Origin: Candidatus Altiarchaeota archaeon
Lineage (GTDB): Archaea > Altiarchaeota > Altiarchaeia > IMC4 > SCGC-AAA252-I15
Assembly (NCBI GenBank): GCA_043800705.1
Contig: JAZDMS010000024.1
Coordinates: forward strand, 14,546-78,545
DNA: 64,000 bases
Direction of reading: 5' to 3'
In this document: positions 1 to 64,000 of the stretch, one piece after another
Layout of the letters: every line of letters starts with the position of its first letter
Position numbering within the stretch: position 1 is the stretch's first letter
The notes under the pieces: model-generated
What the model saw: the letters and a program-made list of their open reading frames with translations, nothing else
Told to the model about the DNA's origin: nothing
Databases searched by the model: none
Translations under genes and position numbers: made by a program

Positions 1-11
1 TCCCAAGAAGC

Positions 12-1382
12 GTGCTGGCGTCGACGACGTACGCGAAAAGAATCGCAGGACAAGGATTGGGCATGATAGAAGACGAGGAGAGAAACTACAGCCCGCCGAT
101 GGACGCAGACTGGTATATGTCAGTCATATTCGTGCCGGTTTTCCTGTTGGTGTGGGGGCTCGGATTCTTCGGAGGAATCGCAACCGCAATAATCAGTACA
201 GTCAACCCGCCCCTCGGCCAGAAAATAAGGAGGGTCCTGGGCCCTGTTATACTCATAGGGATGGTCGCGCTTTTCCTCGTGTTCTTCGCGGGATTCGCAG
301 TCGGCACCGGCATTATGAGCTCAGGCAGCCTCGGATACCTCCCGGCCGTCTCCATCCTGCAGGTCCTTGCATTTGCGCTTGTCTGGCATTTCTGGGGCAG
401 GGAACCGGCTGTGAACGTACACTCAATATATGAGCGGGAGCCGCCGTATGATTACAGCCCGGCAGTCCTTGACGCACTAATCCACCAGGATACCAAAAAG
501 CCAAAGACCGAGACGATGGGGGCGGAGCTCTTGAACCTGTGCCTTAAAGGGAAGATGAAGATAGGGAAGATTGATAAAGCAAAGGTCATGGGAATCTTTG
601 GAAGCGGGCAGGACTACGAAATCCGGATAATCGACCGAAGCGAATTCGGCCTGACAGAAAGCCAGAAGATCCTCTGTAGGATGATAGAGGTAATGGCGGC
701 ATTCAGATACGAAGGTACCTTCATACCTAGGAAAGTCGAAGATGAGACCCCAGATCTCGTCACCCTGGAAGAGATGATGAATTATCTCAGAAGCCAGCCC
801 CTTAAAACCAGGGAATGGCTCGAAAGCTGGCAGCACCAGGTTTGGGAGGAGGCCGATGAGATGGGATTCTTTGATGAGAAAAACGGCTACATAGCGTATG
901 CCCTGGCAACCTCCCTGAATGCCATCGCGGCTGCGATCATATCCCCGTTCATATTCCTACCCGTCGTCGTCATAGGAGGCATACTCCCGCTCGTGTACCC
1001 CAACGCCCTCCCCAACAGGACGAAAAAGGGCGCAGAACACTACGAGAAGTGGATGAGGCTGAAGAAATTCCTGTCTGATTTCAGTAATCTCAGCAGGATG
1101 CCCCCTGATGCAATAGCCCTATGGGAGAAGTACCTCGTATATGCCATACCGCTTGGGGAGGCCCAAAACGTCCAGAAGGCCATGGACCACGTCTTCAAGG
1201 ACTACCATGGAGAAATACACTCCAACATCATGGCTGGCGGCTTTTCCGCGGCATCGTTCGCCTCAGCAGCCGGAGGATTCTCCTCGGCCTTCGCCTCGGC
1301 GTCGGCCACGTCGGGCGGGGGCGGATTCGGCGGCGGAGGTGGGGGAGGAGGCGGCGGGGGAGGCGGAGGAGGAGCGGGCTGA
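12..1382 (+). CDS. DUF2207 family membrane protein (5' end probably outside window)
   Basis: TM segments, YEREPP, W..LKKFL.DFS, WEKYLVYA and a Gly-rich C-terminal tail; upstream of lemA; frame is open to the window edge. Confidence 0.85.
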   Translation: MLASTTYAKRIAGQGLGMIEDEERNYSPPMDADWYMSVIFVPVFLLVWGLGFFGGIATAIISTVNPPLGQKIRRVLGPVILIGMVALFLVFFAGFAVGTGIMSSGSLGYLPAVSILQVLAFALVWHFWGREPAVNVHSIYEREPPYDYSPAVLDALIHQDTKKPKTETMGAELLNLCLKGKMKIGKIDKAKVMGIFGSGQDYEIRIIDRSEFGLTESQKILCRMIEVMAAFRYEGTFIPRKVEDETPDLVTLEEMMNYLRSQPLKTREWLESWQHQVWEEADEMGFFDEKNGYIAYALATSLNAIAAAIISPFIFLPVVVIGGILPLVYPNALPNRTKKGAEHYEKWMRLKKFLSDFSNLSRMPPDAIALWEKYLVYAIPLGEAQNVQKAMDHVFKDYHGEIHSNIMAGGFSAASFASAAGGFSSAFASASATSGGGGFGGGGGGGGGGGGGGGAG

Positions 1383-1426
1383 GGTCTTTTTAAGCAAACA
1401 TCCAATATAATTCCAGGTGATAGTAA

Positions 1427-2014
1427 ATGGTCGGATTCTTTGAATTGATCGGAGTTTTTGGGATATTAGGAGTAGTGGGATTCGTAGGTCTTCTCGTCGT
1501 CGTAGGGGCGGTAATAGTCGTATACAACGGACTCGTCACGCTGCGCAACCAGTGCGAGAACGCATGGAGCCAGATAGACGTCCAGCTGAAGCGAAGAAAC
1601 GACCTGATACCGAACCTGGTGGAGACCGTCAAAGGCTACGCATCCCATGAGCGGGGCACCTTCGAAGCAGTGACGCAGGCGAGGGCCGCGATGGCGAATG
1701 CGAAGTCGATGAAGGACATAAACGAAGCAAACAACCAGCTCACCGGGGCGTTGAAGACCCTGTTCGCGGTCGCAGAGAACTATCCGCAGCTGAAGGCGAA
1801 CGAAAACTTCATGCAACTGCAGGAGGAGCTCACGACGACCGAGAACAAGATATCCTACGCCAGGCAGTTCTACAACGACATCGTGATGAAATACGACACA
1901 ACCAGGCAGACGTTCCCGTCCAGCCTCATAGCAGGCATGTTCCATTTCGTCGACAAGGAATACTTCCAGACGCCCGAGGCCGAAAAGGCGGTGCCGAAAG
2001 TCAATTTCACCTAA
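1427..2014 (+). CDS. lemA: LemA family protein
   Basis: N-terminal TM; [35 protein letters not shown]; [15 protein letters not shown]. Confidence 0.97.
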
Positions 2015-2015
2015 G

Positions 2016-2567
2016 ATGGGTTTGACCAGGCAAGAGGGCGGCAACTACTCCGTCGTCGATGTATCTTCCATCCCTGGGACGAAGAGGCTTGCCACCAAGG
2101 AAACCCGTGACTGGCGGGTCTACAGGCGGGAGATTGACGCCCTCATCTACGGCGCATACCCCGACCAGTCCGCGATAGCCAGGCTTCTGGAACTGAAGAC
2201 TACCTATTCCAGAGGAAGCTTCATGCTGGACCAGAGGGGAAGCCCGGTACCGAACAGTGCCAAGGAGGGATCATGGGGGAGAATACCCCGGATGCATGGG
2301 GAATTCCATGAAGTAGAAGCCTCGAAGAGGAGGGATTGGTTCTGCGGACTCCATGTCGTAGACGGGGATGCCGAGGTATATTTCAGAATCAACCACCCGG
2401 ACGCAACCGCCAGCATGAACCTGTATGACTTTGAGGCGCTGAAAGGCTCCCCCCTCGGGATAGCAGTCTCTCACTGGATCCATATCAAGTCGGAACAGCT
2501 CGAACGGGAGGGAGCCGACGTCGGGCAGATGAAAGAGGAACTGGGGGAGCAAGCTGGGGAGAACTGA
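2016..2567 (+). CDS. hypothetical protein
   Basis: 183-aa ORF packed exactly between lemA and htpX; no recognised motif. Confidence 0.6.
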   Translation: MGLTRQEGGNYSVVDVSSIPGTKRLATKETRDWRVYRREIDALIYGAYPDQSAIARLLELKTTYSRGSFMLDQRGSPVPNSAKEGSWGRIPRMHGEFHEVEASKRRDWFCGLHVVDGDAEVYFRINHPDATASMNLYDFEALKGSPLGIAVSHWIHIKSEQLEREGADVGQMKEELGEQAGEN

Positions 2568-3497
2568 ATGGAAAAGATAAACTTCTACGAGCAGATAGAA
2601 AGGAACAAGAGATACTCGTGGATACTGATGGTCCTGGTGTTCGCCACCGTCGCCGTACTGTCTGTAGCCTTCGCCATAATAATCGCAGGCATGTATGACA
2701 TCGGAACCATGTTCATTTTCCTCATTTTCGCGACGGTCTTCAACATAGGCTACATCCTGGCCACATACTACAAGTCAGCGGACATCGCAGTATCGTCCGT
2801 GGGCGCCATACCCGCAGACGCACCCCAATACAAACAACTGAACAACATCGTCGAGGAGATGGCGATAGCGTCAGGCCAGCCGAAGCCGAAGGTCTACGTC
2901 ATGGCCACGAAGGACATAAACGCATTCGCAGCCGGCCGCGACCCGGAGCACAGCATAATATGCGTCACCGAAGGATGCCTGCAGAAGCTCGAAAGGCAGG
3001 AGCTGCAGAGCGTCGTAGCCCACGAGATGACCCACATAAGGAACTTCGACATCAGGTTCGTCACCCTGGTCGCGGTAATGGTCGGCCTCGTGTCGATACT
3101 CAGCCAGATGTTCCTTCGGAGCATGTGGTACGGCGGAGGAGGACGAAACCGGGGACGCGGTGGGGGAGGCGGACTGTTCATCGTCCTCGTGCTGGCAGGA
3201 TTAATCCTCTCCATAATAGCCCCGTTGATAGTAAAGCTCGTCCAATTGGCGATTTCGAGGAAAAGGGAATACATGGCCGACGCCGGCGCAGTCGAGCTGA
3301 CAAGGTACCCCCAGGGGATGATTGAGGCCTTGAAGAAGATAGGGGAGGACTACGCCAGCCCCGGGGAACACACCAAAGTCAACGCTGCCGTGGCGCCCAT
3401 GTTCCTGGCAGACACGTCAAAGACACGGTTCATAGGGCTCCTGGAGACGCACCCGCCCATCAAGGACAGGATTAAGGCCCTTGAAAAGATGCTCTAA
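2568..3497 (+). CDS. htpX: M48 zinc metalloprotease HtpX
   Basis: HEMTH zinc motif, NAFAAG, SRKREYMADA, THPP, TM helices. Confidence 0.95.
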   Translation: MEKINFYEQIERNKRYSWILMVLVFATVAVLSVAFAIIIAGMYDIGTMFIFLIFATVFNIGYILATYYKSADIAVSSVGAIPADAPQYKQLNNIVEEMAIASGQPKPKVYVMATKDINAFAAGRDPEHSIICVTEGCLQKLERQELQSVVAHEMTHIRNFDIRFVTLVAVMVGLVSILSQMFLRSMWYGGGGRNRGRGGGGGLFIVLVLAGLILSIIAPLIVKLVQLAISRKREYMADAGAVELTRYPQGMIEALKKIGEDYASPGEHTKVNAAVAPMFLADTSKTRFIGLLETHPPIKDRIKALEKML

Positions 3498-3520
3498 AGG
3501 ATTAATTCCATTGTTGCCTA

Positions 3521-4654
3521 TTGGTTACTGTGACAAAGGCTGCAGAAAGCGCCAAGCATCCGAGATTCTTCACTCCTGAGACCCCAGTAGGGGATATCTT
3601 TGAGTTCATCCAGGAGGGGGAGAGGAGGCATGCGGAAAGGCTGAAACCTGCGGCAGGCGAAACCGAGCTAAGGGTCGACCTCCACCACCACTTCGTGCCC
3701 AGCATCAATCCAAAAACCAGGGCGAAACAGGTTAGGGCATTTTGGAAGGCTGCTGAGTATTCCGGACTGGACGCCGTCGCAATCACGACACACAGCAACA
3801 TAGGGGCAGAAGACATTAATCCCGGCTCCATATACAGGGAACTCGCGAAGGCCATGCCCGAAGCCCTGATGAAGAGGGGATTCAGGCTGCTTGCCGGGCT
3901 GGAGGTGCTATGCCAGGGGCGGGTGGAACTCGGCTTGATTTCGTCCGATCCAGACCTCATCTACGGCGACGGATTCTGGATGTCTAAACCGGACCCACTG
4001 GATGCAGCAAAGAGAATCAGCGATGACGATAGGCTCCTTGGATATCTCCCCCACCCATTCCTGAACGCAGGCGGCGCGGCACACCCAGACAACCTCGGCC
4101 TAGACACGGCCAAAAGGCTGGTGGGAGACTATGGCCTTGGAGTCGAGCTGCACGGCTTCATACAGGATATCCGCGACTTCGCGCAAATGCCGGGGATCAA
4201 TGCCATCCTAAAAAAACAGGCGGAGAAATGCCAACATATCCAGGAGGACGTGCACTCCTCCGGACTCTCCCGGGACGCCGAATTCCTGACAGCTGGCGGA
4301 GACTACCACCACTACAAGAACCTGGGCAGGACGTTCATCATTGTCAAGGCAAAGAAGAGATCCGCGCTCCCCCTAAGGGAGCAGTTCAGGCTGTCGGAGA
4401 CGCAATCTGGACTTGTCATACTAGAGGCATGCTCTGAAAGACTGAAGGATGACTCGGCAAACACACCGATAACGGACGATGGGCTGCTGGCGGGGGTCAG
4501 ATCAGGCAAGAGGGACGGAGCAAGGGCTGTGCTGCCGCAGTCGAGGGGGATGAGATTCCTGCTCCCCCTGACTGCAGAGATGTTGCGGGAGAAACTGGGA
4601 CGAGACAGGGAAAAAAACCTCGTCAGCGAAGAGGACAGGGTGAATCCTGTCTAA
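3521..4654 (+). CDS. PHP-domain (metal-dependent phosphoesterase-like) protein
   Basis: DLHHH, AITTH, GLEV, PHPF and GGDYHH motifs in PHP order; start codon uncertain. Confidence 0.6.
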   Translation: MVTVTKAAESAKHPRFFTPETPVGDIFEFIQEGERRHAERLKPAAGETELRVDLHHHFVPSINPKTRAKQVRAFWKAAEYSGLDAVAITTHSNIGAEDINPGSIYRELAKAMPEALMKRGFRLLAGLEVLCQGRVELGLISSDPDLIYGDGFWMSKPDPLDAAKRISDDDRLLGYLPHPFLNAGGAAHPDNLGLDTAKRLVGDYGLGVELHGFIQDIRDFAQMPGINAILKKQAEKCQHIQEDVHSSGLSRDAEFLTAGGDYHHYKNLGRTFIIVKAKKRSALPLREQFRLSETQSGLVILEACSERLKDDSANTPITDDGLLAGVRSGKRDGARAVLPQSRGMRFLLPLTAEMLREKLGRDREKNLVSEEDRVNPV

Positions 4655-4673
4655 GCACTCGCAGAGCGGAAAT

Positions 4674-4681
4674 TTATAAAT
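4674..4681 (+). promoter_or_regulatory. archaeal TATA box (TTTATAAA) with purine-rich BRE
   Basis: ggaaaTTTATAAA upstream of a GGTGAT ribosome-binding site and ATG 4710. Confidence 0.55.
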
Positions 4682-4804
4682 AGGGGCGCCTATCTCGATA
4701 GGTGATCCCATGCAGCAGGTAAACGATCTTGGGAAGTTGAGGCTGGTCCAGACATGGAAAAAGCCTGAAACGGCTCTTAAGCCCAAAAAACGGATAATAA
4801 TCCG

Positions 4805-5503
4805 GTGGCCAAGAGTATAATCCTCAAACCAGGCGATATATGCAGGGTTGAACCCGACCGTATAGAAGACCGTAATGTGCTAAGGGTCGAGCTTACCGAA
4901 ACAGGCAGGAGCCTGAACGCACTAGCTCAGCTGAACCAGCAGGACCTCCCGCGCCAGATAGTCGAGCTCGGACCCGATGCTGTCAGGAATATCGGAAAGG
5001 TCGCGGGAGCCGGGATCGGGAAAAAACTCAATGCCGCAGCGAATGCAATAAGCCACGGACTGGGGGAGGATGAGCTACTTCTTATCCCAGGGCTCAAGGA
5101 GCTCGGAAACCTCAGGTTCACTGCGGGGGGGCACGTCCTCGGGCAGGAGCCGTATCCCGTGGAAAAACAGGCGAAACTGCAAAATGCCATCGAAAGATGC
5201 GTAGCGGAAAACCTACAGCAGAGGATCGAGGCCAGGTTGGAGCTGACAGGGGAAAAAAGGAGCAGGGAGATTCTAGAGGTCGGGATCCTAAAGAGAGGCG
5301 AAACCCTGAAGGTGGTCCCCTCCCCCCACACGGCAATCCGCCTCAGCACAGAAGAAGTCGGTGAGATCTTGGCTGACGTGAACGTCGAGCCCAGAACCTA
5401 CACATTGGATGAAAATCCCGACAGGCCGCTACCCGGGCAGATAAGGTCCGAACTTGCAAAGTACGGCATCGTTTTAGGGGCTAGAAAGATACTTGGCGCC
5501 TAA
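4805..5503 (+). CDS. hypothetical protein (real start possibly ATG 4710 with a frameshift at the A6 run 4785-4790)
   Basis: 232-aa ORF from GTG; the SD plus ATG at 4710 lie in another frame. Confidence 0.55.
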   Translation: MAKSIILKPGDICRVEPDRIEDRNVLRVELTETGRSLNALAQLNQQDLPRQIVELGPDAVRNIGKVAGAGIGKKLNAAANAISHGLGEDELLLIPGLKELGNLRFTAGGHVLGQEPYPVEKQAKLQNAIERCVAENLQQRIEARLELTGEKRSREILEVGILKRGETLKVVPSPHTAIRLSTEEVGEILADVNVEPRTYTLDENPDRPLPGQIRSELAKYGIVLGARKILGA

Positions 5504-6249
5504 CCTTCGCTAAGCTCCCTAAGAAGCTCCCGCCCACCTATCTCCGGCAGGCATACGACGTGGTCGGCGCCTGCCGTCCTTAATTTGCCTACGTTCTCCT
5601 TCCTGTTTGCGCGCGCGTAGATCTTCACCTGCGGATTCATCTCCTTTATCGAAAGGACCGTGAAAACGGTCTTGGGATCCTGGTTCAACGCGATTATGAC
5701 TGCCTTCGCGTTCTCTATACCCGCCTCCCTTAGCGTCTCTCCGACAGTCGAATCCCCCCTGATCCCCAGATACCCTTTCTTCGTCAGCAAGGCGAACCGT
5801 TCCTCGTTGTTCTCCACGACGACGGGATTCTTCAGCCCAGCCGCCACCTGCTCGCCGACGTCCCCGTATCCGCAGATTATGACGTGGTCCCTCATTCTGC
5901 CGATGTCTGCCTTCGTCTTCTCCAAATTGAACACCTCCATAAGCTCCCCCTCGAAAATCGCCATCGACACAGCGCCGAACATGTAAAGAAAGGCCGAGAC
6001 CCCAAGGGGGATGAAAAAAAGCGTGAATGCTTTGCCTGCGTAGGTCACCGGGTAGAAGTCCCCGTACCCGATGGTGCTCAAAGTCACTACGCTGAAATAC
6101 AGCGCATCGAAAGGCCGCAAGGCTTCGAAGCGGCAATAACCCATCGTTCCGATGGCCAAGACGAAGAGTATGTATGCGGCAGCGTAGAACAGGTGCTTGA
6201 AAGACCTATGCAGGCCCCGCATGAAGGGGAAACGATAGTAGTCTACCAC
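5500..6249 (-). CDS. 2-TM potassium channel with TrkA-N/RCK domain (MthK/Kch-like)
   Basis: Selectivity filter TIGYGD; HVIICGYGDVG Rossmann motif; AGADHVV. Confidence 0.93.
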   Translation of the reverse strand: MVDYYRFPFMRGLHRSFKHLFYAAAYILFVLAIGTMGYCRFEALRPFDALYFSVVTLSTIGYGDFYPVTYAGKAFTLFFIPLGVSAFLYMFGAVSMAIFEGELMEVFNLEKTKADIGRMRDHVIICGYGDVGEQVAAGLKNPVVVENNEERFALLTKKGYLGIRGDSTVGETLREAGIENAKAVIIALNQDPKTVFTVLSIKEMNPQVKIYARANRKENVGKLRTAGADHVVCLPEIGGRELLRELSEG

Positions 6250-6334
6250 AGAAAGATATTAGCCGGAGGGAAATAAGAACCGGGACGAATCCGGCCGCAG
6301 ACATATAAAAGCCTGCCCTTCCAAGATAAATATA

Positions 6335-6805
6335 ATGAACAGGATATTCGACGGCTCGACACGGGGAGGAGGGGGAGACGAGACACAACCGGGGGCACCT
6401 ACAGGTCGAATCGAAAAACCATCTCCAGCGGAGGCCGCGATGCTGGATGTCGTCATGGCGAAACTGACTGGGAAAAGGGTTCAGGTAGCTGTGAACATCG
6501 AGGCCACTGCGAGGTGGAAGGTCGGCCAGATGAGCAAAAGCCAGAAGAACATGGAGGGATATCTGGAGCCCGGCGAGACGAGGGCCCGCTTATTCCTGAT
6601 AACAGACAACAACCGCAGGATCGAGTCCGTCACAGAGAATGCGCCCGCAATCGACATGACAAAGCAGCAGGCCTGCGACGTCGGCGTCATACTGAAGCCT
6701 GGGAAGGGATTCTCGATACTCCACGAAGACGGCCTACCGAAGGAGCTAGTGGCAGACATGCAAAGCATAGGAATCAGGCTCGAAAAAAGGACCATCAAGA
6801 AGTGA
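6335..6805 (+). CDS. hypothetical protein
   Basis: 156-aa ORF with a TATAAAA-like box about 30 nt upstream. Confidence 0.6.
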   Translation: MNRIFDGSTRGGGGDETQPGAPTGRIEKPSPAEAAMLDVVMAKLTGKRVQVAVNIEATARWKVGQMSKSQKNMEGYLEPGETRARLFLITDNNRRIESVTENAPAIDMTKQQACDVGVILKPGKGFSILHEDGLPKELVADMQSIGIRLEKRTIKK

Positions 6806-6850
6806 TCATCAGCTTGGTTGAATTCATAAATATCATGTGTCAATCCTGCC

Positions 6851-6948
6851 CAGAGACCTAGGACAGGAGACCGAAGACTAGAAAAAGAAGACTGAAAACA
6901 GAAGACTGAAAACAGAAGACTGGAAACAGAAGACTGGAAACAGAAGAT
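6851..6948. repeat. heptad tandem repeat (14 units, e.g. AGAAGAC/TGAAAAC/TGGAAAC)
   Basis: Units read directly: CAGAGAC CTAGGAC AGGAGAC CGAAGAC TAGAAAA AGAAGAC TGAAAAC AGAAGAC TGAAAAC AGAAGAC TGGAAAC AGAAGAC TGGAAAC AGAAGAT. Confidence 0.9.
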
Positions 6949-6961
6949 TGAATAGGAGAGT

Positions 6962-7081
6962 GAGGGGCGGGTTCATGCGTTTTAACATGGATGTCTGCCC
7001 CGCCGGCTACCTCATCGGTATACTCGGGTGTCGGTCGCAGACAAAGTTACAAATTGTTGACGGCCGAACCGTGTGCCCCTC
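6962..7081 (-). ncRNA. candidate 120-nt structured ncRNA (unassigned family)
   Basis: Nested stems GAGGGGC/GCCCCTC, GGTTC/GAACC, AACA/TGTT, TGTCTGC/GCAGACA; minus-strand TTTTTAAG box at 7112-7105; pyrimidine-rich tract downstream. Confidence 0.55.
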
Positions 7082-7231
7082 GATAGATCTATTGTCAGAT
7101 GCTGCTTAAAAATGCTTTGGTTTCCATTAGAAAACGTCGGCATTTTTAAGTGGATGGGGCGAATATTTTACATCAAATCCGGCACTTTTTGGTTCTGGGG
7201 TTAAATTCCGGTTCGACGTATTTATCCTGCC

Positions 7232-9803
7232 ATGATCGAGGCCCAGAAGGAACCGTACACCAAGGATGAGATTCTAAGGCAGCTGCATCCGCTCGTTCGG
7301 AAATGGTTTCAAGAGAAGCACGGGGAGTTCTCGCAGCCGCAGCTTTATGCGATACCGAACATCATGCACAAGGTCAACACCCTCGTGTGCGCCCCCACAG
7401 GCAGCGGAAAGACGCTGACTGCGTTCATGAGCGTCCTCAACAAACTCATCGAGTCGTCTCTGGTTGGCGACCTCAAGGACCAGGTCTACTGCCTGTACGT
7501 GTCCCCCCTGAAGGCCCTGAACAACGACATAAGGAGGAACCTAGAGGAGCCGCTTCGGGAGCTTGAGGCCATTCACGGATCCAGTCTTGGCATAAGGGTC
7601 ATGGTCCGAACGGGAGACACCCCCCAGAGCCAGAGACAAAGGATGCTCGCAAAGCCGCCGCACATCCTGATAACCACACCCGAGAGCCTCGACCTGATGC
7701 TGGCCTCCCCCGAAGTTCAGCCTCAAGCTCGCGGACGTGAAATGGCTCATCATAGACGAAGTCCACGCCCTGGCGGAGAACAAGAGGGGGGTCCAGCTGA
7801 GCCTCGCAGTGGAGAGGCTGCAAAATCTGGCAGGCAGATTCACGCGCATCGGACTGAGCGCGACGATCAACCCCCTCGAAAAGGTCGCAGAATACCTCGT
7901 AGGGCTCGAGGGCGGAAAGCCCAGGGACTGCAGGATAGCCGACGTCAGGCACATAAAGGAGCTGGACATAAAGGTCCTCAGCCCTGTGCCCAACCTGATA
8001 ACTGCGTCACCGGCCATGATGCACGAGGAACTCTACAAACTCCTCGACGACCTCATCCAAGCCCACAAGACGACGCTCGTATTCACAAACACACGCTCGG
8101 CTACCGAGAGGGTGGTCAACCACCTTAAGACAAAACATCCGGGGAAATACTTTGACAACATCGGCGCCCACCACAGCTCCCTTTCGGCTGAACACCGCCT
8201 GGACATAGAGGAGCGCCTGAAGAGGGGGGAGCTGAAGGTGGTCGTGTCCTCGACCAGCCTCGAACTGGGCATCGACATCGGATACATCGACCTCGTCGTA
8301 CTCCTCGGATCCCCCAAAAGCGTCGCAAGGGCGCTTCAGAGGATCGGCCGCTCAGGCCACAAATTGCACGATAAGGCGGTCGGCAGGATAATAGTCCTCG
8401 ACCGCGACGACCTCGTCGAATGCTCGGTCCTCCTGAAGAACGCCATGGAGGGCAGGATCGACGACCTGCAGATCCCGGAAAACTGCCTCGACGTCCTCGC
8501 CCAGGAGCTGTACGGGATGGCGATATCGAATGTTGAGAACGTCGACAACGCCTACGAGCTCGTGAGAAGGAGCTACTGCTACAGGAGCCTCCGCAGGGAG
8601 GACTACGATGCCGTCCTCCACTACCTTGCGGGGGACTACGTCGAGCTCGAGCAGAGGAACGTTTATGCGAAGATATGGGTCGACGACGACAAGAGGCTCT
8701 TCGGGAAAAGGGGGAAGATGGCGCGGGTGATATACTCGACAAATCTGGGCACGATACCGGACGAATCATATGTCACCGTGAAGGTCGGGGAGGCCCCCGT
8801 CGGGAAGCTCGACGAAGGATTCCTGGAAAAGCTGAAGAAGGGGGACATATTCGTCCTCGGAGGAAAACTCTACAGGTTCAACTTCTGCAGGGGCATGGTC
8901 TGCCAGGTATCCCCCGACAGCGGCCCGCCAACCGTCCCCTCATGGTACAGCGAATCCCTGCCTCTCAGTTTCGGCCTCGCCCTCGAGATCCAGCGATTCA
9001 GGCACCTGATGGAGGAGAGGATGGGCAAATCCAAGAAGGAGGTCACGGACTGGCTGATGGGCTTCCTCTACGCCGACGAAAACGCGGTCGAGAGCATATA
9101 CGAGTACTTCCGTGAGCAGCACAGGTACTCGACGATACCGCACGAACGCAGGATAATCATCGAATACAACCAGGCCTTCAAGAAGAGGTATATCGTTTTC
9201 CACTGCCTGTTCGGCCGCAGGGTCAACGACGCCCTGTCCAGGGCGGTCGCATGGGAGATCGCGAAGAAGGAGAGGAAAAACGTCGCGATAAGCCTCTCCG
9301 ACAACGGATTCTACATCACCCTCCCGGGAAAGGTCCAGGCCCATAACGCGTTCATGAGCCTGAGGGCGGAAAACCTCAGAAGGACGCTCATCGAGGCCAT
9401 CGACAAGACCGACGTCCTTACACGGAGGTTCAGGCACTGCGCAACGCGCAGCCTAATGATGCTTCGGACATACAAGGGCGCAAGGAAGTCCGTCGGGAAG
9501 CAGCAGATGGGGTCCAAGATCCTTCTGCACTTCGTCAAGAAACTTGACCAAAAGTTCCCAATACTCGAGGAGGCCCGCAGGGAGGTCATGGAGGACCTGA
9601 TGGACATAAAGGACGCGGAAAAGGTCCTGAAGGCCGTAAACGACGGCAATATAGAGGTGAAGGAGATAAACACCGACATCCCCACGCCGTTCGCGATGGA
9701 GCTGATCGGCCGCGGATACATGGACGTCCTGCGGCCCGAAGACCGTCACGAATTCATCAAAAGGATGCATGAAGCGCTGCTGGAGAGGATAAAGGACAAG
9801 TAG
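7232..9803 (+). CDS. lhr: ATP-dependent helicase Lhr (Lhr-core), split by a +1 frameshift at the C5 run 7707-7711
   Basis: Walker [17 protein letters not shown] and TTPESL in ORF 7232; [18 protein letters not shown] and QRIGRSGH in ORF 7737. Confidence 0.9.
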
Positions 9804-9854
9804 GCCCCACGTCAATAGGTTCATTTTTATCTTCTTCCATCTCAAGGGATATAT

Positions 9855-11273
9855 ATGCCGGGGAAGAATGAGGAGGGAGGCCAAAGGAAGCCCGATCCGC
9901 TGTTTTTCACTGTTGACGTATTTGCTTCCGCCAATCTTCCCGAGTTGCAGCATCTTGAACCGAAGTGGAGGGGTGACAGATTCGAGATTGCCCCGGCTGA
10001 TGGGGAAAACCGGGTCATACCCCGCAGGGTTACAGGCGGTGCACCTTTCGACACCCATTTCATGTTTGGCGTGCATTCCGGCTTTACATATCCGAGAGAC
10101 GTGCATAATGCCCTAACAGCCGCCGAAAAGGAGGGAAAGCCCTTCAATCTTGTCATCTTAGAACAGGCACCCTCCAAGGATCCGCAGAAAGCACGTGGCT
10201 TTCAGGACTCGGTGGATTTCATCGAAAAGTTCAGGGCGGATGCCTTGAGAATCAGCAAGGAAACAGGCATATCCCCCGACAAGGCATTAGGCCTTAAGGC
10301 ATTTGTCGAATTGACCGTTCGAAAAATCGCTTATTGGGTCGAGGACTTTGATCCCGGGAAGGTCGAGGCGGGAATCAGGAGTTATGGCCTTGACGACAGT
10401 CATGCAAAGGTTATCAAAGCCCTTTTAGGGGGTATGGATGAACGCGTGCGGATCGAACGATCCAGGATTGCGGGCTTTTCAAGGGATCAGGCAGAAATCG
10501 ACATCTACAAGGGAATGATCCATGCCGTCGTTGCAGAGCATGATGTGATAGCAGGCGCCGTGGAAGGCGATATCCCCGGTTGGAAACCTGCAGACGAAAC
10601 GGAGGTGCCTCAGGCATTTAGGAATATCAGAATCACGTTTGGAAAAGCTTTCTTAGACGGCCGCACGCTTCAGAGTCTCATCCCCTCAGTGGGGAATGCA
10701 CACAGAAAGTATCTTGAAAGATTCGCTTATCCGCGCGACAGGGCGTTAGTCGCAGCCGCCCCCGCAATCCTTGCAGGCCATAGGATGAAAGGAGGAAGGC
10801 TGAAGACCCTCTTCGTCTACGGGGGAGGGCATGCCGCCGGAATTGTAGAGGGGGCGCTGAATAGCAAACTTTGGGATGACCATGACATCACCGAGATCGA
10901 AAGCAACTCCCAGATTAGAACCGTCGGGTTCAGCGACCCTATTCACACCCAATTGATAGACCACTGCATACATTACGGGCTAGCTCTTGGAGAGGCAGAA
11001 TTTGGGGGGAAACCCATCTTTGACATCGGTGAGAGGAAAGACGCCCTAGGATTTAGGATAAAAAGTGCAACAATTGACGACCTCAGGCGCATTGACGGAA
11101 AAATTGATGGTTTGAGATCAATAATCAGGTTCGCGGTGTTGCTTGGCCATTTAGTCGGCGATAAAAACGTCCAAATTAACCTTTCAACAGAGCATAAAAA
11201 GGAGGAATGCCAAAATGTCAGGGACGCAAAAAAAAGGATACCACAACATATCTACCGGCAACTGACCACCTAA
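9855..11273 (+). CDS. hypothetical protein, possible TraB/TIKI/EreA-like fold
   Basis: 472-aa ORF; GVH, VILE, RD and FVYGGGH..GI motifs in order. Confidence 0.6.
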   Translation: MPGKNEEGGQRKPDPLFFTVDVFASANLPELQHLEPKWRGDRFEIAPADGENRVIPRRVTGGAPFDTHFMFGVHSGFTYPRDVHNALTAAEKEGKPFNLVILEQAPSKDPQKARGFQDSVDFIEKFRADALRISKETGISPDKALGLKAFVELTVRKIAYWVEDFDPGKVEAGIRSYGLDDSHAKVIKALLGGMDERVRIERSRIAGFSRDQAEIDIYKGMIHAVVAEHDVIAGAVEGDIPGWKPADETEVPQAFRNIRITFGKAFLDGRTLQSLIPSVGNAHRKYLERFAYPRDRALVAAAPAILAGHRMKGGRLKTLFVYGGGHAAGIVEGALNSKLWDDHDITEIESNSQIRTVGFSDPIHTQLIDHCIHYGLALGEAEFGGKPIFDIGERKDALGFRIKSATIDDLRRIDGKIDGLRSIIRFAVLLGHLVGDKNVQINLSTEHKKEECQNVRDAKKRIPQHIYRQLTT

Positions 11274-11489
11274 AGGGATATTGAGATCAATAGGGATTTT
11301 TGGATTCTTCATTTATCGATTCAACTTCATCCAAGCACTTCCTTAGCAGGTGATCCCAATTCCGAGAGGAGCGTAAAGGAAGACCCTTTAGGAATTAGCG
11401 GATTGTCCCGGCCCCCATATGGCCCTAAAAAGGTTTCCTCCATAGTTCAATCGGACCATTAATTATGCGGAATAATCTAGTATATCGCA

Positions 11490-12326
11490 ATGGAATCTGT
11501 TGAAATCCGTTCCGGCTTCTTCGCAGTCGGGCTCGCCCTGCACATCCCCGAGCACGAGACACTGGTTTTCTCCGACGCCCACCTCGGCTATGAAGAGGCC
11601 CTCAACAAGGACGGGGTTCTGGTGCCCCGATTCCAGTACCGGCAGATAGCGGACCATCTGAGGGAGGTCCTCGCCCAGACCAGACCAAAACGGATCGTCA
11701 TCGACGGCGACCTAAAGCACGAGTTCGGCAGCATCAGCGGCCAGGAATGGGCCGAGGTCATGAGGTTCCTCGACGAGCTCAGAAGATACGAGGTCATCCT
11801 CGTAAAAGGCAACCACGACACCATCATCGGCCCGATAGCGACGAAGAGCAACGTCAAAGTCGTCGACCAATACGTCTTAGGCACTACACTGTTCGTCCAC
11901 GGCGACAAGGAACCGAAGACCATAGACCGAAGACTGAAGACCGGCCTTTTAAGGCCGGCGAAGGAGAGACATTCGGCTGCAGCCTCAGTCTCTCAGACTA
12001 AGGACTTACTGTGTGAACTGGGGGATAAACGCTCATCCCGCATAACTGAAAACCGAAAACTGAAAACAATCGTCATCGGCCACGACCACCCCGCCGTCGG
12101 CCTCACCGAGGAGGGCCGCACCGAGAGGGTGAAATGCTTCCTCGTCGGAAAATGGAAGGGATACGACCTGGTAGTCCTGCCTTCGTTGAGCTTCGTCACC
12201 GAAGGCGTCGACGTGCTGAAGGAGGCCCTCTTGGGCCCGATGCTTCAGGGGGACATTTCCGACTTTACGGCGTTGGGATTCGATGGCGGCAGAATCCTCA
12301 AATTCGGGACTATAGGGCGGATTTGA
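11490..12326 (+). CDS. calcineurin-like metallophosphoesterase (Lhr-associated type) with 42-aa insertion
   Basis: SDAHLG, GDLKH, GNHD, HG and GHDHP motifs. Confidence 0.9.
   Translation: MESVEIRSGFFAVGLALHIPEHETLVFSDAHLGYEEALNKDGVLVPRFQYRQIADHLREVLAQTRPKRIVIDGDLKHEFGSISGQEWAEVMRFLDELRRYEVILVKGNHDTIIGPIATKSNVKVVDQYVLGTTLFVHGDKEPKTIDRRLKTGLLRPAKERHSAAASVSQTKDLLCELGDKRSSRITENRKLKTIVIGHDHPAVGLTEEGRTERVKCFLVGKWKGYDLVVLPSLSFVTEGVDVLKEALLGPMLQGDISDFTALGFDGGRILKFGTIGRI
11927..12067. repeat. in-frame palindromic insertion flanked by imperfect 15-bp direct repeats
   Basis: CCGAAGACTGAAGAC (11927) and CCGAAAACTGAAAAC (12053) are 126 nt apart; hairpins at 11941-11958 and 11964-11994. Confidence 0.75.
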
Positions 12327-12394
12327 GGTTAGGGGACTGAAACCCGAGATTTTTTAAAGGCTACGTCTGTGATACCGCGCCTGCAGAGATCATT

Positions 12395-12733
12395 ATGAAA
12401 AAGCTGTTCGGTTTGACGGTATTGACGGTCGTTGCCTTGGGGGTATTAACCCCCTTGGCATCGGATGGAGGATACTTTCCGTCTAAGGACTATTTGAATG
12501 GTCAGTACGGCAAAGCAAACAGGCAGGGTAATGTTTCTGAACTCTACTACGGGGCAAATAGGCAGACGGGGAAAAATCGGTCGGACGCTTATCGCGAAGA
12601 CGGTCAGTTGCGGAAAAACCAATCCGCAGGATTCGCAAAGATGATGCTGTACGAACACCTGGACCTGCTTAAGGCTGGGGCGCAGGAGAGGATGGACGGG
12701 GACTACGAAAAGGAAATATCGTCTTTTGAGTAG
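12395..12733 (+). CDS. small exported hypothetical protein (possibly truncated)
   Basis: MKK plus hydrophobic signal-like N-terminus. Confidence 0.45.
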   Translation: MKKLFGLTVLTVVALGVLTPLASDGGYFPSKDYLNGQYGKANRQGNVSELYYGANRQTGKNRSDAYREDGQLRKNQSAGFAKMMLYEHLDLLKAGAQERMDGDYEKEISSFE

Positions 12734-12833
12734 GCGCTCATGATGTCGAAGGCGATGTCGGACGACATCGTCAACCAATTCCCGGAAAAGTTCAGATGAT
12801 GACGCAGGGGCCTAAAAGGCCCCATGTATTATT

Positions 12834-14348
12834 TCAGGTCTCGACCCCGCCGGCGAAGTTTTCCAGTTGGTTGGCGAATGATTCCTTGTCCTTGGATAGC
12901 CCATCGTTTGCCCAGACGCTCGCGATGAGCGAATCTTCCCCGTATTCGCCTAATCTAGCATTACTAAGGGCCCTATTCGCACCCTCTAGTTTCGTCAGAC
13001 CTGTTACTATCAAGTCGTTAACTTTTTTCAGTCTTCCATCGTCAGGATTTGATGCTGTAAGCGGTTTGAAAACCTCACTCCAGGTCCTTTTATCTTCTCT
13101 GGGAAATTCCTTGTCCAATCTGGCTAATTCGTAAACGTAACGTTCCCTCGGTGTGTATTCCTCAAGCCTTTTAGGCCAGGTCACCTCCACCGATTCGCCA
13201 CCTATCCGCTTACTGACGTCTTGAACGATCTCCTCGATCAGCGCCCGGTTACCTTCCGGCCGCAAATGATCTATTTGACCGCGCTGTCTTAGGTAATCCC
13301 TGATCCTCTGTTCCCCCTTATCCCTGCCGAGCCGATCGATGGCTGGCCGAAGACCGTCGACCGCTTCGTCATAGCTGGCTTCCCTTTCCCCGCCGTATGA
13401 GTAGGTGCCTGGGTTAGCGGCCCTCCATATCATTTCGAGTTTTAGGTTTCGCCGGCGTATCTGATCCTCCGAGGACACCTTTGCTTCTGCATCTGGCGCA
13501 CCAGGGTAGGCAGCCTCGGCTTCCGGCCAGTTTACCTCTACGGATTTGCCCTTAAGACGCAAGTGGGCATCATTGACAATCTCGTCTATTAGTGATCCAG
13601 GATCGACTTTTCCATCCCCTTTGAAGTCTTTCAGCCCCCATTCGGTAATGTATCCCCTGATTCGCTTTTCTCCGCCTTCATTTCCTAGCCTTGTGATTGC
13701 GGGGCTCAGCCGGTCCACCATCTCATCATAATTCGCCCCCTTGCCGCCGACGACATCGATCCCCTCCGCCCGTTGAATAAGCTCGAGCTTAAGGTTTCGT
13801 CTTTCGATAACTTCGGGTGAGGCGACCTTACCGAGTTCAGTTTCGACGATTTTCGATTCTGTCGCCTCAGATCCCGCCACCCTCAACGTCGGCATCGGAT
13901 CAATTGCCCCCACGCCCACTATGCGATCGTTTATCGATGGTACGACACCAGGCTGGTCAAGCCGTTCATTGATGCCCGCTGCAAGCCTGCACAGGCGATC
14001 GGCTTCGCCGGGGTTTGTTTCCGCCTCCTTTGTCAGCAGTCTTGTATATAGGCGAAGGATTTTAGCCTTGTCGGGTGTTAGATTTTTCAATCCCTTGACA
14101 TCAGAAAAATCTGGCAAGTAGGGTTCCCCTTTTCCGCCGCTGAGATAATCTGAAAACGTATAGGCATCGCTCAATCCATCTCTGGCTTGCTCGATGCTTA
14201 AAGCCAAAAATTTGCCAGTGAAATTCTGTCCTTGGAAACCTGGCTGGCCGAGGAAGGCCGCAGCCGTGTTATATCCCATTTCCATCCGGTGTTGAAGCTG
14301 TTCTTGCTGTGGATCCCTCAGGGCTTGGGGGTCTTTCGATATGCCCAT
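12834..14348 (-). CDS. hypothetical protein with internal tandem domain duplication
   Basis: 504-aa ORF; two copies of RRNLKLE.I.RA...YDE.VD.L.PAI.RLG...GE.RIR.Y...LI.EIV.D...SVEV.WP. Confidence 0.75.
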   Translation of the reverse strand: MGISKDPQALRDPQQEQLQHRMEMGYNTAAAFLGQPGFQGQNFTGKFLALSIEQARDGLSDAYTFSDYLSGGKGEPYLPDFSDVKGLKNLTPDKAKILRLYTRLLTKEAETNPGEADRLCRLAAGINERLDQPGVVPSINDRIVGVGAIDPMPTLRVAGSEATESKIVETELGKVASPEVIERRNLKLELIQRAEGIDVVGGKGANYDEMVDRLSPAITRLGNEGGEKRIRGYITEWGLKDFKGDGKVDPGSLIDEIVNDAHLRLKGKSVEVNWPEAEAAYPGAPDAEAKVSSEDQIRRRNLKLEMIWRAANPGTYSYGGEREASYDEAVDGLRPAIDRLGRDKGEQRIRDYLRQRGQIDHLRPEGNRALIEEIVQDVSKRIGGESVEVTWPKRLEEYTPRERYVYELARLDKEFPREDKRTWSEVFKPLTASNPDDGRLKKVNDLIVTGLTKLEGANRALSNARLGEYGEDSLIASVWANDGLSKDKESFANQLENFAGGVET

Positions 14349-14382
14349 ATAAGGTATCTGGATAGGTGTGAATAAAAGAGGG

Positions 14383-14583
14383 TTACTTTAGTACTTCGTT
14401 AAGGCCCTTCTCCAACAGCACCTTGTCGACGAGGTTCCTGTCGTATTTTACGTTGTCGCCTGCGCACATGCTGCAGATCCCGCGGACGGTTATGTGGTCT
14501 GGGCATACGCGCTTTCCACACAGGCTGCAGGTGAAGCCGGCAGCGACCTTTCCGCAGATGTCGCAGAGGCCTGAGACGTCCAT
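14383..14583 (-). CDS. small zinc-finger protein
   Basis: CDIC, CSLC, CPDH and CSMC in 66 aa; co-oriented behind scpA. Confidence 0.75.
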   Translation of the reverse strand: MDVSGLCDICGKVAAGFTCSLCGKRVCPDHITVRGICSMCAGDNVKYDRNLVDKVLLEKGLNEVLK

Positions 14584-14628
14584 GAATAGATTCCGAAGCC
14601 CCGAATAAAAACAGATAACGCCCAAGGC

Positions 14629-15051
14629 CTATTCTGCCTTGGCAAACTTCATCTTCTCGGGCTTGACCGTGACCGTCGGCAGCTGGATGGGGGCGGGCAG
14701 CTGGAGCTTCCGGCTCATGTCCAGGGCTTCGATGATGCTCTCCTGGATGACGGAATTGGATATCTCCTTGATTGCCTCGTTCTTCAGCTCCACCTTGTCT
14801 TTCAGGTCGGAGTAGACGCTGTCCAGCTTCGGATGCTGGTACCAGAGGAAGCCTTCTAGGAATATCTCGCCCACTTCCGGAGCGTATTCGACCGAGTATT
14901 TGAAGTTGACGAGCAGATAGTCGCCTATCCTCTTGTCTTTGTCCTTCTTGACGGACAGGATAGTGGAATTGGCCTTTATCTCTATGCTTTTAACGTTCCT
15001 GTCCCTTCTTGATCCGCTGATCTTGTTCAGCTTGAAATTCAAAACCGTCAT
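14629..15051 (-). CDS. conserved archaeal hypothetical protein
   Basis: 140-aa ORF with native codon usage; beta-rich N-half and helix plus LPAPIQLP tail. Confidence 0.75.
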   Translation of the reverse strand: MTVLNFKLNKISGSRRDRNVKSIEIKANSTILSVKKDKDKRIGDYLLVNFKYSVEYAPEVGEIFLEGFLWYQHPKLDSVYSDLKDKVELKNEAIKEISNSVIQESIIEALDMSRKLQLPAPIQLPTVTVKPEKMKFAKAE

Positions 15052-15085
15052 CGTACAACCTTATATGCAACCATTGTTTAAAAGC

Positions 15086-15799
15086 CTAAGCTGGAATGGG
15101 ACGTATGTATATTTCCCCGAACAGCTGCTCCTGAGACAATGAGACCCTCTGGCCGTTGGAAAGGTGCAGGAGGCTTATGAATGTGTGCAGGATCTCGTCC
15201 TTGGTCTTGGCGATGTCGCTGAAAAGCGCCACCTCCTTCCCGGCCAGGATGCCCATCACCTTGGCATAGGTCTCCTCGATGACCTCCATCATGTTGACCT
15301 CAGGCTCGAGGACGAGCTCGGTCGGCGCGTCGCTCTCCCGCAGTTTTCTGCTCGCCCGAAGCGCTGCGGTCTCGACCCGCTTGGTCTTCTCAGCCAACGC
15401 GTCCTGTATCGCCTGGATAAGCTCGTCGGCCGTCACCCTCCTCGTCAAAGACCTTGCAGGCTTGATCGAGATCGGATACGGCTCGACATCGCCGCCAAGC
15501 AATGCGGAAATCGGATAGTCGGAGTTGAATATGAAATTCAATGCTGAGCCCATATCGGCGTAGTCCTCCTTCTTGGGGGTCAGTATGTCGGCCTTCATCC
15601 GAAGAAGGACGGAACAGACGAGGACGACGTTCGCCGGTATGCGGAAGTTCATCTCCCGCATCTCGTCGACCTTCCTCGAATAACGGCTCGCTAAGGTTAG
15701 AATATCGACGTTCCAGGGGTCCATCCCCTTGAGGACTCCGGTCAGTATGTCCCTCCAGGTCGCGTCATCCGAGCCCATCAATGCGTCTATGTCTTCCAT
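15086..15799 (-). CDS. scpA: segregation/condensation protein A (kleisin)
   Basis: MDPWNVDI, ANVVL.CSVLLRMKA, RRVT.DELI.A, FISLLHL and QEQLFGEIYI. Confidence 0.9.
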   Translation of the reverse strand: MEDIDALMGSDDATWRDILTGVLKGMDPWNVDILTLASRYSRKVDEMREMNFRIPANVVLVCSVLLRMKADILTPKKEDYADMGSALNFIFNSDYPISALLGGDVEPYPISIKPARSLTRRVTADELIQAIQDALAEKTKRVETAALRASRKLRESDAPTELVLEPEVNMMEVIEETYAKVMGILAGKEVALFSDIAKTKDEILHTFISLLHLSNGQRVSLSQEQLFGEIYIRPIPA

Positions 15800-16000
15800 G
15801 GCTAAAAACACACATAAGCCAACACACCCCGTAGTATAAGATATGGAAAATGGAGTATAAAAGAACCGCCGGATTTCCCGCAAAAACGCTGGTTTTTATT
15901 GGAAAACGATACTACACCCATAATCCCCGACACCGGCTACCCCAGCCGTATAAGGCTTTTATAATCGTCGGCGGCGATACATAACCTAGTACAGAGGTGA

Positions 16001-16993
<993 letters not shown>

Positions 16994-16997
16994 GCCC

Positions 16998-18047
16998 ATG
17001 GCAAAGACAGGCCTCGTCTACCACAGCGACTGCCTGAAGCACCTTCTCCTGGAGGGCAAACCAGAGACGCCGGAAAGGGTCTCGTCGACGATGGAGCATT
17101 TCAGGCAGACCGGACTCCTCGCCAGGCTAAGTCTTTTAACACCCGAGCCTGCGACCCATGATGACCTGGAGCTCGTCCACACTGAGGAGCTGATCAACTA
17201 CGTCAGAGACCTCTCCGATAACGGATACGACGAGAACTCCGTCATCAACGGCGACATCTACATCAGCCCAGACACATACAACTCCGCTCTCCTGGCCGCA
17301 GGCGGAGTCAAGATGGCCGCAAAGGCCGTCTGGAGCGGAGACGTGGAAAACTGCTTCGCGCTCGTGAGGCCTCCGGGCCACCATGCTAAGAGGAACCTGC
17401 CGGCTGGATTCTGCTTCTTCAACAACACGGCGGTCGCGATAAGGTGCCTTCAGCGCAATGAGGGGCTCGGGAGGATAGCTGTCTTCGACTGGGACGCCCA
17501 TTGCGGAAACGGGACCATGGACATATTCTACGAAGACCCTGACGTCCTTACCATATCTGTCCACCAGGACCCGAGGAACTTCTACCCGGGGGAAGGATTC
17601 GTGGAGCAGATCGGCGAGGGGGAAGGCAGGGGGTACTGCATGAACATCCCGGTCCCCGCGGGGTCCGGCGACGCAGACTACATCCGCATCCTCGAAGAAT
17701 TCGCCCTGCCGAAGATCAGGCAATTCGATCCGGAGATTATTTTCGTGGCCGCAGGCCAGGACAGCCACGCAGACGACGGAATGTCTGGTTTGAGGCTGAC
17801 AGACGACGGATACGCGGCGATGAGCTCGAAGCTGAGGGAACTGGCTCTGGAGATATGCGACGGAATGCTGGTGCTAACCCTTGAGGGAGGCTACAACGTC
17901 GACACCCTGCCCCACACCCATGAGAGGATCGTATCCGCGCTGCTTGGAGAAAAACCAGTTGAGATAAGGGGGAAAGCCCTCGAATCGACGAACACGGTCC
18001 TGCAACAGCTCAGGCAACAGCTCAAAGGCACTGAAATGGGCGACTAA
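16998..18047 (+). CDS. histone deacetylase/AcuC family zinc deacylase
   Basis: RPPGHHA, GFCFFNN, DWDAHCGNGT, LEGGY. Confidence 0.95.
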   Translation: MAKTGLVYHSDCLKHLLLEGKPETPERVSSTMEHFRQTGLLARLSLLTPEPATHDDLELVHTEELINYVRDLSDNGYDENSVINGDIYISPDTYNSALLAAGGVKMAAKAVWSGDVENCFALVRPPGHHAKRNLPAGFCFFNNTAVAIRCLQRNEGLGRIAVFDWDAHCGNGTMDIFYEDPDVLTISVHQDPRNFYPGEGFVEQIGEGEGRGYCMNIPVPAGSGDADYIRILEEFALPKIRQFDPEIIFVAAGQDSHADDGMSGLRLTDDGYAAMSSKLRELALEICDGMLVLTLEGGYNVDTLPHTHERIVSALLGEKPVEIRGKALESTNTVLQQLRQQLKGTEMGD

Positions 18048-18445
18048 AGAAGCCTCTTCACGTCTGCAACGATCTTGGCATGGTCGAATGCGAGCACCGG
18101 TTGCTTGCTGAGATCGAACCACCTGGCTTCCTTCGCGTCATCAGCGCCCTTGAGGGTCCCGTCCTTCTTCCGGCACAGAAATGCGACGCTGACCGTGTGG
18201 CCGCGCGGATCCCTCATCGGATCGCTAAAGACGCCGACGAGGGCTTTTACGTCGACGTCGAGGCTGGTCTCCTCTCTCGCCTCCCGCACAACGGCAGCTT
18301 CGACAGTCTCCCCAACTTCGACAAAGCCGCCGGGGAGGGCCCAGCAGCCCTTGAAAGGTGGATTTAGCCGTTTTATCAAGACTATTCGCCCACCATCCAC
18401 TATCGCCGCATCAACAGTAAGCTTCGGAGTCTCAACAGACAACAT
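18044..18445 (-). CDS. NUDIX hydrolase (ADP-ribose pyrophosphatase-like)
   Basis: Nudix box GGFVEVGETVEAAVVREAREETSL; RDPRGH; AFDH. Confidence 0.93.
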   Translation of the reverse strand: MLSVETPKLTVDAAIVDGGRIVLIKRLNPPFKGCWALPGGFVEVGETVEAAVVREAREETSLDVDVKALVGVFSDPMRDPRGHTVSVAFLCRKKDGTLKGADDAKEARWFDLSKQPVLAFDHAKIVADVKRLL

Positions 18446-18694
18446 ACAAACAGATTATTCACAGACAAAGGTTAAAATCATAATAAGGCCACGAATTCCA
18501 GGGGGAATCGCCAGATAGAAAGAAGCAGGGAAAAAAATACAGATGGGTTCGCCCGGCCAAACCGTGGATTGGACTTCCGCCCCGAGGTCCTGAGCTTTTT
18601 TAGCCCACCGTCCAGTAAATGAACAGGGCCATAGCTTCTCGCCTCACGTGAGGAAAAAGCACAGTGTAGGCGAACCGAGCTCCCACACCAGGGC

Positions 18695-19225
18695 ATGGAC
18701 AGATCGATACTCGTCACGGGCGTGCCAGGTTCCGGAAAATCGGAGGTATGCGAGGAATTGAAGAGGCTCGGCCACAACGCATTCGACATCGACTTAATTC
18801 CTGAGATGCGTTTGGTAGTCGACAAATCCACGGGGAGGATATCTGCCGCCTACGACAACAGGAACCTTGCATCGGTTAAACAGCGTTCCTTCCTCTGCGA
18901 TAAAACGAGGCTGCACGATTTCATCAACAGGAATGGGCGGAGCATGGTGTTCTACTGCGGAAACGCATCGAACATCGATGAGCTTCTGTCCCTGTTCGAC
19001 GCGACATTGCTGTTGAAGGCGAGCGAAAGCGTCCTCCTTGAAAGGCTGAAGACACGAACGTCCAACAACTTCGCTCGCTCTCCCGAAATCCAGGAATGGA
19101 TACTCGGCTGGAAAAAAAGTTGGGAGGACAGGTTAATTGAAAAGGGGGCAGTAGCCGTCGACGCGGACCGCAGCATCCATGAAGTGGCCTCCGACGTAGT
19201 CGAGAAGGGCAGGTCACCAGGATAG
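18695..19225 (+). CDS. P-loop nucleotide kinase (shikimate/adenylate kinase-like)
   Basis: GVPGSGKS Walker A; lid motif ERL..R. Confidence 0.8.
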   Translation: MDRSILVTGVPGSGKSEVCEELKRLGHNAFDIDLIPEMRLVVDKSTGRISAAYDNRNLASVKQRSFLCDKTRLHDFINRNGRSMVFYCGNASNIDELLSLFDATLLLKASESVLLERLKTRTSNNFARSPEIQEWILGWKKSWEDRLIEKGAVAVDADRSIHEVASDVVEKGRSPG

Positions 19226-19298
19226 CCATGCGCTGAATTCAGGCACAAACGCCGCATAGACGGTAGTCAACGCCGGGGATAATGGGCCGAAGTCCCAG

Positions 19299-19461
19299 GT
19301 CTGCAGTCTTCGGTCTCCGACGAAGACTGAAGACAGCAGATTAAACAGTTAGCCCGCCCGAATTTTTTGAAGTCCCCAGTCTCCCGTCCCCGGTCATCTG
19401 CCCCCGGTCAAGCAATCGATGGAGACTGCAGACCGAGGACTGAAGACAGCGAACTGATGAC
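19299..19461. repeat. inverted heptad repeats (GTCnnnn ... nnnnGAC)
   Basis: GTCTGCAGTCTTCG..CGAAGACTGAAGAC, and GTCCCCA GTCTCCC GTCCCCG GTCATCT .. TGCAGAC CGAGGAC TGAAGAC AGCGAAC TGATGAC. Confidence 0.75.
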
Positions 19462-19575
19462 TTGGAAAAAATAATGGACACGCCCGGATTCGAGAAATAA
19501 GCCACATGCTTTTTTACATCCTGGCGGGTGCGTGAATTCGACGTACAATCAGTCAACACCGGCCCGCCCGGATTC
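19349..19575 (-). repeat. degenerate copies of the tRNA-Val 3' end
   Basis: 19561-19575 is a 15/15 match, 19475-19493 a 17/19 match, and 19349-19364 a weaker match to tgggcccgcccggattcga. Confidence 0.75.
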
Positions 19576-19643
19576 TGCACAAGCTGCGACTTGTGTCATC
19601 CAGGCAGGTACATGAGACGAGACGCTAATGAAAAGATAAGAAT

Positions 19644-19718
19644 TGGGCCCGCCCGGATTCGAACCGGGGATTCCCGCCTCGTAAAGGCGATGTCATAACC
19701 GGACTAGACCACGAGCCC
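19644..19718 (-). tRNA. tRNA-Val (TAC)
   Basis: GGGCTCGTGGTCTAGTCCGGTTATGACATCGCCTTTACGAGGCGGGAATCCCCGGTTCGAATCCGGGCGGGCCCA folds as a cloverleaf; no encoded CCA. Confidence 0.97.
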
Positions 19719-19787
19719 TTTGAAGGGGTATTAGATAGGGTTTAAGGTTTTAATAAGGATATTATTTTAATCGGGGGTAAGCGAAGC

Positions 19788-19961
19788 GACACAGCCGACG
19801 CGATGCGTCGGGTGTGTGTCAGAGACGAAAAGTCTCTGCCACAATCCCCCTTTTCGCCAGCCTCCCCAAAACAGCTTTGCTGTTTTGGAGGCGCCAGTTG
19901 GCTATGAGCCAACTGAGCGTTTCTTTAGAAAAGGCTGCCGGGACTAGACCACGAGCCCTTT
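19788..19961. repeat. cluster of palindromes (REP-like) ending in a duplicated tRNA-Val 5' fragment
   Basis: Hairpins CCGACGC/GCGTCGG, CAGAGAC/GTCTCTG, CCAAAACAGC/GCTGTTTTGG, CAGTTGGCT/AGCCAACTG and outer CAGCCT/AGGCTG; 19941-19961 is identical to 19701-19721. Confidence 0.85.
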
Positions 19962-20039
19962 TTATCCTTCTCCCAGGGGATTATTGGGTTTTAATAATAC
20001 AGCCGAAGGGTTTATATGCGTCCAATTATTGATCCCTGC

Positions 20040-20729
20040 TCATTCTTTGGGCAGCTGATCCAGTTCGTCGTGGCCGTCCTCAAGAGGGTACTCTTGTTTG
20101 TGTTTCCTCTTTGACGATATTGCGAAAAAGAGCAGTAATAGGACGACTATAACCATGGCGATTATTCCGGGGATATTCAATCCCCCGTTTTGGCAGTCCG
20201 TGGGGCATCCGTCGGCCGTTTCCCCCGAGTCGCAGTTTCCGTTGCCACATGAGGATATGGGCAGGGAAAGTGTTGTGATGGGCTGGGAATTCGTGGTCTG
20301 AGGCTGTAGGATCGGGGGGAGGGTTTCGTTCACTAGGTCGTTCAGGTCTGGGTAAGGACCTAGTTCCGGGTCGTTGAAGGATAGTGTAAGGGATTCCATG
20401 TCGCTTCCATCCGGCAGAATGCATACCGTACAGTCAGACCTGCTTATGACTTTGCATACTTCCCGGTTATTGGTGAGGTATTTTGATTTATATCCTTTTA
20501 GTGAGCAGTAGTTGTACTTGATCCCGCATGTCCCTCTCGCAAAGTCGCCCATAGAGCACATGCTTCCGTCGGGCATGACACACATGCCCACAACGCCCCG
20601 GGGGGTAATGTTTTGGGCGTATTCGTATCCGAGCCTGCTGCAGTATTCGTTTGTCGGATGAATGACCGCAGATGCGGTTGCCGCAAAAAAGAGCAAAGAA
20701 ACCAGCGATAAAACATATTTTGTCCTCAT
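20040..20729 (-). CDS. exported DUF333-like Cys-rich membrane-anchored protein
   Basis: Signal peptide; P.NEYC..LG...C.MPDGS.C motif; CGNGNCD.GE...CP.DC; C-terminal TM. Confidence 0.75.
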   Translation of the reverse strand: MRTKYVLSLVSLLFFAATASAVIHPTNEYCSRLGYEYAQNITPRGVVGMCVMPDGSMCSMGDFARGTCGIKYNYCSLKGYKSKYLTNNREVCKVISRSDCTVCILPDGSDMESLTLSFNDPELGPYPDLNDLVNETLPPILQPQTTNSQPITTLSLPISSCGNGNCDSGETADGCPTDCQNGGLNIPGIIAMVIVVLLLLFFAISSKRKHKQEYPLEDGHDELDQLPKE

Positions 20730-20757
20730 ATTTCATCCTCCTTATCTATTTTGGATA

Positions 20758-21984
20758 TTAGGGGCATTCTGCGACACCGTCCACTTGCAGCCCATAATTC
20801 ACCGCTTGCGTAACAGCAGAGGCCGGTAGGTGATATATGCCAGCATCCCCATAGCCTGCTCCCCAGCTGTTTTGGATGGTGAAGGTGCTTGTCGACGGAT
20901 CGTATCCGACTATTACTACTGCGTGGCCGCATGGGGAATAGCCCGGCGCGCATGGACCTGAGTATCCGTTATAGGTTCCGTCTCCGTCGTCCCAATCGTT
21001 GTAGTTCCAATTTAGGGATATGATTACTGGGCCTGATGAGAGGGCAGTTTGTATGGATGCGGAATTGTCAGCTACAGTATGGGCTCCTGTGACGTAGTAT
21101 TTTGGGTCGCAGCCGGACGTGTCTATTGGGCAAGACGCAGTTGCGGGGTTAGACGAACCGACGCATGAATCTGTCACGAGGGCGCTTGTCGAACAGTCCA
21201 TCTGTTGGGAAAGGACACTTGCGGTATTGGCTCCGGCTTGTAGGTTCCCGTTTATCGAGCATGCCAATGCTGCCTCATTCAAAACGTTCGCTTGGCCGCA
21301 GTCGGAGTTTATGGCTGCGGTCACTGCAGCTTCTATCGCATGAGCGTAACACGTGCCGGTATTGTCCTGGTCCTGTATGCCATCAATACCGCTTGGGCAA
21401 TTAAGCGAAGTGAGGGGTAGGGTAGTTGGGGGTGAAGTAGTAGACGTGGATGTGGTTGAGGGGGACGTAGTCGGAGGCGAAGTAGTGGGCGGAGAGGTCG
21501 TAGGTGGAGACGTAGTCGGAGGAGAAGTCGTTGGGGGGGAGGTAGTCGGAGGAGAAGTAGTGGGCGGAGAGGTGGTCGGCGGAGAAGTAGTCGGCGGAGA
21601 GGTCGTTGGGGGAGAGATAGTCGTTGGTGTAAATGGAAGAGTTGTCGAGGGAGGCGCCGGACCATTCGGGCAGTCTCCGATGAACAGGTTGAAGGGGGTC
21701 ATCCCGGCGACGGCTACGACTATCTTGACGCAGATGATCCCTGTCAGGCCCATCATGAGGTATTTTTTGGCAAGCAGCCTCTGTTTGCGGTCTTCAACCG
21801 CAGTTATGTAGGTTATCCCTCCGACGATAAAAAAGGCGAATGTTATGAGGGGGGCCACCTGGTCCACGAGTTTCATCAGGCAGGCGACTACATGCCTTGA
21901 GTCCGTCACGGGATTTCCAGTCAATGCGGAACATGCTGAGCCCAGCAAAATGACCAACAGAAGGGTAAACACCGGCCGATTCAC
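20758..21984 (-). CDS. membrane-anchored papain-like C1 cysteine peptidase with pilin-like N-terminus and Thr/Ser/Pro stalk
   Basis: QDQ..TGTCYAH, GHAVVIVGY and IQNSWG; (TTSPP)n; signal plus two hydrophobic helices. Confidence 0.85.
   Translation of the reverse strand: MNRPVFTLLLVILLGSACSALTGNPVTDSRHVVACLMKLVDQVAPLITFAFFIVGGITYITAVEDRKQRLLAKKYLMMGLTGIICVKIVVAVAGMTPFNLFIGDCPNGPAPPSTTLPFTPTTISPPTTSPPTTSPPTTSPPTTSPPTTSPPTTSPPTTSPPTTSPPTTSPPTTSPSTTSTSTTSPPTTLPLTSLNCPSGIDGIQDQDNTGTCYAHAIEAAVTAAINSDCGQANVLNEAALACSINGNLQAGANTASVLSQQMDCSTSALVTDSCVGSSNPATASCPIDTSGCDPKYYVTGAHTVADNSASIQTALSSGPVIISLNWNYNDWDDGDGTYNGYSGPCAPGYSPCGHAVVIVGYDPSTSTFTIQNSWGAGYGDAGIYHLPASAVTQAVNYGLQVDGVAECP
21420..21625 (-). repeat. 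15-bp coding tandem repeat (TTSPP)
   Basis: About 10 TTSPP units with synonymous variation. Confidence 0.9.
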
Positions 21985-22168
21985 ATTAAATGATTATTTT
22001 CTGATTTAATAACCGCGTCACTAGGTCTTATCGGGCACCGGGGAAGTGAAGAACCCCGCAGCAGAGCTGCGAAGTATGCTGTCTGAGCGAATCCTTGGAG
22101 CAGGCACACCAGAAGCAACGGTTTTTATATACAGACAAACCTATAGTTTATCTCAATTTTATTTTGGC

Positions 22169-22708
22169 ATGAAATCAGACAAATTGCAGGATAAGGGCGC
22201 CGAGAAGGAGCAGGATCCGGGCATTGGAGGCGACAACATAGAGAATCCGTTGGATGCTGAAAAGTCAAAAACTGAGGAGTATAAGAGGCTCCTACAGAGG
22301 CTGCAGGCGGACTTCGAGAACCATCTCAAGCGCAGCGAGGCACAGCGGGCGGAGCTTGTCAGAAGCGCCAACAAGGACCTTATAATCAGGCTCCTTGAAG
22401 TAGTAGACACGATGGACGCGGCGCTCGCTGTGGAGTGCAAGGACGGAGACGAAAAGAGGATGCTTGACGGATTTAAAAAGGTCGGCGCCAAAATGTCGTC
22501 CGTGCTTTCCGCCGAAGGATTGGAAGACGTGGACACGACGGGAATGTTCGACCACGGCATCCATGAGGCGGTCGATGTCGTGGAGGACGGATGCCGTCCG
22601 GACGGCTCGATCGTAGATGTAGTGCAGAAGGGGTACAAGCTAAACGGCACGCTAATCCGTACGTCAAAGGTCATAGTTGTAAAAAATAGAGGTGATGCGA
22701 ATGGCTAA
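22169..22708 (+). CDS. grpE: nucleotide exchange factor GrpE
   Basis: [21 protein letters not shown]; upstream of dnaK. Confidence 0.95.
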
Positions 22709-24563
22709 GGTAATCGGCATTGATTTGGGGACGAGCAACTCGGCGGCTGCGGCGATGATCGCAGGCAGGCCGACAATTATTCCGAGCGCAGAGGGCACGA
22801 GCGTCGGGGGGAAATCATTCCCATCATATGTGGCGTTCACAGCCGACGGGCAGAGGCTCGTCGGGGAGCCTGCAAGAAGGCAGGCGGCCACGAATCCGGA
22901 GCGGACCATTCAGGCCATAAAGAGGAAGATGGGAACCGACCACAAGGTCAAGATAGGCGACAAGGAATACACTCCCCAGGAGATCTCCGCCTTCATACTC
23001 CAGAAGATAAAGCAGGACGCGGAGGCGTTCCTGGGGGATAAGGTAACTGACGCAGTCATCACGGTGCCGGCGTATTTCAACGACAACCAGAGGCAGGCGA
23101 CGAAGGACGCGGGCAAGATCGCAGGCCTCGAAGTGAAGCGAATCATAAACGAGCCAACCGCCGCGGCTTTGGCCTACGGCCTGGACAAGCACGGCAAGGA
23201 GATGAAGATCGCCGTCCTGGACCTCGGAGGCGGGACGTTCGACGTGACCATCATGGATATGGGGGACCAGGTGTTCGAGGTCGTCTCCACCTCCGGTGAC
23301 ACGCAGCTTGGCGGCACGGACATGGACGCCAGGATAATCGACTGGATCGTGAAGGAGTTCAAGAAGGCGGAAGGCCTCGACCTGAGCAAGGACAAGAAGG
23401 CGATGCAGCGTGTCAGGGAGGCTGCGGAGAAGGCAAAGATCGAGCTTTCGTCCACGACTACGACAGCGATCAACCTTCCGTTCATCACAATGGACAATGA
23501 TGGCCCGAAGCACCTCGAGCTTAACATGACTAGGTCGAAGCTGGAGGAGCTCATAGACGACATCCTTCAGAGGCTTATCCCGCCGATGCAGAAGGCCATC
23601 GACGACGCCAAGATCGACCGCTCTGGAGTGCAGAAGATCATCCTCGTCGGGGGGCCGACGAGGATGCCCTGCGTCTATGAGGCGTTCAAGAGGTTCTTCA
23701 ACAAGGAGCCCGAGAGGGGAGTCGACCCGATGGAGTGCGTCGCGATGGGCGCCGCCATACAGGCGGGCGTATTGGCGGGGGAGGTGAAGGACATACTCCT
23801 CCTGGACGTCACTCCCCTGTCGCTCGGCATCGAGACCCTCGGAGGCGTCTTTACGAAGCTGATCGAAAGGAACACAACCATACCGACTAAGAAGGGGCAG
23901 GTGTTCTCTACCGCCGCAGACAACCAGTCGACGGTCGAGGTCCATGTCCTGCAGGGCGAAAGGCAGATGGCGGAGGGCAACACTACCCTGGGCAGGTTCA
24001 GCCTGGTGGGGATACCGCCTGCGCCGAGGGGCATCCCGCAGATAGAGGTTACGTTCGACATAGACGCTAACGGCATCATGCACGTCTCTGCGAAGGACCT
24101 TGGCACCGGCAACCTGCAGAAAATAACCATTTCGGCGTCCAACAAGCTTGCTGACAAAGAAGTCGAGAAGATGGTGAAGGACGCCGAGAAGTTCGCTGAG
24201 GACGACAAGAGGAGGAAGGAGACCGCTGACATGAGGAATGCAGGCGACTCCCTTGCCTACTCGGTCGAGAAGGCGATCAAGGAGCTCGGAGACAAGCTCG
24301 AAGATGACAAGAAGAATGTGGCCGAGAAGAAGCTGAAGGAGCTGAAGGAGGCGCTCAAAGGCCAGGACAACGAGAAGATCAGGAAGGCGACTGAGGAATT
24401 GTCCAAAAGCAGCCAGGAGCTGTTCACGAAGATGTACCAGGAGGCTGCGCAGAAGTACCAGCAGGAGCATCCGAGCGAAGGCGCCCCCAAGGGGGAAAAT
24501 AAGGGCGAATCCAAAGGCAGCGACGACAACGTAGTGGACGCGGACTTTAAGGTCGACAAGTAG
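22701..24563 (+). CDS. dnaK: chaperone DnaK (Hsp70)
   Basis: [39 protein letters not shown]. Confidence 0.99.
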
Positions 24564-24566
24564 GAT

Positions 24567-25721
24567 ATGCCAAAACCCATCCGGACCCCCTACCACAGCT
24601 GGCGCATCGGCAGGCTCCCAGACGGCTGCAGAAGCTGCGTGAAGGGCGCCAAATTGGTGCTTTTTGCGACCGGAGTCTGCGGCATGAGGTGCTGGTACTG
24701 CCCCATCTCAGAACGGAAAAATGGCAGGGACGTCGTCGTCGCCAACGAGTGGTGGGTGAAGAAGGACTCTGAGATACTGCAGGAGGCAAGGCTCATCGGG
24801 GCCGAAGGCGCCGGCATAACCGGCGGAGATCCGCTATGCAGACTCGATCGGACCATCCGGTACATAAGGCTCCTAAAGAAGGCGTTCGGTAAAAAGTTCC
24901 ACATCCACCTGTATGCGCCGACGACGCACACCACCGCCAATGCTCTGGCCAGACTACATAAGGCAGGCCTAGACGAGATCAGGTTTCACCCCTGGTTCCT
25001 GGAGGGGAAGCCCCGCCTTGAGCCCATCGCCGAGGCCCTCAGGTACGACTGGGACGTGGGGTGCGAGATACCGGTGATCCCGGGACGCTACAGGGAGACC
25101 GTAGAAGTCATAAAGTCCGTCGACAACGTAGGCGTAAAGTTCCTTAACCTCAACCAGTTCGAGGTATCGGAGACGAACGCGAAGGCCATGCAGGAACGGG
25201 GATACGAGGCAGAAAGTGACGAGTCCTTCGCAGTGAAGGGCAGCGGCCGGATGGCTATAAAGCTGCTGGAATACTGCGCCAAGAACACGAAAATCAGGGT
25301 CCACTACTGCACGGTCACGCTGAAGGACAGGGTCCAGCTGAGGAACAGGCTGAAGCGCAGGGCAAAGAACGTCGCCGAAGAATACGACATAGTCACCGAC
25401 GAAGGCCTCCTCATCAGGGGAGCCGTTTACCTGAAGGAGACCGTTCCCTCGTTCGGATACCATGACGCCATCAATGGACTGAAAGGGCAAAAGAGGCTGA
25501 AGCTCAGAAGGAAGCTTGACCTGGCCAGGCGGAGACTGAAAAAAGACTACGGCGTAGGGTCCCCCCTCATGGAGGTGGATGACAAGAGGCTGCGCATCCT
25601 CACAGGCGCGTGGATTGTTGAGGAGCTTGCGCAGGAGATAAAGGACATGGGACTGAAGCCTGCCGTCGTCGAAGAGTATCCCACATGGGATGCGCTCATC
25701 ACGGACTTTAAGGCACTGTGA
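24567..25721 (+). CDS. archaeal uncharacterised radical SAM protein (COG2108-like)
   Basis: GCRSC..GAKLVLF.TG, CGMRCWYCP, GITGGDP, LDEIRFHP, EEYPT.D. Confidence 0.9.
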   Translation: MPKPIRTPYHSWRIGRLPDGCRSCVKGAKLVLFATGVCGMRCWYCPISERKNGRDVVVANEWWVKKDSEILQEARLIGAEGAGITGGDPLCRLDRTIRYIRLLKKAFGKKFHIHLYAPTTHTTANALARLHKAGLDEIRFHPWFLEGKPRLEPIAEALRYDWDVGCEIPVIPGRYRETVEVIKSVDNVGVKFLNLNQFEVSETNAKAMQERGYEAESDESFAVKGSGRMAIKLLEYCAKNTKIRVHYCTVTLKDRVQLRNRLKRRAKNVAEEYDIVTDEGLLIRGAVYLKETVPSFGYHDAINGLKGQKRLKLRRKLDLARRRLKKDYGVGSPLMEVDDKRLRILTGAWIVEELAQEIKDMGLKPAVVEEYPTWDALITDFKAL

Positions 25722-25737
25722 CGTATACTATGAGAAG

Positions 25738-26880
25738 ATGGCCGACAAACGCGACTATTATGTTGTTTTGGGCCTGGAGAAGGGCGCCGGCGACGACGAC
25801 ATAAAGAGGGCTTACAGGAGGCTGGCGAAACAGTTCCACCCCGACGTCAACAAGGCGCCGGAGGCGGAGGAAAAATTCAAGGAACTGTCCGAGGCCTACG
25901 AAGTCCTAATCGACAAGGACAAGAGGGCCAACTACGACAGGTTAGGCCACCAGGGCGTCAACTTCGGGGAGCAGGGATTCAACTGGCAGAACTTCAGCCA
26001 CTTCAACGACATAGAGGACCTGTTCACAAACAGCGACTTCTTCGGCAGGAACATGTTCGACATGTTCTTCGGCCAGGGCGGAGGATATGGACGTCAGCCA
26101 GCCGGATCGGTCAGGGGAACAGACATCAGATACGACATCGACCTGACGCTAGAGGAAGAGGCCGCGGGAGCGGACAAGAAGGTAAGGGTCACGAGGTATG
26201 AAAGATGCCCGGACTGTAGGGGGACGGGCTCGAATAGCGGCGCCCAGAAGACCTGCCCCGAATGCAGGGGAAGAGGCCAGGTGACGAGGCAGCAGAGGAC
26301 GCCTTTCGGCATGTTCATGGCGACGACCGCCTGCGGCAAATGCGGCGGACGAGGAAAGGTCGTCGAAGACCCGTGTGCCGGCTGCAGGGGTGACGGGATA
26401 GTCGAAAAGTCCAGGGAAATCGACGTCTCCATACCTAGGGGGATAAGCGACGGAAACCACCTGAGGCTTAGGGGCGAAGGGAACGCAGGCCCGTACGGGG
26501 GGCAGAACGGCGACCTGTATGTTGTCATCCACGAGACCGAACACCCGATCTTCACGAGGCACGGAGACGACGTCCTATGCGAGATACCGCTGACCGTCAC
26601 GCAGGCAGCCCTGGGGACGGAACTGGATGTTCCGACCATCGGCGGCAAAGCGAAGCTCAAAGTGCCGGCAGGCACACAAAGCCATACCGTTTTCAGGCTC
26701 CGGGGGCAAGGCCTGCCGAGGCTCAGAGGCTCGGGGAGGGGGGACGAGCATGTGAGGGTCGTCGTGGAGATCCCGAAGAAGCTCTCCAGGCAGCAGAGGG
26801 AGGCATATGAGTCGCTCGCCAAGGTGGAGGACAAACCCGGCGGGAACATCTGGGACAGGATAAAGGACGCCATCGGATGA
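25738..26880 (+). CDS. dnaJ: chaperone DnaJ
   Basis: J domain with HPD; four CxxCxGxG repeats. Confidence 0.98.
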   Translation: MADKRDYYVVLGLEKGAGDDDIKRAYRRLAKQFHPDVNKAPEAEEKFKELSEAYEVLIDKDKRANYDRLGHQGVNFGEQGFNWQNFSHFNDIEDLFTNSDFFGRNMFDMFFGQGGGYGRQPAGSVRGTDIRYDIDLTLEEEAAGADKKVRVTRYERCPDCRGTGSNSGAQKTCPECRGRGQVTRQQRTPFGMFMATTACGKCGGRGKVVEDPCAGCRGDGIVEKSREIDVSIPRGISDGNHLRLRGEGNAGPYGGQNGDLYVVIHETEHPIFTRHGDDVLCEIPLTVTQAALGTELDVPTIGGKAKLKVPAGTQSHTVFRLRGQGLPRLRGSGRGDEHVRVVVEIPKKLSRQQREAYESLAKVEDKPGGNIWDRIKDAIG

Positions 26881-26945
26881 TGCCCGAACGGATTTAATAA
26901 CATCCAGGTACTCTCAGTTACCTCACCGAGGGTGAGGGAGAAAAG

Positions 26946-29201
26946 ATGAAACTGAGCAGTATGAATGCATTTTTGATATCCGGAATAATATTATATGCTT
27001 GCCTGACACCGGCTTCAGCCCTGTCGAGCAACTCCAATCTCGGCTTGAGCAACCTCCAACTTGTCACGACGACCACGACCCTAAAGAGCTCCCTGGCAAG
27101 CGACATCGCCAGACAGAATATCAAGCCCCTGCTGGACTGCCCCGACGTCGAATGGAAGAAAGAAGACTGCCACGTCCAGGGCATGAACTACACCACATCC
27201 ACCGACAAGGACGGATGCCCGGTGATCTACTGCGTATACAATGCGGCGACGACGCTGCGCATAATCAAGCCGATTCCTCTCCTAGTCACGACGACGACAG
27301 TGCCCCCCCAATGCCCCGACGCCGATGCGGCAATCAAGGCATGCGCCGCGAAAGGCCTGGGATACTCCAAATACTACACGGGGGCATGCACGATGATACA
27401 GTGCGCGCAGACAACGTCGACCACGGTGTCGGGCGGAAACTGCCCCGACGTCCAGAGCCAGATGGAGGAATGCAAAGCCAAAGGGGGGCAGATCAGCCGA
27501 AGATACGACGAGAACAAGTGCGTCGTCATTGACTGCACGACCCAGACGGGTACGGACTGCCCAGCCGCCGCTGACATCGAGAGGACAATCTCAGGATGCA
27601 AGGAGAAGGGCCTCGACTACGTCACCTACGAGAAGGGCGGGTGCAGGTACGCCGAATGCGTGCAGCCCACAAACTGCCCAAGCGAAGGCGACCTCGAGTA
27701 TGCGATCAGAAAATGCAAGGCCGCAGGCAAGGATTACCAGACCTACGCGGACCAGAACGGCTGCAGGCAGGTGAAGTGCGTCTCTCAGACGCCATGCCCT
27801 ACAGACGAAGATAACAAGAGGAGGATCGAGGAATGCAGAAAGGAGGGGAAGGGCTACGCGATGGTACCCACGGGCGCCGCCTCAACCTATGCGGTCGCCT
27901 ACATTCCGTGTTATAGGGTTGAGTGCGTCGACGGCAATCCGGTGTGCCCATCCATAAAGGACGACATCGAAGCCTGCAGGAAACAGGGCGCAGAGTTCGA
28001 ATACTACGTCGACGAGAACAAATGCGAGAGGGCGAGGTGCCTGCCCAAACCCGACGGATGCCCACCCAACTGCCCCACCGACGACGAACTGAAGGAGATG
28101 ATCCTCAAATGCGAAGCCAACGGGATGGGTTACGAATTCTACACGGGAACGCCTACGACCGCCGCACTGTTGGCCCAGACGTCGCAGAGCTGTCGCAGGG
28201 TCAGGTGCGTCCAGAAGGCATGCCCGTCCGATGCGGAACTCGAGAGGATCGCAAAGGACTGCGCGGCCAAGAAGCTCCAAGCCCAGACTTACGAGGGCGA
28301 AGACGGCTGCAAATACATGCGTTGCACCCAGGCTAGAGACTGCCCGCCCTACGAGGTCACGGACGAGATCGTGAAGGCATGCAGGGAGAAGAAGCTCGAT
28401 GTCGAATCCTACGTCGACGAGAAAGGGTGCAAGAACGTCCGATGCAGGGAGCCCGACAGTGTACCGGCGGTCGAATGCAGGAAGACGCTCAAAGGAGACT
28501 GCGTGATAGTCTCATGCAGCGACGGATACACTTTCGACAGCTGCAACCCTCAGGGCGTATGCCCCCAGGTGGAGTGCAAGAGGTTCAAGGACGAGAAGGG
28601 CTGCATGATCAAGCGATGCACCGACGGATCGGGAAGTCGCGAATGCCCCGACCAGGGCACGCCGGTAGAGTGCGAGATCGTGAAGAGGGACGACGGATGC
28701 CTCGTGAAGAAATGCTCCGACGGCAAGGAATACGTCAGCTGCCCGACGAGCACCGACTGCAGGGACTACGTCGACGATAAAGGCTGCAAGGTCCGCGAAT
28801 GCGCGGACGGCACGAAGGAGCGCGTATGCCCCGACGGCAGCCAGGAGCTCGAATGCAAGGTATACACCGACGCTGCAGGATGCCAGATAAAGGAGTGCAC
28901 CAACGGCTACATGGACTCAACATGCGACAAGGCGCCCTCATGCAAGGAAAGCAAAGAAGGCGACTGTACGGTCAAGACATGCGATGACGGATCCGTGACA
29001 AAGGACTGCCCAAAGGGCGAAGACGTCGAATGCAGGACATATATGTCAGACGACGGCTGCAAGGTGACGGTATGCACCGACGGCAAAGAGGACAAAGTCT
29101 GCTCCGACATGGGAACGACCACGACGAGCCTGCGGTCCGGGCAGGAGCCGACCCAGGCAGGCGGCTGGCTCAGCGGATTCGTCAGGAGCCTTGGATTATG
29201 A
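26946..29201 (+). CDS. secreted Cys-rich repeat protein
   Basis: Signal peptide; repeated CP...C...G..Y..Y.D..GC..V.C and VEC.....D.GC.VK.C.DG....CP units. Confidence 0.85.
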   Translation: MKLSSMNAFLISGIILYACLTPASALSSNSNLGLSNLQLVTTTTTLKSSLASDIARQNIKPLLDCPDVEWKKEDCHVQGMNYTTSTDKDGCPVIYCVYNAATTLRIIKPIPLLVTTTTVPPQCPDADAAIKACAAKGLGYSKYYTGACTMIQCAQTTSTTVSGGNCPDVQSQMEECKAKGGQISRRYDENKCVVIDCTTQTGTDCPAAADIERTISGCKEKGLDYVTYEKGGCRYAECVQPTNCPSEGDLEYAIRKCKAAGKDYQTYADQNGCRQVKCVSQTPCPTDEDNKRRIEECRKEGKGYAMVPTGAASTYAVAYIPCYRVECVDGNPVCPSIKDDIEACRKQGAEFEYYVDENKCERARCLPKPDGCPPNCPTDDELKEMILKCEANGMGYEFYTGTPTTAALLAQTSQSCRRVRCVQKACPSDAELERIAKDCAAKKLQAQTYEGEDGCKYMRCTQARDCPPYEVTDEIVKACREKKLDVESYVDEKGCKNVRCREPDSVPAVECRKTLKGDCVIVSCSDGYTFDSCNPQGVCPQVECKRFKDEKGCMIKRCTDGSGSRECPDQGTPVECEIVKRDDGCLVKKCSDGKEYVSCPTSTDCRDYVDDKGCKVRECADGTKERVCPDGSQELECKVYTDAAGCQIKECTNGYMDSTCDKAPSCKESKEGDCTVKTCDDGSVTKDCPKGEDVECRTYMSDDGCKVTVCTDGKEDKVCSDMGTTTTSLRSGQEPTQAGGWLSGFVRSLGL

Positions 29202-29262
29202 GGCACTGGGGGGAAACACCCCCCATAAACCTTTTTTAAACCAAGTTCTTAATTATAACCAT

Positions 29263-30771
29263 ATGAGGAGCCTAGCATATTCTGTTTTTCTTATGCTTAC
29301 ATTGGCATCCTTTGCACATGCCGACAGCTCGGTCCTTTTCAACGTAACGGGCGTCGTCATATACCCGCAGAACGGAGGCCTCATATTAGCAGATGCCACA
29401 GTCCCGGGAGGCGGCTATTATAGCACGGTGCTTCCCCCGAACATCCTAAGAGATTCCATTAGGATAGATGACTCCGGCGGAGTCAGGATGATAAGAGCCA
29501 GGGACGAGCCAGAAAGCCGATACCAAGGGGTAGGGGGTGGCAATAAAATACCGGTCTACGAAATCCTATCGAAACAGAGGGGTAAAATCGTCAGCTTCGA
29601 GACAGCACGGGGGGAATACGAGGGAATGCTGACCTGGTTCGATGAGTCTTCAGGATTCATGGTCTTGGAGAACGCCACATACACGCTCTCCCGCGCCGAC
29701 ACAAAGGAACCGCGGAAGGCTGCGTACCTAAGCCTTCAGGCGGGAGAAGTCCTCAGCCTCCTGCTGAATAGCAGGCCAGCCATGCCCGAGCCTGCAACGA
29801 CAACCACTTTGGAGATGTACAATCGACAGGATTTTTCAAGGACGAGGGTTTCATGGGAGAGCGGGGCTTCGACACCTCACCCCGCAAAGCTTTCGTACAT
29901 GAGTTCAGGCCTATCCTGGAAGCCGCAGTTCTACCTGGACATCACAGGCACAGGGGGGAACATGACTAGGTTCAGTTTCTGGGCGCAGGCGACAAACGGC
30001 ATGGGTGTAAACCTCTCGGGAATCCGGCTAAGGCTGGTCGCAGGCAACATCAATATCATACAGAGCGGGTATCTGAGAGACGAGGAATGGATGAGCATGA
30101 CACAGAACGCCGTAGGCAACGTCTATGAGATGAGGGCCGGCTCACCCGGCATCCCAAGCACTGTCAAAGTCGAGGAATACGAGGTCTACGACTTCCCCGG
30201 CTACGCCGACTTGGGAGCCGGCGAAACGCAATACCTTCCAGTCTTCAACGACTACGTCACCTACGAGAAAGAATACGTATGGGACGCACGGACAAGCATC
30301 AATTGGTACGGCTACTCGAGCTACGACTCCGATGACAAAACAGGGAAGGTCCAAAAGATCTACAGGGTAAAAAACGATGGCAGGACATGGCCATACGGCG
30401 TCGTTTCAGTCTTCGAGAACGGAATGCTGACAGGCCAGGATACTATCAGCTGGACTCCGAAGGGCAGCGAAGCAAAGGTGACCGTCGGATATGCGCCAGA
30501 CATAGAAGTCAAACGTAGGGAGACAGTGAAGGCGTTTTATAGTTATGGTCACGGATCCGACCAGGATTACAGGCATACCGCCACGCTGAAATTGAAGAAC
30601 TACAAAACCGAGCCGGCGAAGGTCCTTGTTATGGACCAATTCCCGCAAAACGCCCAGAATTTCACCTCAAGCGAACGATACGATGAGAAACCTGGGAACC
30701 TGATGTATTGGACGGTCGAACTCAGCCCCGGCCAACAAAAGGAGATAACTTACAACTACATAACCGAGTGA
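29263..30771 (+). CDS. DUF4139 domain exported protein
   Basis: Signal peptide; LSY..SGLSW.P.Y, LRLVAGN and W.V.L.PG..K.I.Y.Y ending. Confidence 0.8.
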   Translation: MRSLAYSVFLMLTLASFAHADSSVLFNVTGVVIYPQNGGLILADATVPGGGYYSTVLPPNILRDSIRIDDSGGVRMIRARDEPESRYQGVGGGNKIPVYEILSKQRGKIVSFETARGEYEGMLTWFDESSGFMVLENATYTLSRADTKEPRKAAYLSLQAGEVLSLLLNSRPAMPEPATTTTLEMYNRQDFSRTRVSWESGASTPHPAKLSYMSSGLSWKPQFYLDITGTGGNMTRFSFWAQATNGMGVNLSGIRLRLVAGNINIIQSGYLRDEEWMSMTQNAVGNVYEMRAGSPGIPSTVKVEEYEVYDFPGYADLGAGETQYLPVFNDYVTYEKEYVWDARTSINWYGYSSYDSDDKTGKVQKIYRVKNDGRTWPYGVVSVFENGMLTGQDTISWTPKGSEAKVTVGYAPDIEVKRRETVKAFYSYGHGSDQDYRHTATLKLKNYKTEPAKVLVMDQFPQNAQNFTSSERYDEKPGNLMYWTVELSPGQQKEITYNYITE

Positions 30772-30812
30772 ACAAGCAGCATTTATCCCCCTGAATTCTG
30801 ATATATCGGACA

Positions 30813-31313
30813 ATGGAAGAGCCCAGCATCGACGAGCTAAACCTTCGCATTCGAGAGGAATTCGCCCGCCTCAACGCAGAGCGCTTCGGCGGCGAACTAG
30901 GGGAACACAGTCTCAGGTTCAGCCCGAACCAGGTCCGCACACACGGATGCATAAACTTCAGGCTCAGGAAGATAACCATCTCGCTCCCGATGTACGAGCA
31001 GCACGGATGGGATGCGGTCGTCGACACCCTCCTGCACGAGATGACCCACGCCCTCCTGCACCAGAGAGGCAGCCACGACAGGCACACGAAACTCTTCTAC
31101 AGGGAACTCATCGCCCGCGGAGGCACGAGGCAGAAAAAAGACGTCAAACCCAGGAAGGCGTATGTCTACGCCTGCCCCACATGCGGCCGGGAGTTCGAGC
31201 GCATGAGGAAGCTCAAGAGGCCGTGGGCAAGAAGCTGCGCAGCCTGCGACCACAGATACAACCCCAGACACAGGCTGTATTTGAAGAGGGACAGGAGCCA
31301 GGATGTTCTGTAG
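30813..31313 (+). CDS. SprT-like zinc metalloprotease
   Basis: TLLHEMTH, H...F, C-terminal CPTC/CAAC zinc ribbon. Confidence 0.9.
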   Translation: MEEPSIDELNLRIREEFARLNAERFGGELGEHSLRFSPNQVRTHGCINFRLRKITISLPMYEQHGWDAVVDTLLHEMTHALLHQRGSHDRHTKLFYRELIARGGTRQKKDVKPRKAYVYACPTCGREFERMRKLKRPWARSCAACDHRYNPRHRLYLKRDRSQDVL

Positions 31314-31334
31314 ACCGGATAGGACACCGTTTGA

Positions 31335-31892
31335 TTAATCTTTCCTGGACAGCTTCATCCCTTGGAGGACCAAGTCTGGCGGTTTTTCCAGCGAAGGAAT
31401 GCGTTCCCTTGATATGAAGGCCTCGCCCATGACGGTATCCCCCTTCTCCGTCGGCTTCAGGAGGATGCTTATCTCTTTATCCCCCAATTTGAAACCGACC
31501 ACCATGCCATTGTAATCCTGCGGCGCAGAGAAACGTATCCTTATACCGGACATGGAGTCCGGTGATTCCGGGTATTTTTCCGGGAGGACATCGGCTTCGA
31601 ACCCCCTATGAGCCCAGTGTATCGAGCCGTCCTGTTTGAGCGCCCAATTCCCCTTTTTCTCCTGGACGACCACCGTCCATGACGATTCCGACCGGTCCGA
31701 GAGATTCTCGGCCAGGACCACGCCGGCCAATACCCTATTGGCCTTGTCTAAGGCGACTTTGCCGGGCGACCAGAGACGTTCACCAGCTACGCCGGTTTCA
31801 GCTTCAAACTGCTTAAGCCGCTGTCCATCCGACATTTCCGCGATATGCCTATCGTATTTGGGGATTGCCGCTATCTGCCGTCTCTGCGCCAT
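31335..31892 (-). CDS. hypothetical protein
   Basis: 185-aa ORF filling the gap; TTTAAA box upstream. Confidence 0.6.
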   Translation of the reverse strand: MAQRRQIAAIPKYDRHIAEMSDGQRLKQFEAETGVAGERLWSPGKVALDKANRVLAGVVLAENLSDRSESSWTVVVQEKKGNWALKQDGSIHWAHRGFEADVLPEKYPESPDSMSGIRIRFSAPQDYNGMVVGFKLGDKEISILLKPTEKGDTVMGEAFISRERIPSLEKPPDLVLQGMKLSRKD

Positions 31893-31964
31893 CTGTATCG
31901 CTTAATACAAAGTATTTTGGATTTAAATTCACATAGGGCCATTTAGTAAAACACATCTGGGGTG

Positions 31965-32906
31965 ATGAATTTGGATAAAATCGTTACGCTTAAGGACTTT
32001 CTGACGACGCAGAAGATAGACAAGGATCTGGCTGAATTGATACTGCTGATAACCTCCCAGACCATCCCGATCAGGGAGGAATTCCCGCACAGGCTAGGGG
32101 AGGCTGGAACCAAGAACAAGTACGGCGAAGAGCAAAAGGCCCTCGATGTTTGGGTCAACGACCTTCTCACGAAAAAGATGATAGAGTCCGGCCTTGTGAA
32201 GACGGTCGTCAGCGAGGAGCTGCCCGACATCGTCACGAGCCCAGACAAGAAGGGCAAATTCAACGTCGCCATGGACCCACTCGACGGGTCCTCGAACGTC
32301 AAGAGCAACAACCTCTTCGGGACGATAGTCGGCGTATACAAGAGCTCCGACAAGATCGGCAAGGGCAGGAAGCAGATTGCGGCGTTCTACAAGCTATACG
32401 GCCCCAACACGACACTGACCATAGGGACAGGGGACGGGGTCCACGAGTTCGTGAAAGGGCGGAAAACCACGCAGGAATTCTTCCTCTACAAGAGCGACGT
32501 AACCTTCCCGGAGCCGAAGATATACGGCGTCGGCGAGAACCCGGAGAGATGGATTCCCGAGTTCTCACTTTTCGTCACGCTCCTTCGAAGCAAGGGCTTG
32601 AAATTGCGTTACGGAGGAAGCTTCGTCGGCGACTTCAACCAGATACTCCACCAGGGAGGATTCTTCGGATACCCGGCCACATTGGACAAGCCGAAGGGCA
32701 AGCTGAGGCTCGTGTTCGAAGGCAACCCTATGGCTTACATAGCGGAGCATGCGGGGGGCAGCTCAAGCTGCGGCAGCAAGAACCTCCTCGATATAGACCC
32801 CATAAACATAGACTCTAGAATCCCGATCTACGTAGGCAACAAGGAGCTCATCCAGAGCCTCGAAGACATATTCAGGGCAGCCAAGGAGGCGAGGGAGTAC
32901 TATTAA
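31965..32906 (+). CDS. fbp: class 1 fructose-1,6-bisphosphatase
   Basis: GEEQKALDV, SEE, DPLDGSSN, RYGGSFVGD, GKLRLVFEGNP. Confidence 0.96.
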   Translation: MNLDKIVTLKDFLTTQKIDKDLAELILLITSQTIPIREEFPHRLGEAGTKNKYGEEQKALDVWVNDLLTKKMIESGLVKTVVSEELPDIVTSPDKKGKFNVAMDPLDGSSNVKSNNLFGTIVGVYKSSDKIGKGRKQIAAFYKLYGPNTTLTIGTGDGVHEFVKGRKTTQEFFLYKSDVTFPEPKIYGVGENPERWIPEFSLFVTLLRSKGLKLRYGGSFVGDFNQILHQGGFFGYPATLDKPKGKLRLVFEGNPMAYIAEHAGGSSSCGSKNLLDIDPINIDSRIPIYVGNKELIQSLEDIFRAAKEAREYY

Positions 32907-32907
32907 G

Positions 32908-33930
32908 ATGAGGGTCGGAGTATTGACCGGCGGAGGAGACTGCCCGGGGCTGAACGCAGCCTTGAGGGCGGTCGTCAGAAAGGGCATCAAAGACTACGGG
33001 ATGGAGTTCGTCGGCGTCAAGGACGGCTGGAAAGGCCTCCTCGAAGCAGACGCGATACCCTTGAACCGTGAGATTATCAGGGGCCTGCTTGTACGCGGCG
33101 GGACGATACTCGGCTCAACGCCCCATGCCATTTTCAAGGGGGACATAAGCACTGAAAAGCTGAAGGACGGGTATAACAAGCTCCACCTGGACGCCCTCAT
33201 CGTCATAGGCGGCGACGAGACCTTGAACGCGGCAAGGAAGCTCAACGACGCCGGGCTGAAGGTCGTAGGCATCCCAAAGACGATAGATAATGACCTACTA
33301 GGCACCGAGCGCACCATCGGATTCAGCACCGCCCTCACAGTGGCAGTCGAAGCCATAGACCGCCTCCACACGACTGCGGAATCACACCACAGGGTCATGA
33401 TCGTCGAGGTCATGGGCCGCCACGCAGGCTGGATAGCCACCATGTCCGGAATCGCCGGAGGAGCCGACATGATCCTCATACCCGAGCGGCCGTTCGACAT
33501 CGACGAAATCTGCGAGGTCATCAGGAGGAGGCACCAGACCAAAAACTTTACGATTGTCGTCGTCGCGGAAGGGGCCTTCCAGCGCGGTGGTAAGGAGGTC
33601 ACCAACGACGAAGAGAAGGACGCATTCGGGTACGCCACCCTCGGAGGCGTCGCCAACTGGCTCAAGAAGGAGATCAGGACGAGGACTGGATTCGACACCA
33701 GGGCGACCATCCTCGGCCACGTGCAACGAGGCGGCACGCCCACACCCGAAGACAGGATACTGGCCACTAGGTTCGGAGTCACCGCAGTCAAGATGGTGGC
33801 GGAAGGATGGTTCGGAGTCATGGTAGCCCTCCGCGGAGATGAGATAATAACGATACCCCTGAAAGAGGCAATCAAAGACCGTGTGGTCGACGACGACTGG
33901 TACAGCATAGCTGAGACGTTCTTCGACTGA
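32908..33930 (+). CDS. pfkA: PfkA-family 6-phosphofructokinase (group III-like)
   Basis: TGGGDCPGLN, PKTIDND, EVMGRHAG, LGHVQRGG. Confidence 0.95.
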   Translation: MRVGVLTGGGDCPGLNAALRAVVRKGIKDYGMEFVGVKDGWKGLLEADAIPLNREIIRGLLVRGGTILGSTPHAIFKGDISTEKLKDGYNKLHLDALIVIGGDETLNAARKLNDAGLKVVGIPKTIDNDLLGTERTIGFSTALTVAVEAIDRLHTTAESHHRVMIVEVMGRHAGWIATMSGIAGGADMILIPERPFDIDEICEVIRRRHQTKNFTIVVVAEGAFQRGGKEVTNDEEKDAFGYATLGGVANWLKKEIRTRTGFDTRATILGHVQRGGTPTPEDRILATRFGVTAVKMVAEGWFGVMVALRGDEIITIPLKEAIKDRVVDDDWYSIAETFFD

Positions 33931-33979
33931 AAAAACGACTAACGCCGCATTTTTTAAAACCAGAGGCCATTACATTTAC

Positions 33980-35170
33980 ATGGTCAAACTAACCAAGAAC
34001 CTCGACGGAATCGTGCCCGACCCGGTCCGTTACTGGCTGAAGGTCGGAAAGGATGCTGGAGCCACCAACAACCTCACCATAGGCGTGCCGGACCCGATGC
34101 CGAAAGAGAGCCTCGAAGCATTCGCAAAGGCGCAGTATGATGCCGAACTCAAGGGAGCCACAGGGTATCCGAACTTCGACGGCGAAGAGACTATGAAGAA
34201 GGCCATACTCTCTGTCGAAGCCAACTTCGGCGCCAAGATGACCGACGAAGACCTTTCGAGAATCTATGTCACCATCGGCGCATCACAGGCGCTGCAGTTC
34301 GTGTTCTCCCTTTTCCCGTCAGGCTCTGAACTCATCGTCACGACACCCTGTTGGGGGACGATACACAACATGGCAGCCCACAGCGGAGTGAAAGGGGTGC
34401 CAGCAGCCCTCTTCGAGAAGGGGAAATTCATCCCCGAGAACGCGAAGAATGCAGTCTCGAAAAAGTCCGCCGCAGTGTACATCAACTTCCCCGCCAACCC
34501 GACGGGGGAGATCGTACCCGAAGCGGAGCTTCGGAAAATGTGCGACTGGGCAGTCTCAGCCGACCTGCAGATCATCACCGACGAACCGTACAAGTACCTC
34601 ATATTCAACCAGAGGAAGACACCATACACGTCGCCGATAAACTTCAGCGAGGATGTGGCGGCCAAGACCAACCTGATATCGTCCTTCTCGAAGATAGTGA
34701 AGCCCGACATCCGCATCGGATACGTAAGGCTGTCTCCGGAGATACTCGCAGCAGACGACATGGTCGGTTTCTACTTCAGGAACCTCAGCGCAGGAGCCCC
34801 CAGGGGCGTGCAGGCGGGGGTTTCAGCCCTCGTCGAAAAGGACCCGACACTCAGGTTTTTGAGGCCCATAGTCGACGGATACAGGAAGAAGAGCGAAATC
34901 GCCGCCAAATACATGACAGAATGGGGATGTAAGCTGCCTTATATGCCGGCTGCGACCTACATGATGTTCCCGACGACCCCGCACGGCGAAGACGGCGAAG
35001 AGTTCGTCAGGAAGACGGCAGTGGAGAAGAAGACAGCATTCATCCCAGGCACAAGCTTCGGAGGAGGATTCAAAGGCTTCGAGCCACTGAAAAAACACTT
35101 CCGCATCGGATACGGGGCGGGGATGAGCCCGGAAAAGCTAGAGGAAGTCATGGCTGGGCTGATACGCTAG
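33980..35170 (+). CDS. PLP-dependent aminotransferase class I/II
   Basis: P.NPTG, DEPY, SFSK....RIGY, PGTSFG, HFRI. Confidence 0.9.
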   Translation: MVKLTKNLDGIVPDPVRYWLKVGKDAGATNNLTIGVPDPMPKESLEAFAKAQYDAELKGATGYPNFDGEETMKKAILSVEANFGAKMTDEDLSRIYVTIGASQALQFVFSLFPSGSELIVTTPCWGTIHNMAAHSGVKGVPAALFEKGKFIPENAKNAVSKKSAAVYINFPANPTGEIVPEAELRKMCDWAVSADLQIITDEPYKYLIFNQRKTPYTSPINFSEDVAAKTNLISSFSKIVKPDIRIGYVRLSPEILAADDMVGFYFRNLSAGAPRGVQAGVSALVEKDPTLRFLRPIVDGYRKKSEIAAKYMTEWGCKLPYMPAATYMMFPTTPHGEDGEEFVRKTAVEKKTAFIPGTSFGGGFKGFEPLKKHFRIGYGAGMSPEKLEEVMAGLIR

Positions 35171-36582
35171 GAGCGGCCCAGACGATTCGGCCAATAAGTA
35201 TAACACTCTGATGCGGGCAGATTCATCCCTTCTGATTCGCCGTCAGGAAAGCCCTTATCTTTCTTCGAAAAGAGGACGTATCCACCCCCTGAATAGTGGA
35301 CATCGTATCCGGCCAAGTTGGAATAAGCGGACGAAGTTGAAACATAGAGCGCGTCTTCCTCGGTTAAGTCGTCTTTTGGGAATCGTTCAATCCCAAGATA
35401 GAACACATTCGCCGGACTCGTAGAGACGGAATTATGCACCCGGACATTACCGCCAGACACTTGGTTCAATTCGTAAAGTGGGCCGTTGCAGTTGAATGGG
35501 CCTGGAACTTCAAACGATAAAAAAAAGACGGCCGCAAACACCAAAATACCAACCCATAACTCCTTAAAAACAAGACGTTCTAGGAGGATCGCAGCCAAAA
35601 TCGCCAGCGGGGGATAGATGGGGATGAGAAGCCAGGGGATTTTCGTTCTCGCAGCCAAAAATACAGCAAGGAAGACAGCCCCCCAAGCCACAGTAAGCAG
35701 CGTCTCCGGCTGCCTCCAGCGGCCGCACAAAAGGACATATCCTACGCCTGCAACACAAAATACCCCCCAATTCCCCAAACCATGCCACAAGACATTCAAC
35801 AGGTAGATGTTACCATGATCGTGGCCTTCGATCGGTATGACCATCCGTTCGACCGTATAGTGGTATATGTAACGCCCAAGGAAGAGGTCGGTATTCACTG
35901 CCAGCTGGACCAGGTGCCAGGGAAACACAACGATTGCGAATGCCAAAAAAACAGTCAGATACTCCTTTAGGGTAGACCGATTGAAGCCTTTTATCCGACC
36001 CATATAGACGCACATGACAGCCAGCGCCAAAACGCCCAATGGAGCCTTTATCATCGTCGCAAGCCCTATCATCAGACCTGAAAGCGGCCTCAAAGACCCG
36101 TTCCTTCGCGAAGACACGAGGAAATAAAAAGAGGAAGCGATGAAAAAGGTCAAAGGGACGTCCAACATGAGCTTTCTGGATTCCTCCAGGAAGTGGGGGC
36201 AAGAGACTAGGATCATCGACGCCATAAAGGCGATTTTATCGTTGAACATTTCCAATCCCAAAAGGAAGACCACCAGAACGGTCCCAAAACCGAAGATGGC
36301 CGTCCAGAACCTGGACGTGAACGTGCTGATGCCAAAAATCCCATAAGTCAAGGAAACGAGGTGGAAGAAAAAAGGGGGTTTGGCGGCCAGATAAGGGAAG
36401 CCTTTGAAATGGGGGGTCACCCAGTCGCCTGTTAAAAGAGTCTCCTTGGAGATTTCGCCGTAAAGGGCCTCATCCCAGTCGGCGAGGCTGCCCCTATCAA
36501 GGCCGCTAAACATGACAAATGCGGAGATAACAGCCAATACAGAAAACTCCAATAGGATGACACGTTTTCCTGGCCAGATCAT
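35167..36582 (-). CDS. GT-C glycosyltransferase (ArnT/PMT_2, GT83/39-like)
   Basis: DWDEALY, GDWVTP, KPP; multiple TM helices. Confidence 0.9.
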   Translation of the reverse strand: MIWPGKRVILLEFSVLAVISAFVMFSGLDRGSLADWDEALYGEISKETLLTGDWVTPHFKGFPYLAAKPPFFFHLVSLTYGIFGISTFTSRFWTAIFGFGTVLVVFLLGLEMFNDKIAFMASMILVSCPHFLEESRKLMLDVPLTFFIASSFYFLVSSRRNGSLRPLSGLMIGLATMIKAPLGVLALAVMCVYMGRIKGFNRSTLKEYLTVFLAFAIVVFPWHLVQLAVNTDLFLGRYIYHYTVERMVIPIEGHDHGNIYLLNVLWHGLGNWGVFCVAGVGYVLLCGRWRQPETLLTVAWGAVFLAVFLAARTKIPWLLIPIYPPLAILAAILLERLVFKELWVGILVFAAVFFLSFEVPGPFNCNGPLYELNQVSGGNVRVHNSVSTSPANVFYLGIERFPKDDLTEEDALYVSTSSAYSNLAGYDVHYSGGGYVLFSKKDKGFPDGESEGMNLPASECYTYWPNRLGRS

Positions 36583-36653
36583 ATAAACTCTTTCGCCGAG
36601 GTCGTAAAAAAATAGGGGGAACGTTTTTATTCCGGGATTCTTAATGCCTTCCT

Positions 36654-37775
36654 ATGGATTATTCCAGACCTGTCCCCGGAAAGCTCATGTTTGAGGCGCT
36701 GAAGAACGAGAGATGCATAGTGATGGCGTGCAACATACGCATCGGCCACAGCGTCCGCGGCATCATGATGGCGGCCAAGGAGATTGACGCCGCAGTCCTC
36801 TTCGAGATCGCCAAGAGCGAGATAAAATACACGGGCCAAAACCCCAGGACGTTCGTCGACAACATACTCAAGATCGCAAAGGAGCTGAAGTTCAGCCAGC
36901 CGTACGTCATCCACGGAGACCACATAGGAGTCAAGAGCCCCGATCCCAAGGACGTAGAATCGGCGGCGACCCTTATCAGGGACGAGATCGCGGCGGGATT
37001 CACCTCCTTCGCCATCGACGCGAGCCACAATTTCAACGCCGCGGCGCCAACGGTCCGGGAGCAGCTCAAAGACAACATCGAGATCACGACGAAGCTCTGC
37101 GGCCTCATACCCAAGGACGCCAGCCTCGAGGTCGAAGTCGGAGAAGTCGGCAAAACCGACCCAACTACCGGGGAAAAGGCCATAACGACCGTCGAGGAGG
37201 CGGTCACATACATAAAAGCGATCAACGAGAACGGCTACAAGCCGGACCTCCTGGCCACGAACAACGGAACCAGCCATGGCAACATCTTCGACAAGAACGG
37301 GAAGCCAATTCCAAAGAGCATCAACGTCGAAAGGACAGGCGAGATAGCGAAGGCCATAAAGCCTTATGGCGTCAGGATAGCGCAGCATGGCATCACAGGC
37401 ACGCCCCTGGAGTACATGCCAAGGCTCATCGAAGCGGGGATAGCCAAGGGCAACGTCGGCACGAACTGGCAGAACATAGCGGTCGCGGCGATGCCAAAGG
37501 ACCTCGCCAAGCGGATGGAGGACTGGACCCTGAGCTGCGAGGAGAGCGCCAAGATGAGAGCCAAAAAGCCGGGCTGCAAGGACTCGGAGCTGATTGGAAA
37601 GAACATCAAGAACGCGATCGTAGTGTTCAAATCGGAGATCGACGCCATCAAAGGCGACGACCTCAGACGCATAGACGAGGCGACAAAAAAGGGGGCGCTG
37701 GAATTCTTCGGCGCATTCAACGCCAAAGGCACGGCCTCGAAGGTGAGGGCGCACATAGAATCCAAAGGCCTATGA
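36654..37775 (+). CDS. fba: class II fructose-bisphosphate aldolase
   Basis: HGDH, AIDAS, EVEVGEVG, NGTSHG, AQHGITG, KGNVGT. Confidence 0.93.
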   Translation: MDYSRPVPGKLMFEALKNERCIVMACNIRIGHSVRGIMMAAKEIDAAVLFEIAKSEIKYTGQNPRTFVDNILKIAKELKFSQPYVIHGDHIGVKSPDPKDVESAATLIRDEIAAGFTSFAIDASHNFNAAAPTVREQLKDNIEITTKLCGLIPKDASLEVEVGEVGKTDPTTGEKAITTVEEAVTYIKAINENGYKPDLLATNNGTSHGNIFDKNGKPIPKSINVERTGEIAKAIKPYGVRIAQHGITGTPLEYMPRLIEAGIAKGNVGTNWQNIAVAAMPKDLAKRMEDWTLSCEESAKMRAKKPGCKDSELIGKNIKNAIVVFKSEIDAIKGDDLRRIDEATKKGALEFFGAFNAKGTASKVRAHIESKGL

Positions 37776-38392
37776 CCTGTCTGACCCTCGCCATCCTGGA
37801 CAAGGTCGACGACATGCTCAGGAAGAGGCTGGATGATGCCAAAAACCTCAAAGACCATCTCATCGACAAGGCAGGGGCGGACTACCTACTTGCCACAACG
37901 GAAAGGAGGATTGAGTTCGAAGGGGTCAAACCAGTCCAGATCGACTTCCAGGAGCGGCAGGAGGAGGAGTTCGTCGCCCTCATAGCGGAAAAACCCGTCG
38001 ACTTCGGGATAAGCGCCTACAGGATATACGCGGACCCGTTCAACACGCCGAGCCTCGTCGACGACGAGCGGATCGGCGACGGATTCATCGTGAAGGCAGG
38101 GAGATTATACGACATGCCCGAGGACAGCCTCAGGCTTCTTCGGGCGATCAGGAAAGGGGCAAAGACGGAGGCGGTCTTCCGGCGGGATGGAGAGGAGTCC
38201 GCATCCATGGACGACGCAGCGTTCCTCGCAAGGTGCGGGCCGTACCACCCGACTAGGCAGGAGATCCTCGCCCCATTCCAGGCGAAGGGGGGAAAAACAG
38301 TGAAACTTCACGTCCTGTCGATCGGCGTCAAAAACGGCAAAATAACCATCGACAACACCTTCAAGCCGAAAACTCTGAAACTAAAGGCCTAA
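37772..38392 (+). CDS. hypothetical protein
   Basis: 206-aa ORF with an ATGA overlap on the fba stop. Confidence 0.65.
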   Translation: MTCLTLAILDKVDDMLRKRLDDAKNLKDHLIDKAGADYLLATTERRIEFEGVKPVQIDFQERQEEEFVALIAEKPVDFGISAYRIYADPFNTPSLVDDERIGDGFIVKAGRLYDMPEDSLRLLRAIRKGAKTEAVFRRDGEESASMDDAAFLARCGPYHPTRQEILAPFQAKGGKTVKLHVLSIGVKNGKITIDNTFKPKTLKLKA

Positions 38393-39819
38393 GAGCATCG
38401 CAGTATCGTGTAATTCCCGAGAAATGGCTCATCGAACTGCTTCACAGCCTTGCACCTTTGCATAAGAAAGCTTCTGACCTCCGGGATGTTGGTAACGCCC
38501 TGGGGAGGAGGCGACACGATCACTGTCTTCATGGGGGACTGCTCAAGCCTGCCAAGGAATTCCCGGATGTCCGTCGTGCCCGAAAACCGCTGGATGTTGG
38601 TATCCGCCTCGTCCAACGCGATCCTCCGACCCGCCAAAAGAGCGATAAGCGGAGCGCTCATCGAATCCCCGAACACTTCGTCGCCGGGTCCCGTTTTTGA
38701 ATTTATGTAGTCAGCCATCGGATCTGCGGTCACGAAAGAGTAGTAGGATTCGTGGACATAGTACGCCAACACCGCCCATGAGGACATGATCACGATGAGC
38801 CCGACGACGATCCTGAAAAGGCCCTTATCCCCCGTAGAATCGATCCAGGAGCCCAACACCCTGGCCGAGACTGCAGCGGCAAACGGCGCAACAAGCAGGA
38901 AGTAGTGGTCGAATATCGTGTTCATGAGGCTGAAGAAAACCGCGAAGCACGCGACCGACAGAACCAGCAATACCGAGAGGTCATCGACCAAAGGCTTTCG
39001 CATGATCAGCGGAATCCCCAACAGCGGAAGGAACAAGAGAGGGTTTGATTTGACGACATCGAGGAAGGTCGCCAGATTATGCCCCTCGAAAACAGGCTTA
39101 TGAAAATGATAGAGATAGACGCCGTCCAGGTACGGCTGGCCGATCAAGACGTAGAGGAGGACGTTGAAGGATGCGAATACGATGATGAATCCGCCCAACA
39201 GGGGGGCTGCGAAGCCCGCGACATCCCTCCTGCGCAGCAAAAAGAAAATGACATATGCGCCTGCCAACGCCGCGGAATAGAGGCCGGACATGCATGCCAC
39301 ACCGACCAGCAGGCCGGATTGGAGATATCTGCCCTTCCAGAACATGTAAAGGCTCCAGGACATGAACAACACAGCCAGGTCCGAACCCATCGGATGGGAG
39401 GATACGCGCAAACCGACGTACGAGAAGAGGAAAGTCGCCGAAGCGATGATGGCAGTCGTCCGGCCGAAGGCCTCAAGGACCGTCAGGAACAGAAAGACCG
39501 ATGCTCCCGCGACCGAAAGGATCGCGACAGACTTGAGGATTACCAGGTTGAACCCGAAAACGCCGAAGATGAGGCCGTTGACCATTATGCCGAGTGGCGG
39601 GTGGCTGAAGAAGAAATCCCTGTAGGGCACCCTGCCCTCCGAGATAAGCTTGCCGAAATAGAAGAGGTTGTTCTCGTCGGATATGGCATAATTGAAGGCG
39701 AGGGTCTTCAGGCCGAGGAAGAGAAAAAGCAACAGCAAAAAAGGCGTCCAAATGCTCCCTTGCAGGAATCCTTTCCTTTCCGAGCCTTTTTTTGGCTTTT
39801 TCACGCCCTTCGAAACCAT
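38389..39819 (-). CDS. GT-C fold membrane glycosyltransferase
   Basis: SDE..., G.VPYRDFF.SHPP; many TM helices. Confidence 0.85.
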   Translation of the reverse strand: MVSKGVKKPKKGSERKGFLQGSIWTPFLLLLFLFLGLKTLAFNYAISDENNLFYFGKLISEGRVPYRDFFFSHPPLGIMVNGLIFGVFGFNLVILKSVAILSVAGASVFLFLTVLEAFGRTTAIIASATFLFSYVGLRVSSHPMGSDLAVLFMSWSLYMFWKGRYLQSGLLVGVACMSGLYSAALAGAYVIFFLLRRRDVAGFAAPLLGGFIIVFASFNVLLYVLIGQPYLDGVYLYHFHKPVFEGHNLATFLDVVKSNPLLFLPLLGIPLIMRKPLVDDLSVLLVLSVACFAVFFSLMNTIFDHYFLLVAPFAAAVSARVLGSWIDSTGDKGLFRIVVGLIVIMSSWAVLAYYVHESYYSFVTADPMADYINSKTGPGDEVFGDSMSAPLIALLAGRRIALDEADTNIQRFSGTTDIREFLGRLEQSPMKTVIVSPPPQGVTNIPEVRSFLMQRCKAVKQFDEPFLGNYTILRCS

Positions 39820-39886
39820 GCCTTATACTATCCAAAATCGGCAATAAATACGGATTTTTAACCTCGGTTGCCATATTGTGTAAGTT

Positions 39887-40576
39887 ATGAAGTTTCATTT
39901 AGCATGTCTTCTTGTTCTTGCGGTTTTTGTCGGAGGATGCCTCGGCGACGACCAGACTCCGGCAAACCAGAACGGCGCCTCATCCACGACATTGACGGCC
40001 CATCAGGAGACTACGACCACCTCGGACGGCCCGCCGACGACTATCGACATCGAAGAGGAGGAGATCCCGACCACCACGACCATAAGGATCCCATTTAACA
40101 TGACAAACTGCCAGAAAGAGGCGAATGCGACGATACGGGATGCGTGCTTCTTCGATGCCGCAGGCCGCGAAAAGGACATCTCGATATGCGCAAAGATCGA
40201 CTCCAAGAACACAAGGCTGAAGTGCCAGGCAAGGCTTGAGGACGATTCAGCCTATTGCGACGATGTCGACGTGCAGGTCGAGAAGGACTTCTGTTACAGG
40301 ATGATGGCCTTCAAATGGAACAAGCTAAACTACTGCAAGGGCATATTCTACGCCCAGATCAGGGACAAATGCGTCCTAGACTACGTAAGGGACAAAAAAC
40401 CAGACCCATACGAATGCTTCCAGATAGTCGACTCGGCGATGAGGGACGAGTGCATCTACTACCACGTCGACCTGTATGACAGGACCGGCGCGGGCATCAA
40501 GCCGACCCTCTGCAACCTCCTGAACAACGAGACCATGGAGCTGAAGTGCAACGAGACGTACCTTAAAGGCTATTGA
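39887..40576 (+). CDS. exported/lipoprotein-like protein with Cys-helical repeats
   Basis: GGC lipobox-like signal, Thr-rich linker, repeated C..I.....RD.C units. Confidence 0.75.
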   Translation: MKFHLACLLVLAVFVGGCLGDDQTPANQNGASSTTLTAHQETTTTSDGPPTTIDIEEEEIPTTTTIRIPFNMTNCQKEANATIRDACFFDAAGREKDISICAKIDSKNTRLKCQARLEDDSAYCDDVDVQVEKDFCYRMMAFKWNKLNYCKGIFYAQIRDKCVLDYVRDKKPDPYECFQIVDSAMRDECIYYHVDLYDRTGAGIKPTLCNLLNNETMELKCNETYLKGY

Positions 40577-40633
40577 ACACTTTTCCAAAGGACTAGCCTT
40601 TTTATTAACGCCGAAACCGGCAAAATGGATTAG

Positions 40634-41758
40634 GTGAATGTTTCGGAAAAAATCAGGATACTCGGCGCGGCAGGCAAATGGGACGTCTGCGCGAGTTCAG
40701 CATCGACGAGGAAGCCCGCAGGCACTGACAGGATCGGGAACCTCGCCGCAGGCGGCATATGCCACAGCTTCACCGACGGCGGCCGATGCGTCTCCCTGTT
40801 CAAGACCCTCCTCACCAACGACTGCAGCTTCGACTGCAAATACTGCCAAAACAGCACCCACTGCAGGAAACACGCCGCGGAATACGAGCCGCACGAGCTT
40901 GCGAAGGTCTTCATGAGCCTATACCTCGGAAACTACGTCGAGGGGTTGTTTCTCTCCTCCGGCGTCTGCCGGGACCCGGACTCGACGACAGAGAAGATGC
41001 TCGACGCCGTGAGGCTCCTTCGCCAAGAACACAGGTTCCAGGGATACATCCACTTCAAAGTCCTGCCCGGAACCGACAAAGACCTCATAAGACAGGCAAG
41101 CGAATGCGCAGACCGCCTCTCCATCAACATCGAAGCCCCAAGCAGCAGCAGGCTTTCCGAGATGACGGACGTCAAGGACTACGACGCGGACATAATACGC
41201 AGACAGAAGTGGATGAGGGATATGAGGATACCTTCGGGCCAGACGACCCAGATAGTCGTCGGCACAAGCGACGAAACCGACCAGGAGATACTCGAAGCCG
41301 CAAGATGGGAATACTCGGAGATGCGGCTGAAAAGGGTCTACTACAGCGCCTTCCAGCCGCTGGAGAAGACGCCCCTGGAAGCCAGGGACAAGACCCCGCT
41401 TGAGAGGGAACACCGCCTGTACTGCGTCGACTTCATGATGAGGAAATACGGCATACCCTACGAGGAATTCAGGGACATACTCCAAGACGGCAACCTCCCC
41501 GAAGGAGACCCGAAAGTCCACCTCGCAAGACAGGCATTGGACGGACCCGTCGACGTGAACGCAGCACCATACGAGGACCTCATCAGGGTACCGGGCATCG
41601 GCCCCCAAAGCGCCAGGAGGATAATAGAGCTGCGACAGGCTAAAGCTACGATAAACCGAAGCAGGCTGAACAGCATCGGAGTCGTCCTGAAAAGGGCAGA
41701 CCCGTTCATCAAGGTTGCAGGAAATATGCAAACAACAATGGGGGAATACGTCACATGA
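40634..41758 (+). CDS. putative DNA modification/repair radical SAM protein with C-terminal HhH (TIGR03916-like)
   Basis: GICHSFT.GGRC.SL.K.LLTN.CSFDCKYC, GLFLSSG, REHRLY, RVPGIG. Confidence 0.95.
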   Translation: MNVSEKIRILGAAGKWDVCASSASTRKPAGTDRIGNLAAGGICHSFTDGGRCVSLFKTLLTNDCSFDCKYCQNSTHCRKHAAEYEPHELAKVFMSLYLGNYVEGLFLSSGVCRDPDSTTEKMLDAVRLLRQEHRFQGYIHFKVLPGTDKDLIRQASECADRLSINIEAPSSSRLSEMTDVKDYDADIIRRQKWMRDMRIPSGQTTQIVVGTSDETDQEILEAARWEYSEMRLKRVYYSAFQPLEKTPLEARDKTPLEREHRLYCVDFMMRKYGIPYEEFRDILQDGNLPEGDPKVHLARQALDGPVDVNAAPYEDLIRVPGIGPQSARRIIELRQAKATINRSRLNSIGVVLKRADPFIKVAGNMQTTMGEYVT

Positions 41759-42336
41759 GCCACAATGCCGGATTCGGCCTCGTCAAAAGGCACAGGGATT
41801 ATGATATGAGGCTGCACGATACGGTCCTCATGCAGGACCCAACCCTCGTCAAAAACTGCGCGACACCCGAGTCCAAAAGGCTCTACCGCATGCAAAGGGA
41901 GGTAAGCAGATGCCTCCATGCAAAGAAAGGATTCCTCAGGCTGAAACGCTCCCCCCATGGCATATTATACGCCCGCACAGAACTCGAACACGACCTTGCA
42001 GACCTGCTCCTTTCGCACTTCCACCACAGATACCCCACATACCACATAGCACTCGAACACCGGAGGATGACATATATCGCCGCCCCCGGAGGAAAAAAGA
42101 CAGTGACCGATGAATCCCTCGAAGAGGCAGTCCTAAGGCTCGAAGCCAGCCTGCCCAGGGAAGACTCCGGCCGCACCGATGAGACCCTCTGGAGACAGTA
42201 CTACGACAGCCAGATGTCGAAGGAACGCAGGAACCTCCGGCTAATGGACAAGATGATGCCCCGCAGGTACAGGGACAAGGACTCATACGAGAACAAGGCG
42301 GAAACATTCAGCCGCAGCCTCGTCGACTACGCCTAA
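41755..42336 (+). CDS. DUF4130 domain protein (TIGR03915-like partner)
   Basis: H..KGFLR, HF..RYP, LW..YY.S...ERRN.RL...MP.RY; ATGA overlap with the radical SAM gene. Confidence 0.85.
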   Translation: MSHNAGFGLVKRHRDYDMRLHDTVLMQDPTLVKNCATPESKRLYRMQREVSRCLHAKKGFLRLKRSPHGILYARTELEHDLADLLLSHFHHRYPTYHIALEHRRMTYIAAPGGKKTVTDESLEEAVLRLEASLPREDSGRTDETLWRQYYDSQMSKERRNLRLMDKMMPRRYRDKDSYENKAETFSRSLVDYA

Positions 42337-43271
42337 AGCCTGCCGAAGCCGAAAACCCTCGGTGGCTTAAGCCCCGGATCGAGGAAAACGACGCGCCCGC
42401 CCAAAATCGGGGTCTCCTTCTCCAAAGAAAGCTTCAGCCTACCCGTCTTGCCCTTCTCGACAGAACCCGACACGACCTTGGCAGGCACATAGTTCAGGCA
42501 GGAATTCACGCTGAACTGGTCGCCGACGCCAAGCGGCCGCGGAGCATACTTGGACAAGACTGCGTCGATCTCAAGCTCCCTCACGACTGGGACGGAACCG
42601 TCCACAGACAAGATACAACCCCGGGGAACATCCTCTGGCCTGATGTCCTTCAGAGCCACGCCGACCCTTAGGCCGGTACCGGCCTCTTCCATGTCGACGT
42701 CATGGACCTGCAGCGACTTCATCGACACCTTCAGCTTATGCGGGAGGATAAGCAGATTGTCGTGGCGTTTGAGCACGCCCTGTTTGACGACGCCCAAAGC
42801 GACTGTCCCGACGCCCTTCACGGGAAAGGAGTGATCTACCTGGACGACTGCGGGGCCCTCATTCTTGCACTCCAGCTGGGCGAGCCTCTCCTTCACCACC
42901 ATCGACTGATCCTCCAAGACCTCATACGAGCCCGCGACTGTGCCTTCAAGGAGAGACTTGAGCGCTCCCGCATTGACGGACCCCCCGTAGACTATGTAGC
43001 CTTTGCCTACCCCCACCATATCCAATGCTACCACCGACTCCGCCAGCGACGCATCCAACGCATCTATCCTCAAAAGAGCCTGATCGGCCATGTTCAAAGA
43101 AGACAGAAGAGACTGGACCTTGTCGGGGTAAGACGACGGCTCCACAAATGACAGGACCGCGTCCCCGACCTTGGAATTATACAAGGTCACGTCGCTGACA
43201 GTACCCTTCTTCCCCAATTGACCGCCCAAATCCCGCCCCAACACCGCGGTGACATTGCCCCGAAAAGCCAT
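42333..43271 (-). CDS. archaeal SelB-like elongation-factor paralogue with degenerate G domain
   Basis: LGKKGT.SD.T.YN, VDHSF.VKGVGTVALG, SLQVHD, RVGVALK. Confidence 0.85.
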   Translation of the reverse strand: MAFRGNVTAVLGRDLGGQLGKKGTVSDVTLYNSKVGDAVLSFVEPSSYPDKVQSLLSSLNMADQALLRIDALDASLAESVVALDMVGVGKGYIVYGGSVNAGALKSLLEGTVAGSYEVLEDQSMVVKERLAQLECKNEGPAVVQVDHSFPVKGVGTVALGVVKQGVLKRHDNLLILPHKLKVSMKSLQVHDVDMEEAGTGLRVGVALKDIRPEDVPRGCILSVDGSVPVVRELEIDAVLSKYAPRPLGVGDQFSVNSCLNYVPAKVVSGSVEKGKTGRLKLSLEKETPILGGRVVFLDPGLKPPRVFGFGRL

Positions 43272-43310
43272 AGAAAATACTGTGAAAACGGGAATATATG
43301 CGTGCAGATG

Positions 43311-43940
43311 CTAATCCGCAGCCCTCACCGCCTCGACCATCCTCTTGAACGCCGCGTAATCGTCGGACAGGTCCAACGCCAAAGAACCGTCCACCTCAAA
43401 AAGCCTGCAGCTCACCCGCGGAAACTTCACAAACTTCGCAGAGACCACGACCAGGCCGTATTTGTCCAGGAGGCATCCGGGATCCACCTCGTCGAATACG
43501 TAATCCAGGTCGCATCCCCGGCCGCCGAAAAGCTGCGGCAGGAGAAAATCCACGATAAAAAGCCTCACAACCCCGTCCGAGGAGAACCTGACGCCGACCG
43601 CCTGATGCGCGCACCCCATCAGGGAATCGCAGAACTTCCCCCCGAACAGGGCCCTCACCCTCGAAGGCTCCCGCTCCCCGACGGCCAATGCGACCAGCCG
43701 CCTTACCTGATCCGGGTCAAGACCCGAACCGCCGACGTGAACCAACGGCAACACCTCGGCGTTGAACCCCGACTCCCGAAGGAACCGCGCCACCATCGAA
43801 GAGGCAGCCCAACAACAGAGAGGATAACCCAACCTAGGATCCGACGAAAGGACCCTGTGCAGAGGCGCCCGCATATCCTCCAAAAAGGACCTAAGAAACG
43901 ACACATCGGCCCCTACATCAGAATCCACCATAGCCCCCAT
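43311..43940 (-). CDS. hypothetical protein, transglutaminase/papain-like triad candidate
   Basis: CC.AAS.....L...G, HQAVGV, IVD....Q. Confidence 0.55.
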   Translation of the reverse strand: MGAMVDSDVGADVSFLRSFLEDMRAPLHRVLSSDPRLGYPLCCWAASSMVARFLRESGFNAEVLPLVHVGGSGLDPDQVRRLVALAVGEREPSRVRALFGGKFCDSLMGCAHQAVGVRFSSDGVVRLFIVDFLLPQLFGGRGCDLDYVFDEVDPGCLLDKYGLVVVSAKFVKFPRVSCRLFEVDGSLALDLSDDYAAFKRMVEAVRAAD

Positions 43941-44096
43941 ATGCTAAAACAGCCCATTTGAGGGAGTCTGTGGCCTCTACCAACCCCTCAGAGGAGCGAG
44001 TTTCATCCTCGAATCCCATGCACTTATATTCGAAAAAAACACTAATATAGACCACAAAAACCGCAAAAAACCCTGCAATAAGAAGTAGATCAATCC

Positions 44097-44165
44097 GGTC
44101 CCATGGCTCAGGCTGGTTCGAGACGCAGCCCTTTTCTTTACGAAAGAAAAGCGCTGGCGGAAAAG
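44097..44165 (+). repeat. duplicated tRNA-Ile 5' fragment followed by REP-like palindrome
   Basis: GGTCCCATGGCTCAGGcTGGTT (21/22 match to the tRNA 5' end), then GCAGCCCTTTTCTTT..AAAGAAAAGCGCTGGCGGAAAAG. Confidence 0.8.
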
Positions 44166-44240
44166 AAAAACTAACGAGTCATCGGAAAACATGCACCCCC
44201 AGGACAGGAGGGGAAGAAAACAAAAAAACACACACAATAC

Positions 44241-44315
44241 GGTCCCATGGCTCAGGTTGGTTAGAGCGTCCGACTGATAATCGGAAGGTCTCGAGTTCAA
44301 ATCTCGATGGGACCA
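44241..44315 (+). tRNA. tRNA-Ile (GAT)
   Basis: GGTCCCA/TGGGACC acceptor stem; TCCGA-CTGATAA-TCGGA anticodon arm; GTTCAAATC T loop. Confidence 0.97.
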
Positions 44316-44384
44316 TTAGAGCCCCTTTCTTTCTTTTGCTAAAAGAAAGAAAGGCCCTCGGGTTCAAAGAAAGAAAACCGTGCC

Positions 44385-44541
44385 ATCTTTGATGGCACCT
44401 GGGAAGAGTAGGGTTGATAAGGGCGAGAAACCCCAGAGGGGTGTCTTGCCCTTATGTTCAACTTGATGGGACCATCTATTATCCTTACGAAGCGACATCG
44501 TCCGAATAGTCCCTCGAGATGTAAAAATCTCGAGGGGTCAT
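44385..44541 (+). repeat. degenerate copies of the tRNA-Ile 3' end
   Basis: atctttgatggcacc (44385), gttcaacttgatgggacca (44456) and aaatctcgaggggtca (44525) versus gttcaaatctcgatgggacca. Confidence 0.65.
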
Positions 44542-44592
44542 ATTTCTTCATTTTTATATCGATGTATCCATATCATCATCGGTTGATTTAAG

Positions 44593-44877
44593 ATGATGAA
44601 TGCTCATTTCGACGGTGTGGAATTGGGTGCCGCTGTAGGATTGCTCGCGATTGTCTGGGTCTTTGCCAGCCTATTCGCATATCTCCTCTGGTACCGGTTC
44701 CTGAGGGAGAGGATAGCCAAGATCACCAGCCCCATCCTCAAGGCCGCGATGATAGTCGCCTTCGCGGTGCTGGTCGCTTTGGTGATGTTCGCCTTGTTCT
44801 TCAGCCAGACCCACAGCAGCTTCGAGGCGACGTACAGGTTCCCCCTGGATCTGACATACGATTACCTCTCCGGTTAG
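44593..44877 (+). CDS. small 2-TM membrane protein
   Basis: Two hydrophobic helices; TTTTTATA box upstream. Confidence 0.6.
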   Translation: MMNAHFDGVELGAAVGLLAIVWVFASLFAYLLWYRFLRERIAKITSPILKAAMIVAFAVLVALVMFALFFSQTHSSFEATYRFPLDLTYDYLSG

Positions 44878-45038
44878 GGGCTGATCCATCGGGAGGATGA
44901 CGGTTTTCTAAGTTTGATTATACTATAGCAGGCGGAAAATGCGCATTGGGCCTGAAATTGGCCTGATATGGGTGAATTGCTGCGTTTTCCTGTTTTACAG
45001 CCGAACCGGAAGGTTTTTATATATGTTTTACGAAGTAT

Positions 45039-45533
45039 ATGGGCATGGCTAATAGTGTGAATGAGATCGGGGGCGTCTTGTGTGAGACGCTCGGTGGGGA
45101 AACGTTCGAGGTCATCAAGGTCATCGACTCTCCCATGGAAGACAAGGAGATATCCAAGGAGTTGAAATTTGAGACCTCGAAGGTGCGTGTGATTTTGAAC
45201 GACCTTCTGGTAAGGAACCTCGTGAAGCTGGACAGGGACAGGCAGGACACCGGCTACACGTATTACAGGTGGAGCAGGAGGGAGGACAAGATAAAGGAAT
45301 ACGTGAACGACTACGTCGAATCCAAGATAAAGGAATTGGACGGGATGCTGTCCAGCCGGGACGACATCATGTTCGAGTGCGGCTGCGCCAGGATCGACTA
45401 CGGGAAGGCTATCGAGCTCGGGTTCACATGCCCAAGCTGCGGAAAGAGGCTGAACCAGTCCCAGAGCGTTCGCGGAAGCAGGAAACTGAAGGACGAGCTG
45501 AGGAAGTTCACGGCATTGAGGAACGCGTCATAG
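45039..45533 (+). CDS. tfe: transcription factor E (TFE alpha)
   Basis: Winged helix with VR.ILN.L and GY.YY.W; C.C...F.CPSCG zinc ribbon. Confidence 0.88.
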   Translation: MGMANSVNEIGGVLCETLGGETFEVIKVIDSPMEDKEISKELKFETSKVRVILNDLLVRNLVKLDRDRQDTGYTYYRWSRREDKIKEYVNDYVESKIKELDGMLSSRDDIMFECGCARIDYGKAIELGFTCPSCGKRLNQSQSVRGSRKLKDELRKFTALRNAS

Positions 45534-45860
45534 ACGTTTTCGGGCCCCCTTCAGCGTCCCTGAGGTAGTTAGGGTGTTGATCGAGGCCTTTCTTCCGTCT
45601 ATTTCTCTGACCTGCGCCATGCACTGGCGTATGGTCTGCACGCTTTTGTGGTTCACTTTGATTATCCCCTTCTTCTTCGCCTTCTCCCAGTCCATCACCC
45701 AAAGGGACGTTTTCGCTGCTCCGACTTCGCCGAAGAGGCGAAGGAGGGAGGACCATATCGCGTCGACTACTGGTTTGCGCTCGAATGAGGAGTCGGATGC
45801 GACCTCGAACGCTATGTAGCGGTTGCGTTCCCTCAGCGTCGGTTTCAGCATCTTGGCCAT
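45528..45860 (-). CDS. rnp2: RNase P protein component 2 (Pop5/Rpp14)
   Basis: PTLRE.NRYIAF, LFGEVG, TSGTLK. Confidence 0.93.
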   Translation of the reverse strand: MAKMLKPTLRERNRYIAFEVASDSSFERKPVVDAIWSSLLRLFGEVGAAKTSLWVMDWEKAKKKGIIKVNHKSVQTIRQCMAQVREIDGRKASINTLTTSGTLKGARKRL

Positions 45861-45861
45861 T

Positions 45862-46797
45862 TCAGGTATGGTAGACGTAGAAGAGGTTGTATCCGCCGTT
45901 GATATAGTGGCTGTTGTCGAAGAAGCCGCCGATGATCAGGTATCCGTCCGGGGAGGTTATCCCGTTGGCTGAGACCTTGACTTTGGACATCCCCATCCCG
46001 GCTGGCGTCACACCCAGGGTCGCGGATTGGCCGTCCGACCCGAACCTGTTGATCATCTGAATCGTGTATCCCTGATAGTTGCGTTCGCACATTGCGGAGG
46101 GGGTGGGCCAGCAGGACTGCCCCCCGAGGGTAAGAAGCGACGCGTCGGGGTGGGATGCTGCGACCGTGGTCAGGTCTTCGATGTTCTTCCTTATGCTTAT
46201 GATCGGGATGTCTTCGCCATAGTTTGTGACCTTGAACCTGAGGAAATCGACGAAGCTTTCCCCTGTAGATAGGGGTCTTCTGTCGGTTATGCCGTCGGGT
46301 GTCTTTATCTCTAGCCAGTATTTCAGCTGGTTGGCGACGCCCTCCTTCTCGTCGAAGCGGAACAGGTATCCTGTCCCCGTCCCGTCCTGCTCGTATTCCT
46401 GCCACCCCGAATTCAGTTTCATGACGGTACCCTGCGGATTTTGGGCTGGGGCGGGCTGAGTGGTCGTCGGCGGAAGGGTCGGCTGCGTGACCTGCGTCGT
46501 GGTTATGGTGAGTAGGGTGGTGGTTGTCTGTGAGGTCGTGGTAGGTTCCTCGGTCTCTTCAGGAGGGGTGTCTTCCACCACTGTTTGGGTGATTTCCTCG
46601 TCGTCGTTGTCGCATATGCCGTTATCGTTATCGTCAAGGCAACATGATGAGCCGACGCGTAGGTAGGGGGCCTCGCACCCTCCGTCCGCCCCCTCTTGGG
46701 GGGAGGTTCCGCCGCCTGGCAGGCTGAAATCCTTCCCTCCGCAGCAGATGCATCCGGAAAACAGCGCCACCGCCGCCAAGACGAGCAGATACCTCAT
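45862..46797 (-). CDS. exported/lipoprotein-like hypothetical protein
   Basis: FSGC signal; C..PY..VG.SCCLD.NDNGICD motif; Thr-rich linker. Confidence 0.75.
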   Translation of the reverse strand: MRYLLVLAAVALFSGCICCGGKDFSLPGGGTSPQEGADGGCEAPYLRVGSSCCLDDNDNGICDNDDEEITQTVVEDTPPEETEEPTTTSQTTTTLLTITTTQVTQPTLPPTTTQPAPAQNPQGTVMKLNSGWQEYEQDGTGTGYLFRFDEKEGVANQLKYWLEIKTPDGITDRRPLSTGESFVDFLRFKVTNYGEDIPIISIRKNIEDLTTVAASHPDASLLTLGGQSCWPTPSAMCERNYQGYTIQMINRFGSDGQSATLGVTPAGMGMSKVKVSANGITSPDGYLIIGGFFDNSHYINGGYNLFYVYHT

Positions 46798-46886
46798 AGA
46801 AAAACCATTTACATAATTGAGTTGGCGGATTATAAACCCAAAAATCCCCGCCATTTATATGGGGGGGGCGTAATAATCTATCTTTA

Positions 46887-48128
46887 ATGGCGGCCAAGAG
46901 AGAGAGTAGGCTTCTTATCAAGAACGCATCCGTCGCCGGATCAGCCGGCACCGTAGACATCCTGATTGAGGAGGGGATAATTTCAGAGATCGGTCAGATC
47001 AGGGGAATGGGCCTTGACGTCGGCGGACACCTCGTATGCCCCGGATTCGTCAACATACACACCCACTTGGACAAGGCCGACCTACTGTCTAAGATGAGGC
47101 CTGAACAGTTCGGAAAGAGCCTCGAAGATAACAGGGAGCTTCTAAAGACATTCAAGAGGAACTATACGGTAGGGGAAATCAAGGAGAGGGCGGGCAAGGT
47201 CGTCTCGGAATTCGTATCGAATGGGGTCACGGCCATAAGGACGCAAGTGGACGTCGACTCAACGGGTGGGCTCAAGCCCCTGCATGCCCTGATGGACCTG
47301 AAGAAGGAGGTCCCAGTCGACCTGCAGATATGCGCATTCCCGCAGCAGGGGGTCGTCGACGACAAGAGCAGGAACCTCGTCGAGCAGGCCTTGGACGACG
47401 GCGCCGACCTCCTTGGCGGGCTCCCACTCGTCGAGAAGACGAGACAGGACCAGGAGCGGCACATAGACATACTCTTCGAGATCGCAATAAGCCACGACGT
47501 CGGCCTCGAAGTCCAGATCGACGAGAGCAACAACCCGCAGGACTTCCTGCTGCCGCTCTTGGCAGAGAAGACTATAGAGCACAGGATGCAGGGGAGGGTC
47601 AGCGCCACGCACTGCATCTCGCTTTCCGCACAGGACGACTGCATCGCGGCTGAGACGATCAAGCTGGTCCGGCAGGCGCAGCTGAACGTGATCGTCACAC
47701 CGAGCGCCAACATGATCACACAGTTCAGGATCCCGGAGGGCGTTCACTCCAGGCCTAACAACAGCATAACGCGGGTCAAGGAGCTTCTGGAGGCCAATGT
47801 TAACGTCGCCTTGGGGACGGACAACATCAGGGACATATTCTACCCCCTCGGCAACTGCAGCATCCTAAGGGAGATGCACGTCCTTGCCGCCGCCACGCGG
47901 ATGACGAGGGCAGACGACCCGTGCAGGCTGTTTGATATGGCGTCAAAGAACGGGGCCTCGATCATGGGTTTGAGGTACGGCATCGAAGTGGGCGCCGACG
48001 GCGACCTCATAGTCTTGGATGCGAAAAGCCACAGGGACGCTTTGAACGGAAGCCCTATAGTGCCTTACGTGATCAAGGGGGGCGATATGATATGCGAGTC
48101 GAAACTTGAGGTGAAGCATGGACGATAA
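46887..48128 (+). CDS. cytosine deaminase-like amidohydrolase
   Basis: HTHLDK, AFPQ.G, DE, HC.SL, GTDN.RD.FYP.G. Confidence 0.88.
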   Translation: MAAKRESRLLIKNASVAGSAGTVDILIEEGIISEIGQIRGMGLDVGGHLVCPGFVNIHTHLDKADLLSKMRPEQFGKSLEDNRELLKTFKRNYTVGEIKERAGKVVSEFVSNGVTAIRTQVDVDSTGGLKPLHALMDLKKEVPVDLQICAFPQQGVVDDKSRNLVEQALDDGADLLGGLPLVEKTRQDQERHIDILFEIAISHDVGLEVQIDESNNPQDFLLPLLAEKTIEHRMQGRVSATHCISLSAQDDCIAAETIKLVRQAQLNVIVTPSANMITQFRIPEGVHSRPNNSITRVKELLEANVNVALGTDNIRDIFYPLGNCSILREMHVLAAATRMTRADDPCRLFDMASKNGASIMGLRYGIEVGADGDLIVLDAKSHRDALNGSPIVPYVIKGGDMICESKLEVKHGR

Positions 48129-49023
48129 GGAGATTACTGCGCTTTTGAAGGAGTCGTACGACCTGCACTTCCACATAGGCCCCGACATCCTGCCGAGGAA
48201 GTACACGGTAGAGGAGCTTGTTGGAAGCGAATCCGGGAGGATAAAGGGGGTTGCGCTTAAGTCGCATAGCATCCCGACAATCGGCCTCATCAACTCGCTG
48301 AAGAAGGACGGCATAGAATTGATTGGCTCCATCACGCTCAACTATTTCATGGGAGGATTCAACGAGTCCGCGATATACGCGAGCGCGGTCATGAGCAAGG
48401 GGCCCCCCATAATCGTCTGGTTCCCGACGGTGCACGCGGAAAACCACCTAGTCCACAACAAGAGCGACTACGAGATTCCGCCCGAATGGGTCAAGGACCC
48501 AAAATTCAAGCCGAGGAACAAATACGACCTGAAGGCCATAAAGGTCACCGACTGGGCCGGGAAGCTGATAAGGAAGGCGCAGTCGAGCCTGAAGGTCATG
48601 CAGGACATGGGATGCGTCGTCGCCACCGGCCACGTCTCATGGAGGGAGGCCGAGAAGCTCACCCTCGAATGCATAGACAGGGGCCTCAAGGTCATCGTCA
48701 CGCACCCGATGCAGAGGGACATCGCGATGCCGCTGGAGGTCCAGAAGAGGCTCGCAGACAAGGGCGCCTACATAGAATACTGCTACATCATGTACCTGGA
48801 CCGCGACTTCCCCGAGGACTACCCCCTTGAGGAACAGGTCAGGTGCATGAAGGAGATCGGTTCTGACAGGGTCGTTCTGACAAGCGATGCAGGCCAGAAA
48901 CGCAACCCCGGCCCGACCGAGAGCCTGAGCCAATATATCAAGCTACTTCAGGAAAAGGGCCTACAGAAGAAGGACTTCAGGGAGATGCTAGTCGACAACC
49001 CAACGAAGGTGTTGGGAGACTGA
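48118..49023 (+). CDS. DUF6282-like amidohydrolase/TIM-barrel protein
   Basis: DLHFH.GPD..PR, LKSH, ATGH.S, THP, SDAGQ..NP, NP..VL. Confidence 0.8.
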   Translation: MDDKEITALLKESYDLHFHIGPDILPRKYTVEELVGSESGRIKGVALKSHSIPTIGLINSLKKDGIELIGSITLNYFMGGFNESAIYASAVMSKGPPIIVWFPTVHAENHLVHNKSDYEIPPEWVKDPKFKPRNKYDLKAIKVTDWAGKLIRKAQSSLKVMQDMGCVVATGHVSWREAEKLTLECIDRGLKVIVTHPMQRDIAMPLEVQKRLADKGAYIEYCYIMYLDRDFPEDYPLEEQVRCMKEIGSDRVVLTSDAGQKRNPGPTESLSQYIKLLQEKGLQKKDFREMLVDNPTKVLGD

Positions 49024-49070
49024 TTAATTCGGTAGGCAAATAAAGCAGGGGAACCGGCCAAGGCACGGCT

Positions 49071-49865
49071 TTATTTTACCCTTAGCCGTTTGTTGTAGTC
49101 TTGCGCCATTTTGGCGGGGTCGTTGCTGTAGATGATGTGTCTGCCCACATTTATGAGAATGTTCTTTCCTGCGTTTTCGAATATCTTCTTTGCGTCGCCT
49201 CCCTGGCTTCCGATGCCGGGGAAGAGGATGATCCTCTCGTCGCCGGTGACCTTGCGGATCTTCTGTATGTCGACCTCCCGGATGTGGTCGGTGGCCCCGA
49301 CGACGAGTCCGTCGGATTCCGCGTGCTTGGAGTCGTCTGCTATCCTAAGGAAGAGCGGTGTCTCGTTGAATCTCGTCTTCTTGTGGAAGCCTTCGGCTTC
49401 CGGGTTGCTCATGAGGCAGAGGACGAATATGCCGAGGTCCCTGTGGTGGGCCATGTCGGTCGCCTCCCGTATGTTGCCCGCGAACGGGCTGAACGTGAGG
49501 GCGTCGAAGCCGCATTTTTTTATCCAGTAGAGTGCGCTTTCGTTGGTGGAGCCTATGTCTCCAAGTTTGTGATCCAGGATGGAGAGGACTCCGTGCGAGT
49601 GTATTTGCTGGTTCAAGGCTTCGAGTTTGTTTAGTCCGAGAGCGAAGAGGACGTATTGGCTGTTCATCTTTATGGCGCAGCAGTTGTCCGCAACGGAGTC
49701 GATTATCTCCATGCAGTACTGCATTATCGCATCGCCCACGTCGCCCGGATACTGTTTTTTAATGACGTCGGCCCTTCGCTGGTCCTGGAGCGCGGGATCG
49801 AGGCCCACGCAGAGTATGCTGTCTTTCTCCTTCCTAGCCCGCTCGTATTCGTCAAAGAAACTCAT
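49071..49865 (-). CDS. pyrF: orotidine-5'-phosphate decarboxylase
   Basis: LCVGLDP, D.K.GDIGST, VVGAT, PGIGSQGG. Confidence 0.95.
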   Translation of the reverse strand: MSFFDEYERARKEKDSILCVGLDPALQDQRRADVIKKQYPGDVGDAIMQYCMEIIDSVADNCCAIKMNSQYVLFALGLNKLEALNQQIHSHGVLSILDHKLGDIGSTNESALYWIKKCGFDALTFSPFAGNIREATDMAHHRDLGIFVLCLMSNPEAEGFHKKTRFNETPLFLRIADDSKHAESDGLVVGATDHIREVDIQKIRKVTGDERIILFPGIGSQGGDAKKIFENAGKNILINVGRHIIYSNDPAKMAQDYNKRLRVK

Positions 49866-49882
49866 TATCCACACACTCTGAT

Positions 49883-50527
49883 TTATCTTTTTTCTGCTTT
49901 TTCAGACCAGCTACGGGGATCATTTAACCACTCGATGATGGTTTTACTGTCAGCTTCTGATAGCTTCCCTTCATTTAAACTGACCGTGATAGCGTCATTT
50001 ATGTTTGTTAGAGTCGTCGCGGTTATGCTGGCGTCAGCAAGTTTCTCTTTAGCCTCTGGGAGGTCGTATGTAAAGATCGCTATGCAGTCGTTGACTGATA
50101 AGCCTGCATCCCTGAGGATGTTCGCTTCGGCTATTATGCTACCGCCGGTTGTTATGTGATCTTCTGCAATGATAAAAGTCCCGCCTTTATTGAAACGGCC
50201 CTCTATCTGTTTTTTCATTCCATGATCTTTGGGTTTTTCTCGAACGTAAATCATGCTTTTTCCCATTTTATCCGATAAGAACGCAGCCCAAGGGATTCCT
50301 GCAGATGCTGTTCCAGAAAAACCGTCATAACCGGTGTATTGTTTTTTTACTATCGAGGTTAATCCCTCGATGACTTTTGTTCTGACAGCTACCAGAGACA
50401 TGATAGCCCTACAGTTTGTATAGATTGGACTCAGTATGCCAGAAGTATATCTAAAAGGCTCTTTAACGTTGAATTGGACTATATCGTTGTCTACCAATAG
50501 CTTTGCAATTTTAAGGTTATCGCTCAT
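49883..50527 (-). CDS. pyrE: orotate phosphoribosyltransferase
   Basis: TSG.LSPIY, YVREKPKDHG..KQIEG, EDHITTGGS. Confidence 0.95.
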   Translation of the reverse strand: MSDNLKIAKLLVDNDIVQFNVKEPFRYTSGILSPIYTNCRAIMSLVAVRTKVIEGLTSIVKKQYTGYDGFSGTASAGIPWAAFLSDKMGKSMIYVREKPKDHGMKKQIEGRFNKGGTFIIAEDHITTGGSIIAEANILRDAGLSVNDCIAIFTYDLPEAKEKLADASITATTLTNINDAITVSLNEGKLSEADSKTIIEWLNDPRSWSEKAEKR

Positions 50528-50582
50528 GGAGTCCCCAAAGACTATTAAGTCCTTAAGATTAAATACTTATATAAGAGTGGCA

Positions 50583-51347
50583 TCAATCGTATTTCCTCTT
50601 TGAGCCCGACGCGTCCCTTGTGTAGAGCCCGAATTCCGTCTTCGCAAGCTGTCTGCCGTCGAAGACGGGGCCTTCCTTGCAGACCCTCATCCCCGCTATC
50701 GTGCAGGAGCCGCAGAGGCCGATGCCGCATTTCATGTACCGCTCGAGGGACAGCTGGCAGGGTATCTTTTTCTTCTCGCAGAGGTCGAGCACCTTCTTCA
50801 TCATCACTTCTGGGCCGCACGAGTAGACGCATTTGAATTCCTCCTTTTTTATGAGCCGCTCCAGGATCTGGGGAGCGTACGCCTTTTCCCCCTTGGAGCC
50901 GTCGTCTGTGGCTGGGTGGACCTTGAATCCCGCAGCCTTGAAGTCGTCTTCGAAGAGGAGCTCTCCGTCGGTCTTCGCCGATATTATCACGTGGCCTTTG
51001 AGCTTTTCCTTTAGGGGGCGAAGGGGGGCGATGCCGCATCCGCCGCCGACCAGGCAGACCTTCCCCGGGACCAGGTCGAAGCCCCGGCCGTACGGGCCCC
51101 TGAATCCGACCCGGGCGCCTTTGTCCAGCATGAACAGGTTCGACGTGAACCTGCCGATCTTCTTGACAGTGAACTGCGCCTTGCCTTTGGCGTTGGAGAG
51201 GCTCATCGGCTTCTCATTGACACCGGGAAGCCAAAGCATGCAGAACTGGCCGGCGCGGGCGTCGATGTCCCGCTCGAGAGTGAATGTGCGGTGATGGGGG
51301 GAATGGGCCTTGACGTCCAGGATTTCGACTATCTGGGGCCTATCCAT
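50583..51347 (-). CDS. pyrK: dihydroorotate dehydrogenase electron transfer subunit
   Basis: RGPYG, GGG.G.APL, CGPE.M, ERYMKCGIGLCGSC, VC.EGPVF. Confidence 0.95.
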   Translation of the reverse strand: MDRPQIVEILDVKAHSPHHRTFTLERDIDARAGQFCMLWLPGVNEKPMSLSNAKGKAQFTVKKIGRFTSNLFMLDKGARVGFRGPYGRGFDLVPGKVCLVGGGCGIAPLRPLKEKLKGHVIISAKTDGELLFEDDFKAAGFKVHPATDDGSKGEKAYAPQILERLIKKEEFKCVYSCGPEVMMKKVLDLCEKKKIPCQLSLERYMKCGIGLCGSCTIAGMRVCKEGPVFDGRQLAKTEFGLYTRDASGSKRKYD

Positions 51348-52260
51348 GCGCCACCCCGACAAGCTCCTTCGCCTTCTTCATCCCCCTGCGGACCATGTAT
51401 TCCTCGATCTCTCCTGCGACCTTCTTGAATACGTCGATGCCGCGGTAGTAGACCCCGGTCCCTATGCCTACAGCAGAGGCGCCTGCCATCATCATCTCCA
51501 CCGCGTCAAGTCCTGTGACCACCCCGCCTGTGCCGATGATCGGGATCTTCCCGCGGGTTGCCGCGTATACGTCGAAGACGCACCGGATAGCAATTGGCTT
51601 GATTATCGGGCCGCTCATCCCACCGACCTTGTAGTCGAGGACCGGTTTGCCCGAGCCGGTGTCGATGACCATTCCGGGGCCGATTGTGTTTCCCATGTTG
51701 ATCGCGGAAGCCCCGCCCCGCATCGCCGCCTTGGCGACCTCGCCGAGGCATGCGGTGTTCGGGGAGAGTTTGATTATGACCGGAAGTTTCGTGGCCTTGC
51801 GCACCGCCATCGCTATCTCTAGCGTGGCCTCGGGCGTCCCATGCCCGGCGAGCAGGCCGAGTCCCGGCGTGTGCGGGCAGGACAGGACCGCCTCGATCGC
51901 GGAGAACTCCATGGACGAGAACTCCCCTGCGAGGTATGCGAAGCCTTCGGGCTCCTCGGAGACTATGCTTGCAATGACCGGGACCCCTGTGCCGGATACG
52001 CCCGCGAACTCGACCTTGGCGTTCTGAAGCCCCATGTTGCTGTAGCCGACGGCGTTCAGGAATCCGCCCTCCACCTGGACGACGGTGGGATTGGAATGAC
52101 CGGAGCGGGGCTCTTTAGTGATGGACTTTATCGTGACCGCGCCGGCCCCGCCGGCCGCCACCTTCTTCAGCGAGGCCTTGTCCGTGCCCATGATGCCCGA
52201 AGCTAGCACGGTTGGGTTCCGAAGCCTCAAACCGGCCAGATTCACCTCGATATCGGGCAT
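51340..52260 (-). CDS. pyrD: dihydroorotate dehydrogenase catalytic subunit (class 1B)
   Basis: NP.VLASG, KS.T..PR.G, SCPH, KLSPN, GGMSG..IKP. Confidence 0.96.
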   Translation of the reverse strand: MPDIEVNLAGLRLRNPTVLASGIMGTDKASLKKVAAGGAGAVTIKSITKEPRSGHSNPTVVQVEGGFLNAVGYSNMGLQNAKVEFAGVSGTGVPVIASIVSEEPEGFAYLAGEFSSMEFSAIEAVLSCPHTPGLGLLAGHGTPEATLEIAMAVRKATKLPVIIKLSPNTACLGEVAKAAMRGGASAINMGNTIGPGMVIDTGSGKPVLDYKVGGMSGPIIKPIAIRCVFDVYAATRGKIPIIGTGGVVTGLDAVEMMMAGASAVGIGTGVYYRGIDVFKKVAGEIEEYMVRRGMKKAKELVGVAHG

Positions 52261-52310
52261 ATTGTAAGTATGATAACTGGTTAATATTAATGGCCTGCGA
52301 ATACTGTCAC

Positions 52311-53222
52311 ATGAAATTTAAACTGTTGGCTGTGAGCAAAATCCACGAATCCGCACTGAAGATGGCAAGGGAATTCGCAGAAGTCGACGTCAGACTGGAC
52401 CTCACCGAGGACCAGTTGGCAGGGATTGTCGGGGAATACGACGCCATAATGGTCAGGAGCAAGCCGAAGATCACGAAGAGGATAATCGACGCAGGCAGGA
52501 AGCTGAGGGTCATAGGGCGCGCCGGAGTCGGCCTAGACAACGTAGACAGGGAGGCGGCCAATGCGAGGGGCATCGAGGTCGTCAACTCTCCGGAGGCTTC
52601 GACCATCAGCGTCGCCGAGCACGCCATGGGGCTCATGCTTGCGCTGATGAGGCACATCCCCAAAGGCCACGCCATGGTAAAAAGCGGGGGCTGGGACAGG
52701 AAGATGATGGGCAACGAGCTCTTCGGCAAGAGCCTCGGTCTCGTCGGCTTCGGACGCATAGGCAGGGAGGTCGCTATGAGGGCAAAAGCCTTCGGGATGA
52801 AGGTCATCGCATACGACCCGATGCTCACCTCCGAGGACACGAGGGAATACGACGCCGAACTCGTGGAACTTGACGAGCTGTTCAAGAATGCGGACGTCAT
52901 CAGCATACACGTGCCTGCGCTGCCGGCCACCAAGGACCTCGTCAACGAAAGGACGCTCAGCCTGATGAAACCGACAGCCATCATAGTGAACACGGCAAGG
53001 GGGCACTGCATAGACGAGGAGGCGCTCTGCAAGGCATTGGAGGAGAACAGGATACGGGGAGCGGCCCTGGACGTATACAAGAACGAGCCACCGGCAGGCT
53101 GCCCGCTTATTGCACTCGACAACGTCGTATTGGTCCCCCATTTCGGGGCCAACACGGAAGAGGGCCAGATAGAGGCGGGGAAGGTCATCGTCGAGAAGAT
53201 CAGGCACATCTTGTCGAAGTAG
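52311..53222 (+). CDS. serA: D-3-phosphoglycerate dehydrogenase-like 2-hydroxyacid dehydrogenase
   Basis: RAGVGLDNVD, GFGRIG, NTARG, PHFGANT.E; no ACT domain. Confidence 0.85.
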   Translation: MKFKLLAVSKIHESALKMAREFAEVDVRLDLTEDQLAGIVGEYDAIMVRSKPKITKRIIDAGRKLRVIGRAGVGLDNVDREAANARGIEVVNSPEASTISVAEHAMGLMLALMRHIPKGHAMVKSGGWDRKMMGNELFGKSLGLVGFGRIGREVAMRAKAFGMKVIAYDPMLTSEDTREYDAELVELDELFKNADVISIHVPALPATKDLVNERTLSLMKPTAIIVNTARGHCIDEEALCKALEENRIRGAALDVYKNEPPAGCPLIALDNVVLVPHFGANTEEGQIEAGKVIVEKIRHILSK

Positions 53223-53318
53223 GAATGTGACGTTTATGCGCTCGGACGTCTCCGAAGGCTAAGCCTTCGCAAACGCCCCGGCGGATAAAACCGGCGCCCA
53301 GGCGGCGGTCATTCACAG

Positions 53319-54845
53319 GTGAATTGGTTGGAAAAAAGGCAAGTCAGCCAGAGGGCTGCAGAATACGGGCTGGTCCTGTCCTCCGTAGCATTGGACAGGA
53401 TAACGGAGCTGGGACTCGACTTCGACGAAATCCTGAAGGAAGCCAAATCCAAGGGGGAATGGTTCATCAGCCCCGAATACATCGAGGGTAGAATCAGCAC
53501 GAAGAGGCAGGAAACCTGCCTAAGACCCCCGCCTACGGAGGAGGAACGGCTGACTGGGGAGGGACTCGGACAGAAGAGGCCGGTCGCGTGCGAGATCCAA
53601 TCCAAGCTGATAATACACGACGCATCCGACGTCACCGGCAAGAGCACATGCGCGGGGACGCTCGAAGACTTCGTCGGATACTTCAACCGCAGATACGACA
53701 ACCTCAAGAACGTCCTGCAGGAGCACGTCGAGTACCGGATGGCGATAACGATCGAGGCACTGAAGAAGGCCGGCACCAGGGACAAGGCGCGGGTTATCTG
53801 CATGATTAAGGAGAAGCGGGAGAGCAACAAAGGCAACCGATTCCTTGAAGTCGAAGACCAGACTGGATGCATGACGGTGCTGTTCTCGGACCGCCACGAG
53901 TCGGCCAAGAGCGCATACGACAGGGTCCTAAGCGACGAGGTCATCGGCCTGGAGGGCGTCCTGAAAGGCGACCTGTTCTTTGCCTCGGATGTCACCCAGC
54001 CGGACGTCCCGATAAACCACACGCGAAGGTACGCGGACGAGGAAGTTTACGCGGTCTTCCTCTCCGACATCCACGTCGGCAGCTACCTGTTCCTCGAGAA
54101 GGAGTTCCAGGCGTTCATCGACTGGCTCAACGGCAAAGGGGGGAGGCAGGACGTGGCCTCGAAGGTCAAGTACCTGATAGTAGCAGGCGACCTCGTCGAC
54201 GGCATCGGCATCTACCCGGACCAGGAGAAGGAGCTGACCATACCGGACGTAAGAAAGCAATACGAGTTCCTAGCCATACTCCTTTCGGACATACCCAAAC
54301 ACATCGAAGTCGTGCTGTCGATGGGCAACCACGACGCCTCACGCAACGCAGAACCCCAGCCCAGGATCGACAAGGACCTCGCGGAAGGCCTCTTCAACCT
54401 CCCTAACACCCATATAACCGGGAACCCCGTCTGGCTGTCGGCCCATGGCGTGGAATTCCTCATATACCACGGCACATCCCTTGACACCATCATAGGCAAC
54501 CTCTCGGGCTGCTCCTATCAGAGGCCAGAGACCGCGATGGTGGAGCTCCTGAGGAGACGCCACCTCGTGCCCACATACGGCTCCGACAGCATATCTCCGG
54601 AGAACAGGGACTACCTCTTCATCGGCGACGTGCCGGACGTCTTCCACTGCGGCCACGTACACACCAACGGATACACGCTCTACCGCGGGATCAACGTCAT
54701 AAACTCGGGAACTTGGCAGTCGAAGACCGCATACCAGGAGCGCCTGGGCCACCAGCCGACGCCCGCGCTCGTGCCGGTCATGAACCTCCAAAACCACGAG
54801 GTCAGCATGATGGATTTCACAGGAAATGGACGAACAGACGATTAG
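53319..54845 (+). CDS. polB: DNA polymerase D small subunit DP1
   Basis: SDIHVGS, AGDLVDGIGIYP.Q, GNHD, YHG.S, RRHL.P.YG, GHVH, NSGTWQ. Confidence 0.96.
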   Translation: MNWLEKRQVSQRAAEYGLVLSSVALDRITELGLDFDEILKEAKSKGEWFISPEYIEGRISTKRQETCLRPPPTEEERLTGEGLGQKRPVACEIQSKLIIHDASDVTGKSTCAGTLEDFVGYFNRRYDNLKNVLQEHVEYRMAITIEALKKAGTRDKARVICMIKEKRESNKGNRFLEVEDQTGCMTVLFSDRHESAKSAYDRVLSDEVIGLEGVLKGDLFFASDVTQPDVPINHTRRYADEEVYAVFLSDIHVGSYLFLEKEFQAFIDWLNGKGGRQDVASKVKYLIVAGDLVDGIGIYPDQEKELTIPDVRKQYEFLAILLSDIPKHIEVVLSMGNHDASRNAEPQPRIDKDLAEGLFNLPNTHITGNPVWLSAHGVEFLIYHGTSLDTIIGNLSGCSYQRPETAMVELLRRRHLVPTYGSDSISPENRDYLFIGDVPDVFHCGHVHTNGYTLYRGINVINSGTWQSKTAYQERLGHQPTPALVPVMNLQNHEVSMMDFTGNGRTDD

Positions 54846-57800
54846 ATACCACACGGCGCTCCGCACGGAGATAGAGCGGATGTACGCGATAGGCAACAGA
54901 GCGAGAGCCATGCGCCAGGACCCCGCCACCGAGGTCGAGGCGCTGCCTGCCGGAGACCTCGCAGACAGGGTAGAGGGGCTCGTCGGACCGCCCGGCGTCG
55001 CAGCCAAGATAAGGGAATTCAGGGCACAGACGAAAGGCACCATCATACCACCGCTCGTCGACTGGATAATCGAATCCAAGCCCCCGAAGACGAAGGAAGA
55101 GAGGCAGAAGGCCGCGGAACAGGCTGTGAGGACATCCCTCGCCGTCGTGACAGAGGGCGTCGTGGCAGCGCCGATCGAGGGAATATCTGATGTCAAGATA
55201 GGCCAGAACCCGGACGGCTCAGAATACCTGAGCATACTCTTCTCCGGCCCGATCAGGAGCGCAGGCGGCACCGCTCAGGGCCTGGCCGTCCTCGCGGGAG
55301 AGTACACCAGGCAGAAGATTGGGCTCACCGAGTACCGGCCGACGAGGGACGAGGTCGAGAGGTACGTCGAGGAGATAAAGCTCTACGACGAGAGGATAAG
55401 CAGGCTCCAGTACACCCCAAACGAGCAGGAGGTCAGGGAGATCGTCGAAAACCTCAAGGTCTGCGTCGACGGAGACCCGACAGAGGAGATGGAGGTAGCC
55501 ATACACCGCGACCTCGCGAGGGTATCGTCCAACAGGGTCCGCGGCGGAATGTGCCTCGTCATCGCCGAAGGAATGGCCCAGAAGAGCAGGAAGGTGATGA
55601 AATACGCCCAGGGGATGAACATAGACTGGAACTGGCTAGGCACCCTCACAAAAAGCTCGGCAAAGAAGGAGGAGGAGAAGCCCAAGGCCAAATTCATGGA
55701 CGAAGTCGTCGGCGGAAGGCCCATCTTCTCGGCGCCGTCGGAGAAGGGCGGATTCAGGCTCAGATACGGACACTCAAGGACCAACGGGATCGCCGCGAAG
55801 TCCATCCACCCCGCGACGATGATACTCCTTGACGGATTCATAGCCACCGGGACCCAGGTAAAGGTCGAAAAACCAGGCAAAGGCTGCGTAGTCACCGAAT
55901 GCGACACCGTCGAAGGCCCAATCGTCAAATTGAAAAACGGCGACGTCCTCATAGTCGACTCCAGGCAGAAGGCCTACGAGGTCGAGAAGGAGGTTGAGGA
56001 GATACTCTTCCTCGGGGACATACTCGTCACCTATGGCGACTTCCTGCAGACGAACACGAGGCTCCTGCCATCGGGCTACGTCGAGGAGTGGTGGCAGCTG
56101 GAGTCGGGGGAGAAAAAGACGCCGACCGCGGAGGAGGCGCTTCAGATCTCCAAGACTAAGAACGTCCCCCTTCATCCGAGATACACATATAGGTGGGCCG
56201 ACGTGACCGCATCGGAGATAAAGAGCCTCGCAGACTGGCTGATGAAGGGGGAACAGGGAGCAGTGCTGTCCGTAGAGAATAACGATCCGGTCGTGAAGAG
56301 GATCCTCGAAGTCCTCGCGATACCCCACCTGGTCAGGGACGGCAGGGTGATCATCGACGAACAGGCGCCCCTGTTGGCGCAGCTTGGCATCATCGGAAAC
56401 GACAGGCCCAGGTTCGACGCCGGATACGCGGATGTGTCTCCCGAATCCAACGGTTTCGAACTCGTGAAGAAGACGAGCACCGTCGCGATACGCAACAAAT
56501 GCGGCGTATACATAGGATGCAGGATGGGCCGACCGGAAAAATCCAGGGAGCGGAAGATGCAACCGGCTGTCCACTCCCTCTTCCCGATAGGCGAGGCGGG
56601 GGGGAGGGAGCGGAGCATCAACTCCGCGATAGAGAAGAACAGGGTCGAAGTCGACGTCTCCCAGTTCCTCTGCCCCAAATGCAGGAGAAAGACGATAACG
56701 CCCACATGCCCGGAATGCGGGGGGCCCACGGCACCGCTTCGTACATGCGGCCAATGCAGCTACACCGGCAACCAGGAGAAATGCCCAAAATGCAACGCGC
56801 CCACAAGGCAGTACGCCAAGACCAACATCGACATAAAAAGCCTCTGGGAGGAGGCCATAAGGAAGATTGGCAAGTCGGCGAACGTCAAAGGCGTCCAGGG
56901 CATGATATCCGAGAGCAAGATCCCGGAACCCATCGAAAAGGGGATACTGCGTGCAATAAACGAGGTTTACGTGTTCAAGGACGGGACGATAAGGTTCGAC
57001 GCGACCGACGCCCCCATCACCCACTTCAGGCCGCGAGAGGTCGGGACGCCGATACAGAGGCTTAAGGAGCTGGGATACGACACCGACTACAATGGGGCGC
57101 CCCTCGAAGACGCGGAACAGGTCCTTGAGCTGAAGACGCAAGACATAATCGTCTCAGAATACTGCGGCACATACCTTATCAGGGTCGCGAAATTCGTCGA
57201 CGAGCTTCTCCGAAAGTTCTACCAGATGGAACCGGTCTACAACGTCCAGACCAGGCAAGAGCTTGTAGGCCACCTCGTCGTAGGCCTCGCCCCGCACACG
57301 TCGGCGGGGATAGTCGGCAGGATAATAGGATACACCAAAGCCGACGTCGGATACGCACACCCCTTCTGGCACGCGGCAAAGAGACGCAACGCCGACGGCG
57401 ACGAGGACGCGATCATGCTGCTTATGGACATGCTCCTGAACTTCTCGAAGAAGTTCCTGCCCGAAAAGCGCGGCGGAAAGATGGACGCCCCCCTGGTAGT
57501 CACCACAGTCATGAACCCGAAGGAGATAGACGACGAAGCCCACAAGATGGAGATAGTCGACTCCTACGGCCTCGAATTCTACCAGAAGACCCTGGAGGGA
57601 GCCAACCCGTCCGAGGCCAAGGTCGCGACCGTAGCCAGCATACTGGACACGAACCCTTACTGCGGCATAAGGTTCACCCACGACACGGGAGACATCACCG
57701 GACCCGTGACCCGCTCCAGGTACGTCACCCTGAAGAGCATGCCCGAAAAGATCAAGGCGCAACTCGCGGTCGCCGAGAAGATAAGGGCAATAGACGAGCG

Positions 57801-58134
57801 CGAAGTCGCCGAGATAGTCATCAACAGCCACTTCCTCAGGGACACCTACGGGAACCTGAGGGCCTTCTCGAGGCAGCACTTCAGGTGCGTCAAATGCAAC
57901 GAGAACTACAGGAGGGTCCCGCTCATAGGAAAATGCGTCAAGTGCGGAGGGAAGCTCCTATTGACGGTAAGCCAGGGCAACATAAGCAAATACCTGAGGA
58001 TATCCATGGACCTAGCAACAAAATACAACCTCTCCGATTACCTAAAATCAAGGCTCAACCTCCTAGAGAGGGACATGAAATCGCTCACCACAAACGACCT
58101 CGACAAGCAGGTCAGCCTCGCGGACTTCATGTAA
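54826..58134 (+). CDS. polC: DNA polymerase D large subunit DP2 (no intein seen)
   Basis: TEGVV.AP.EGI, GPIRSAGGT, GGFRLRYG, RMGRPEK, KRRNADGDED, Q.SLADFM PIP tail. Confidence 0.98.
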   Translation: MDEQTIRYHTALRTEIERMYAIGNRARAMRQDPATEVEALPAGDLADRVEGLVGPPGVAAKIREFRAQTKGTIIPPLVDWIIESKPPKTKEERQKAAEQAVRTSLAVVTEGVVAAPIEGISDVKIGQNPDGSEYLSILFSGPIRSAGGTAQGLAVLAGEYTRQKIGLTEYRPTRDEVERYVEEIKLYDERISRLQYTPNEQEVREIVENLKVCVDGDPTEEMEVAIHRDLARVSSNRVRGGMCLVIAEGMAQKSRKVMKYAQGMNIDWNWLGTLTKSSAKKEEEKPKAKFMDEVVGGRPIFSAPSEKGGFRLRYGHSRTNGIAAKSIHPATMILLDGFIATGTQVKVEKPGKGCVVTECDTVEGPIVKLKNGDVLIVDSRQKAYEVEKEVEEILFLGDILVTYGDFLQTNTRLLPSGYVEEWWQLESGEKKTPTAEEALQISKTKNVPLHPRYTYRWADVTASEIKSLADWLMKGEQGAVLSVENNDPVVKRILEVLAIPHLVRDGRVIIDEQAPLLAQLGIIGNDRPRFDAGYADVSPESNGFELVKKTSTVAIRNKCGVYIGCRMGRPEKSRERKMQPAVHSLFPIGEAGGRERSINSAIEKNRVEVDVSQFLCPKCRRKTITPTCPECGGPTAPLRTCGQCSYTGNQEKCPKCNAPTRQYAKTNIDIKSLWEEAIRKIGKSANVKGVQGMISESKIPEPIEKGILRAINEVYVFKDGTIRFDATDAPITHFRPREVGTPIQRLKELGYDTDYNGAPLEDAEQVLELKTQDIIVSEYCGTYLIRVAKFVDELLRKFYQMEPVYNVQTRQELVGHLVVGLAPHTSAGIVGRIIGYTKADVGYAHPFWHAAKRRNADGDEDAIMLLMDMLLNFSKKFLPEKRGGKMDAPLVVTTVMNPKEIDDEAHKMEIVDSYGLEFYQKTLEGANPSEAKVATVASILDTNPYCGIRFTHDTGDITGPVTRSRYVTLKSMPEKIKAQLAVAEKIRAIDEREVAEIVINSHFLRDTYGNLRAFSRQHFRCVKCNENYRRVPLIGKCVKCGGKLLLTVSQGNISKYLRISMDLATKYNLSDYLKSRLNLLERDMKSLTTNDLDKQVSLADFM

Positions 58135-58138
58135 AGGC

Positions 58139-58615
58139 TCAGGCAGGCTTCTCCACCGTCAGCGCAATCCTCGTCTCCGGCCCCTTGTCATCGCCTTGCT
58201 GCGTGGCCTTGAAATCCAGCGAATACTGGCCTTCCAGCGTCTCAGGCCTCGTCTTGACCTTCAGCTTGACCTTCCGGGTCTCCTGCGGCCCCACGGTTAT
58301 GGACGAGCTGCCGTAGGTCTGGCTGTTGGAGTCTTCGAAGTAGATGTTCCGGTCGTATGTCTGCGCATTCACGGTCACCGACACGTCGCCTTTCGCGTTC
58401 ACGTTCTGCATTTCGACGTCCAGGACGGAAGAGCCCCCGGGGCTGACAGATGACGGATCCGCCGTGACCCGGATACCCACTCCGCCGACCACGCTGAATC
58501 CGCTCGGCATCGTCTTCCAGATCACCGCCAGCACCGCCACGAACAGAAGCAGCGCAAGCACCGACCGCCACCTGATCCTGCCCGCCAGCGACGAGAGTTT
58601 CTCCATTGTCGACAT
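58139..58615 (-). CDS. membrane-anchored Ig-like hypothetical protein
   Basis: N-terminal TM followed by a beta-rich domain (V.PGG, V.PQET, EGQY). Confidence 0.7.
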   Translation of the reverse strand: MSTMEKLSSLAGRIRWRSVLALLLFVAVLAVIWKTMPSGFSVVGGVGIRVTADPSSVSPGGSSVLDVEMQNVNAKGDVSVTVNAQTYDRNIYFEDSNSQTYGSSSITVGPQETRKVKLKVKTRPETLEGQYSLDFKATQQGDDKGPETRIALTVEKPA

Positions 58616-58654
58616 CTTTTAACTATCTGAGGGGATAAATAAAAGGAGATAAAA

Positions 58655-59341
58655 ATGCTCGGAATAATCGCAGGTACGGTCCTGCCGACTACGAAGCTTC
58701 TGCCGCAGGGAAAGGAGAGGACCATCGGCACGCCGCACGGACGCGCCCGCATAACCGTATCCGAAGACGCGGCATACATCCAGCGCCACGGCAAAGGGGA
58801 CATCCCACCCCACATGATAAACCACAAAGCCAACATATGGGCGATGAGGGAATACGCGGACACCGTGATAGGCGTGAGCTCCGTCGGAAGCCTCAAGAGG
58901 TCGATAAAACCCCCTACCCTGCTCGTCCCCGACGACTTCCTGCAGTTCGACACCATCACCTACTTCGACAACGAGATAAGGCACATAACACCGTCATTCG
59001 ACGAGAAGACGAGGAAGGAGATAATCGGCGTCGCATCCTGGCACAAGATAAACGTCTATGCGGGAGGGGTCTACGCCCAGACGAGAGGCCCCAGGTTCGA
59101 GACGAAGGCCGAGGTCGGGATGCTCGCCCACTTCGCCGATGTCGTCGGCATGACCGCCGCCTCTGAGGCCACACTCGCATGCGAGCTCGGCATCAGGTAT
59201 GCGGCCATATGCTCCGTCGACAACCTGGCACACGGACTCGCAAAAGGCAGGCTCGACTTCAAAGACGTCAAAGACAACGCCACGAGGAACTCCGCCAGGG
59301 TGGAGGAGCTCCTTCGCCTCTTGATAGGGGAACACAAATGA
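58655..59341 (+). CDS. MTAP family purine nucleoside phosphorylase
   Basis: RHG, PPH.IN..ANI, GPRFET.AE, VGMT..SEA.LA.E, VDN.A. Confidence 0.92.
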   Translation: MLGIIAGTVLPTTKLLPQGKERTIGTPHGRARITVSEDAAYIQRHGKGDIPPHMINHKANIWAMREYADTVIGVSSVGSLKRSIKPPTLLVPDDFLQFDTITYFDNEIRHITPSFDEKTRKEIIGVASWHKINVYAGGVYAQTRGPRFETKAEVGMLAHFADVVGMTAASEATLACELGIRYAAICSVDNLAHGLAKGRLDFKDVKDNATRNSARVEELLRLLIGEHK

Positions 59342-60588
59342 GCATCCTCCTCAAAGACGTCCTCCTGGACGGGAAACGGACAGGCATACTGCTCGATGGC
59401 AACACCATAAGGGAGATAGGGGAGGAAACCCGCGGTGACGAGACGATAGACTGCCGCGGAAAAGCTGCGATCCCCGGTCTCATCAACACCCACACGCATT
59501 CTGCGATGACGCTCCTTAGAGGCCATGCAGACGACATGGACCTGCAGCAGTGGCTTGAGAAGCACATCTGGCCGATAGAGGCGAAACTCACCGAAGACGA
59601 GGTCTACTGGGGGGCGAGGCTCGCATGCCTCGAGATGATAAAGACCGGGACGACATGCTTCAACGACATGTACTGGCACCTCCCGGGCACCGCGAAGGCG
59701 GTCGAAGACTCTGGCATCAGGGCGGTGCTGAGCTCCGTGTTCATAGACCTCTTCGACCCAAAAAAGGCAAGGCAGCGGATCCGTGAGGAGGAGAAGCTAG
59801 TCGAAGGGGCAAGAACGGGCGACAGGATAAGGCTGGCCCTCGGCCCCCATGCGATATACACCGTCTCCGAGGAGAGCCTCAGATGGAATAAAGCCTACGC
59901 AGACAAGAAAGGCCTAATCATCCACATACACCTGAGCGAGACGAAAAAAGAGGTCGACGACTGCATCAGGGCCCGCGGCAAAAGGCCGGCGGAATACCTC
60001 GACGAAATAGGCTTCCTCGGCCCGAACGTCGTCTGCGCCCACTGCGTCTGGCTCGACAGGGAAGAGATGCACACCATGGGAAAAAGAGGCGCCAAAGTCG
60101 CCCACTGCCCCACATCCAACATGAAGCTCTCGGTCGGAGCGGCCATGGACTATGCTTCGCTGAGAAAAGAGGGGGTCACGGTTTCCCTCGGGACCGACGG
60201 CGCATCGTCGAACAACAGCCTCGACATGTTCCAGTCGATGAAGTTCGCGGCCCTCCTGCAAAAGCACCACTACAACGACACGACCCTCCTGCCGGCGGAC
60301 GAGGCGCTTAAGATGGCCACGGCCGAAGGGGCGAAGGCACTCGGTCTGAACGCGGGCGCGATACGGGAGGGGGCGCTGGCAGACATCGCGCTCATAGACC
60401 TCAAACGCCCGGAGATGACGCCGCTGCACCATTTGGCCTCGAACATCGTATATGCGGCAAACGGGGGCTGCGTCGACACGCTCATATGCGACGGAAAGGT
60501 GCTGATGCGGGGGAGGATCGTCGACGGCGAGGATGATGTGCTGGAGAGGACAGGAAAAGAAGCATCGGAACTGACGGTGCGGAAATGA
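59338..60588 (+). CDS. 5'-methylthioadenosine/SAH deaminase-like amidohydrolase
   Basis: HTH..M, GPHAIYT, HLSET, CPTSNMKL, GTDG.SSNN.LDM. Confidence 0.92.
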   Translation: MSILLKDVLLDGKRTGILLDGNTIREIGEETRGDETIDCRGKAAIPGLINTHTHSAMTLLRGHADDMDLQQWLEKHIWPIEAKLTEDEVYWGARLACLEMIKTGTTCFNDMYWHLPGTAKAVEDSGIRAVLSSVFIDLFDPKKARQRIREEEKLVEGARTGDRIRLALGPHAIYTVSEESLRWNKAYADKKGLIIHIHLSETKKEVDDCIRARGKRPAEYLDEIGFLGPNVVCAHCVWLDREEMHTMGKRGAKVAHCPTSNMKLSVGAAMDYASLRKEGVTVSLGTDGASSNNSLDMFQSMKFAALLQKHHYNDTTLLPADEALKMATAEGAKALGLNAGAIREGALADIALIDLKRPEMTPLHHLASNIVYAANGGCVDTLICDGKVLMRGRIVDGEDDVLERTGKEASELTVRK

Positions 60589-61154
60589 CGCTTGAACTGT
60601 TGAAGGAGACTCTCGAAAAGGCCCCCACCATCAGGCGAGGACCGTACGACTATTTCATCCATCCGCTCACGGACAGCGTGCCTCCGCTTCAGCCGATGCT
60701 AGTCAGGGAGGTATGCGAAAGCATAAAGAAGCACGCACGCCTGGATTCCGACTACATCCTGACGATGGAGGCCATGGGGATACACATCTCGGCGGTCCTT
60801 TCACAGATGACGGGACTGCCGATGAACATTATAAGGAAACGGCGATACGGCCTGCCGGGGGAGATAGTCCTCGACCAGAGCACCGGCTACAGCAGGGGGG
60901 AGATGTACCTGAACGGCGTAAAGAAAGGCGACCGCATAACGATAGTCGACGCCGTCATCAGCACCGGCGGCACGATGATAGCGACCATCAAGGCGCTCAA
61001 GAAGGCAGGGGCAACCGTGCAGGACGCCATCTGCGCCATAGAACGCGGCGACGGCGTGGAAAAAGTCAGGCAGGCGACCGGAATAACCGTCAAAACGCTC
61101 GTAAAGATCGAAGTCGGGAAAAAGGTGGACGTCGTAAAGACCATAGATTCATAA
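60585..61154 (+). CDS. hpt: archaeal hypoxanthine/guanine phosphoribosyltransferase
   Basis: YFIHPLTD.VP, EAMGI, RKR.YGL.GE, TGYS, VDAVISTGGT. Confidence 0.9.
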   Translation: MTLELLKETLEKAPTIRRGPYDYFIHPLTDSVPPLQPMLVREVCESIKKHARLDSDYILTMEAMGIHISAVLSQMTGLPMNIIRKRRYGLPGEIVLDQSTGYSRGEMYLNGVKKGDRITIVDAVISTGGTMIATIKALKKAGATVQDAICAIERGDGVEKVRQATGITVKTLVKIEVGKKVDVVKTIDS

Positions 61155-61177
61155 ACACATACGCTGAAGATATAAAG

Positions 61178-61465
61178 ATGCCAGCGACAGTGGAAAACCC
61201 AGAAAGGCTTAAGCCCCAGCTCGACATGGCGCCGCCGATCGCAGCCACCTACGCAGTCGAAGCCTCCCAGAGGCTTCTGCCCGTGACGGACATGGTCTCA
61301 AGAGCGGCCATAGGGCGCAGCAACGCGAATGTCAGCCTGCTTCTGCAGAACGCATTGAGAAGCACCCTGAAACTGTCAAAGACCCTTTTCGGAAAGGTGT
61401 CGCTCAATACCTTCCAATCCCTGAGGGGCATGGCCAGCGTACCGATCAAGACAAGGGGTAAATAA
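61178..61465 (+). CDS. hypothetical protein (possibly N-terminal part of next ORF)
   Basis: 95-aa ORF from ATG 61178. Confidence 0.45.
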   Translation: MPATVENPERLKPQLDMAPPIAATYAVEASQRLLPVTDMVSRAAIGRSNANVSLLLQNALRSTLKLSKTLFGKVSLNTFQSLRGMASVPIKTRGK

Positions 61466-61466
61466 A

Positions 61467-62243
61467 GTGGACGAGCCTACGGACCGCGCACTCAAACTGC
61501 AGGGACTCAAAAGGGCCGAATATGACTCGATGAGCCAGGAGGGGAAGGCAGTCGTAGCATCAAGGAGCAGGAGGCTGACGGAGATCGCCGACATATCCTT
61601 GGCTGCGGAGCTTTTAAACACCCTCGCCGAAGCCGACGAAAGCAGCAAAGCTTACATCGCCGAAGCCCTCGAAGGCAAACACCCCGCCTTCAACGAGAAC
61701 ATAAGGCTCCTGATAGACGAATACCTCGACGCCATGGTGGACACGAGCATCAAGGACTACTACAAGATAAGATACGCCGGGAAAAATGGCATCTTGGCCG
61801 AATCCATCGATGGCGAAACCGCAGACATCAGGCCACCAAGAGAGGAGATATCGTCAGTTGCACAGTCGATCGACACTAAGATCGAAGCAGCCGCATCTGC
61901 CAAGCCTCCGGAGGCCAGCCAGCCCGCGGCAGACGCGGAACCGGCGACCGCTCCAATCCCTGAAGACCCGCTCATAAGAAGCAGGAAGATAGCCGTGATC
62001 CTGTCACGATGGGAGAAGCGCGACGTCGACAGAATCATGAAATCCGAATCCGACATCATATCAACCATCATGACAATCACGGACCAGTCGCAGGCAGACG
62101 GGATCACCGATGAGATCGTATGCAAAGCCGCCGAAACCATGATAAAAAACGGCACAAACGGGATACAATTCTACGCGGAAGCGATTTCTCCAGTCAATAG
62201 GGAGCTTCTCATTGAGACGGCCAAGGCATTCAAGCAACCGTAA
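61467..62243 (+). CDS. hypothetical protein
   Basis: 258-aa helical ORF with Ala/Pro linker; GTG start is weak. Confidence 0.6.
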   Translation: MDEPTDRALKLQGLKRAEYDSMSQEGKAVVASRSRRLTEIADISLAAELLNTLAEADESSKAYIAEALEGKHPAFNENIRLLIDEYLDAMVDTSIKDYYKIRYAGKNGILAESIDGETADIRPPREEISSVAQSIDTKIEAAASAKPPEASQPAADAEPATAPIPEDPLIRSRKIAVILSRWEKRDVDRIMKSESDIISTIMTITDQSQADGITDEIVCKAAETMIKNGTNGIQFYAEAISPVNRELLIETAKAFKQP

Positions 62244-62297
62244 GCTTTAAATAGACGAAACAAATAAGGATTTGGGCCGAATTCTAGGGTGAATTTG

Positions 62298-62933
62298 ATG
62301 TCTAAAGACGATAAACAGGAGCCGGAGTGCCTAATCGACCTCATCAAGAGACGCAGGACCTGCAGGTTCTTCAAACCGGTCTGCGAAGTCCCAGACAAGG
62401 ACATAAACCTGATATTGGAGGCCGCAAGATGGGCTCCGTCGGCCAGAAATCTCCAACCCATAGAATTCGTGATTGTGAGGGACCCGCAGGAGCTGAAGAA
62501 GCTGTCCGTATTCGCAAGACAGAACCAGCCGATGGAATCGTCAGTGTCCGTGATAGTCATAGGCGACCTCAAACGCGCCAAAGCCGTCGGAGACGTCTCC
62601 CCCCACGACGTGACCACCCACTTCAAGGGCATAAAGATGTTCATATACATGGACGCGGCAGCAGCCATACAGAACATGCTCCTCATGGCGGAAGCGCTCG
62701 GATACAACACCCTCTGGATAGCTTCCTTCGACGAGGACGGCCTGGAGGACTTCATGAAGCTGCCGCAGAGGTTCATACCCCTGTCCATCATCTGCGTCGG
62801 AAAAAAGTCCAAGGACCTGATCATCCCCCCCAAACGCAACCTCAATACGAGGGTGCACAAGGAGGTCTGGAGCCCCAAAGACCAGGACGAATCATACATC
62901 GGCTTCTCGAAGAAGATAAACCGCAGATACTGA
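62298..62933 (+). CDS. nitroreductase family protein
   Basis: I.RRRTCR.F, WAPSA.NLQP.EF, D..AA.QN.LL.A.ALG. Confidence 0.92.
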   Translation: MSKDDKQEPECLIDLIKRRRTCRFFKPVCEVPDKDINLILEAARWAPSARNLQPIEFVIVRDPQELKKLSVFARQNQPMESSVSVIVIGDLKRAKAVGDVSPHDVTTHFKGIKMFIYMDAAAAIQNMLLMAEALGYNTLWIASFDEDGLEDFMKLPQRFIPLSIICVGKKSKDLIIPPKRNLNTRVHKEVWSPKDQDESYIGFSKKINRRY

Positions 62934-62934
62934 G

Positions 62935-63041
62935 GACATGAGTCATGACACTGCCCTAGGATCCAAAGGATACTATAGACATAATCATGACATAAAGCGA
63001 TAAGTATTTAAATGGTCATGACAATATCATATTTGTCATGA
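62935..63041. promoter_or_regulatory. operator-like cluster of four TCATGACA sites around a TATA box
   Basis: TCATGACA at 62943, 62985 and 63016, inverted TGTCATGA at 63034; TTTAAA at 63007-63012. Confidence 0.7.
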
Positions 63042-63469
63042 AAGAAGTGGTTGCTGAGCATCAGAAGGAATTCGAGGAGCTGGTGGGCAGCCTTGCCCAT
63101 TCAACCAACCATATACAGGACCCGGTAGCCATCGGCCTAATGCTTTACTCCATCGCCGAAGAGCGCAAAAGCACCAACCTCATAGTCAAGGAACTCAACG
63201 CCAAAATAGACGGGCTCGTCAGCAAAATAGCGGAGTTCGAAAAACAGCCGGCAGCCGCCCCGGCCCAACCGGCGCCGAACATGTCAGACCGCGACCAGGA
63301 AGTCCTGAGCTTCGTAAGGACTACCGGAAAAGTCTCGGCGGAGCAGATGCAGAAGAAGTTCAAATACCGCGGAAAGAACGCGGCAAGCGCAAGGCTCTCG
63401 AAACTATTCCACGAAGGCATACTCCAGAAGGAGTACGCCGGAAGGAGGGTATACTACAAAGTCAGATAA
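63038..63469 (+). CDS. coiled-coil plus C-terminal winged helix-turn-helix DNA-binding protein
   Basis: Heptad coiled coil, Ala/Pro linker, then SDRDQEVLSFV...AASARLSKL..EG.L.K...GRRVYY. Confidence 0.85.
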   Translation: MKEVVAEHQKEFEELVGSLAHSTNHIQDPVAIGLMLYSIAEERKSTNLIVKELNAKIDGLVSKIAEFEKQPAAAPAQPAPNMSDRDQEVLSFVRTTGKVSAEQMQKKFKYRGKNAASARLSKLFHEGILQKEYAGRRVYYKVR

Positions 63470-63476
63470 CGCTTAT

Positions 63477-64000
63477 TACATCACCCCAACCACCCCCCAC
63501 CTCAGGCCTAAAAACCTGGGGTGGATCCAACTCACAAAAGAAAAAATAAATCACAATCACATGCTGCGAAAACTCGCAGCATGACTCACAAACCGCAGCT
63601 AAAAGCTGCGGTTCGCGATCACATCACCAAGTGATGTGGTAATTCAGCCAACCACCCCTCCACCCCGGGCCTAAAAACCCGGGGTGGAACCGACTCACAT
63701 CACTCCAAAAGTGTGGGAAAAACAAGCCATCCCTCCGCAATATAGGGTTGCGGAGGAATAACGATCACATCACCAAAGTGATGCGGTAGAGCCGATCCTC
63801 GGCTCGCGCGGAAGCGGGTGCCCCCCGAGGGGGCACGCACTGGCCGCCAAAAGAGGATAAAACACGATCACATGCCGCGAAAACTCGCAGCATGACTCAC
63901 AAACCGCAGCTAAAAGCTGCGGTTCGCGATCACATCACCAAGTGATGTGGTAATTCAGCCAACCACCCCTCCACCCCGGGCCTAAAAACCCGGGGTGGAA
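63477..64000. repeat. modular hairpin/TCAC-motif array (continues beyond window)
   Basis: 63556-63689 is repeated at 63867-64000 (311-nt offset, one mismatch seen); a third variant module at 63487-63524; many hairpins. Confidence 0.92.

Follow-up and report, generated by a model that had tools for sequence, protein, structure and literature searches.

A winged-helix regulator gene and its conserved 3' hairpin array in Altiarchaeales: a candidate two-part unit with a structured RNA

What is the role of a long series of non-coding hairpins that begins directly behind the stop codon of a small regulator gene? This question is raised by a locus of Candidatus Altiarchaeota archaeon (order Altiarchaeales) near the end of a contig, at the 3' edge of the 64,000-nt stretch of DNA analysed here (the window), in which base 64000 is the contig end. 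A gene for a 143-aa protein (63038-63469, + strand), recognised from the ORF list, a structure model and its homologues, is followed by at least 531 nt of TCAC-rich hairpin DNA running from the stop codon to the contig end; a preliminary description had given the same reading frame and more than 520 nt of non-coding DNA. That description regarded the protein as binding or spreading on the array, and the locus as acting in replication initiation, chromosome segregation or nucleoid organisation, an interpretation that our analysis supports in part. The window neighbours upstream of the regulator are a nitroreductase gene and the gene of a 258-aa protein without family. The array region itself contains only mechanical reading frames (46 and 42 aa, - strand). 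Coding potential 3' of the stop codon was rejected: open frames that follow it in some relatives are broken by indels between relatives, and they occur because the strand is poor in T and G.

The AF2 model of the protein (mean pLDDT 82.6) comprises a helical hairpin of two helices (residues 2-24 and 29-69), a low-confidence linker (residues 70-83) and a winged helix-turn-helix (wHTH; residues 84-142, pLDDT 86-95), in agreement with its earlier reading as a coiled-coil/wHTH protein. The best fold matches are to wHTH proteins of the ArsR/MarR/AspA type; the top ones, SqrR, MarR and HlyU, are weak (E 1.8e-3 to 1e-2), as is that to the centromere-binding wHTH protein AspA (E 3.8e-3, TM 0.38-0.57, below the tool's line). 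No Pfam model reached its cut-off (best 14-16 bits against 22-33), nor did NCBIfam HTH_metalloreg (19.4 against 55), and the protein did not match any Rep family, nuclease or transposase. Its recognition helix carries a Y-x-G-x-NAASAR motif that is invariant over the Altiarchaeota and DPANN homologues, the only archaea in which the searches made detected the family; homologues are present in 36 of 41 related genomes. The protein is likely a dimeric DNA binder and probably a small, self-repressing transcription factor. It shares the wHTH fold with autorepressors of the ArsR/SmtB, MarR and MecI types, and the palindromic boxes over its own promoter, a putative operator, recall them as well, although the dimerising helices are N-terminal here and a ligand or metal site is not evident.

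These boxes are copies of TCATGACA, and the four at the gene were correctly placed by the preliminary description: the distal box 1 (62943-62950), box 2 (62985-62992) and the promoter-proximal box 3 (63016-63023), found by motif scan on the + strand, and box 4 on the - strand (63034-63041; TGTCATGA on the + strand), which holds the ATG start codon. A fifth match lies at 62068, giving five in the window against 1.75 expected, a number reached by 2 of 100 shuffles. Box 3 is part of a conserved AGTCATGACnATATCATAA between the start codon and the TATA-like box TATTTAAA of the regulator promoter (63005-63012, + strand); AAGTATTTAAA around the TATA-like box is kept in relatives, and GTCATG recurs among them at the start codon. 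The number of upstream boxes differs from relative to relative, and at least one TCATGA occurs within 170 nt upstream in all 20 homologous loci (at -22 in 14 of them), in keeping with the operator cluster proposed earlier. In all 20, conserved TCATGA boxes between the TATA-like box and the ATG form a candidate operator, and box 3 is presumed to be the operator of autorepression. The mRNA is probably leaderless because the TATA-like box stands only about 26-33 nt before the ATG, as judged by the usual geometry of archaeal promoters.

The array, all of whose elements are given on the + strand, opens with module A (63458-63539; covariance model match, E 3e-7), in which an unpaired ACAUCACCCCAACCACCCC (63478-63496), beginning 9 nt past the stop codon, precedes a GC hairpin (63497-63524) and then AUCCAACUCACA. 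Two lineage-specific hairpins come next, CATGCTGCGA/TCGCAGCATG at 63560-63583 and one at 63586-63618 with the core AACCGCAGC/GCTGCGGTT at 63591-63613. Module B copy 1 (63615-63702; 82.7 bits, E 3.5e-20) consists of hairpin H1 (63618-63640; ATCACATCAC/GTGATGTGGT), an unpaired AAUUCAGCCAACCACCCC (63641-63658), the GC hairpin H2 (63659-63688) and then ACCGACUCACA; it is followed by a CUCACAUCACUCCAAAA...GUGUGGG element (63694-63717), and CACAUCACUCCA with an A-run behind it is conserved within the family. Hairpin H3 (63729-63759) has a conserved loop, (A)AUAUAGGG(UU), and a stem that covaries among relatives (CGCAA/UUGCG, CACAA/UUGUG, CGUAU/AUGCG). Behind it lie a degenerate second copy of H1 (63764-63787; ATCACATCAC/GTGATGCGGT), after which the unpaired motif is missing, and the lineage-specific hairpins GAGCCGA/TCGGCTC (63789-63805) and GTGCCCCC/GGGGGCAC (63818-63836). 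At 63857-64000 begins the next 311-nt unit, a 98% copy of 63546-63689 offset 311 nt downstream, because of which the array is read as a tandemly repeated unit; module B copy 2 within it (63926-64000; 73.3 bits) is truncated 3' by the contig end, and no other contig of the genome shares 15-mers with this tail at its own ends. All six inverted repeats listed previously are present (those beginning at 63560, 63591, 63659, 63729, 63789 and 63818), and to them are added the hairpin of module A and ATCACATCAC...GTGATGTG at both H1 positions.

The modules share a four-part plan. A hairpin on the 5' side, ATCACATC/GATGTGGT, is followed by an unpaired stretch that is invariant, G-free and C/A-rich and reads UUCAGCCAACCACC, or ACAUCACCCCAACCACC in the first module; then come a GC hairpin whose stem sequence varies by genome while its pairing is kept and, 3' of it, a CUCAC motif. 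Only a motif of 14-18 nt recurs, at spacings of 163 and 311 nt, and the hairpins otherwise differ in sequence. The + strand of the array is T-poor and C/A-rich (A165 C171 G118 T77), and as RNA the segment 63466-63860 is predicted to fold at -171.9 kcal/mol (z = -10.6), a stability equalled by none of 100 shuffles. Between 63470 and 64000, TCAC occurs 15 times on the + strand against 2.6 expected, a count reached in none of 1000 dinucleotide shuffles, and the enrichment persists when the duplicated part is left out (11 against 1.9 in 387 nt); ATCACATCAC occurs three times against 0.08 expected. GTGA occurs just three times in the same region, and GTGATGTG, which the preliminary description had taken for an inverse motif, is simply the 3' arm of the ATCACATCAC...GTGATGTG hairpin.

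A covariance model built from one module (module B) and applied at E <= 1e-3 to a phylum sample of 61 genomes gave 40 matches in 23 genomes, all confined to this one syntenic locus. Directly 3' of a regulator homologue and on the same strand lie 36 of the 40, while four are on contig-end fragments, three of them next to the gene usually found behind the array; the 2.0-Mb genome of the window holds three matches, all at the regulator locus. The reach of the model is limited: among the 38 genomes that it left without a match are 7 of the 20 of the window's own family and 14 of the 22 of its sister family, in which diverged modules can be recognised by eye. An exact search for the 14-mer TTCAGCCAACCACC gave 33 occurrences, spread over 23 of the 61 genomes and 29 of them at this locus, and none for the reversed control. 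Of 29 loci examined, 26 have their first CAACCACC-type motif beginning 15-59 nt beyond the point where the protein alignment ends; the other three are a locus with a 15-nt flank, one with a 252-nt flank and one diverged genome. Homologues are thus followed consistently by the same kind of array, a positive outcome of the check that the preliminary description had proposed, and by sequence the regulator and the array are a two-part unit conserved over the order Altiarchaeales.

This distribution bears on the idea of a selfish or defence-type repeat, whether a MITE/REP-like element, a CRISPR-like array or the RNA repeat of a type III toxin-antitoxin system. Such a repeat would fit the tandemly duplicated 311-nt unit and the fact that the assembly breaks at the array, as it would the contigs of 7 of 20 relatives, which also stop no more than 1.1 kb 3' of the gene. 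However, the modules occupy a single syntenic locus per genome, so that the model searches largely refute a dispersed generic repeat; the neighbouring protein is a wHTH protein rather than a nuclease or transposase; and, as stated earlier, repeat-spacer periodicity is absent, the only long repetition being one 144-nt duplication at 311 nt. We consider a repeat of this kind barely credible, and the array itself accounts for the recurrent assembly break in Altiarchaeales genomes.

The hairpins could instead form a passive 3' region that stabilises or terminates the transcript, or insulates convergent regulator and SRP receptor genes, and has no role in trans. The GC-rich stems suit such a region, and a convergent gene for an SRP54-type (FtsY-like) GTPase lies within 2.5 kb downstream in 13 of the 21 relatives' loci with enough flank, other genes taking its place in the remainder; in the window's genome the FtsY-type gene is not in the assembly, where the sole match is a 31%-identical SRP54-type gene. 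A further point in favour is confined to one family, where some loci have T-runs behind the last hairpin; no promoter, terminator or processing site could be defined. Passive hairpins nevertheless do not explain why the 14-nt unpaired stretch is invariant over two families with a protein identity of only about 45-50%, why the modules are multiplied to two to four per genome and evolve in concert, or why they are kept in 7 of 8 loci without the convergent gene. A purely passive role is in our opinion unlikely, although it deserves some weight.

The substitutions in the stems are informative about the level at which the array is maintained. Across 38 aligned modules, standard pairs fill 99.0% of 487 cells, against 79% with shuffled partners and 40-55% when the partners are slid; both sides change in 15 of 16 pairs, with a covariation score of 0.373 that falls to 0.03-0.04 for slid partners. 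The H2 stems, for example, read CCACCCCGGG, ACCGTCCTCC, CCCCCAGCC, CCGCCCCTAAC or CCACCCACAACC depending on the genome. An A·C mismatch on one strand corresponds to a G·U wobble on the other, and of the cells in the conserved helices, 450 are Watson-Crick, 32 are G·U as read on the gene strand, 3 are A·C and 2 are of other kinds, in an alignment that was fitted to the + strand model and therefore leans towards that strand. A symmetric scan of 72 distinct hairpins was less clear-cut on the strand, with only 23 G:T against 15 A:C, and about even numbers, roughly 12 against 14, without the conserved H1 wobble. Compensatory stem changes together with G·U pairs on the gene strand mark a structured RNA and are not what double-stranded iterons bound by a protein would show. 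We read these observations as pointing to a folded RNA of the + strand as the target of selection, probably the gene's own 3' UTR or sRNAs processed out of it.

The opposite strand might alternatively be the functional one, either as RNA, of which a 3' UTR belonging to the convergent gene would be an example, or as DNA; its conserved GG(A/G)GGUGGUUGG, beside the same hairpins, could then act as a two-layer G-quadruplex or a Shine-Dalgarno-like decoy. Four GG runs stand in the complement of the invariant core; certain lineage-specific hairpins can be lengthened only by taking A·C pairs of the + strand as G·U pairs of the - strand; and the extra A's within the motif of one relative (L016; CCAAAAACCACC) would be tolerable in a loop. 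The - strand also folds more stably in 26 of 26 arrays by minimum free energy, a comparison that we judged uninformative about the strand because the G/U-rich strand always folds better, although it may carry some signal. Against these points stands the count of G·U pairs in the conserved helices given above, and it is the regulator gene, rather than the convergent one, that the array accompanies. Moreover, a - strand promoter has no room where the convergent gene abuts the array, and a transcript of that strand would enter the regulator gene in antisense orientation and meet no T-run. We regard a functional - strand as improbable.

The same stems bear on the function originally proposed, in which the array is a DNA element offering double-stranded or extruded sites to the wHTH protein or another protein and serving as a centromere-like, nucleoid-organising or origin site. 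The conserved adjacency of gene and array, the iterated motifs, the likely dimeric DNA-binding protein and the presence of AspA among its weak fold matches are all compatible with this proposal, and a DNA-binding protein gene beside iterated motifs is likewise the layout of archaeal oriC (ORB beside orc1/cdc6), plasmid Rep/iteron and ParB/AspA loci. In these systems, however, the iterons have a fixed sequence, whereas the stems here covary, with wobble pairs that suit one strand only, and the array contains none of the TCATGACA boxes, the presumed sites of the protein, all five window matches lying at 62068-63041. The DPANN homologues retain their TCATGA boxes and lack an array of this kind. 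Cdc6_C gave one match per genome in five of five genomes, and cdc6/orc1 adjoined the locus in none of them: the gene is on a different contig in the window's genome, G016 and G024, and 192 and 185 kb away in G014 and G026, respectively. Neither a Rep gene with direct 17-22-bp iterons was found at the locus nor a ParA/SegA-type NTPase gene next to it, among the window neighbours and the relatives' downstream genes, and the array region (45.6% A+T) has no A+T-rich block. The distant cdc6, the missing ParA, the covarying stems and the box-free array together speak against the locus being an origin, a centromere or a nucleoid site to which the protein binds, and an array acting at the DNA level appears quite unlikely to us.

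We consider a wHTH autorepressor combined with a same-strand, modular non-coding RNA the best explanation of the locus, and a reasonably probable one. The factor would repress its own, probably leaderless, promoter through the TCATGA boxes that extend from the TATA box to the start codon. Directly 3' of the stop codon and on the same strand, a structured non-coding RNA of repeated modules would follow. It would most likely be transcribed together with the gene, as an extended 3' UTR from which sRNAs the size of one module may be processed. The modules would each display the unpaired stretch between their 5' hairpin and their stable GC hairpin, with CUCAC after the latter. The stretch would be the working part, either pairing with G-rich RNA or being bound by a protein, and its several copies would make the RNA a multivalent regulator or a sponge.

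A candidate target lies close at hand. In the three closest genera, pairing is possible between the stretch and nt +9 to +22 of the mRNA of the factor itself. Among the 8 closest loci, 7 have a predicted pairing of the 14-mer with ORF nt ~+9 to +22 at -13 to -16.5 kcal/mol, which ranks 0-8 among 180 control windows. Such self-pairing is absent from 15 more distant scorable loci, and 262 genomic sites, 24 of them near putative starts, pair as well as the site in the gene itself. In the window's genome, 11-mers complementary to the motif number about 16 outside the locus, no enrichment over the 10.5 expected, and the same holds for GGTGGTTGG, with 20 sites outside it for about 15 expected; complementarity did not yield a convincing set of trans targets. 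Two GGTGGTTGG sites are located at putative ribosome-binding sites (C14:902 and C16:5123). [quoted passage not shown] Its invariant G-free single strand would pair with leaderless mRNAs at their first codons, that of its own gene among them, or would titrate a C/A-specific RNA-binding protein.

If this were true, leaderless translation would be controlled, or a C/A-specific RNA-binding protein titrated, by the array RNA, and the wHTH factor and the RNA would constitute one feedback unit throughout an uncultivated archaeal order. Altiarchaeales are abundant, uncultivated archaea of the subsurface. In open-access main text, our literature search did not find a regulatory RNA in Altiarchaeales, and it returned nothing on this element from work on Altiarchaea non-coding RNA and metatranscriptomes, the motif, or archaeal sRNAs that mimic the anti-Shine-Dalgarno sequence. 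The array represents a sharply defined, order-wide candidate RNA family: its 14-nt unpaired element is invariant, its stems clearly covary, and its association with a conserved transcription factor is fixed. It may be an archaeal counterpart to the tandem sRNAs from bacterial 3' UTRs, and it provides a concrete target for metatranscriptome re-analysis and in-vitro tests.

Comparison with known RNAs gave no identity for the array. No Rfam family reached its gathering score in the loci of 14 relatives, and the best Rfam hit at the array itself had an E value of 0.24; SRP RNA and RNase P RNA were ruled out, both being located elsewhere in the genome, as was tRNA, of which the region holds none. 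Mimicry of the 16S rRNA 3' tail, that is, of the anti-Shine-Dalgarno sequence, was dropped as a conserved feature: one relative family has CAACCACCTCC, which includes the CACCTCC core of the 16S end in the window's genome (GGATCACCTCC), whereas the window's family has CCACCCC in its place and the array here lacks CACCTCC; the best local alignment of the array with the 16S tail was reached by 54 of 500 shuffles. Among bacterial sRNAs, CsrB and RsmZ, with GGA motifs, and CrcZ, with CA-rich motifs, act as protein sponges. They resemble the array in carrying many copies of a short unpaired motif between or on hairpins of one transcript, and differ from it in the motif and in their binding protein, for which no candidate emerged here.

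In design, the closest analogues are ccaF1-CcsR1-4 and Yfr1. The former, the 'cuckoo' RNA of Rhodobacter sphaeroides and relatives, is described as a set of sRNAs cut from the 3' UTR of a gene, at a locus defined by its conserved gene-RNA neighbourhood (PMC8034643). Common to both loci is a small protein gene followed on the same strand by tandem homologous hairpins with a conserved C-rich motif; however, the bacterial RNAs are processed by RNase E, carry their motif CCUCCUCCC in the loops of two hairpins and accompany CcaF1, a DUF1127 RNA binder, whereas the present locus is archaeal, agrees in DNA layout, has its motif unpaired between hairpins and encodes a wHTH protein (PMC8034643). The Cuckoo/CcsR covariance model of Rfam had no match at the array or at the 14 relatives' loci, and Yfr1 had no sequence or model match at the array. 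According to the Yfr1 account, this cyanobacterial RNA is a single free-standing gene with verified mRNA targets, in which an ultraconserved, unpaired, C/A-rich seed, ACUCCUCACAC, lies between two stem-loops (PMC2796815). Its sequence is different and the likeness is one of design only, but that design, an ultraconserved unpaired motif flanked by two stem-loops, is the one found in module B, where UUCAGCCAACCACC stands between two hairpins (PMC2796815).

The 531 nt between the stop codon of the 143-aa regulator gene (63038-63469, + strand) and base 64000 of the window, where the contig ends, contain no credible ORF and form a C/A-rich, T-poor array (A165 C171 G118 T77) built as a chain of perfect hairpins. 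The window spans positions 14546-78545 of contig C22. We regard the array as a new candidate family of structured RNAs, laid out in the manner of tandem sRNAs derived from 3' UTRs and linked to a putative winged-helix (wHTH) autoregulator, conserved and unclassified. As RNA, the segment 63466-63860 folds at -171.9 kcal/mol (z = -10.6). TCAC occurs 15 times in the array against 2.6 expected, a count reached by 0 of 1000 shuffles, and GTGA occurs three times; the preliminary description was correct in every particular of what it observed, namely the ORF, the TCATGACA boxes, the hairpin chain and the TCAC enrichment. The stretch 63857-64000 is a 98% copy of 63546-63689, 311 nt downstream, and because this repeat runs into the contig end, we take the array to be a tandem unit truncated by the assembly. 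The array evidently breaks short-read assemblies, since 7 of 20 relatives have a contig end no more than 1.1 kb downstream of the regulator gene and a scaffold gap of Ns lies inside the array of the relative L005 (G006:C2), about 80-90 nt past the stop codon. Two genes upstream of the regulator, a 258-aa ORF (61467-62243, + strand) gave no match in Pfam at a threshold of E <= 0.1.

Downstream of regulator homologues, the same array elements recur. Module A, (C)TTATTACATCACCCCAACCACCCC plus a GC hairpin, stands about 10 nt or less past the regulator stop codon; module B, present in one or more copies further on, consists of ATCACATC-loop-GATGTGGT (hairpin H1), then AATTCAGCCAACCACC(C/T)CC, then a GC hairpin, and a CTCA(C/T) motif comes after the GC hairpin of each module. 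The window's family also has CACATCACTCCA followed by an A-run, plus a hairpin whose loop, AATATAGGGTT, is conserved. That such an array consistently follows homologues of the gene is borne out: in 26 of 29 loci, a CAACCACC-type motif starts 15-59 nt past the point where the protein alignment stops, the other three loci being two with very short flanks and one from a diverged genome. A covariance model, R1, built on 12 copies of module B from the window's family, gave 40 matches in 23 of the 61 genomes of a phylum sample (E <= 1e-3) and none in 12 genomes of the class's two other families; by gene coordinates, 36 of the 40 lie directly downstream of a regulator homologue on the same strand, and the remaining four are on contig-end fragments, three of them adjoining the gene that usually follows the array. 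In the window's own 2.0-Mb genome, R1 has three matches, all in this array, and this confinement, together with the placement of the matches across the phylum, rejects a generic dispersed repeat. Exact copies of the 14-mer TTCAGCCAACCACC number 33, in 23 of the 61 genomes (reversed control, 0), and 29 of them are at the regulator/array locus. In one genus, TTCAGCCAACCACC is also present once or twice at another locus (L038, G037:C33:11365-11450; L043, G044:C29:501-514), where it is part of a repeated GTTTGAAACCAGTTTCAGCCAACCACCCTTCACCC unit that has neither a regulator gene in its vicinity nor an adjoining GC hairpin; the motif may be used there in another RNA. A single exact 14-mer also lies between divergent genes in a same-genus genome (L039, G001:C79:51110-51123), where about 0.01 is expected per genome; this copy may be a further site of action or a relic that arose by chance.

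When 38 modules from 23 sources were aligned to R1, 99.0% of 487 helix cells held standard pairs (79% with shuffled partners, 40-55% with slid partners), 15 of 16 pairs showed changes on both sides, and the covariation score was 0.373 compared with 0.03-0.04 for slid partners. Module copies within one genome share one 3'-hairpin stem, which differs between genomes, and the 14-nt stretch before this hairpin is invariant. The array is probably a plus-strand RNA: it begins at the stop codon, with no space for a terminator, its orientation is fixed, the wobble counts favour the gene strand, and T-runs come after the last hairpin in some loci. In the module alignment, which was fitted to the plus-strand model, the helix cells comprise 450 Watson-Crick pairs, 32 G·U on the gene strand, 3 A·C and 2 others, and the second pair of H1 alternates among U·G (17), U-A (6) and C-G (5); a symmetric scan of 72 distinct hairpins gave a weaker bias, 23 G:T vs 15 A:C. 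The less likely minus-strand RNA would be G/U-rich, and in all 26 arrays compared that strand has the more stable fold.

A regulator homologue is present in 36 of 41 related genomes. The source names of the homologues are Candidatus Altiarchaeota or Altiarchaeales, more distant ones being from Micrarchaeota and one from an Iainarchaeum MAG. The protein matched no Pfam or NCBIfam model at its cut-off; its best family matches are weak ArsR, Sta1 and Lrs14 wHTH hits over residues 81-142. An AlphaFold2 model from a 42-sequence alignment (mean pLDDT 82.6, pTM 0.43) predicts one long helix at residues 2-24 and another at 29-69, then a disordered linker and, at 84-142, a winged helix, and Foldseek returned for it generic wHTH proteins only (SqrR, MarR, HlyU, AspA, MecI and Zalpha; E 1.8e-3 to 1e-2). 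The recognition-helix motif Y-x-G-x-N-A-A-S-A-R is invariant in 42 of 42 aligned sequences, and regulators carrying the invariant 14-nt stretch downstream are 45-60% identical to one another.

Upstream of the regulator ORF, TCATGACA boxes lie at 62943, 62985 and 63016 (+ strand) and at 63034 (- strand), the last including the ATG; the whole window holds five against 1.75 expected. All 20 homologous loci first fetched have at least one TCATGA in the 170 nt upstream of the homologue, at -22 in 14 of them, within a conserved AAGTATTTAAA-n-AGTCATGACnATATCATAA-n-GTCATG string. Archaeal promoter geometry, our basis for reading this promoter, would place the TATA box about 26-33 nt before the ATG, so that the mRNA is presumably leaderless, with operator boxes spanning the TATA box to the start codon in the usual autorepression layout. 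Upstream of the Iainarchaeum (DPANN) homologue (L036:2300-2480; 36% identity) lie the same TCATGA boxes, and downstream of it there are no CAACCACC modules; the factor-operator pair is therefore older than the RNA array. Across the own genome, A/T-rich 5-mers dominate the 20-nt stretches that precede the first ATG in 1771 long ORFs (TAATT 7.7-fold, ATTAA 6.4-fold) and Shine-Dalgarno words are only 1.5-2.7-fold enriched, which suggests, with crude start calls, that many mRNAs are leaderless.

The origin or centromere-like function first proposed for the locus is not supported: cdc6/orc1, a single gene in each of five genomes, lies on another contig in three and 185-192 kb off in two, no partition ATPase gene adjoins the locus, and the array is without any TCATGACA box. 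CRISPR periodicity is absent. Rfam gave nothing at the array beyond chance-level rows (E <= 10) and no family at gathering score in 14 relatives' loci; no tRNA was found at the array, and SRP RNA and RNase P RNA are located elsewhere, on contigs C25 and C37, respectively. A mimic of the 16S tail (anti-Shine-Dalgarno) fits one family (CAACCACCTCC) and not the window's own, where 54 of 500 shuffles attain the observed alignment score. The upstream neighbour of the regulator gene is a nitroreductase gene, and a convergent SRP54-type GTPase (FtsY-like) gene lies downstream in 13 of the 21 relatives' loci with enough flank; modules are kept in 7 of the 8 loci without it. In the own genome, no close orthologue of this FtsY-type gene is assembled, the only match being a 31%-identical SRP54-type gene on contig C20, and the missing gene probably lies just past the contig end.

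Each unit places a long, G-free, unpaired conserved stretch between hairpins, and such units follow one another in tandem after a small protein gene. In 7 of the 8 closest loci, which represent three genera, the regulator's own ORF offers at nt ~+9 to +22 a site with which the 14-mer can pair (-13 to -16.5 kcal/mol; ranking 0-8 among 180 control windows). These loci are related and hence not independent observations, and the amino acids encoded at the site differ among them. On a leaderless regulator mRNA, such pairing would block initiation. None of the 15 scored loci that are more distant shows it, and 262 sites in the own genome pair with the 14-mer as well as the own-ORF site does. The exact complement of the invariant core, GGTGGTTGG, forms the putative ribosome-binding region 3-9 nt before the ATG of two own-genome genes (C14:~892-916 and C16:~5119-5134, both - strand), which are possible targets; the product of one is truncated and looks secreted, and that of the other is a membrane protein of 499 aa whose C-terminal end is HTH-like. 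Overall counts of this complement in the genome are not above chance.

Searches of open-access text yielded no publication that describes this element or a regulatory RNA of any kind from Altiarchaeota. We propose that the array acts through its unpaired stretch, which would either base-pair with other RNA or bind protein multivalently, because two known systems each share part of the array's design. In Yfr1, the seed is an ultraconserved unpaired motif flanked by a stem-loop on either side (PMC2796815), matching the conserved unpaired motif flanked by hairpins; in ccaF1-CcsR1-4, the 3' UTR of a small protein gene is cut into tandem sRNAs with a C-rich motif, to which the gene's product binds (PMC8034643), matching the tandem units behind a small protein gene.
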